Shown: in pieces, positions 1-31,950 of the stretch | How positions within the stretch are numbered: position 1 is the stretch's first letter | Layout: every line of letters begins with the position of its first letter | Source: a virus | Taxonomy: Duplodnaviria > Caudoviricetes | Length of the DNA stretch: 31,950 bases | Direction: 5' to 3' (one strand) | Virus record (IMG/VR): IMGVR_UViG_3300017766_004037 | Span: 1-31,950 of that record | Translations under genes and position numbers: made by a program | The notes under the pieces: generated by a model | Told to the model about the DNA's origin: nothing | The model's input: only the letters and a program-made list of their open reading frames with translations | Databases searched by the model: none

Positions 1-1
1 A

Positions 2-79
2 CAAAGTAGATTTTTCTATTTTATTATTACCTGTAGCCACATCCAGTGAGGAAAAAGATATCGCATTGGTTGCTGGCAT
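2..79 (-). CDS. Possible 5' end of a gene running off the left edge (MPATNAISFSSLDVATG...)
   Basis: ATG at 79 just after the stop of the 101..439 ORF; frame open to the window edge; too short to verify. Confidence 0.35.
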   Translation of the reverse strand, partial: MPATNAISFSSLDVATGNNKIEKSTL

Positions 80-100
80 GGCTTCGATTGCACAACAAAT

Positions 101-439
101 TCAAAATATAGTATTATCAAATATTAAAGTAAATCCGCCTGCGGTTCCAGCTGATCCAAACCCAGAACTTCCACTATTACCGCAAATAGTAACGCCAGAA
201 GTATTTCCAACAAGACCAAAAGTACTTGTGATAGAATATGTATTACCTACACCTAAAGCCATAGCTATAGCTTTAATCTCTGGATATTGATCATAGCAGT
301 CTTCCAATGAATCGGGTGCGGGTCGTTGACCTGTTGTGACCTTTGAATTAGCACACAGATATTCTGGGCGATTAGCAATAGCATTGCCATCTTGTATTTT
401 TAATACGTTTGTACCAAGGATTGTAATTCTTTTAGGCAT
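101..439 (-). CDS. Hypothetical protein, probably virion structural (Gly/Thr-rich)
   Basis: 112-aa ORF overlapping the upstream stop codon by 8 nt in the baseplate operon. Confidence 0.7.
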   Translation of the reverse strand: MPKRITILGTNVLKIQDGNAIANRPEYLCANSKVTTGQRPAPDSLEDCYDQYPEIKAIAMALGVGNTYSITSTFGLVGNTSGVTICGNSGSSGFGSAGTAGGFTLIFDNTIF

Positions 440-2786
440 TGCAACTTCCGTCTACGGCGTTTTCTACAGCAAAATAATAAACATATTCATTGTCAAGATT
501 GGGGGCGGGGGTAGCAGCTCCCATATCTCTTAGATTTTTTATAGGAATTTTATACATTTTAACAATATGATCAGCACCCCCTAGCAGGTCAGTCTCTGTA
601 TAAAAAGTTCCAGTAAATCCTACAGGTTTTACAGAAAAAGATCCAATAGATTCAATATTATTAATATTAAATCCCGGCCCCCGGTAAGGAGAAATGCTAT
701 TATTTTGTACAAAACCATTCATGCGCTCATTTAAATTCACAGCCCAAGTTTCGATACCGGTAAACCCTTTATTTTGAAGAAGATTTTGAATATCTTGTTC
801 AGAAGGTGATCCAGTAGAACCTATGCATTGGCTTGCAGTCCACCCTTGGAACATATTGTGGTTTGAAGCATGTACTGGAATATTTCCTGTATTTCCTGCC
901 GTAAACCCAGCTATGTATGGACCTGGTTGTAACATTTTCCAAGAATAAAGCCATGCATTAGAAAGGGAAACTAGTTCTGTTTCTCCGTTAGCCTTGAGAA
1001 ATTGGCGTTTATCTTGAATAAATCCGGTAATTTTAGCAAAGAACCAATCTTCTTTCGGCGTTAGATCGGTACCAATGCAACACAAAACGTTTGCCACAAA
1101 GTTTTCTTTTTCTGTTTTTTCCAATAGTACGCGGCGTTCATTGTCATAAAATGACTTTTCTTTCATCGCTTCGTACTTGGCTGCTAAAACTTTATTTAAG
1201 CTAACCTGTGTCAGTAGATTGTCAATTAAAAGATCAGAAACGTCTGATGTATTTTCTCCACCAGAAGTAGAATTTAATATCTCAGATATTTCTTTGTAAA
1301 AATCTTTCTTTGTTACTACTACTGTAGATCCACTCAACCCTCGTTGAATATTTGGGTGAGTTAGTGTCATGTCATACTGAAACTGCCACATATATTGATT
1401 GTCGTTGAAAGAATATAACGGGGTTTGAGGTGAAACTGGATTGTAAGAGTCTCTCAATCCTAGCGGAGTAGTTTCAATAGTGTTTAAAATATTTTCATAA
1501 GATGCAGTAGCGTCTACACTGTTGATTTTAAATCTAGTATCGTTGTAATCTTTGCTGTATCCAAAAAAACCTTTATCTGGCAAATGATACAAATTTGAAT
1601 CTTCTAAAGCTGCCACTCGTAGTGAATATGTCAACCCAGGAGAATCATTTATAGTATAAGATGTAACAGTGCTAAGTGTGGTATTAGCAGTTTCACTTAA
1701 GAACGGAGACATTAATCGTTCCATATCTGAGGTAGATCCTGCTGCCACTCCCTCTGTATCTTCCATGTAGATTGGGCTACTACGAATATAGTAGTAATTT
1801 TTATCATGAATAGTATATGCTGGATTTGTTACCATTACATATATTTTTTTGCAAAGTCGTTCTTGTCCTTCAATTACTAAACTTCGCTCTACATCCGCGG
1901 AATCGTATATTGCATATGCTTGAATATGTCCGGGATCGGTATTTTCTTTATCAAAACTAAAATCGTCAGCTAACAAATCAGTTTCTAAATCAAAAAACTT
2001 ATAATTTAAACAATTTGTAAAATCTGTCCAGAACATATAATACGGACGATCAAATTCATCCGTAGCATATGTAAAAATATAATTTAAATACGTAATAATA
2101 TTAGTTTGAAATTGTTCTCGTCGCATAGCATCTGAGATGCGAGGACGGAATAAAACATAGTTTGTCGGTTCAGCTATATTTTTTATAAAAAGATTAACAC
2201 CACATCCGTTTAAAGTAACTTCGGCACCCTCACTGTCTGTGATGGTATACTCTGGAGGTGTGAAAACTTTTTTCTTTGCGTACGTTTTTATAATATGCTC
2301 TGGAGTAGTGACAAAGGGATATTGAATTCCCCAAACAGGAAAAGCTTCCCCTACAGGCTCCAGCTCACCAGTGTCTGCATTTAATTCATAATCTTGTCGT
2401 TCATCATAAAATGAAACATATTGAGATTCGTAGTAAAGTTTATTTGTAAAATTAATAGCAACGAATGCTTGATCTATTTCTGATGCCATGTTGTTGACAT
2501 AGGTTACAGAAGTAATATACCAAGTAAATTTTTCATTATTGTTTAACGCTACTTTAATTTTTTTAATTTCACGTTGCGCGATATAAGAAACAATATCACC
2601 AGTGTCTCTTACTATTAAACTTCCAACTGGAAAAATGTTATTGGTGCTTTCTTCCAATTCCATTCTTTCAAATTGACAAAAAGTATTAATTGTCAATAAT
2701 TCAATACCATCGGCATCACTGGAGTCATCAGTATTACCAAAAATTAATTTTATTGAAGTAAACGGAGTTGAAATTGGATTTTGCAT
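432..2786 (-). CDS. Baseplate hub-like protein (gp27-type N-terminus) with a long C-terminal extension
   Basis: 784 aa directly downstream of gp53; N-terminal ELEESTNNIFPVGSLIVRDTGDI resembles the hub pattern of T4-like phages; function from resemblance and synteny only. Confidence 0.55.
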   Translation of the reverse strand: MQNPISTPFTSIKLIFGNTDDSSDADGIELLTINTFCQFERMELEESTNNIFPVGSLIVRDTGDIVSYIAQREIKKIKVALNNNEKFTWYITSVTYVNNMASEIDQAFVAINFTNKLYYESQYVSFYDERQDYELNADTGELEPVGEAFPVWGIQYPFVTTPEHIIKTYAKKKVFTPPEYTITDSEGAEVTLNGCGVNLFIKNIAEPTNYVLFRPRISDAMRREQFQTNIITYLNYIFTYATDEFDRPYYMFWTDFTNCLNYKFFDLETDLLADDFSFDKENTDPGHIQAYAIYDSADVERSLVIEGQERLCKKIYVMVTNPAYTIHDKNYYYIRSSPIYMEDTEGVAAGSTSDMERLMSPFLSETANTTLSTVTSYTINDSPGLTYSLRVAALEDSNLYHLPDKGFFGYSKDYNDTRFKINSVDATASYENILNTIETTPLGLRDSYNPVSPQTPLYSFNDNQYMWQFQYDMTLTHPNIQRGLSGSTVVVTKKDFYKEISEILNSTSGGENTSDVSDLLIDNLLTQVSLNKVLAAKYEAMKEKSFYDNERRVLLEKTEKENFVANVLCCIGTDLTPKEDWFFAKITGFIQDKRQFLKANGETELVSLSNAWLYSWKMLQPGPYIAGFTAGNTGNIPVHASNHNMFQGWTASQCIGSTGSPSEQDIQNLLQNKGFTGIETWAVNLNERMNGFVQNNSISPYRGPGFNINNIESIGSFSVKPVGFTGTFYTETDLLGGADHIVKMYKIPIKNLRDMGAATPAPNLDNEYVYYFAVENAVDGSCNA

Positions 2787-2787
2787 A

Positions 2788-3693
2788 TTAAATCAACTTA
2801 TTTAAAATACGACCAAACGCTGCCTGTTGTATATAGACAACTTGTGACTGTTCTTGGTATTGTGTTTGCTGATACTGTTTGACAGGAATAGTGTTATAAG
2901 TTTGACTATAATCTAAGCTGGCCAAAGCACTTGGAGCATCTTCTTCAAGAACTGTGAAGAGTGTATCGTTTTCTGTAGCAATCTGTGCATAAAATGAAGT
3001 TTTAGATTTAGTAGTTTTGTCTAGAGCTTCGACCGGGGATTCCGTATATTTGTAAGTTTTTAAATTAACTGTCAAAGCTGTCGTTGTAGTATATGGGTTG
3101 ATTACTAATCCATACTGTCCATTAGTTTTTCTTAATACATAAAAATTGTAACCCAACGAAACTATATCCGGATTTGCTAGATCTTGAGCTCCAGTATCGC
3201 CTCCTGGTTTTAGGTTGGGAGTAATTTTTGCTTTTTTTGTATCTGAATAAGCTTTTTGAACGTGCCAGATGTCTGGATCTGTTGGAAAAATAGATTCTGC
3301 TGCGGTAACACCCGGAGAATAAGTATTCAACCAAGGAATAATAATATCCCCTTCTTTTAAATTTAAAAAAGCCTCTGGATTATTTTTACTTCCAGTAAAA
3401 CGCAAAACGGCTGATGAATAAATGCTGTTTCGTTCTTGGTATGCACTAGGCTCTTCCGGTATCACTTCCCACGGATTAATCTGTTCATTGGCAAACATCA
3501 AAGCCCAGAAGTCTTCAGCATTTTGATATAATTCTAAACTTAATCCACCAATTTCATCAGCTTTATATGATGTTGCTGGAGTTGCAGAATAATCTGCTGG
3601 ATCTGCATCATAAGCATATGAAATATCTACTAAAGTTTTATTTTTTCCTTCAATAGTTGATGTGTAATTTGGAAATTTTTGAAAATAATTCAT
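2788..3693 (-). CDS. gp53: Baseplate wedge protein gp53-like
   Basis: MNYFQKFP start and LSLELYQNAEDFWALMFANEQINPW LysM-like motif; adjacent to gp48. Confidence 0.8.
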   Translation of the reverse strand: MNYFQKFPNYTSTIEGKNKTLVDISYAYDADPADYSATPATSYKADEIGGLSLELYQNAEDFWALMFANEQINPWEVIPEEPSAYQERNSIYSSAVLRFTGSKNNPEAFLNLKEGDIIIPWLNTYSPGVTAAESIFPTDPDIWHVQKAYSDTKKAKITPNLKPGGDTGAQDLANPDIVSLGYNFYVLRKTNGQYGLVINPYTTTTALTVNLKTYKYTESPVEALDKTTKSKTSFYAQIATENDTLFTVLEEDAPSALASLDYSQTYNTIPVKQYQQTQYQEQSQVVYIQQAAFGRILNKLI

Positions 3694-4490
3694 CCTACTG
3701 CAGCTCCTAATGCAGATACTTCTGACTTGGACAACAATACTCCATCTTGAAAGGCTGGAGCAAAGGTTCCGGTTTCAAATTCTGTAAATGTTACGGTAAG
3801 CAAAGTAATAACAGCTCTTGCATTTTTAAATACCTTTAATACTGGATCTGCAGGATCTCCTTTATCGACTTGTAGACTTGACAGGACACAAGGCAGTGGA
3901 TCACCTAACCAGCTATTGGTAAGATATGATGCTCCTACGTCACCATTAGAAAATGCGTCAATAATCCAAAGGTTTTGAGGAAATGTTCTTTCGGGTAAGT
4001 TGGGAACAACTTTTGGATAAGAATAGTTTTTAAAGCTATTGACAATTTTGTCAACTGCCTCAGACTCTGCGGGGTTCTTTGGTACAAACAAATATTTAAA
4101 TGAAAAGTTACGACGTGCTTCGCTCGTCATAGTTGCTTCAGTTATATTGCTAAAACGGCGGTATGTATCCGTCGTAAAGGCTGCTTCATAAAAAGCAGCA
4201 GCCGGGGCCGAAAGTCTTTCTAGAAACAAGTCATCACCACCGCTGGTATTCTTCAATCCCGCCATACTCGCTACAGGGCCGACAGGATTGGCTCCGCTGG
4301 CAAATTCGTGCTCCAATCGCATCTTGGGCTCACTGGTGAAGGGTAGCCATATTTCCAGCAAAGGATTACTACGAATATACTCCCTGGTTCTGTTTTTATT
4401 GATTACAGAATACTCAGCGCACTTAAATATACACCAAAAAGGTATTTCGTTTGAATAAGGTTGTTGTGGGTATACTAAGGGATCTGCCAT
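3690..4490 (-). CDS. gp48: Baseplate tail-tube cap gp48-like
   Basis: RNFSFKYLFVPKNPAESEAVDKIVNSFK, PCVLSSLQVD and LTVTFTE motifs; between gp53 and gp4 as in T4-like cyanophages. Confidence 0.85.
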   Translation of the reverse strand: MADPLVYPQQPYSNEIPFWCIFKCAEYSVINKNRTREYIRSNPLLEIWLPFTSEPKMRLEHEFASGANPVGPVASMAGLKNTSGGDDLFLERLSAPAAAFYEAAFTTDTYRRFSNITEATMTSEARRNFSFKYLFVPKNPAESEAVDKIVNSFKNYSYPKVVPNLPERTFPQNLWIIDAFSNGDVGASYLTNSWLGDPLPCVLSSLQVDKGDPADPVLKVFKNARAVITLLTVTFTEFETGTFAPAFQDGVLLSKSEVSALGAAVG

Positions 4491-4510
4491 ATATTGTTCT
4501 TTTCAAAAAT

Positions 4511-4536
4511 TATTTAGCATGCTCTTTACCTAAATA
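4511..4536. promoter_or_regulatory. Divergent T4-type late promoter boxes (CTAAATA on each strand)
   Basis: TATTTAG at 4511-4517 (minus strand, toward gp48) and CTAAATA at 4530-4536 (plus strand, toward gp4). Confidence 0.6.
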
Positions 4537-4546
4537 TTTTTTGAAA

Positions 4547-4966
4547 ATGGCATATAAAACTAGATTTACTCCAAAGAATAGACACAAATATGTCGGCACA
4601 AAGACCGAATTGTTATGTCGTTCACTTTGGGAGCGACGTGTTTGTAAATTTTTAGATGAAAGTGCAAGTGTTACAAAATGGTCTTTTGAGGAGATTGAAA
4701 TCCCATATGTACACCCAATTGACAAAAAAGTTCACCGATATATTCCAGATTTCTTGGTTCAGACTGAACGTAATAATAAAAAGAAGAGTATTTTAGTTGA
4801 AGTTAAACCCAAAAAACAAGTAAAGTTGAGAGAATCTGCATCAAAGCGAGATCAAATTGTTTTTCAAATTAACAAAGCTAAATGGACTGCGGCTCAAAAA
4901 TTCTGTGAAAAGCATGATATTGAATTCAAAATTTTAACAGAAGAGGAAATATTTCATGGCAGTTAA
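4547..4966 (+). CDS. gp4: Head completion protein gp4 (TnsA-like nuclease fold); start corrected to ATG 4547
   Basis: MAYKTRFTPKNRHKY, RSLWE, WSFEEIEIPY, HRYIPDF, VEVKP and NKAKWTAA motifs. Confidence 0.93.
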   Translation: MAYKTRFTPKNRHKYVGTKTELLCRSLWERRVCKFLDESASVTKWSFEEIEIPYVHPIDKKVHRYIPDFLVQTERNNKKKSILVEVKPKKQVKLRESASKRDQIVFQINKAKWTAAQKFCEKHDIEFKILTEEEIFHGS

Positions 4967-5558
4967 TATGTCAATTGCTTCGCTAAAAGATAAAATTTCA
5001 GCTGCAGGAGGCTTACAACGAAATAACAGATTTTATGTATCGTTCAACGGCCCCGTAGCTCCGTTTGTAGATGAAAATGGAGAACTGTCTACAGATGGGA
5101 CACCAAAACAATATATTGCCGAAAATGTATTGTTTCCCAGTGTTACAATGACCACTCAAGCAGATGGTCTTGCCGGCCCCGGTTTAGGTCGTACTAGTCC
5201 CCGAGGATTATATTACAAAGATGGGCTGCTAATGACTTTTCCTGTTTTTGGAAACTGGAAACTCGTAGAAGGTATTGAAACTTGGATTAAAAGTTTATAT
5301 TACCAAAATTCAGGTTCACCGCAGGTATGGATAACCGAATATTACGACACACCACAAAATTTTACTCAATCAATTAAAAACTCTTCATTGGCGGTCAATG
5401 TTTTAGATTTAAATGGAGATGTTAAAGCGGTGTACAATTTTACTGAAGTATTTCCTGTAGAAATTGTTCCCCTGCAACTTTCAACTATGACCACAAATGA
5501 ATATCTTAAATTAACAGTTAGATTTGCTTTTAGAAACTATACATTAGAAATACGATAA
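4956..5558 (+). CDS. Tail tube family protein (gp54/gp19-like tube initiator)
   Basis: GGLQRNNRFYV start; YNFTEVFPVEI and LTVRFAFRNY end; between gp4 and gp26. Confidence 0.75.
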   Translation: MAVNMSIASLKDKISAAGGLQRNNRFYVSFNGPVAPFVDENGELSTDGTPKQYIAENVLFPSVTMTTQADGLAGPGLGRTSPRGLYYKDGLLMTFPVFGNWKLVEGIETWIKSLYYQNSGSPQVWITEYYDTPQNFTQSIKNSSLAVNVLDLNGDVKAVYNFTEVFPVEIVPLQLSTMTTNEYLKLTVRFAFRNYTLEIR

Positions 5559-5562
5559 AATT

Positions 5563-6234
5563 ATGATAGATGAAATTTTAAATAAATTGCGTGGACTTGA
5601 GCCGGAGTATAAAGTAACTCTTCCCAACAGCAAAAAAGAAGTTACATACACTCCATTTAAAATGAAAGATCAAAAGACATTATCTTTGATTGCTGAAGAA
5701 AAAAGCATAGGATCTATAGTTAAAAATCTATGTGAACTTCTTCGGTCCTGTTCTTCAGAAAAAAAACCAGAGCTGTTGCACATTTCTGATTTTGAGTATT
5801 TGTTTCTTCAAATAAGAGGAAAAAGCGTTGAGGAAAAAATAGATTTAATCATTGAAGATGACAAAAAGATTTCTTTTGCTCTAAAAATTGATGATATAAA
5901 ATTTGAACCCGGAATAGTATCAAAAAATCTTATTGTTGCAGATAATATTGTCATAGAATTAAAACAACCTACAGTAATGGATTATATTTCTGTAGATTCT
6001 CTTGACGAAAACTTGTTGTTTACCAGAATAGTTAAAACTATAACGATAGACAAACATCGTTATGATCTGTCTATCCTAAAAACTCAAGACATTCAAAAAA
6101 TCTTGGATGAAATTTACCTAAAACACTCAAACCCTTTAAAAGAGTTTTTAAAGTCTGGTCCAAAATTAACATATGCGGTTGTAACTGAAGATAAAACAAT
6201 CACAATAGAGGGCTTTTTACGTTTTTTTATCTAA
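5563..6234 (+). CDS. gp26: Baseplate hub assembly protein gp26-like
   Basis: PEYKVTLP, YTPFKMKDQK, DFEYLFLQIRGKSVEE and C-terminal IEGFLRFF motifs. Confidence 0.9.
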   Translation: MIDEILNKLRGLEPEYKVTLPNSKKEVTYTPFKMKDQKTLSLIAEEKSIGSIVKNLCELLRSCSSEKKPELLHISDFEYLFLQIRGKSVEEKIDLIIEDDKKISFALKIDDIKFEPGIVSKNLIVADNIVIELKQPTVMDYISVDSLDENLLFTRIVKTITIDKHRYDLSILKTQDIQKILDEIYLKHSNPLKEFLKSGPKLTYAVVTEDKTITIEGFLRFFI

Positions 6235-6236
6235 GT

Positions 6237-6428
6237 GTGAAGTATTTTAATTTAATAGAATATTATAAAACATTATTTGTTTTAACTAATACAAAACGTT
6301 TGAGTCTTTTTGAAATTCAAGAGATGTATCCTTGGGAGTATGAAATTTATATTCAAATGCTGAATGAACATCTGGAACTAGAAAATCAAATGAAACAAGA
6401 TACCTTAAATAGGGAACGACTGCAATGA
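6237..6428 (+). CDS. gp51: Baseplate hub assembly catalyst gp51-like
   Basis: YYKTLFVL...EIQEMYPWEYEIYIQML motif; GTG start right after gp26. Confidence 0.88.
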   Translation: MKYFNLIEYYKTLFVLTNTKRLSLFEIQEMYPWEYEIYIQMLNEHLELENQMKQDTLNRERLQ

Positions 6429-7033
6429 CCAATAAAGATTCAATGCTTGGAAACAAAAGACCTGTACCCGATGCAAGTCCAAATGCATCGGCGCGCATGG
6501 GTGGACTGTCTGTTGCTTCGACGTCTAAAATTGAATCTCCGAAGCCGCAAGAAGTTAAACTCATGCAGTTACTTCCACAACTAGCAAAAAAGCCAGAAAA
6601 TCAAAATCAACCAAATATAGGTGTTTTACCAAAACTTTTAACTCAAGAAACACCCAAGTTTACTGAAATGTTAAAGCCTGACATTTCTGCGTCAGTTGAA
6701 GCTAAAGTATCTCCGATGAATGTTAAAATTGCTCCTCAAGAAAATATTCAGCCAGAAGCAATAACCATTGCTGAATCTATACTTCAGAAAGAAAATATAA
6801 AAAAAGCACTGGATACAAATATTCAAAAATCCAAAGAAGAGCAAATGTCTAGACAAACAATCAATAAACTTCAACCAGCCTTTCAGCGTATTGAAGAAAT
6901 TTTGTCTTACCAAGGTCAATTAAACAAAGCTAAAATGGATTTTAACAGCGAACATTACACAGTGGCGGCAACCCAATCTCTGTTTAACCTTACGGCTAAT
7001 CAAATTGGCAATATGCCAACTTGGAGACAATAA
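6425..7033 (+). CDS. Hypothetical protein (Gln/Lys/Pro-rich, helical C-terminus)
   Basis: 202-aa ORF coupled to gp51 by an ATGA overlap. Confidence 0.75.
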   Translation: MTNKDSMLGNKRPVPDASPNASARMGGLSVASTSKIESPKPQEVKLMQLLPQLAKKPENQNQPNIGVLPKLLTQETPKFTEMLKPDISASVEAKVSPMNVKIAPQENIQPEAITIAESILQKENIKKALDTNIQKSKEEQMSRQTINKLQPAFQRIEEILSYQGQLNKAKMDFNSEHYTVAATQSLFNLTANQIGNMPTWRQ

Positions 7034-7054
7034 AAAAGCCCCCTTTCGGGGGCT
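7032..7054 (-). terminator. Intrinsic terminator of gp32, between convergent genes
   Basis: AGCCCCC-TTTC-GGGGGCT stem with an A-run on its left (U-tail on the minus strand). Confidence 0.85.
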
Positions 7055-7057
7055 CCT

Positions 7058-7918
7058 TCAATCCTGCTTATTCTTAAGCGTCTTGAAGTAATCCAGCGTA
7101 TCCATATCTTCGGCAGGCACCTGACTTACAGTAGAGTCATCCTCTACAGTGCGCTCAGAGGATTCATCAAACTGCTCGCGAATGTCTTCGCCAACGGTCT
7201 TCTTGAACCGCTCCTTTAGCTCGTCATAAGACTTAAAGTTAGACGGATGCAGAAACTCCTGCAACTTGTACTGCTTCTTCCACAGCGCTTCAAGCTTCTT
7301 GTCGTCACCGCCCATAAGAGGAGCGGGGGCAGCAAACTCGCTACGGTCGTAGTTGACGTAACCACCAACATTGCGAATCTTCAGCTTAAAGTCAGCACCC
7401 TCCCAGAAATTAAAGGGATCAGTCGGGGTCTCGTCCTTGAACTCAGGGCTCATCAGAGACTGGACTTTTTCAAAGATCTTGGTGCCGTACTTGAAGAGAA
7501 ACACTCGGCCCTCATTCTCTGAGTTGGAGGGATCACTGACAACAAGAATGTTGCTAATGTAGTTTAGCTTGCGCTTACGCTCACGGGCAATGTTCTTGTC
7601 CTCTTCCATGCCACTGTTCCAAAGTTCAGTGTTGGCTTCGCAGACAGGGCACTTCTCTCCAAGGCTAGTGCGGCAGTTCTCAATGAGCCAGCCACCCTTG
7701 CCTCGGAAGGCATGCGTGTACATCTTGATAAAGGGAACCTCTTCGCCCTCGGTGGGGGGAAGAAAACGAATGACGGCGTAGCCGTTCTTAGATGCATCAA
7801 TACCGGGCTTCCAGAACCGATCATCCTTGTAGCTTTCCTTGCTATTAAGACTTTCCAGCTTCTTGCTGAGATCTTCAACCGAATTCTTGCTACGCTTCTT
7901 AAAATCTGCAAAACTCAT
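7058..7918 (-). CDS. gp32: Single-stranded DNA-binding protein gp32
   Basis: DDRFWKP, NGYAVIRFLP, ENCRTSLGEKCPVC, FLFKYGTKIF, FNFWEGADFKLKIR, NYDRSEF and acidic tail. Confidence 0.98.
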   Translation of the reverse strand: MSFADFKKRSKNSVEDLSKKLESLNSKESYKDDRFWKPGIDASKNGYAVIRFLPPTEGEEVPFIKMYTHAFRGKGGWLIENCRTSLGEKCPVCEANTELWNSGMEEDKNIARERKRKLNYISNILVVSDPSNSENEGRVFLFKYGTKIFEKVQSLMSPEFKDETPTDPFNFWEGADFKLKIRNVGGYVNYDRSEFAAPAPLMGGDDKKLEALWKKQYKLQEFLHPSNFKSYDELKERFKKTVGEDIREQFDESSERTVEDDSTVSQVPAEDMDTLDYFKTLKNKQD

Positions 7919-7987
7919 GTGTAACCTTTCTTTCTCCGGGATCTACCCGGACCTAAAAATTATCAGAGGACATTCCCTGATATGCTT

Positions 7988-8015
7988 ATTCTACCATATT
8001 TATGGTGGGTGTCAA
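7988..8015 (-). promoter_or_regulatory. Sigma70-type promoter of gp32 with a late box in its spacer
   Basis: TTGACA(8015-8010)-16 nt-TAGAAT(7993-7988) with extended TG; ATAAATA at 8003-7997. Confidence 0.8.
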
Positions 8016-8248
8016 TCATCAATAGGGAGCTTTTTCTTTTTTGGAACTTTTAAAAGATGCTTTTCTTTTGCTTCCTCTTGAATTTTTTCAATAATAGGCT
8101 TTGTTAAAAGTTTTCCAGCAGCGGCTGGCTCAATATTCATTTCTTCAGCCAATTCAATTATACAATCCATATAAGACAATTTTGTTGTTTGGACTCGTTT
8201 CATGACATTGGCTGAAAAGGCTAATTTTGCTTTTTCATCTAGATACAT
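8012..8248 (-). CDS. gp33: Late transcription coactivator gp33; start probably ATG 8248
   Basis: SYMDCIIELAEEMNIE...KLLTKPIIEKIQEEA...KLPI; adjacent to gp32; ATG 8254 abuts the -10 box so cannot be in the transcript. Confidence 0.9.
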   Translation of the reverse strand: MYLDEKAKLAFSANVMKRVQTTKLSYMDCIIELAEEMNIEPAAAGKLLTKPIIEKIQEEAKEKHLLKVPKKKKLPIDD

Positions 8249-8254
8249 ACCCAT

Positions 8255-8282
8255 ATTATAGCATACTTTAAAAATTTATCAA
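8255..8282 (-). promoter_or_regulatory. Sigma70-type promoter of gp33 (leaderless)
   Basis: TTGATA-16 nt-TATAAT with extended TG, then 6 nt to ATG 8248. Confidence 0.75.
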
Positions 8283-8321
8283 TACTTACCACAGTCTAAA
8301 TATCTCAGACTCGGAGTATAA

Positions 8322-9242
8322 ATGGCAAACAACCTTATTATTAATATTGCTGGAGGAAATACCGCTACCATTGCTACAAATGATGTAGCTGGAGCTCAGT
8401 ATCAAGTTTTTAAAATGGCATATGGCAACACTGGAAGCGCGACTATGGTCACTTCCAGCACACCATTTCCCGTAACTTTGTCATCAGGTGTCACTGCCAA
8501 CATTGTTAATTTTACTGACCCAGTCATTGTAGTCGGTAATAGCGCCGGAGACGCGGTCTTTGTTCAAGGCACCGTAAGTATCCAAGGTGTCAGCGGAGCT
8601 CCCTTGGCGGTCACTGGGGGCATTCCTCGCAGTTATACAAAAGACAGTATTGCTGTATATGGCTATAATGGAAATTCTTTCATTCAAGCAACTTTAGTTG
8701 GATCCGGTGGAGCTGCGATTGGCATGTCCGGTAGCGCCATCCGAGTATCCGTCCAAGATATTACAGTTACTGCCAGCATCAATCCTGTAATTTACATTCA
8801 AAATTATGGATCTACCTCTGCCATTCGGGTTGAAGGAAATTCTGGTGGATATCCTGTAAACGTCGGAGTATGTGGTACAGTCAATATTTACGATACCAAT
8901 ATTACCAACGGTCTAACTGCCATCTATGGTGAAATCGTAGATCTTAATAATAATCTAAGCACCATTGGAATTTCTAGACCCACAACCTTCATCTCTGGCA
9001 GAATGACCGCCACTACTGGCGTCACTTTCATGTATGGCGCTGGCTATACTACTGGAAACGGAGTTCAAGTAAAGGCATCTTCAGCCAACACAGACATCGT
9101 CTACATCAACTCAGATGGAATAGCGACAGTGGGATATGAACTAGACCCTGGCGAAAATATATTCATCGACGTTATCAACATCAATACAATTTACGTTAGA
9201 GCAAAATCTTCTTCCCAGATAATTTCATACTTGGCTAGCTAA
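8322..9242 (+). CDS. Virion structural or fibre-like protein (Gly/Ser/Thr/Val-rich beta structure)
   Basis: 306 aa; late box CTAAATA 8296-8302 and GGAG RBS; C-terminal GVQVKA..N...VYI...GYELDPGE pattern common in phage structural proteins. Confidence 0.7.
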   Translation: MANNLIINIAGGNTATIATNDVAGAQYQVFKMAYGNTGSATMVTSSTPFPVTLSSGVTANIVNFTDPVIVVGNSAGDAVFVQGTVSIQGVSGAPLAVTGGIPRSYTKDSIAVYGYNGNSFIQATLVGSGGAAIGMSGSAIRVSVQDITVTASINPVIYIQNYGSTSAIRVEGNSGGYPVNVGVCGTVNIYDTNITNGLTAIYGEIVDLNNNLSTIGISRPTTFISGRMTATTGVTFMYGAGYTTGNGVQVKASSANTDIVYINSDGIATVGYELDPGENIFIDVININTIYVRAKSSSQIISYLAS

Positions 9243-10564
9243 TGAGCAGTAGTGCGTTAATAAATGTAAAATCGACACAGGCATTTACTTTGGAGTTTTT
9301 GGGTGGCACAGCCAGCCCATGCTACTCCAAAGGCTTGCTTGAATCGTCGCCTGCCATTTATTTTACTGGAAATAGTATGTTCTTTGATTATTCACAGAGC
9401 AAAATTTCTGGAGATCTTAGATTTTTAAAATTATTCTTTGATGGTTTAAATGTAGGAAATACATTAAATTTTTCTTCAGGCACCTACGTAAATATCGACA
9501 CTGGTGCGTCAACCAGTTGGAACGGACAACTTACCCTTCAAGGTAAAACTGGAACCTTTAATCAATTTTTATATTTTTCTGGTGTATCTGGAATTAGCAG
9601 CTTAACTCAGTCTAATTACGATCCAAATCTTTTTACCAACCCAATACAGTTTAGCGCTACTTCTGGGGCTACTGCAAACCTTTTGTTATTTAAAAACCCC
9701 GGTTTGGATCCATTAAATTTTAATTATTTGGGTCTGTATGGCAGCGATTTAAACATCGAAGAGTATATTCAAGTCGATACAAGCACGTTGAATCAATACC
9801 GGATTCCAGTAAAAACTTCAATTAAACTAAATGATGGTTCCGAAGCCATCTATCTTTCTCCTAGCTCAACGATAGTAAATGAAAATCTTTTTTTCCAAAA
9901 AAGCTTAGTTTCCGTTTATCTACGTGGATCGTTGACTCCAGATCAAATTAATTTTGATGAAACAATCAATGGAGTTATGAGAATTACTGCTGATAGTCCG
10001 GGACAATTTAGTCTAACATTAGATAATCAAAACTTTCAACAATCTATTTTAACAAAATATTCCAACCCACCGACTACGGTGTACTACTACTGGTATCCAA
10101 ATTTATCACTTGGATCTTTTACCACAAATAACGTACTTCCGTATACGACAGAAAGTTACAGTTTCACTCGGATTTATCATTTAGTGTATAACACTGTAGT
10201 CGAAACTGTGTTCGTATCATCTGCACTAAATGAAGTTCCTATCATTGCCACCACGGAAACTTATAATAATATTTTAATTGATGGAAGCCAAACTCAAACG
10301 CTACTCTTTAGCGTGAGCACTGTCAGTGATCCCAAAAATTTTAAAATTGATCTGTCCGATGCAAGGAATCTGGGAACGGACATTGATGTCTATCTAGACC
10401 CAGCTTGCTCTATTCCGCTGGAGAACAACTCCAGATTGATCGGGGTTCCCGGTAGAGACGGTGCAGCCTTTATATATTATGCAGACAGGGCCGACACAAT
10501 ACAAAGTATATATCTGCAGCTGACTAGAGAGAACACAAAAGTTCTTGAAATAATTATAGATTAA
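9242..10564 (+). CDS. Hypothetical protein, probably structural
   Basis: 440-aa ORF coupled to the previous gene (TAATG). Confidence 0.75.
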   Translation: MSSSALINVKSTQAFTLEFLGGTASPCYSKGLLESSPAIYFTGNSMFFDYSQSKISGDLRFLKLFFDGLNVGNTLNFSSGTYVNIDTGASTSWNGQLTLQGKTGTFNQFLYFSGVSGISSLTQSNYDPNLFTNPIQFSATSGATANLLLFKNPGLDPLNFNYLGLYGSDLNIEEYIQVDTSTLNQYRIPVKTSIKLNDGSEAIYLSPSSTIVNENLFFQKSLVSVYLRGSLTPDQINFDETINGVMRITADSPGQFSLTLDNQNFQQSILTKYSNPPTTVYYYWYPNLSLGSFTTNNVLPYTTESYSFTRIYHLVYNTVVETVFVSSALNEVPIIATTETYNNILIDGSQTQTLLFSVSTVSDPKNFKIDLSDARNLGTDIDVYLDPACSIPLENNSRLIGVPGRDGAAFIYYADRADTIQSIYLQLTRENTKVLEIIID

Positions 10565-10842
10565 AGTTCAACCCAAGCATAATTATTTCCATCATAGAAA
10601 TAAGTATAAAACTTACCATTTGTTGACCAAATTTGGCCAACTTTAGGATCAAGGGGAGGATTGTCTGAAATATAAATCTCAGACAATCCCCTGTATTCCC
10701 AAGCTGATGCTTTTTCTATTGGAGACAAATACGTAGATTGTTTTGTTTCATAAATTTTTCCATGAAACAAAACAGTATCAGTTGGGCTATACACATTGTA
10801 TGACCCATCTCCAAGTTTCTTTTTGTAAGTTCCTTTAAACAC
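10561..10842 (-). CDS. Small tail-associated-type hypothetical protein
   Basis: 93 aa; YISDNPP..PKVGQIW...YFYDG...WV motif typical of phage fibre-associated domains; ATAAATA box just upstream. Confidence 0.65.
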   Translation of the reverse strand: MFKGTYKKKLGDGSYNVYSPTDTVLFHGKIYETKQSTYLSPIEKASAWEYRGLSEIYISDNPPLDPKVGQIWSTNGKFYTYFYDGNNYAWVEL

Positions 10843-10845
10843 AAA

Positions 10846-11151
10846 TTATTTATTTGTCTGGACTTCTCCATTTTCGTCTACTTTAATTACAGTAGACATG
10901 TCCGGGTTCATCCATTTTGTGTAGTATTCAGCCATGTCATCCGCAACATCCAGTGCAAGCATTACGGCAGAAAATGGAAGCAACGATCCAGTATCCACTT
11001 TTGTGTACGGTAGCCATGTTGCAAGACCAATTTTGTAATCTTTCATGTGAACTAATGTTGCTGGATTGTTGATAATCCATCCATTGTCTACACGGCGAGC
11101 GGGGGCGATAACTTCTTCATTAGTATAAAGTTTAAAATATAAAAGTTCCAT
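10846..11151 (-). CDS. Small Sm-like/SH3-barrel protein of the type conserved in T4-like phages
   Basis: FKLYTNEEVIA...NPATL...IGLATWLPY pattern; GAGGA RBS; paralogous to 21191..21502. Confidence 0.7.
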   Translation of the reverse strand: MELLYFKLYTNEEVIAPARRVDNGWIINNPATLVHMKDYKIGLATWLPYTKVDTGSLLPFSAVMLALDVADDMAEYYTKWMNPDMSTVIKVDENGEVQTNK

Positions 11152-11158
11152 AGTTTCC

Positions 11159-11797
11159 TCAAATATAGTTAACAGTCTTTTTCATTTTAGAGCCACACCC
11201 ACAGCCATTGCTTGCAGGTCTAGGTGAAGCCGTCTGATTTGTTTGTGAATAATTATTAGAATGTCCGAGCTCATCTTGTTCTTTGTTATGTGCTTGTTCG
11301 ATAATGTTTCTTTTTACATTATCATAAAGATTTTCAAGACGCTCTTCTTCTAATTTTTGTTCTTGTAGACGTTGTTTGCGGTAGAAGCGAGTGCGAATGA
11401 CCACTGCATCCTCGTAATCATGATCGTCAAACCAAATTTTAAAAATCGGAATGCTAAACCATTTATTAAATTTTTGTCTTCTTGCTTCACAACCGCAGTT
11501 TCCGTTTGTTAATTTGATAATTAAAGATTTTAATCCAGTTTTTCTTGTAAAGAAATCAATTATATCACCTATACGCAGGGAATATGTTTTAATTTCTATC
11601 TTTAATGTTCGATTCCATTCTAATTTTATTGCAAAAGGTCGGTAATAAAATAAATGTTTTTTACTTTCTTTTGCTGCTGTTACTAATTCTGGATTAGTAA
11701 AATCTAAATTAAAATTTAGTTCATTGGGTACGGAGAAGGTAGTATACCCATTAGAAGTCAAGGAATGATTCCCAACAAATGTATTATTATTAAACAC
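11159..11797 (-). CDS. Hypothetical protein with two CGC motifs
   Basis: IGDII..FT..TGLK...CGCEARRQKFN and C-terminal GCGCG; late box CTAAATA at 11823-11817. Confidence 0.7.
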   Translation of the reverse strand: MFNNNTFVGNHSLTSNGYTTFSVPNELNFNLDFTNPELVTAAKESKKHLFYYRPFAIKLEWNRTLKIEIKTYSLRIGDIIDFFTRKTGLKSLIIKLTNGNCGCEARRQKFNKWFSIPIFKIWFDDHDYEDAVVIRTRFYRKQRLQEQKLEEERLENLYDNVKRNIIEQAHNKEQDELGHSNNYSQTNQTASPRPASNGCGCGSKMKKTVNYI

Positions 11798-11829
11798 TAA
11801 TTCGCACCTTTCATGATATTTAGATGACT

Positions 11830-14800
11830 TTAGTTATCGTAATATAAATCGCAACGAACATCTGATGTTTCTCCAATGATTTGAATTGGCACAGTATCAC
11901 TCGGGTCATCAAAGCACCTTGCTCTAAAATCTCCCACTTGTGTTCCCGCATCATCGCTAAAACCTTGGAATGCAATTGGAGCTCCAGTAAAGCCATAAGT
12001 TAAACCGGGACATTCCAGATTGTATGTTGATGGAATTTCTTCGTAAACTCTATACCAAAGATATGGTGGAATTTCTGAAATATTATCTTCTGGTGGACCC
12101 GGCAAAGGTTCGTTTCCTGGATAGTAAAGTCCCGGGGAATCTATTCCTGTATTTCCAGCCAATTCGTAGAACATTCCAGACGGCAAAGCGCAACACCATC
12201 TACAATTTTCACATACACGTTCTCCGTTTGGGCACCCAAAAGATGAATTGGGGCAATTACCAACGCCAGTTGGATTTGCTGGACTGGTTGGTCCACACCA
12301 ACACTCAGATGCACTCAACCCCGGAGGAATTCGCCCAGAATAATCTTTAAACGATGCCATTCCTTTTAGCCAATCATCGGTAGCAACAATAGACAAATAC
12401 ATATCTTTTTCATAATAATTTGCCGTTGCAGTTTCATTAAACGTGCCATTTGTTATGACTGGATCGCCATAATTACAATCTTTGCGCTGCCCATATGCAT
12501 GCACCCAACCACCGGGGCCTATTAGATCATAGGGACTGCGTGTCATACACCCGCTTTGTGGACAACGAGCATTACAAGGTTCTCCAGCACATAGATTTGC
12601 TGAAGGGCACTCCAAATTTCTTTGTTTTGATTGGTTGTAGTGGTCCTCTAGCTGTTTTAAATTGGGCCCACCGACATAAACTTTTGGATATTTTAAAACA
12701 TTTTCAACCGTATATGCATTTATCAAAGCATCCTTCGGGACCATTATTTCATTAAACAGTCTACTAGATGTCAACCCATAAACTTCACCCTCTGTTGGTC
12801 TATCGTATCCAACGAAGGCTGGACGGTACGGTAGCGGTGCATCTTTTACTCCATAGTTTTGAGTAGTGGTGTTATAAGCATAGTAATATTCTCTTCTAGC
12901 GTATAAAAATCCTGTAATATTAGTTTTAACAACACCACAGCATTCTCCTACATTTAATTGAAAATTTCCTCTACCGTTTAATTTACCAAAAGCCTTGGCT
13001 GATTGTATAAAGTAATCTTTATTTGAATTAAACCCGACTCTCCCGGTTATATAACCAAAACATCTTGTTGCAATATATTGGGCATCTGCATCACAGTTTA
13101 ATCTATATTGTTGTCTTGTATATGGAGGACATCCACATACGTCGTCTAAACACTGACACGAAATGACATTATTTGTAAAATTATTATATTGATACGCATA
13201 CGGCGAAGGACTTCCATCACCAATCCAACATATATCTCCGTTTGCATAACAACCACCGAAACTTCTATTCAATGCTACATTAGTATCCTGCAATATCCCC
13301 GGTTGTGTTCCTATACCAAAATCTTCAGGCTTTAGTCCATCTTCATTGTCTATGTTTCTTATTAACCCACATCCACCTCCATTAGAAGGATCATATGAGT
13401 GTAGTGGAGTAGCTTGTTGATTTCTTTTCCACGAACCTCTCATCCAATAATACTGAGGTATTCCCGTATAAGAGCGATTTATATCACCTTTTCTGTAGTA
13501 CACACTACAGGTGTCAGGTTTTGCTACTTGATTATCAATAAAATCCGTGCCCAACAAATGGCAAGGTCTTCCAAATAACCATTTTGTAATTTCCCAACGA
13601 CCTGGAACAGCTCTAAAAAATGCCTGTGATCTAAAATACTGCGGCAATGAATTGTAATCTTTAAACTGCCAAACTGCATGACCCGGTGAAAAGGAATCTC
13701 CATTCCACGTTTGTGCAACTAATCCAGCTGTGTATATTCCAGCTGCATTTCCATAAGTGGAAGTTATGTCCGTGTAATATTTTCCTTCCAGCCCTCCAGT
13801 TAAACCAAAATCATACAGACTATTTGTTTTACGTCCTTTTCTAACAAATATTTCTGTGCTGTTAGTGTATGCATTTTCTTTTTTATACAATACTGTAACA
13901 GCATTTGGCCCAGCAACAATTTTTTTAATATTGCTGTAATTTTTTCCATAAGATCCTGTCAAGCCATTTATTGGAATGCCGGAAACAGATTCGACCATTT
14001 CAGCATGACCCCAAATAACTAAACGATCAGTAGTTCCATCTTTTCTTGCCAAAATACTATAATCTGGGCCACCTTCTATAGCAAATATTTTTTTACTTTG
14101 ATACACTGTTTTGTTGGCTTCAGTGTAAACTAGGTAGGGAGTGTGGTCTGCATTTGTATCTGAAACCGAAGTATCTTTGCATCCATAAGTAAGACCTCCC
14201 AATGACCATTGATCTGCGTAAATTTCACCTGTTGGCAAGAAAACGTCTATGGCGTTAATTCCACTGTTGCCGCTAACATCCGTTTGTGTTGGACCCAAAA
14301 CAGTTCCATCGGGTTTTACTTTAACATATTGACCCCATATTTTAATATTGTTATCATCAGACAACGCAATAGTATGGTAGTGTCCTGTGGCTACATCTGT
14401 AAACACTGGCGTATCAACGCGAATCGACCCAGCATTGCCTCCATCAAATACATAACCCTTTGTATCATTTTCATCATTAATAAGAGAATCTATTCCAATT
14501 TGGTAAAGATAGCACCTAATGTCGCAGGGAGATGACTGATTTGATATTCTGTTACACTTAAATTCATTTATGTAAGTGACGCCTGGTATATTGTTTATTC
14601 TTTGAGCGTCGTAAAGCCGTTCCCATTCTTCGTTTGTAAAGTAACCAGGTTTTGGAAAGTTTTTATAAAAAGTTAAACTATTTGTTGCAACGTTTAATTT
14701 TTCTGATGATGCTGATGTTGGTTGTTTTACTGCAGATGCCGTGGGGTATCCATATGAAGTTTGTTTATTTGAACCGTCAAGATTACTTGAATCCGGTGTC

Positions 14801-17800
14801 ATGAAAAGAGCGCCATCAAATGTAATGGCTGCACTGTGGTTTACTCCCGAAGCAACATCTTTGTAAATAAAATAATTATTTTGTATTCTACCAACAGCCC
14901 CGGGAAGACCCAAAAATGGAATCCAACTTGGAACAAAATAATCAGAAATAAAATTATTTGATTGATAAAAAATACAATGGGGATTACTTCCCCACGCACG
15001 GATAGTATAAGCGCTCACAAATCCACTTTGGTTATCAAATTTTCCATAAAATGGTTGATAATTTGAATCACCGTTTTGTCGGAAGTATCCAGAATTTGAA
15101 AACAAACGCCGCTGTTGGTCTGAGCCAAAAGCATCTCCCTCGGTAGGGCCCAAAACTCTTCCCTGATTGTAATCTACTAAGGCCACAGCACTAGAACCTT
15201 TAGACGAAACTTTAAGTACTGTTCCATCACTCAAATTAGTAGAACTTGACACAGCTTGAAGTTCATCTGCGTAACTTAAGTGTGCAGGATAGCAACCAAG
15301 TTTTGCTACACTGTTAATTACACTCTGTGCATCTGTTCCACAGAAGCCGTTTGATTCGTGACCAAAAGCTTGAAGCTTACCAGAATTAGTTGTAGCAAAC
15401 CAAGTTCTATCTCCACCATCCAAATTAAAAAACTCTAAAGGGTAATCATCTGGTGGAATGAGGTTCGGTGAGTATCCATAATCATTACATCCACCTTCTT
15501 CGCAACCCCACGCTGTCAACCCTGCTCTATCTGGTGTTGGATACAGCTTGACTCTCCGTGGAGCCCAGAACATCTGTCCCGGAGCTCTTTGATGTGACTG
15601 AGGTCTGATAAGTTGTTTTATATTTTTTGAACTAAAATATGGTTTAATATTTTCCCATGTTTTTTCTGGTCCACAAGCACCAGTCAAAGTATACAAAAAA
15701 TCTATAAGATTTAAATATCCACTTTTTCCTCCAACCATGATATCATCCATGGAATCTCTGAATGTAACATCTATATCACCTGATGGAAGTTCTTCAACGG
15801 CAGTATTATCTAATATTTCAGAAAGTTCATCTGCAACGTCTGGGGCATGGTCTTTTACGCTTAAAATATTATATTTGATCATTTGTTTCAACCAAGTTGA
15901 AACAAAATTGTAATCATCAACATCCGATTTAAATATCAGTGGCTCGTTGTATCTGGTTTCTCCATTGCGAACCGTAATATTATAAAAATATTTGTAAAAC
16001 TGTTCTAAAAACTGTTCACCATCAAAATACTTACCATCAATTTTAATATCATATTTTTGCGACAACACTTCCATCGCATATATGTCAGCATAAAAAATTG
16101 GAACTGTAGAAGATCCATATATTACACTTCGTGGGAAAGATTTCATGGTTTGAAAACGTAAAGCTTCCCGAGGATCGTATGTAAACTTAGTTGGAGCTAC
16201 TATTCCACCATATGGGCGTTCGTATGGAAGAATAAGTAAACGAGCATGATTAAAGGTCGGTATAGGTGCTGGGCAAAAAAGAACTTTACTGTGATAAGCC
16301 CAGCATTCAAAGTGGTGATCAATGCCGACCAATCCGACTAATTTATGATATAACAGGTCTTTTTTATTGTAAGCTGTTTTAAACTTTACAGAAGACCATT
16401 CCATGTTGCCAGCTTGATTTTTACCAGTTTGAATTATGGTGCTTTTGTATGTTGGTCCTAAAGTTTCATACTCGGAAGGAATTGCACTTCCATAATTAAT
16501 AATATCATGTGCTGCTGTTGCAATTCTATTTGAAATTCTGTTTAGATATGGAGAAACTCCTCTACTAAAACAAGAAAACTGGTAATTGGGATTAAAAAAA
16601 GGAAAATCTGGATTAGGTGATGATGAAATAGTTGTATTACAATATGGACCAATAGTTTGTGGTGTTTTTCCAAATCCACTTGCCTTGGGCCAAGCTGCAG
16701 CGTTTAATCTTTTTACTTCAAAGCTTGGATCACAATCGCTACCACCAGAAATAGCAGAGTAGGAACGATAACAGGTCATACAATTTGCTTCAGTCGTAGT
16801 CATTCTTGGCAAGAATGGATCTGAAGAAGGAAAGTAGCCTCCCATGTTTTCTCTTTGAGAGACATTAAATTGTTTTTTAACAGTATCTACCAACCCACCA
16901 CTCAAATGTGGGTACGCAAAACACTGGCATGGAAAGTTTCCACGTTCTCTACAAATACAATTTAGACCCCGAGAACAAAGATCATTGTAATAGCTTTTTA
17001 TGCAACTTGCATCTAGATCTGGACCATTGTTTCCTCCATTGCTAGACTGATCCCGGACATCTCCAATCACAAGATCACATGTCCTATATGCTTCATTGCC
17101 CTCTAATCCTGTTCGTTTCCATCCCTGTCCTTGCGTGACACTTGGATTATAATTAAAAATATATTCTGGGGGATACCAAACTAAAGAACACTGTGAATAT
17201 CTGTATATCAAGTATAATGGCAATGCTCCGGGAGCTCCTCCGTTGAACAAACACATTTCACATTGCACATCTGGATCTATTTCACCCCCACCACGACCAG
17301 CGTCAATTCCTGCGTCAGCTACCCCTAGTCCCGGATCTAAGGACGGTCTAGCCCGAAAACCAACATTTGTATTTTGGTAACTATATTCATTTACATAGTC
17401 GCCAACAGACGATCTGTAATTTGTTTTAATTGGTGGATTTAAGCCTTGGTTTAAATCTTCAATTTCATTTGCACTGACCGTAGAGCCAGTTAACCCTTTA
17501 AACAAAATATTAAGAGTTTCAGCCTGCGGTGGGTTGATATACCCTTTCCAGAAATTTACATTTTGAAATGTAGATCCAATCGCATTGCCTAAGTTATCAG
17601 AATAAAATGGAGTACTTAAAACTTCTGTAACATTTTTAAATTGTCCATCAGTGTTTCCAAAATTTGGATCACAAAATTCAATACATTCTTCTCGGCAGTT
17701 TTCACAAAAATTAACATTTTTTCCATTGCAGTCTAAACCAACAGGCCGAATATTTCTTATACAATCAATATCATAACCATTGTTTTCCAAACACTGTTTG

Positions 17801-18018
17801 CATACACGATTTAAACTTAATTGATCTTTAAATCTTTGATTTGATTTTATTGGACTTAAAGTTTCAATTTTATTTGTAGTCGTATATGTATTTGGATTTT
17901 CAGCTACATATAATTCTTTATTTGGAAAAATAAACTGTGATCTACTACCTTTGAATGGAGTAATAAATGTTTTATTAAATTGTTTAAAAATACGAGGAAT
18001 GAAAGAATCAGAAGACAT
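11830..18018 (-). CDS. Giant Cys-rich protein with central RCC1/BLIP-II-like propeller repeats
   Basis: 2062 aa uninterrupted; YKDVASGVNHSAAITFDG, FTDVATGHYHTIALSDDNNIKIWG and IFAIEGGPDYSILARKDG repeats; Cys clusters on both sides. Confidence 0.8.
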   Translation of the reverse strand: MSSDSFIPRIFKQFNKTFITPFKGSRSQFIFPNKELYVAENPNTYTTTNKIETLSPIKSNQRFKDQLSLNRVCKQCLENNGYDIDCIRNIRPVGLDCNGKNVNFCENCREECIEFCDPNFGNTDGQFKNVTEVLSTPFYSDNLGNAIGSTFQNVNFWKGYINPPQAETLNILFKGLTGSTVSANEIEDLNQGLNPPIKTNYRSSVGDYVNEYSYQNTNVGFRARPSLDPGLGVADAGIDAGRGGGEIDPDVQCEMCLFNGGAPGALPLYLIYRYSQCSLVWYPPEYIFNYNPSVTQGQGWKRTGLEGNEAYRTCDLVIGDVRDQSSNGGNNGPDLDASCIKSYYNDLCSRGLNCICRERGNFPCQCFAYPHLSGGLVDTVKKQFNVSQRENMGGYFPSSDPFLPRMTTTEANCMTCYRSYSAISGGSDCDPSFEVKRLNAAAWPKASGFGKTPQTIGPYCNTTISSSPNPDFPFFNPNYQFSCFSRGVSPYLNRISNRIATAAHDIINYGSAIPSEYETLGPTYKSTIIQTGKNQAGNMEWSSVKFKTAYNKKDLLYHKLVGLVGIDHHFECWAYHSKVLFCPAPIPTFNHARLLILPYERPYGGIVAPTKFTYDPREALRFQTMKSFPRSVIYGSSTVPIFYADIYAMEVLSQKYDIKIDGKYFDGEQFLEQFYKYFYNITVRNGETRYNEPLIFKSDVDDYNFVSTWLKQMIKYNILSVKDHAPDVADELSEILDNTAVEELPSGDIDVTFRDSMDDIMVGGKSGYLNLIDFLYTLTGACGPEKTWENIKPYFSSKNIKQLIRPQSHQRAPGQMFWAPRRVKLYPTPDRAGLTAWGCEEGGCNDYGYSPNLIPPDDYPLEFFNLDGGDRTWFATTNSGKLQAFGHESNGFCGTDAQSVINSVAKLGCYPAHLSYADELQAVSSSTNLSDGTVLKVSSKGSSAVALVDYNQGRVLGPTEGDAFGSDQQRRLFSNSGYFRQNGDSNYQPFYGKFDNQSGFVSAYTIRAWGSNPHCIFYQSNNFISDYFVPSWIPFLGLPGAVGRIQNNYFIYKDVASGVNHSAAITFDGALFMTPDSSNLDGSNKQTSYGYPTASAVKQPTSASSEKLNVATNSLTFYKNFPKPGYFTNEEWERLYDAQRINNIPGVTYINEFKCNRISNQSSPCDIRCYLYQIGIDSLINDENDTKGYVFDGGNAGSIRVDTPVFTDVATGHYHTIALSDDNNIKIWGQYVKVKPDGTVLGPTQTDVSGNSGINAIDVFLPTGEIYADQWSLGGLTYGCKDTSVSDTNADHTPYLVYTEANKTVYQSKKIFAIEGGPDYSILARKDGTTDRLVIWGHAEMVESVSGIPINGLTGSYGKNYSNIKKIVAGPNAVTVLYKKENAYTNSTEIFVRKGRKTNSLYDFGLTGGLEGKYYTDITSTYGNAAGIYTAGLVAQTWNGDSFSPGHAVWQFKDYNSLPQYFRSQAFFRAVPGRWEITKWLFGRPCHLLGTDFIDNQVAKPDTCSVYYRKGDINRSYTGIPQYYWMRGSWKRNQQATPLHSYDPSNGGGCGLIRNIDNEDGLKPEDFGIGTQPGILQDTNVALNRSFGGCYANGDICWIGDGSPSPYAYQYNNFTNNVISCQCLDDVCGCPPYTRQQYRLNCDADAQYIATRCFGYITGRVGFNSNKDYFIQSAKAFGKLNGRGNFQLNVGECCGVVKTNITGFLYARREYYYAYNTTTQNYGVKDAPLPYRPAFVGYDRPTEGEVYGLTSSRLFNEIMVPKDALINAYTVENVLKYPKVYVGGPNLKQLEDHYNQSKQRNLECPSANLCAGEPCNARCPQSGCMTRSPYDLIGPGGWVHAYGQRKDCNYGDPVITNGTFNETATANYYEKDMYLSIVATDDWLKGMASFKDYSGRIPPGLSASECWCGPTSPANPTGVGNCPNSSFGCPNGERVCENCRWCCALPSGMFYELAGNTGIDSPGLYYPGNEPLPGPPEDNISEIPPYLWYRVYEEIPSTYNLECPGLTYGFTGAPIAFQGFSDDAGTQVGDFRARCFDDPSDTVPIQIIGETSDVRCDLYYDN

Positions 18019-18033
18019 TATATGTACCTATAT

Positions 18034-18438
18034 TTAACTACATGTTCCGCAAATATTACAACAACTCTCTGGCGTTGAACCCAAGTCACCTATTCTGTTT
18101 ACTGCAGCAAATAGTGTTCCTGCACCACAAGTATTGCTGCTTGAATTGTTTGGACAATCCACACAGGCGCGAGTAGGTGGACAGCACTCGCATGCATTGA
18201 TAGAGTTGGGTGTGCAGCAACAATTGCATGGAATTTCATTTTGATTGGCTTGAATTCTCCAACCACGTTCACGACTTCGTGTTCTTGACGTTGGTCGATT
18301 AATTTTTAAAGAAATCAAATCTCCCTGTGATACAGGAACTGCACTGTTCATAAGATCTCCAAAAATTGTAACAAATTGGTCTGTAAGCCAAATTTCACAG
18401 CATGCACCTTCTGGGCAACAACATTTTCTTGTAAGCAT
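18034..18438 (-). CDS. Small, very Cys-rich protein
   Basis: MLTRKCCCPEGACCE, CNCCC and CCNICGTC; late box CTAAATA at 18458-18452. Confidence 0.75.
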   Translation of the reverse strand: MLTRKCCCPEGACCEIWLTDQFVTIFGDLMNSAVPVSQGDLISLKINRPTSRTRSRERGWRIQANQNEIPCNCCCTPNSINACECCPPTRACVDCPNNSSSNTCGAGTLFAAVNRIGDLGSTPESCCNICGTCS

Positions 18439-18461
18439 ATTTGATCCGTGATATTTAGCTC

Positions 18462-18497
18462 AAATGAATAACCCCCACCTAAATTTTTAGGTGGGGG
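18462..18497 (-). terminator. Intrinsic terminator downstream of the HTH gene
   Basis: CCCCCACCTAA/TTAGGTGGGGG stem at 18472-18497 followed on the minus strand by TTATTCATTT. Confidence 0.75.
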
Positions 18498-18520
18498 CTT
18501 GAAAGGCTAAACGTTAAAGT

Positions 18521-18754
18521 TTAGCGGCGCGTGCTGCGCAGACGGTACCGAGACTGCCCATTACGGGTCTCCCGGACGACATCCATACGGTAACGGAGGC
18601 GTCCAAAGGCCTCCCGAAGATCGTGCATTGTAGCTCGGATATTGCTGACCTTAAACATTGACCGAGCCTGGCCGGGAGTCAGGGTACGACCCTGAGACAT
18701 GTAATCAAAAACGCGCTGAATCTTAGACGGACGGGTATTCTTAGTAATTTGCAT
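18521..18754 (-). CDS. Small basic winged-HTH DNA-binding protein
   Basis: RTLTPGQARSMFKVSNIRATMHDLR helix-turn-helix plus wing ending SRYRL; own promoter, AAAGG RBS and terminator. Confidence 0.75.
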   Translation of the reverse strand: MQITKNTRPSKIQRVFDYMSQGRTLTPGQARSMFKVSNIRATMHDLREAFGRLRYRMDVVRETRNGQSRYRLRSTRR

Positions 18755-18778
18755 ATAAATTTAAACCTTTCTGCGTAT

Positions 18779-18806
18779 ATTGTACCACAAGTGTTTCTTT
18801 TGTCAA
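18779..18806 (-). promoter_or_regulatory. Sigma70-type promoter of the HTH gene
   Basis: TTGACA-16 nt-TACAAT with extended TG. Confidence 0.8.
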
Positions 18807-18872
18807 GCGTTTATGCCAAAATAATTTTTGACTTTTTTAAACTTTTTAAAGATAAATATCTACACTGGAGGT

Positions 18873-19475
18873 ATGAACTTGGACCCAAAGCATAGCCAGT
18901 TTATAAACCATGTTCGAAAACACCTCAAAATTTATAATGGAAAATTGATACTGGGAAGAGGCAAATCCATTAATGTGGAGGGGAGCCGATGCTCGGGGTG
19001 CTTTGACGATAATGTAATTTGTATACGAGTTGCCATCAAAGCCCCAAATTTTTTAGATGTCCTCTTGCACGAATATTGCCACTTTCTTCAATGGCTTCAT
19101 AAATCAAAAATTTACAAAATTGCAGATAAACATTGTACAACAGTAGCAGACTGGTTTGACGGAAAAGAATATTCTTCAAAAAAGATTAAAAAAGCATTTT
19201 ATTGGGTTCGCAAGATGGAACGGGAATGCGAACAATATGCAGTAAAATTAATTGATAAGTACAATCTTCCGATAAACAAAAAAAAGTACATTCGACTAGC
19301 AAACTGCTATATCTATACCCATTATTTTATGGAAGAAAAACGAAAATTTTGGATGTTTAAGAAAGATCCCTACAAGAGCAAATTTGTGCAAAAAACCATG
19401 CCTAGCAATTTTAAGGCATTGAGTCACCAAACAATCCCTAAAAAAGTTTACAACGCGCTTTTACGCTGCGTCTAA
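18873..19475 (+). CDS. Putative zinc metallopeptidase (HExxH); start corrected to ATG 18873
   Basis: VLLHEYCHFLQW and downstream ERECE; GGAGGT immediately upstream; ATAAATA box at 18852-18858. Confidence 0.7.
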   Translation: MNLDPKHSQFINHVRKHLKIYNGKLILGRGKSINVEGSRCSGCFDDNVICIRVAIKAPNFLDVLLHEYCHFLQWLHKSKIYKIADKHCTTVADWFDGKEYSSKKIKKAFYWVRKMERECEQYAVKLIDKYNLPINKKKYIRLANCYIYTHYFMEEKRKFWMFKKDPYKSKFVQKTMPSNFKALSHQTIPKKVYNALLRCV

Positions 19476-19775
19476 CTTTCTTATTTCTTCCCAGCGGTCA
19501 TTATGGAGAAGATATCCTTTTTGAACAAGTTCTAAAAGAAAATCGTCCATCATTCCGAGGACTTCTTGGTTGACTGGATATTTTATCTCGCCATTCATCT
19601 CAATCGGTCCTGTGCCCGATTTAAGACTTTCAGATACTGCCAAGTCGCACTGCTTCACAAGGTCATCTGTATATTCCAATACGCTAGCTACCTGATAAAA
19701 AAGATCTTTCTTTGAAAGATCTTCTTCTTTGCGAGCCAACAGACGGATTTCGTAAGTTAGTTCTGGAATTTTCAT
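19461..19775 (-). CDS. Hypothetical protein
   Basis: 104-aa ORF overlapping the stop of the ferritin-like gene. Confidence 0.7.
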   Translation of the reverse strand: MKIPELTYEIRLLARKEEDLSKKDLFYQVASVLEYTDDLVKQCDLAVSESLKSGTGPIEMNGEIKYPVNQEVLGMMDDFLLELVQKGYLLHNDRWEEIRKLDAA

Positions 19776-20131
19776 GTTAGGCGAAGGAGATACTTGGTTT
19801 GCTGTAATACAGCAAGCATCTCATCCGTAATATTTAGAAGCTCTGAGTCGTTATCTTTGAGTGAATTTCTCATATTTTCCAAATATTGGACATATTCATC
19901 GATCATTTCTTTACATGCACCGGGCTTGTAATTTTCTAATGTTAATTTAAAAGATTCTTTTGCATTAATATTTCCATATTTGCCAAAATAAACTTCAACA
20001 AATTGATCAACAATTGGATCAAGTCCTTCGTATGCCTTACCTAATGCTTTGTGTTCAGCATAGGATTTGGTCTGCCAATGATGAATTCGAAGTGTATTTT
20101 GTAAAGTCAATAAAGGAGTTATGATCTGCAT
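19772..20131 (-). CDS. Ferritin/Dps-like four-helix-bundle protein
   Basis: HHWQTKSYAEHKALG..YE.L...DQFVE and LLNITDEM...TKYLL motifs; TATAAATA 5 nt upstream. Confidence 0.8.
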   Translation of the reverse strand: MQIITPLLTLQNTLRIHHWQTKSYAEHKALGKAYEGLDPIVDQFVEVYFGKYGNINAKESFKLTLENYKPGACKEMIDEYVQYLENMRNSLKDNDSELLNITDEMLAVLQQTKYLLRLT

Positions 20132-20145
20132 AACACTATTTATAA

Positions 20146-20216
20146 TTCCCCAACCAAGATTCGAACTTGGACTAGAAGGACCAAAACCTCCTGTGCTACC
20201 GTTACACCATCGGGGA
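20146..20216 (-). tRNA. tRNA-Gln(UUG), CCA not encoded
   Basis: Cloverleaf: TCCCCGA/TTGGGGA acceptor, GTGT-AACGGTA-GCAC D arm, GGAGG-TT(TTG)GT-CCTTC anticodon arm, CCAAG-TTCGAAT-CTTGG T arm. Confidence 0.95.
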
Positions 20217-20231
20217 GTGAAAGCCTCGGGT

Positions 20232-20807
20232 TTATACTCTGAGGCCCAGAGTTTTGTTTGTAATTTGCGAACAATAATTATTCATAATAATACTGCTTGC
20301 ACATCCCACATTAATGCTTCTGACTGAGCCGTATTGAGGAATGTAAACAATATCATCACACATGTTTAAGACGTTATCTGGAATTCCAATTTGTTCTTGC
20401 CCAAACACCATGAGATAATGTGTATCAGGATCAAAAGAATATTGATTTACATCTGTTGATTCTGGAACATTGTCTATTGCAACAATTCTGACTCGTCGTC
20501 CTTGGTGTACATACTCATTAGTGACATTAACAAAAAAATTGGATAAAGAATTAATATCACGTACATGATGGAAATTAGTGTAATGATGCGTCCCCACAGT
20601 GCCGCGACGATCATATTTTTTGTGACCATATATTACTACTTCTTTCGCCAAAAACGCATTAGCATTTCGAATAACGGTTGCAATATTAAAATCATTGCCA
20701 ATATTACAACAAACAACTGAATAATTAAAACGCTTTGTATCAAGATCTGCTCTAATCGCATCGTCTTTCCAATATGCGTAATGATCGATAATATTCCTAG
20801 TTTCCAT
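20232..20807 (-). CDS. SPOUT RNA 2'-O-methyltransferase (TrmH/SpoU family)
   Basis: NIATVIRNANAF, LMVFGQEQIGI and IPQYGSVRSINVGCA match SpoU motifs 1-3. Confidence 0.92.
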   Translation of the reverse strand: METRNIIDHYAYWKDDAIRADLDTKRFNYSVVCCNIGNDFNIATVIRNANAFLAKEVVIYGHKKYDRRGTVGTHHYTNFHHVRDINSLSNFFVNVTNEYVHQGRRVRIVAIDNVPESTDVNQYSFDPDTHYLMVFGQEQIGIPDNVLNMCDDIVYIPQYGSVRSINVGCASSIIMNNYCSQITNKTLGLRV

Positions 20808-20808
20808 C

Positions 20809-21189
20809 TTAATCTTCCAAACAAATTATTCCATCGTCGGTGGTGTAATAGATATCGTGAAAAATATCCTTACACCACCGAGAACATACGGGACAAGGCT
20901 TGGCGTTACGATAATTACCAAAACGATTAAATCTAAAGTTCAGCAGTACAAGCTTTTTGTCTCTCATGCTGCGAGGAACTTTACGGAACGCATCCAACTC
21001 AGAGTGCATTTCAGGGTACTTGTATCCCAGTTTAACACTTTGTGGATGTGTCTTATACTCGTTTTGCCCAATAGACACTATTTCTTTTTTATGAATAATC
21101 AAAGAAATATGCTTTTTTTGACGAAGCATTGCCATGGACATTGGCTTTGCGACAGGAACATAGGTTTTAATTATCGTTTCTATATTCAA
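20809..21189 (-). CDS. Zn-dependent cytidine/nucleotide deaminase-fold protein
   Basis: IVSIGQN...HSE...AKPCPVC (HxE plus PCxxC). Confidence 0.85.
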   Translation of the reverse strand: MNIETIIKTYVPVAKPMSMAMLRQKKHISLIIHKKEIVSIGQNEYKTHPQSVKLGYKYPEMHSELDAFRKVPRSMRDKKLVLLNFRFNRFGNYRNAKPCPVCSRWCKDIFHDIYYTTDDGIICLED

Positions 21190-21190
21190 A

Positions 21191-21502
21191 TCAATCCATC
21201 GTCAACTTCAACGACGGCGACGACTTCACCGACTTCGAAGGAGCAACGATGCCCTTATTCAAGGTTGCGTCATACTGTTCCTTGAGCTCATCGACGGGCT
21301 CAATGGAGAAAGCAATAAAAGACTTCTTGATCTCAAGACCGCTTGAAGCCTTGGTGTAGATAAGCCAAGGCATGATGCCGATTTGGCCGCGCTCCATCGG
21401 AATGAGAACCGCTGGATCCTTGAGAGTAAAAGTGTCATCGTTTTCAGTAAAACGAGCCATAATTTCTTCGCCTGAGTTTAGTCTAAATAGTTTTACGTTC
21501 AT
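21191..21502 (-). CDS. Small Sm-like protein of the type conserved in T4-like phages
   Basis: MNVKLFRLNSGEEIMA...DPAVL...IGIMPWL...L.EQY...GIVAP; AAAGGA RBS. Confidence 0.8.
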   Translation of the reverse strand: MNVKLFRLNSGEEIMARFTENDDTFTLKDPAVLIPMERGQIGIMPWLIYTKASSGLEIKKSFIAFSIEPVDELKEQYDATLNKGIVAPSKSVKSSPSLKLTMD

Positions 21503-21520
21503 TGTTGAGTCCTTTTACAT

Positions 21521-21549
21521 ATTATATCAACAACAATACACTAAGTCAA
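21521..21549 (-). promoter_or_regulatory. Sigma70-type promoter of the Sm-like/deaminase/TrmH/tRNA operon
   Basis: TTGACT-17 nt-TATAAT with extended TG. Confidence 0.8.
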
Positions 21550-21557
21550 AGGGAAAC

Positions 21558-22418
21558 ATGAAAAGTTTTAAAACATTTTTATCTGAAGATTTACGAGTAA
21601 AATCACAAGAATTAGATCCTACGGATCCTTTGACCCCAGTTTATTATGGACTAGTGTCTGCTGAACACAGAGGTCAGGTAAAAGACCCTACTGCATACGA
21701 TCCTAAATTGGCAATTCGAACAAAAGCAAGACATAAAGATCCTAAAGCAATGTCTACTGCGTATGGTCCGGTTCAAATTACTGGTAGTACAATGAGAGAT
21801 GCTCTACAAAGACACTCTAAATTTTTTAGTCCAGCGGGGGCTAAGTATGCCCAAGAATTTGTAAATCAGGCAGATAAATTTGCCAAAGCCAAAAAGGGTG
21901 ACAAAGCGTATGATTACGGCGGGGCTGGTGATCTTTCACACAGATCGTATCATGTTCCTTATCAAGAAGCTGGGCTTGCTGTAATAAAAGGTAAAATGAA
22001 AGATGCTGGAATTGATATAACAAAACCACTATCTGATAAAGACTTATCTACAACCATACAAAGATGGCGTGGTGTTCCAGAAACAAAAGACTCTGAATAC
22101 TATAAAGTCGCCAGAGCGGGATATGCCAAGTATAAAGAAATTGGAAATCAAGTATCCTTTAATCAATCTGCTAGCGCAAATCAACAAGCTTCCGGTGCTG
22201 GAATGAATATGGAAGATGATTACTTAAAGGTGCATGGATATGCACAGAGCCCAGTAAATTGGGCTGAAAAGTATCCTGAAAACTATAGCGTCAAAACGGA
22301 ACCAATTGGTTCAACCCCAGCGTTGGGCTCTTCTCAACAAACCACACCGGTACGCCGCCAGTCTTCCACTTTGCAAACCGCACCTTCTCGCCCAAATAAT
22401 ACTGGCGGTAAGCGATAA
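21558..22418 (+). CDS. Probable capsid-internal protein with lysozyme/transglycosylase-like motifs; start corrected to ATG 21558
   Basis: MKSFKTFLSE resembles the T4 capsid-targeting sequence; LVSAEH and STAYGPVQIT motifs. Confidence 0.6.
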   Translation: MKSFKTFLSEDLRVKSQELDPTDPLTPVYYGLVSAEHRGQVKDPTAYDPKLAIRTKARHKDPKAMSTAYGPVQITGSTMRDALQRHSKFFSPAGAKYAQEFVNQADKFAKAKKGDKAYDYGGAGDLSHRSYHVPYQEAGLAVIKGKMKDAGIDITKPLSDKDLSTTIQRWRGVPETKDSEYYKVARAGYAKYKEIGNQVSFNQSASANQQASGAGMNMEDDYLKVHGYAQSPVNWAEKYPENYSVKTEPIGSTPALGSSQQTTPVRRQSSTLQTAPSRPNNTGGKR

Positions 22419-22854
22419 TAGCATCAGTGTTCTTGTATGTGTCAGGCATAGCCTGAACAAAAACCGTAAGCTTGCCCTTTGCAATATTGTTTGGAGGGCT
22501 GTACAGTTCTCTGAACAACATAGCTTCCATTGAATGCGTTTTGCCATAACGCTGCTTGTATTCATTGCAGAGAGCATATGCATGCTTCCAAAGCCAAAGG
22601 TAGTTGGATCTGTTTGCTCTAGTCCAGATAGAGCAGGGGTGGTTGATCATGGTTGCCTTGCAAATATTTTGCAAGTTGCAGACAGAAGTCTTGTATTTTC
22701 TTTTGCCAGTATCAACCTGAACTTCTTTGCCGTCAACGACATGGTGTGCCGTAGACAAAAGCTGACATGACTCTACAATCATTTTTACAACATGCTTGTC
22801 ACACATCATGCGAGCAGACTCAACGGGATCGGCATCCAAAACAAAAATGTTCAT
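22291..22854 (-). CDS. Pyrimidine-dimer DNA glycosylase/endonuclease V-like protein
   Basis: MNIFVLD...CDKHVVKMIVESCQLLST, NHPCSIW, EY..RYGK.H, QAMPD.YK and AYRQYY family motifs. Confidence 0.85.
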   Translation of the reverse strand: MNIFVLDADPVESARMMCDKHVVKMIVESCQLLSTAHHVVDGKEVQVDTGKRKYKTSVCNLQNICKATMINHPCSIWTRANRSNYLWLWKHAYALCNEYKQRYGKTHSMEAMLFRELYSPPNNIAKGKLTVFVQAMPDTYKNTDAIIAYRQYYLGEKVRFAKWKTGGVPVWFVEKSPTLGLNQLVPF

Positions 22855-22860
22855 GGGTAT

Positions 22861-22888
22861 ATTATACCATGAAACTAGATGTGATCAA
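22861..22888 (-). promoter_or_regulatory. Sigma70-type promoter of the DenV-like gene (leaderless)
   Basis: TTGATC-16 nt-TATAAT with extended TG, then 6 nt to ATG. Confidence 0.75.
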
Positions 22889-23073
22889 GAGCCCTTTTGG
22901 TAGTCTTCTATTCTTTTTAGAATATGGGAAAGACTTAACATTTTATCTGCCAAGTCTTTAGAAGTAATTTTATCCAAAAGATATCCTTCGTAATTTTTTA
23001 CTGCCAACCGAGCCTCTCTTAAAAGAATAGCGTAAAGGTGTCGCTCAGTTTTTAGATCTTTTGGATCTTCCAT
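22885..23073 (-). CDS. Hypothetical protein
   Basis: 62-aa ORF with ATAAATA 5 nt upstream. Confidence 0.65.
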   Translation of the reverse strand: MEDPKDLKTERHLYAILLREARLAVKNYEGYLLDKITSKDLADKMLSLSHILKRIEDYQKGS

Positions 23074-23081
23074 GCAATTAT

Positions 23082-23750
23082 TTATTCAAAATCAGTAGTG
23101 TCATCACGTGTCATTTCAAGTAAGTTGTCTGGATAAAAAGAACTCCACTTTTGCTTTCTTACATTCCAAAGAAGAACTCTTCCATCTGGCAATAAATTAA
23201 ATGCTGCGTTTCTGACGTGTTCTTCTCCGCTGACTAAATCTTCTTTCAGTGTTCCCGTTATTGTGGTAATTTGTCCATTGACTTTTATTACCATAAAGGA
23301 AACAACTCCGTCCAATAGCTCTTCAATAATTTGATTTGGATTTACGTGGTCTGAAATATACAGCTTGCCTTCTTTGGCAATTTTTACATCAACGTATTTG
23401 TCTGTTAAAGGATTGAATCCTGGTGAATAATACTTTGCATCCAGATTAAAGTATGCTTCAAAGTTTCCATACCGTTTTGAAAAATATGATGAATACATCA
23501 TATCTTCTTCCAGTGCACCTTTTAAATTTTCTTCTCGTTGTTCTCTCAGCCCGTATGTAAGGATCTCTTTGCCTTCATACGTTCCATAACCAAAAGTTGT
23601 ATCGTCAAACCCAAAATCTCTTTGCACTTGCATTGCGGTGCGCTGAGCGTCAATGCTTGCAAGTGCGTCTCTTACACTTTTTCTTACGGGTCTTGCAGCT
23701 GTAGGATAATCTTCGTCGGAGGCATGTTCAACTATTTCATACTCTGCCAT
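23082..23750 (-). CDS. Protein with a C-terminal WYL_2-like SH3 beta-barrel
   Basis: GVVSFMVIKVNGQITTITGTL...LWNVRKQKWSSFYPDN resembles the F.K.dG..R...TL...WD.....WRSF pattern. Confidence 0.65.
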   Translation of the reverse strand: MAEYEIVEHASDEDYPTAARPVRKSVRDALASIDAQRTAMQVQRDFGFDDTTFGYGTYEGKEILTYGLREQREENLKGALEEDMMYSSYFSKRYGNFEAYFNLDAKYYSPGFNPLTDKYVDVKIAKEGKLYISDHVNPNQIIEELLDGVVSFMVIKVNGQITTITGTLKEDLVSGEEHVRNAAFNLLPDGRVLLWNVRKQKWSSFYPDNLLEMTRDDTTDFE

Positions 23751-23995
23751 TAACTTACCTCCATCCTTGCAATTCCATATTTAATTTCTATTTGTTCAAT
23801 TTTTAATGCTGCGTCTTGTAGTTGTTTTTGAAAATTAAAATAATAATCACTAGGTATGATGACATACACTGAGTGAAAAGGCTGCATTTTTAATTTTTTG
23901 ATTTTTGAAAACAAAGAAGAAAAATCCTCCGAGAAGGAGGATGGAGTGACAGTAAATACTGTATTTCTTAAAGAATCTTTTTCTTCGATCTTCAC
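23750..23995 (-). CDS. Hypothetical protein
   Basis: 81 aa, GTG start, ATAAATA 5 nt upstream; GGAGG near its end serves as RBS for the next gene. Confidence 0.65.
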   Translation of the reverse strand: MKIEEKDSLRNTVFTVTPSSFSEDFSSLFSKIKKLKMQPFHSVYVIIPSDYYFNFQKQLQDAALKIEQIEIKYGIARMEVS

Positions 23996-24012
23996 ATAGT
24001 TATTTATTTTAC

Positions 24013-25080
24013 TTATTCTCTTTCGTCCGGAGGATTCTCATTCCTCTTTCTCATTAAATTTTCTCTTCTAATTTGAGCAACCATCATAGCATGTTCAGGC
24101 ATAAGTCCTGCACCACCAGAAGAAGTCTTTTTAGTGTCACTAGCTGGTTTTACCTTTGATTTTTTTGGTTCAGCTTTTGGTTGTGGCTTTGGTTCCGGCT
24201 TTTTCTTTGGTTCTGGTTTCTTTTTTGGTTCTTCTTTTTTTACAGGGGCCGGAGTGGGAGCTGGTTTATCTGCAGCTTTAGTTTTAGCCTTAACACTTGG
24301 TTTTGATTTTGGCTTGTTTGCTGCCGCTGGCTTTGAAGTAGTTGAAGTTGGTTCTGGTTCAAGTTCAATCGAAGGAGTTCCTTTTTTAGGTTGAGGTAAA
24401 ACTAAACCTCTGCCTGCGACTGGTTGTAATTGTAATTCTGTCGGGCTTTTAATTTTTCCAGCAAGGACACCTTTCAGAGTCTCGTCTGCATTTTTTGCAG
24501 AAGACTCTCTTTCTGTTGGAGCGGGAATAGATGGGGCTGCATTTCTATTTGCAACTTCTTTAGCAAATTCCATTGCCATATTTTCATCTGAATTTGCTGG
24601 ATCCGAGATTGCTGCTGCACGTGCACTGTTTAAAGCTGCCTTAGCTTCTAGATCCTTAATTCTTGCAACATTTAATTGAGCTGCTCTTTGACCTTCTGCT
24701 CTAGTATCAATTGCTTCTACGCTGGCCAACTTTCTTGCAGTTTCTGCTTTGGCACCAGTTGCTGCAACATTGGCAGCAGAACTTGCTTCTCTTGCAGCAG
24801 CCATTCTTTCTGATGCGGCGGCTCTAGCTTTCGCTGCAGCAGCGGTTTCTCTGGCTGCAGTAGTTCTTCCTCGCTCTGCGTACCCTCTTATCGCTGCAGC
24901 TTGTCTTTCAGTTCTTTCTCCTGCGGCTCGTTCTGCATTAACTACATCAGCCAACTCATCTGCCATTGAAAATATTTGATTAAAAAATGCTTTTTGACTT
25001 TTTGCTTCATTTAAATTTTTAACAAAACTTGGGAACTGGTTGACTATGCTTTTGTTAATGTACCTATCGATATTAAACAT
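24013..25080 (-). CDS. Low-complexity Ala-rich then Pro/Lys-rich protein, probable capsid-internal protein
   Basis: 355 aa coupled to the upstream gene; LNE-A site near the N-terminus; EPKKK repeats. Confidence 0.7.
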   Translation of the reverse strand: MFNIDRYINKSIVNQFPSFVKNLNEAKSQKAFFNQIFSMADELADVVNAERAAGERTERQAAAIRGYAERGRTTAARETAAAAKARAAASERMAAAREASSAANVAATGAKAETARKLASVEAIDTRAEGQRAAQLNVARIKDLEAKAALNSARAAAISDPANSDENMAMEFAKEVANRNAAPSIPAPTERESSAKNADETLKGVLAGKIKSPTELQLQPVAGRGLVLPQPKKGTPSIELEPEPTSTTSKPAAANKPKSKPSVKAKTKAADKPAPTPAPVKKEEPKKKPEPKKKPEPKPQPKAEPKKSKVKPASDTKKTSSGGAGLMPEHAMMVAQIRRENLMRKRNENPPDERE

Positions 25081-25715
25081 TATGGAGTACCTTTTTTTCC
25101 CTTTTTCTTTCTACGTATCTTTGCACCTCGTTTTGCGAGTTCCAAAGCCGTTCTCGCAAGTATTTGTTCTCTACTCATACCTGTTTGATGTCTCTGTGTG
25201 CCTAGACGCTCGCCTCTTCTAAAGTTTCTTTCTTCTGCGTTTTGGCCAGATGTGAAGTCACGATCTCTCTGGCTTTCTCCTGCTCTAAACCCTCTATCAC
25301 TTGCTGCCATATTTTCTCTAAATCTTCTTTCTTCGGCGCTTTCGCCTTGTGTAAAGTCTTGACCTGCTTGTCTTTCACTAGTAGTATGTTCTCTTCCAAG
25401 TCTGTTTTGTTCAATATTCTCGGCAGCACGTCTTTCTTCTGCGGCTCTATCCTCTGCTTGTTTATTTAAAACATCTTGACGTTGTTGCTTTTCTTTCTTT
25501 GCCTGACGGTACATGCCAACTCCAGTTGCAATGGCAGGAGCAGCAATTGCAGCACCAGCAGCTAAGCCGCCAAGAATTTCAAAAAACTCAACAAGTTCTT
25601 TTTGTGAAAAATTGCTACGATCTGCAACAGCATAAGCTTCAGTCAAATTTTTATCATTTAGTTGAACTTCAGCAAGAGCGTCTTCAAAGAGTTTTCTGGT
25701 ATGAGGATTTGGCAT
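25080..25715 (-). CDS. Probable capsid-internal/ejection protein with a hydrophobic segment and 11-aa repeats
   Basis: TATAAATA 5 nt upstream; LAE, LTE and LVE sites; ILGGLAAGAAIAAPAIATGVG; F/H every 11 residues. Confidence 0.75.
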   Translation of the reverse strand: MPNPHTRKLFEDALAEVQLNDKNLTEAYAVADRSNFSQKELVEFFEILGGLAAGAAIAAPAIATGVGMYRQAKKEKQQRQDVLNKQAEDRAAEERRAAENIEQNRLGREHTTSERQAGQDFTQGESAEERRFRENMAASDRGFRAGESQRDRDFTSGQNAEERNFRRGERLGTQRHQTGMSREQILARTALELAKRGAKIRRKKKGKKGTP

Positions 25716-25736
25716 AAAAATATTTATATTTTTTAC

Positions 25737-25765
25737 TTGACAAGGTTTTGGAAAGGTATTACAAT
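25737..25765 (+). promoter_or_regulatory. Sigma70-type promoter with no adjacent sense ORF
   Basis: TTGACA-17 nt-TACAAT followed by very AT-rich sequence. Confidence 0.6.
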
Positions 25766-25834
25766 TTACTCAAAGGATCCTTTAAAACTTATTTTAAATA
25801 ATACCTAAAGAAGTATTTTAAAGTATTTTTAAAG

Positions 25835-26032
25835 TTATATATTGTAATTTTTTAATATCTTCATTATACCAGCAATTTCTTTCTGGGCATAATAATTACC
25901 TTTTGATCTGGCTTGTTTCTTTAAAATTTTAGAATATTTTTTATTCAATCTTAAAGATGCATCTCCTAGGTTGAGTGCACTTTCACTGCCAACCAATAGA
26001 TATTCTATTAAATATTTGAGAGAGTTTCTCAT
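25835..26032 (-). CDS. Possible small basic protein (MRNSLKYLIE...)
   Basis: 65-aa 3' part of the tracked ORF, filling the intergenic gap; no clear RBS. Confidence 0.4.
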   Translation of the reverse strand: MRNSLKYLIEYLLVGSESALNLGDASLRLNKKYSKILKKQARSKGNYYAQKEIAGIMKILKNYNI

Positions 26033-26055
26033 ATAAAATATATATCCTTTCACAC

Positions 26056-26084
26056 TAGACGCAAAGTACATACGGCTGTATAAT
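26056..26084 (+). promoter_or_regulatory. Sigma70-type promoter of the methyltransferase (leaderless)
   Basis: TAGACG-17 nt-TATAAT, then 6 nt to ATG 26091; no SD. Confidence 0.7.
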
Positions 26085-26090
26085 ATAGCA

Positions 26091-27182
26091 ATGAAAGTTG
26101 GAAGTCTATTTTCTGGCATTGGTGGATTTGATCTAGGATTTATTAATGCTGGATATGAAGTCTCATGGTGTGTAGAAAAAGACACTTTTTGTCAAAAAGT
26201 TTTGACAAAGCACTTTCCAAATACTAAAATTTGTGATGACATTACTCAAGTAGACCCAACCACACTGGATAAGATTGATGTCCTTGTGGGTGGGTTTCCT
26301 TGTCAAGATATATCGATAGCAGGTAAAAGAGAAGGTCTACAAGGAGCAAGGAGCTCACTATTCTATGAGTTTGACAGATATATTCGGGCAACCAATCCCC
26401 GGTTCGTCGTGGTCGAAAATGTCCCCGGACTGCTCTCAAGCAATTCAGGACACGACTTTGCTTTCGTCCTCAATGAAATGGTCGAAAGGTGGGGTGCTAA
26501 ATCTATCGCGTGGAGAATACTGGACAGTCAATTCTTTGGAGTTCCCCAAAGACGCAGACGAATCTTCTTTGTCGCAGATCTTGGAGGAGACTGTGCCTCA
26601 GAAATATTGTCTCTCTCCGACTGCAGCGCAGGGAATACTTCGCCGAGCCGCAAAGCGGGGAAAACAGTTACCTGCACCCCTGCAGGAATCGCTGGAACAT
26701 GTAGCAGCAAATGGGCAAAAGGCACCGGGGGACCAGCCGGAGACGAACATTACAACCTGATCGTATATCGGTGGCAGAATAGCAAGGAAGGGCTGGTAAA
26801 CGACGGTACCGTGGCTACGCTGAGAACCAGCATGGGAACTTCAGGGTTCTCGGAAGTAAACCATCCTATAGTCCATGCTTATTCAATAAGGGAGGATGCC
26901 AGTGCAAACACATTTAGTGCCACTCCAGTCACGGTATCCAATGCTTTGACTTCACTACAACCCAGCGTTCAAAGCCACCATGCACAAACTTTCATTGCAG
27001 CGCCTAGCGTAGTGAGAAGATTGACCCCACTTGAATGTGAAAGATTGCAGGGATTCCCGGACAATTGGACGGAAGGGCAATCAGATAGCCAGAGATATAA
27101 ACAACTCGGCAACGCTGTAACAGTCAACGTTGCCGAGTGGATTGCTAAAAGAATAAGATCAGTCAACAGGACCGTATCTTAA
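26091..27182 (+). CDS. DNA (cytosine-5) methyltransferase, orphan
   Basis: Motifs I FSGIGG, IV GFPCQD, VI ENVPG, VIII QRRRRIF, IX RRLTPLECERLQGFP and X YKQLGNAV. Confidence 0.97.
   Translation: MKVGSLFSGIGGFDLGFINAGYEVSWCVEKDTFCQKVLTKHFPNTKICDDITQVDPTTLDKIDVLVGGFPCQDISIAGKREGLQGARSSLFYEFDRYIRATNPRFVVVENVPGLLSSNSGHDFAFVLNEMVERWGAKSIAWRILDSQFFGVPQRRRRIFFVADLGGDCASEILSLSDCSAGNTSPSRKAGKTVTCTPAGIAGTCSSKWAKGTGGPAGDEHYNLIVYRWQNSKEGLVNDGTVATLRTSMGTSGFSEVNHPIVHAYSIREDASANTFSATPVTVSNALTSLQPSVQSHHAQTFIAAPSVVRRLTPLECERLQGFPDNWTEGQSDSQRYKQLGNAVTVNVAEWIAKRIRSVNRTVS
26365..26760 (+). CDS. Overprinted +1-frame ORF resembling the M.EcoHK31I beta polypeptide
   Basis: 131 aa nested in the MTase gene; AAGGAG at 26348-26353; SSLSQILE...PQKYCLSPTAAQGILRRAAKRGKQLP..L..SL. 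Confidence 0.75.
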   Translation: MSLTDIFGQPIPGSSWSKMSPDCSQAIQDTTLLSSSMKWSKGGVLNLSRGEYWTVNSLEFPKDADESSLSQILEETVPQKYCLSPTAAQGILRRAAKRGKQLPAPLQESLEHVAANGQKAPGDQPETNITT

Positions 27183-27401
27183 TCTTTCTATTTCTGGATC
27201 ATTTGGATCGTGTTTTGGAAATTTTGGTTCTTTTTCTTTTTTGGGCGAGTCTGAGTTGCCCTTTTTACTATGATTTTTTTTGCCTTTTTTTGCTTCTAAA
27301 AGATTATTTAAAGCTTGGTCATGAAGAGCTTGAAGGCTTTCTAATTGAAGTTCAAGCTTCTGAGAAAGGTTTCTGTAATATAGGTGGGTTACTGGGTTCA
27401 T
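27159..27401 (-). CDS. Small late protein, probably capsid-internal
   Basis: 80 aa; LLE-A site followed by a Lys-rich tail; late box upstream. Confidence 0.7.
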   Translation of the reverse strand: MNPVTHLYYRNLSQKLELQLESLQALHDQALNNLLEAKKGKKNHSKKGNSDSPKKEKEPKFPKHDPNDPEIERLRYGPVD

Positions 27402-27415
27402 GATATTATTTTAAA

Positions 27416-27427
27416 TATTTATAAATA
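27416..27427. promoter_or_regulatory. Palindromic bidirectional T4-type late promoter
   Basis: TATTTATAAATA reads TATAAATA on both strands, between divergent genes. Confidence 0.8.
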
Positions 27428-27432
27428 CATTT

Positions 27433-28104
27433 ATGGACATCAGAGCATTAAGACAAGACCTTCAGCAAAAGTCAGAGCAAGCAAGAAAAACTTGTTTCAG
27501 CGAAGACAACATTAACGTAACTTTCTCAGGTATCAAAGGAGAAGCCGAAGCAAGTCGTTACAAGCAACTTGCCGAAGTTCTTCAAGTTCAAGTAAATATT
27601 CTTGAAGCTGTCTTGGATGAAGCCAAGAAGATGCCAGCTAAAAAAAAAATTGCCAAACGTAATGCCAAAAAGCCTTTTAAAAAGCTTGCCAAACAGGACT
27701 ACGACAAAGACGGAAAGGTAGAGTCTGGAACTGAAGAGTGGAAAGGCTCCCGCGATAATGCCATCAAGAAGGCAATGTCAAAGAGAGAAGTAAGCGAAGC
27801 CGTAGTGTCCAAGGCAAAGAGACTTGCCAAAAAGTATCCAGCTCGCGCTGAACAAGCCGCAGCCATCAAGAACATAAAATTAGATAATCTTGCAACCGCA
27901 ATGGATGCATCATCTAAGGCAGCAGATAACGCATATAATGCCTATAAGAGATACGGGCATGCTGGAAACCCAGATGCTTCAGCACAAGCTCTTCGCACTT
28001 CCGGTATCAAAGATATGGAAAATGCAATGCAAGGTCTGCAAAGCGAAAAACACGAAGGTGATCTTGATGCTGTACTTGCTTTGATTAAGAAGTCCAAAAA
28101 ATAA
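27433..28104 (+). CDS. Lys/Ala-rich late protein, probably capsid-internal
   Basis: LDE-A and VSE-A sites; DYDKDGKVESGTEEWKGSRDNAIKKAM resembles a motif recurring in T4-like cyanophage hypothetical proteins. Confidence 0.75.
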   Translation: MDIRALRQDLQQKSEQARKTCFSEDNINVTFSGIKGEAEASRYKQLAEVLQVQVNILEAVLDEAKKMPAKKKIAKRNAKKPFKKLAKQDYDKDGKVESGTEEWKGSRDNAIKKAMSKREVSEAVVSKAKRLAKKYPARAEQAAAIKNIKLDNLATAMDASSKAADNAYNAYKRYGHAGNPDASAQALRTSGIKDMENAMQGLQSEKHEGDLDAVLALIKKSKK

Positions 28105-28124
28105 AATTAAGTAAACTTTAAAAC

Positions 28125-28159
28125 AAAGAAAGGGATCCAAGAAATTGGATCCCTTTTTT
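28125..28159. terminator. Bidirectional intrinsic terminator
   Basis: AAAGGGATCCAA-GAAA-TTGGATCCCTTT with A- and T-runs, between convergent genes. Confidence 0.88.
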
Positions 28160-28182
28160 CATTCCTAGTAATTTTTTTAAAG

Positions 28183-28335
28183 TCACTTCGCCGGAACAGT
28201 CTCAGGTGCAACGACAGGAGCTGGGGTGTGCCCTGCAGCATAGGTGAAGAAGACAACGCAAACAACTGCAACGGTTACCAGAATCCAAGTAGTGGACGAA
28301 ACAGACTTCACAAAATTCTTAATTTTCTCTAACAT
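28183..28335 (-). CDS. Small single-pass membrane protein (50 aa)
   Basis: AAAGGAG RBS before ATG 28335; WILVTVAVVCVVFFTYAA hydrophobic helix. Confidence 0.75.
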   Translation of the reverse strand: MLEKIKNFVKSVSSTTWILVTVAVVCVVFFTYAAGHTPAPVVAPETVPAK

Positions 28336-28370
28336 AGTATCTCCTTTAAAGATATATGTATACATCCTGA

Positions 28371-28502
28371 TTAGGAGTGTTTGTTGTAATGATCCGAGTC
28401 CACGATCATACAAAAAATTCCATATGCAATTAAGCCAAGACCTGCAAGACCCATAATGAACAGCCCCAAAAGGGGGACCCAATTTTGCTTAATGACTTCC
28501 AT
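28371..28502 (-). CDS. Small single-pass membrane protein (43 aa)
   Basis: MEVIKQNWVPLLGLFIMGLAGLGLIAYGIFCMI; TATAAT at 28514-28509, 6 nt upstream of the ATG (leaderless spacing). Confidence 0.6.
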   Translation of the reverse strand: MEVIKQNWVPLLGLFIMGLAGLGLIAYGIFCMIVDSDHYNKHS

Positions 28503-28848
28503 AGGAATATTATATAGGAAAACCCAGATAAAAACAACCCTTAGAGGGGACCTATAAAAGGGACCCAGAGGGGACCCATTTTCATGGAGCCAAGGGGACC
28601 CATTTTTCCAAGGGTTGGGCGGAGGTTCGGGGGGACCCATTCTGGGACTCCGAGGGGGACCCATTTTGGGACTCCGAGGGGACCCATTTTCTCGGAGGGT
28701 ATTTGAGGGTTCCGTGGGGGGACCCGTTTTTGAATTTGAGGGGTATGGGGGATTCTAAAAGGGGACCCATGTTTTTGAAGGAATTTTGAAAAATTTAGAG
28801 AAGATTGGCAAGCCGAGACCCGAACAGAACCCGAACGGGACCCATTTT
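28474..28848 (+). repeat. Cluster of co-oriented GGGACCC(ATTTT) repeats
   Basis: Exact GGGACCC at 28474, 28560, 28571, 28595, 28632, 28656, 28679, 28719, 28762 and 28837, plus degenerate copies. Confidence 0.92.
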
Positions 28849-28868
28849 ACTGTTCGGACCGGCTTATC
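28810..28868 (-). ncRNA. Degenerate hairpin element, copy 1
   Basis: AAGCCG/CGGCTT outer stem ending GGCTTATC; CCGAACAG/CTGTTCGG inner stem; leftward TTGACG at 28905-28900 with a poor -10. Confidence 0.35.
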
Positions 28869-28983
28869 GGGCCTGCCCCCTAGCATCATGGATGTCAGCC
28901 GTCAAGCAGAATCCTGGCGGATTTGCAGAAATATTTATGGCCGTCCGATAATAATTTATTCGCGCAGAATGCGTACTACCCTC

Positions 28984-29011
28984 TTGCATTCGGTAGGGGG
29001 ATGCGTATCAT
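28984..29011 (+). promoter_or_regulatory. Rightward early promoter, cassette 1
   Basis: TTGCAT-16 nt-TATCAT; CTTGCATTC shared with cassettes 2 and 3. Confidence 0.75.
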
Positions 29012-29115
29012 TCGGGCATCGGTGCCACGGCACCTACCTTCCTGCGGTTCTTCCCCCATAGTGGGGGTTCGCGCGGCAAGGGTAGGAAGCCTAGCCCCGG
29101 TCTGGAGAGTCTGCT

Positions 29116-29412
29116 ATGCTTACCGTTGATGCCGCTACCCCCATCTGCGAGAACATCACCCGCATCGGGCAGGGTCGTATCGTTTGGCGCCGCGTCGGCG
29201 CGTCGTCGGGTTCGGGCAAGGAGCGTAAGGCTGGGCAGTTCGATTCTCGCCCCATCACGAAGGCTAGCGTCACCTACACGAAGGCAGGAGAGGCGCTCAT
29301 CCTCTTCTTCCTGACGCAAGAGGCGGCAGGGTTTGACGAGAACGGTACGCCGAAGGCTACCATGCGGCGCGTCCGGCTGAACACCGTGATGAGCCTCGGA
29401 ATCCTCCCTTGA
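29116..29412 (+). CDS. Hypothetical early protein
   Basis: 98 aa; GGAGAG RBS; GC-rich third positions; followed by a hairpin. Confidence 0.75.
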   Translation: MLTVDAATPICENITRIGQGRIVWRRVGASSGSGKERKAGQFDSRPITKASVTYTKAGEALILFFLTQEAAGFDENGTPKATMRRVRLNTVMSLGILP

Positions 29413-29420
29413 ACGGGAAC

Positions 29421-29460
29421 GGGAGGGAGGCCGAAGCGCCTCCCTCCCTCCCTCTTCTTT
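29421..29460 (+). terminator. Strong hairpin with pyrimidine tail (terminator or attenuator)
   Basis: GGGAGGGAGGC/GCCTCCCTCCC stem then TCCCTCTTCTTT. Confidence 0.6.
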
Positions 29461-29475
29461 CCACAAGGAAACACA

Positions 29476-29754
29476 ATGGCACGATTCTACTCAACTATCG
29501 TCCCTCCCTCCCGGAACCCAGTTACCCGATGCGGTCACGCACCGCGCGGCATTGAGGCTACCGTGCAGTCATGGCAGCATATCTTCCTCCTCCAAGCGTA
29601 CCATTCCCTGCGCGACGGTGATTCGCTGCGGATTCTGTACGCGCCGAAGGGCGATTCTCCGTTCCCCTCGCACCGCATCGTCCTACTGGATGAGCCGATG
29701 GCGCTCATCGCAGAGAAGTGTGGTAGCCTTCCCGGTAGGCTCGTCATCCGGTAA
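29476..29754 (+). CDS. Hypothetical early protein
   Basis: 92 aa; AAGGAAACACA-ATG leader similar to that of 31421. Confidence 0.7.
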   Translation: MARFYSTIVPPSRNPVTRCGHAPRGIEATVQSWQHIFLLQAYHSLRDGDSLRILYAPKGDSPFPSHRIVLLDEPMALIAEKCGSLPGRLVIR

Positions 29755-29770
29755 CTAGACTCCTCCAGAC

Positions 29771-29814
29771 CACCACAGTCCCCGGCCCCTACGACGGAAG
29801 CCGGGGCTGTGGTG
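29771..29814 (+). terminator. Long hairpin closing cassette 1 (no U-tail)
   Basis: CACCACAG-T-CCCCGGC / GCCGGGG-CTGTGGTG. Confidence 0.5.
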
Positions 29815-29894
29815 CGTCCAGGGCAAGCCGGTCCGACCAGGGCGTGTCAAGAAAATTCTGCGCGGAATCGCACATTAATTTTTTGTTAATTTGA

Positions 29895-29965
29895 TGATAG
29901 GCCGCTCCTCACACGCCGCGAAAACCACGCAGGAGTTCGTCGCGGCCTATCAACGACCGGCTGGG
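29895..29965 (-). ncRNA. Putative small structured RNA, hairpin copy 2
   Basis: TGATAGGCCGC(29895-29905)/GCGGCCTATCA(29942-29952) stem just downstream of a leftward promoter. Confidence 0.65.
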
Positions 29966-29971
29966 GGCCAG

Positions 29972-30000
29972 ATGATACCTGGGCCGGCACCGGCTGTCAA
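29972..30000 (-). promoter_or_regulatory. Leftward sigma70 promoter driving hairpin copy 2
   Basis: TTGACA(30000-29995)-17 nt-TATCAT(29977-29972) with an upstream A/T tract. Confidence 0.8.
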
Positions 30001-30056
30001 GAAAATTCGGGCCAGTTTAGCAGAAAAAGTTTTCTGCTTTCTATATGGGATTTCCC

Positions 30057-30084
30057 TTGCATTCCCATATGGATAGCCTATAGT
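30057..30084 (+). promoter_or_regulatory. Rightward early promoter, cassette 2
   Basis: TTGCAT-16 nt-TATAGT. Confidence 0.78.
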
Positions 30085-30152
30085 GCGGGAGTCGGGCAAC
30101 GCAGTCCGACCGTTCGCCGGAGCGACTCCGGCACCCCGTTTGGAGTAGAACC

Positions 30153-30686
30153 GTGTCCAAGTCTCTCGCCAAGATCCAGCCCACCGCCATCAAGCCCGAA
30201 CCCATCACGCCCGAAGCGAAGATCCGCGTCATGGGCGAGATCGCCATGGGCAACGGCCGTGATGCCGATTTCGCCCTCTCTCTGCTCGTTGCCATGAAGA
30301 AGGGCAAGGTTTCCGACGCGCAGCAGTTCCACATCGACCGCCTCGTCAACAGCCACCTGAACCCGCTCCCGATGATCAAGGCGGAGCGTATCGTGAAGGC
30401 GTACCAGTCGCTGCGCGCCATGAAGCGTTACCCGAAGATCGCCACCACCATCGGCGGCGTGGAGATCACCGTGTCCTACACCCCGATGAGCAGCATGAAG
30501 GCGAAGCCGGAGAACCGCGGCACCTGCGCGATCGCCTCCGGCAAGTGGGGTTCGCCCGATGCCAAGTGGTACGGGCGGATCAAGGCTGACGGCGAGTTCG
30601 TGCCGGGGCACCACATCACGCCCGAAGTGGCGGCATGGATCGTCTCCCTCTGCGACGAGGGCACCCAGTTGGTGTGGGCGTTCTAA
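30153..30686 (+). CDS. Hypothetical early protein
   Basis: 177 aa; GGAG RBS and GTG start; strong GC3 bias; FALSLL...GKVSDAQ and WYGRIKADGEF segments. Confidence 0.85.
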   Translation: MSKSLAKIQPTAIKPEPITPEAKIRVMGEIAMGNGRDADFALSLLVAMKKGKVSDAQQFHIDRLVNSHLNPLPMIKAERIVKAYQSLRAMKRYPKIATTIGGVEITVSYTPMSSMKAKPENRGTCAIASGKWGSPDAKWYGRIKADGEFVPGHHITPEVAAWIVSLCDEGTQLVWAF

Positions 30687-30710
30687 CGCCCGGCCTAACC
30701 CAACGGCAGG

Positions 30711-30743
30711 CCCCTCCCAGGAAACTGGGAGGGGTTTTTATTT
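30711..30743 (+). terminator. Intrinsic terminator, cassette 2
   Basis: CCCCTCCCAG-GAAA-CTGGGAGGGG-TTTTTATTT. Confidence 0.92.
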
Positions 30744-30779
30744 CTTTCCGGCCAGGCTCAGCCGGTCAACGCTGCGCGT

Positions 30780-30851
30780 TGATAGGCCGCAACACAACAC
30801 AACGCTCAACAAGGACTCTGAGCGTTCAAAGGAGTTGCGGCCTATCAGCAG
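30780..30851 (-). ncRNA. Putative small structured RNA, hairpin copy 3
   Basis: 14-bp outer stem 30780-30793/30834-30847; 8-bp inner stem AACGCTCA/TGAGCGTT; 7x7 internal loop. Confidence 0.7.
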
Positions 30852-30857
30852 GACGGG

Positions 30858-30886
30858 AGTATACCTGGAGCCGGCTACCCGATCAA
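30858..30886 (-). promoter_or_regulatory. Leftward sigma70 promoter driving hairpin copy 3
   Basis: TTGATC(30886-30881)-17 nt-TATACT(30863-30858); same CCAGG before the -10 and same A/T tract as copy 2. Confidence 0.78.
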
Positions 30887-30932
30887 GAAAATTCTACCCA
30901 GAAGATAAAATAAAAAAATCGTACCTGGATGC

Positions 30933-30960
30933 TTGCATTCCACCGGCTTTTTGGTAAGAT
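30933..30960 (+). promoter_or_regulatory. Rightward early promoter, cassette 3
   Basis: TTGCAT-16 nt-TAAGAT with extended TG. Confidence 0.78.
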
Positions 30961-31015
30961 CAGCCCATCGACCCGAAGCGTTCGGGTTTCAAGTCACTTG
31001 TCTAGGAGTAGACCG

Positions 31016-31360
31016 ATGAAGACTGTGAAGACCATCAATGTTGCCCCCTCTTGGGAAACCGCCCTGAACATCTGCCTCATTGCGTTGGATCGTTCAAACG
31101 ATGACATTCGTAGTGCGAGCGGAAAGGCTGTCTTCAAGGCTCGTATGGAAGCCCTGCACGAAACCTTCCTTCCCCTGTGCCGTGCCACCGATGCGCGCAA
31201 TGCCGAAATCCGTGCAGAGCAGGAAGCCAAGGAAGCCAAGGCAGCCAAGGCAGCAAAGACGCCGACCGTTTGCCCGGAGTGTGCCGATACCCTCCCCTGC
31301 GGACACGCCGAAATCGACGAGGAAGCGAAGTGCGCCCTGTGCGGCGGCGAAGGCCCCTGA
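31016..31360 (+). CDS. Hypothetical early protein with a C-terminal Zn-binding motif; start corrected to ATG 31016
   Basis: AGGAG RBS; CPEC...CGH...CALC. Confidence 0.8.
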   Translation: MKTVKTINVAPSWETALNICLIALDRSNDDIRSASGKAVFKARMEALHETFLPLCRATDARNAEIRAEQEAKEAKAAKAAKTPTVCPECADTLPCGHAEIDEEAKCALCGGEGP

Positions 31361-31420
31361 TACAATCGCAACGGGGGTGGATGCGACCCACCCCTACCCT
31401 CTCTCAAAGAAAGAAACACA

Positions 31421-31774
31421 ATGAAGATCTTCAGCCGATTCGATGACACAATTCCCGCAGCGATTCCCGTGGGTGCAGTCGCTGTGACGGTCTACTTCCA
31501 TGATCATTCCTACGGTGGCCCTGAAGAGGGCGGCTGGTGGTACGATGATCCGACTGTGACCGATGTCTACCTCTTCCGTTCGCTCCGCAAGGCAAAGATG
31601 CATATGCGCGAATTGCTTCCGCTACTGGCACGCGGCTACTCTGCGCGAATCGAATACGCCGGTGCTGATCCCATCGGTACCGATTCCGATGGCTTGCCGT
31701 GCAGGGAGCGTCCGTGGGATCTGCGGCACGTCTACCGTAGTCGCGAATTGCTCCGCAGACCGCACTACTGCTAA
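31421..31774 (+). CDS. Hypothetical early protein with a YGGPEEGGWWY motif
   Basis: 117 aa; YGGPEEGGWWYD and C-terminal RPHYC; follows the hairpin at 31374-31394. Confidence 0.8.
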   Translation: MKIFSRFDDTIPAAIPVGAVAVTVYFHDHSYGGPEEGGWWYDDPTVTDVYLFRSLRKAKMHMRELLPLLARGYSARIEYAGADPIGTDSDGLPCRERPWDLRHVYRSRELLRRPHYC

Positions 31775-31810
31775 ACTACTCCAGACGCGCAACGAAAAGG
31801 CTTCGGCCCT

Positions 31811-31840
31811 GCCACCCTTCGGGGTGGCTAGTTGTGTTTT
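31811..31840 (+). terminator. Terminator-like hairpin, cassette 3
   Basis: GCCACCC-TTCG-GGGTGGC (cUUCGg loop) then TAGTTGTGTTTT. Confidence 0.7.
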
Positions 31841-31888
31841 CAGGGTAGCCGGTGCCAGGGCGACCAATAATATTTTTTTGTAAATCGT

Positions 31889-31950
31889 TGATAGGCCGCG
31901 TCACCCCACACCTCCTTACAGCTATTTGAGGTGTTTAAAGACGCGGCCTC
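31889..31950 (-). ncRNA. Putative small structured RNA, hairpin copy 4 (at the window edge)
   Basis: TGATAGGCCGCGTC/GACGCGGCCT outer stem; ACACCTC/GAGGTGT inner stem; promoter would lie outside the window. Confidence 0.6.

Follow-up and report, generated by a model that had tools for sequence, protein, structure and literature searches.

Few long nested genes have been proven in bacteria or phages, and the methyltransferase M.EcoHK31I has been regarded as a peculiar case that conserved motif IX accounts for. This Escherichia coli enzyme recognizes YGGCCR and consists of an alpha chain of 309 amino acids and a beta chain of 176 amino acids (available text of PMC2836561 and PMC3404938). According to the available part of the deletion study, alpha is inactive without beta, activity drops when beta is truncated from delta-37 onwards and falls sharply at delta-65 to delta-70, and the deletions weaken binding to alpha (higher Kd); downstream Met codons rescued activity, with beta starting at internal AUGs (PMC2836561). 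In M.AquI the two polypeptides are split within the variable region, the small chain carrying the distal variable region and motifs IX-X (available text of PMC3404938). Two genes of Streptococcus phage MM1 1998, orf13 and orf14, are annotated as ‘C5 methyltransferase alpha subunit’ and ‘beta subunit’ (GenBank DQ113772), and the MM1 methyltransferases have been termed putative (PMC8637289).

The DNA analyzed here (the window) is an entire virus contig of 31,950 bases that includes T4-like genes for a single-strand binding protein, a tail tube and a baseplate hub (PHROG matches). Near-identical DNA is present in freshwater and lake metagenomes, 18 runs containing at least half of its words. The window encodes a predicted C5 methyltransferase alpha chain and, in the +1 frame, a beta ORF that is under selection and matches a segment which alpha lacks; we consider it likely (probability about 0.8) that beta binds alpha and completes a two-chain enzyme.

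The methyltransferase gene and its nested frame

Alpha covers positions 1-322 of the 324-position PF00145 profile (E 8e-71) and also matches TIGR00675. Motifs I, IV (PC), VI (ENV), VIII (Q.R.R), IX and X occur in order, with their invariant columns, in the family alignment and in an alignment with M.HhaI. By its motifs alpha is a C5 cytosine DNA methyltransferase, for which catalytic activity is predicted. The main frame had been said to keep a canonical motif IX, and this is confirmed by the alignment of RRLTPLECERLQGFP to M.HhaI residues 271-320. M.HhaI is also the top Foldseek match of the AlphaFold model of alpha (E 5e-17), which is confident over residues ~1-175 (except 75-87) and 306-360, with pLDDT <50 at residues 177-305. 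The modules listed for the variable region (Table 1) are defined by a pattern that we take to be the signature of TRD-like modules. The 78% identical relative L291 lacks 126 nt in frame compared with window positions ~26883-27008, about one such module, and this loss suggests that specificity is modular, as it is in phage methyltransferases with several targets.

Table 1. Coordinates of the methyltransferase locus in the window and of unannotated nested beta genes in related records.
Feature	Position	Strand	Remarks
Sigma-70-like promoter, TAGACG-17-TATAAT	26056..26084	+	-10 box ends 6 nt 5' of the alpha ATG
Alpha chain, 363-aa C5 cytosine methyltransferase (predicted)	26091..27182	+	Motifs I-VIII, variable region, IX, X
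AAGGAG, candidate RBS of beta	26348..26353	+	11 nt before the ATG; second copy at 26341-26346
Nested beta gene, 131 aa	26365..26760	+	+1 frame, ATG start; EcoHK31I beta homologue without motif IX
Conserved beta domain, residues ~35-115	26467..26709	+	W..GG, GEYW, FP..ESSLSQILE, KY.LS, two helices
Poorly conserved linker, alpha residues ~166-200	26586..26690	+	DNA constrained mainly by the beta frame; from column conservation and substitutions vs. L291
Alpha variable region, ~3 putative TRD-like modules	26688..27005	+	From T-L/G-G patterns in the alignment
Motif IX in alpha frame (VRRLTPLECERLQGFP)	27012..27059	+	M.HhaI alignment, family alignment
Motif X in alpha frame (SQRYKQLGNAVTVNVAEWIA)	27081..27164	+	M.HhaI alignment, family alignment
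Terminator-like hairpin and T run	27243..27261	+	Downstream of the methyltransferase gene; consensus match only
Unannotated nested beta, P1-type dmt	L082:2252-2740
Unannotated nested beta, mycobacteriophage Omega gp127	L083:1866-2339
Unannotated nested beta, pneumophage SpSL1 cds15	L298, inside 528-1610

The sigma-70-like site upstream of alpha is not significant by itself, as five such sites were found in the window and 4.7 are expected by chance. The arrangement TATAAT-N6-ATG is kept in L285, L286, L290 and L291, and the -35 region is changed in three of them. Because the -10 box lies so close to the start codon and a Shine-Dalgarno sequence (SD) is absent, the alpha mRNA is likely leaderless. 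A TATAAT is also found very near the starts of ORFs 8012-8254 and 22291-22854. Other genes of the window have TATAAATA-like boxes, which we take to be the T4 late promoter motif, a few bases 5' of starts that have no nearby SD (27433 on the + strand; 25715, 27401 and 20131 on the - strand), and the methyltransferase gene with its sigma-70-like signals sits among them. The ORFs flanking alpha have no significant match in Pfam or PHROG, and comparison of alpha DNA with E. coli genomes gave short matches only.

Several other properties of the window were recorded. CCWGG is rarer than expected (20 observed vs. 43.8 expected, raw counts over the whole window), and TCGA, GTAC and GGCC are likewise under-represented (raw ratios 0.58-0.67); these low values may mirror host restriction sites. 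The stretch ~28400-28900 is dense in repeated words of the GGGTCCC/GGGACCC type, which appear in chance translations as recurring NGSP and KWVP, and is possibly made up of non-coding repeats or an origin. An ORF of 2,062 amino acids at 11830-18018 (-) has no PHROG match at E 0.01.

The 131-codon +1-frame ORF with its own AAGGAG is as first described; it spans motifs VI-VIII and encodes LSQILEETVPQKYCLSPTAAQGILRRAAKRGKQLP. Beta begins 274 nt inside the alpha ORF, lies wholly within it, and extends ~55 codons beyond motif VIII, this last portion being its best conserved. Both AAGGAG copies double as the alpha codons Q-G-A-R-S, and the beta ATG is formed at the TAT-GAG junction within alpha F-Y-E. 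The SD of beta has the second-strongest anti-SD pairing among 33 starts scored in the window, and AAGGAG together with the 131-codon frame is kept in all five close relatives that cover the start. More distant relatives have no AAGGAG at that place, and the position of the start is not conserved family-wide. Further in-frame ATGs lie at 26419 and 26473; since downstream Met codons rescued EcoHK31I, silent removal of ATG 26365 alone, which had been proposed as an activity test, may not suffice to abolish beta.

The only confidently predicted parts of beta are helices at residues 85-98 and 104-119. Beta matches PHROG 16143 (E 4e-10) and no model in Pfam or NCBIfam. For its structural model Foldseek gave no match with E ≤0.001, and the best VIA match (Z 5.1), a sigma-factor helix pair, is uninformative with two confident helices. 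Profile searches with beta gave 0 matches among PDB sequences, and ESM Atlas returned unnamed clusters only, mostly viral. Two RNA runs yield one short contig each, one of them outside the gene and the other (193 nt) covering 26530-26720 with strand and translation not readable from it; these contigs are no evidence of expression. No frameshift indel is listed in the methyltransferase gene among contigs from 8 runs.

Selection on the two frames and the counterpart of the beta domain

Stops in the nested frame of close homologues, together with a lack of similarity to beta, had been named as what would refute the nested gene. Across 50 homologous genes, which are related and not independent, none of the 4,508 +1-frame codons aligned to alpha 91-180 is a stop; bins outside alpha 91-195 have stop rates of 1.7-13%, and the +2 frame has 4-11% in the same bins. 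The +1 frame is open across alpha 92-195 in 45 of the 50 genes vs. 0.13 expected from synonymous resampling. These values make it extremely improbable that the ORF is a by-product of codons conserved in alpha and no gene. The ATG, the AAGGAG and a KMS motif do stem from conserved alpha codons, but Dcm, the enzymes of phages H2 and SPbetaL3 and a fused family (see below) share the motifs and yet have a closed +1 frame, and the best-conserved part of beta falls where alpha is poorly conserved.

Synonymous-site constraint, the other check that had been suggested, was also found: in L285, alpha-synonymous change is suppressed inside the overlap (3/51 and 6/42 sites) relative to the regions before (16/61) and after it (48/59). 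Comparison with L291, the most distant of the close relatives, gave dN/dS values of ~0.24 for alpha and ~0.8 for beta over motifs VI-VIII, and of ~0.7 and ~0.35, respectively, past motif VIII, a crossover in which alpha is held more tightly over VI-VIII and beta after VIII; the close relatives in this comparison are few and not independent. Column conservation agrees with the crossover, as alpha goes down to 0.26-0.42 at residues ~166-200 and beta stands at 0.36-0.63. Judged by these substitution patterns, both frames are under selection and the nested ORF is a selected gene.

The likeness of beta to EcoHK31I beta that was first noted proved to be real. The reference was the primer-matched allele in NZ_CP024886.1 (L081; primer from PMC2836561); among 5,426 E. 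coli genomes searched with this primer, 81 carry an EcoHK31I-type locus. The L081 locus encodes a 309-aa alpha and a 176-aa +1-frame beta. Window beta shares 45% identity with L081 beta over 89 aa (E 4e-24), and the alphas share 43% over 208 aa. The matched stretch corresponds to EcoHK31I beta residues 16-102 and ends before motif IX, which window beta does not have. By the primer sequences in the available part of PMC2836561, WSNSG starts with residue 37 of EcoHK31I beta and LSQVLE occupies residues 65-70, and both stretches are within the part common to window beta; the deletion effects could instead be lost docking for motif IX. The suggestion that beta has a role other than supplying motif IX is supported, in that homology stops before IX and the shared part has an in-frame counterpart in single-chain enzymes.

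This counterpart was detected with an HMM of beta 56-112: of 66 single-chain enzymes, 13 scored ≥6 bits in the in-frame window that follows motif VIII (best score 18.8 bits; E. coli Dcm, 12.6); controls reached this level in 0/66 pre-VIII windows, 1/66 reversed sequences and 0/1,320 shuffles. The other 53 enzymes scored <6 bits, and the segment is not a universal sequence motif. A Dcm-clade profile, made from 19 enzymes for which N-terminal similarity was the only selection criterion, aligns to beta 64-98 (HHalign 91.9%, E 7e-7; 16 controls ≤0.54%). The match spans only 35 columns, of which the first ~10 (LSQILE) coincide with the tail of alpha motif VIII and may be partly a by-product of alpha codons. 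The +1 frame of Dcm has weak matches to the N-terminal motifs of beta as well. Single-sequence comparison with Dcm is weak (2.8 and 7.6 bits), and the claim of a shared segment rests instead on the controlled HMM-window and HHalign tests. The enzymes of Bacillus phage H2 and of SPbetaL3 have the segment in frame (25.3 bits) and 11 stops in the +1 frame. Among nested-type alphas, an in-frame segment was found in 0/162 (duplicates included; best score -1.1 bits).

A fused family (L119:2405-3886, L136:2390-3883, L139:2396-3814; proteins P0325-P0444) has the domain in frame after motif X, and the order catalytic region, IX, X, domain holds for 118 of 120 listed homologues. The C-terminal domain aligns with beta 35-120 (HHalign 99.1%, 84 columns) and begins at the W..GG motif, the place where, in the published EcoHK31I deletions as far as available, truncation starts to hurt. 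The first three loci have no nested beta, and the former +1 frame contains 3, 7 and 4 stops, being broken in 3/3 genes checked; the fused family is a resolved gene overlap in which the nested frame has decayed. The distribution of the segment is complementary: after motif VIII in the Dcm clade and H2, after motif X in the fused family, and in the +1 frame and absent from alpha in nested-type genes. A locus with motif VIII running in frame into the beta core (L149:2480-4287) is near-identical to the intact nested L100, its in-frame core probably being due to a small deletion, a mutation or an assembly error, and was excluded from the analysis.

Since the beta domain matches the post-VIII segment of single-chain enzymes that alpha lacks, beta likely completes the enzyme. 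We regard it as unlikely that beta, as a regulator or independent phage protein, is no structural part of the enzyme and that alpha works alone, beta having become essential only when it acquired motif IX in EcoHK31I. Alpha does have motifs I-X and a core that AlphaFold folds without beta, a copy of the segment is undetectable in the 53 low-scoring single-chain enzymes, and most of the nested genes found come from phages, plasmids and prophage-like loci, with those in the phylum samples confined to seed genomes. Against a separate function, the domain occurs in frame at two positions in single-chain enzymes and the nested frame decays there; long homologues consist of beta joined to TRD-IX-X (motif IV in 0 of 120 listed); and the alpha model has no confident structure between residues 177 and 305.

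In the two-chain reading, alpha and beta would be made from one mRNA, probably leaderless for alpha, with beta translated separately from an internal start at 26365 or 26419. Beta residues ~35-115 may dock on alpha as a connector between the catalytic domain and the part with the TRD and motif IX, taking the place of the start of the variable region, where alpha's own chain would be an unconstrained linker; the first ~34 residues of beta would be a dispensable leader. As a presumed orphan enzyme, the methyltransferase may methylate phage DNA and shield the T4-like phage from host restriction. If beta is needed, codon-optimized or resynthesized phage methyltransferase genes would lose beta and score as inactive, and dN/dS estimates, structure prediction and annotation currently cover half the enzyme. 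The fused family offers a natural control for the resolution of the overlap.

Layouts, distribution and history

In all 80 viral loci retrieved by alpha, a separate +1-frame ORF matches beta (catalytic ORF chosen by HMM), and 74 of 80 bacterial and archaeal loci have a +1-frame beta core. The register between the core and motif VIII is fixed (at or near -17 nt in most of these 74 loci), as would be expected if programmed ribosomal frameshifting joined the frames into one chain and beta had no start of its own; that a beta homologue follows motif VIII in single-chain enzymes also fits. We nevertheless hold frameshifting to be very unlikely, because the core overlaps motif VIII and a shifted chain would lose part of either, beta stops before the TRD, IX and X, ~60 stop-free codons upstream of the core would be unneeded for a shift at motif VIII, and EcoHK31I beta initiates at internal AUGs in the available text of PMC2836561.

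The layouts of 151 distinct genes are not family frequencies, as the sample was chosen by likeness to window alpha and partly by motif IX pattern. Motif IX, assigned by HMMs, is in alpha in 106 genes (90 with IX and X, 16 with X unseen), whereas only 6 have the EcoHK31I layout; IX-X are in a third ORF in 13, beta continues through IX and X in 11, 5 have no nested beta, and 10 are unassigned. One gene, L082, did not reach the threshold for the catalytic region and was analyzed on its own. A separate search found 576 long proteins with the beta domain; of the 120 listed, none has motif IV and most run into IX and X.

The nested layout is present in Proteobacteria, Bacillota, Actinomycetota, Bacteroidota, archaeal records and many phages. 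Of 71 genes parsed in phylum samples (outside Bacillota) and controls, 5 are nested-type, all from seed genomes; the phylum-sample loci were the best PF00145 scorers, which favors single chains. With clustering at 50% identity, 5,937 protein clusters match the beta profile; for the single query, 201 phage and 535 plasmid records were retrieved. The layout is widespread in phages and mostly unannotated.

A tree of the catalytic region, rooted with the Dcm clade, places the EcoHK31I type (SH-aLRT 94) inside the window type, along with the fused type (SH-aLRT 96) and the long-beta type, and places the phage H2 single-chain enzyme among nested-type genes (92, unstarred). A single clade for the window type was rejected (AU test, p 8e-38, 52 rows), with a similar picture at 94 rows; both trees are quick searches on the dually constrained catalytic region only and depend on the outgroup. 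In these trees the window layout is paraphyletic with respect to the EcoHK31I type. Because it is nested inside the window type, EcoHK31I is likely a derived form, with the window type probably its parent form: the window layout would be older, and motif IX would have moved onto the end of beta later.

The original prediction had offered, as one option, that the window is an evolutionary intermediate. The counts above, from a sample biased towards this layout, and the paraphyly in the trees do not support it. Several layouts do exist that differ by frameshifts downstream of the core, as might be seen if a redundant beta were on its way in or out, but a short-lived passage from a single-chain enzyme to EcoHK31I is scarcely probable when this is the commonest layout sampled, is spread over several phyla and many phages and has a beta under purifying selection in close relatives, with the EcoHK31I type being one clade within it.

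For the family as a whole, we find it reasonably probable that a large group from phages and mobile elements, including P1-type Dmt, consists of obligate two-chain enzymes in which a structural domain of the variable region has moved to the +1 frame over motifs VI-VIII and beyond; that this domain is mobile in evolution; that EcoHK31I beta serves mainly to supply this domain, rather than motif IX; and that the family records both the birth and the resolution of a long gene overlap. The positions taken by a mobile domain would be after VIII in frame, nested alone, nested with IX, nested with TRD-IX-X, and C-terminal, with decay of the nested frame following the last of these moves. In-vivo m5C is attributed to SpSL1 cds15 in the available part of PMC6755750. 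This gene has the layout of the window, with beta not annotated; by that attribution, nested-layout genes can be active in their native form. In the literature searched, which takes in few subscription papers and neither the EcoHK31I nor the MM1 original, there is no family-wide account of the nested gene and no report that beta is homologous to the post-VIII segment.

Comparison with known systems

The window is a variant of the M.EcoHK31I arrangement. As in M.EcoHK31I, beta is nested in the +1 frame with its start at nearly the same place (offsets of 274 nt in the window and 310 nt in EcoHK31I), and alpha has no in-frame segment. Unlike M.EcoHK31I, in which motif IX ends beta and is absent from alpha, the window has motif IX in alpha. 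A restriction endonuclease adjoins the EcoHK31I locus (L081), whereas none of the neighbors of the window gene matches a nuclease family in Pfam or PHROG, profiles that a divergent nuclease could escape. The heterodimer and its activity are proven for M.EcoHK31I and predicted for the window; the departure in motif IX notwithstanding, the two likely share the same two-chain working.

In phage MM1, a 385-aa alpha with motifs IX and X contains a nested 141-aa +1-frame beta with the core and without IX; MM1 shares the window layout, which had thus been annotated previously. The alphas are only ~33% identical, and MM1 beta lacks the second helix, terminating shortly after KY.LS. The Dcm clade (PDB 3ME5, 3LX6) and phage H2 (M72412) share the L..IL...V..KY.L segment and a helix with window beta, but have them in frame, 25-60 residues after motif VIII, in a single chain with a closed +1 frame; no counterpart of W..GG/GEYW or of the second helix was found in them. 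By its published description, as far as available, M.AquI resembles the window as a natural two-chain C5 methyltransferase, and more particularly those relatives in which beta continues into TRD-IX-X; window beta stops earlier, and the TRD-like region, IX and X are all in alpha. P1-type Dmt (phage JL22 gp72), mycobacteriophage Omega gp127/gp128 and SpSL1 cds15 each have an intact +1-frame nested beta that is unannotated in their records (Table 1); Dmt carries a fused Dam domain, and in Omega a third ORF encodes IX-X.
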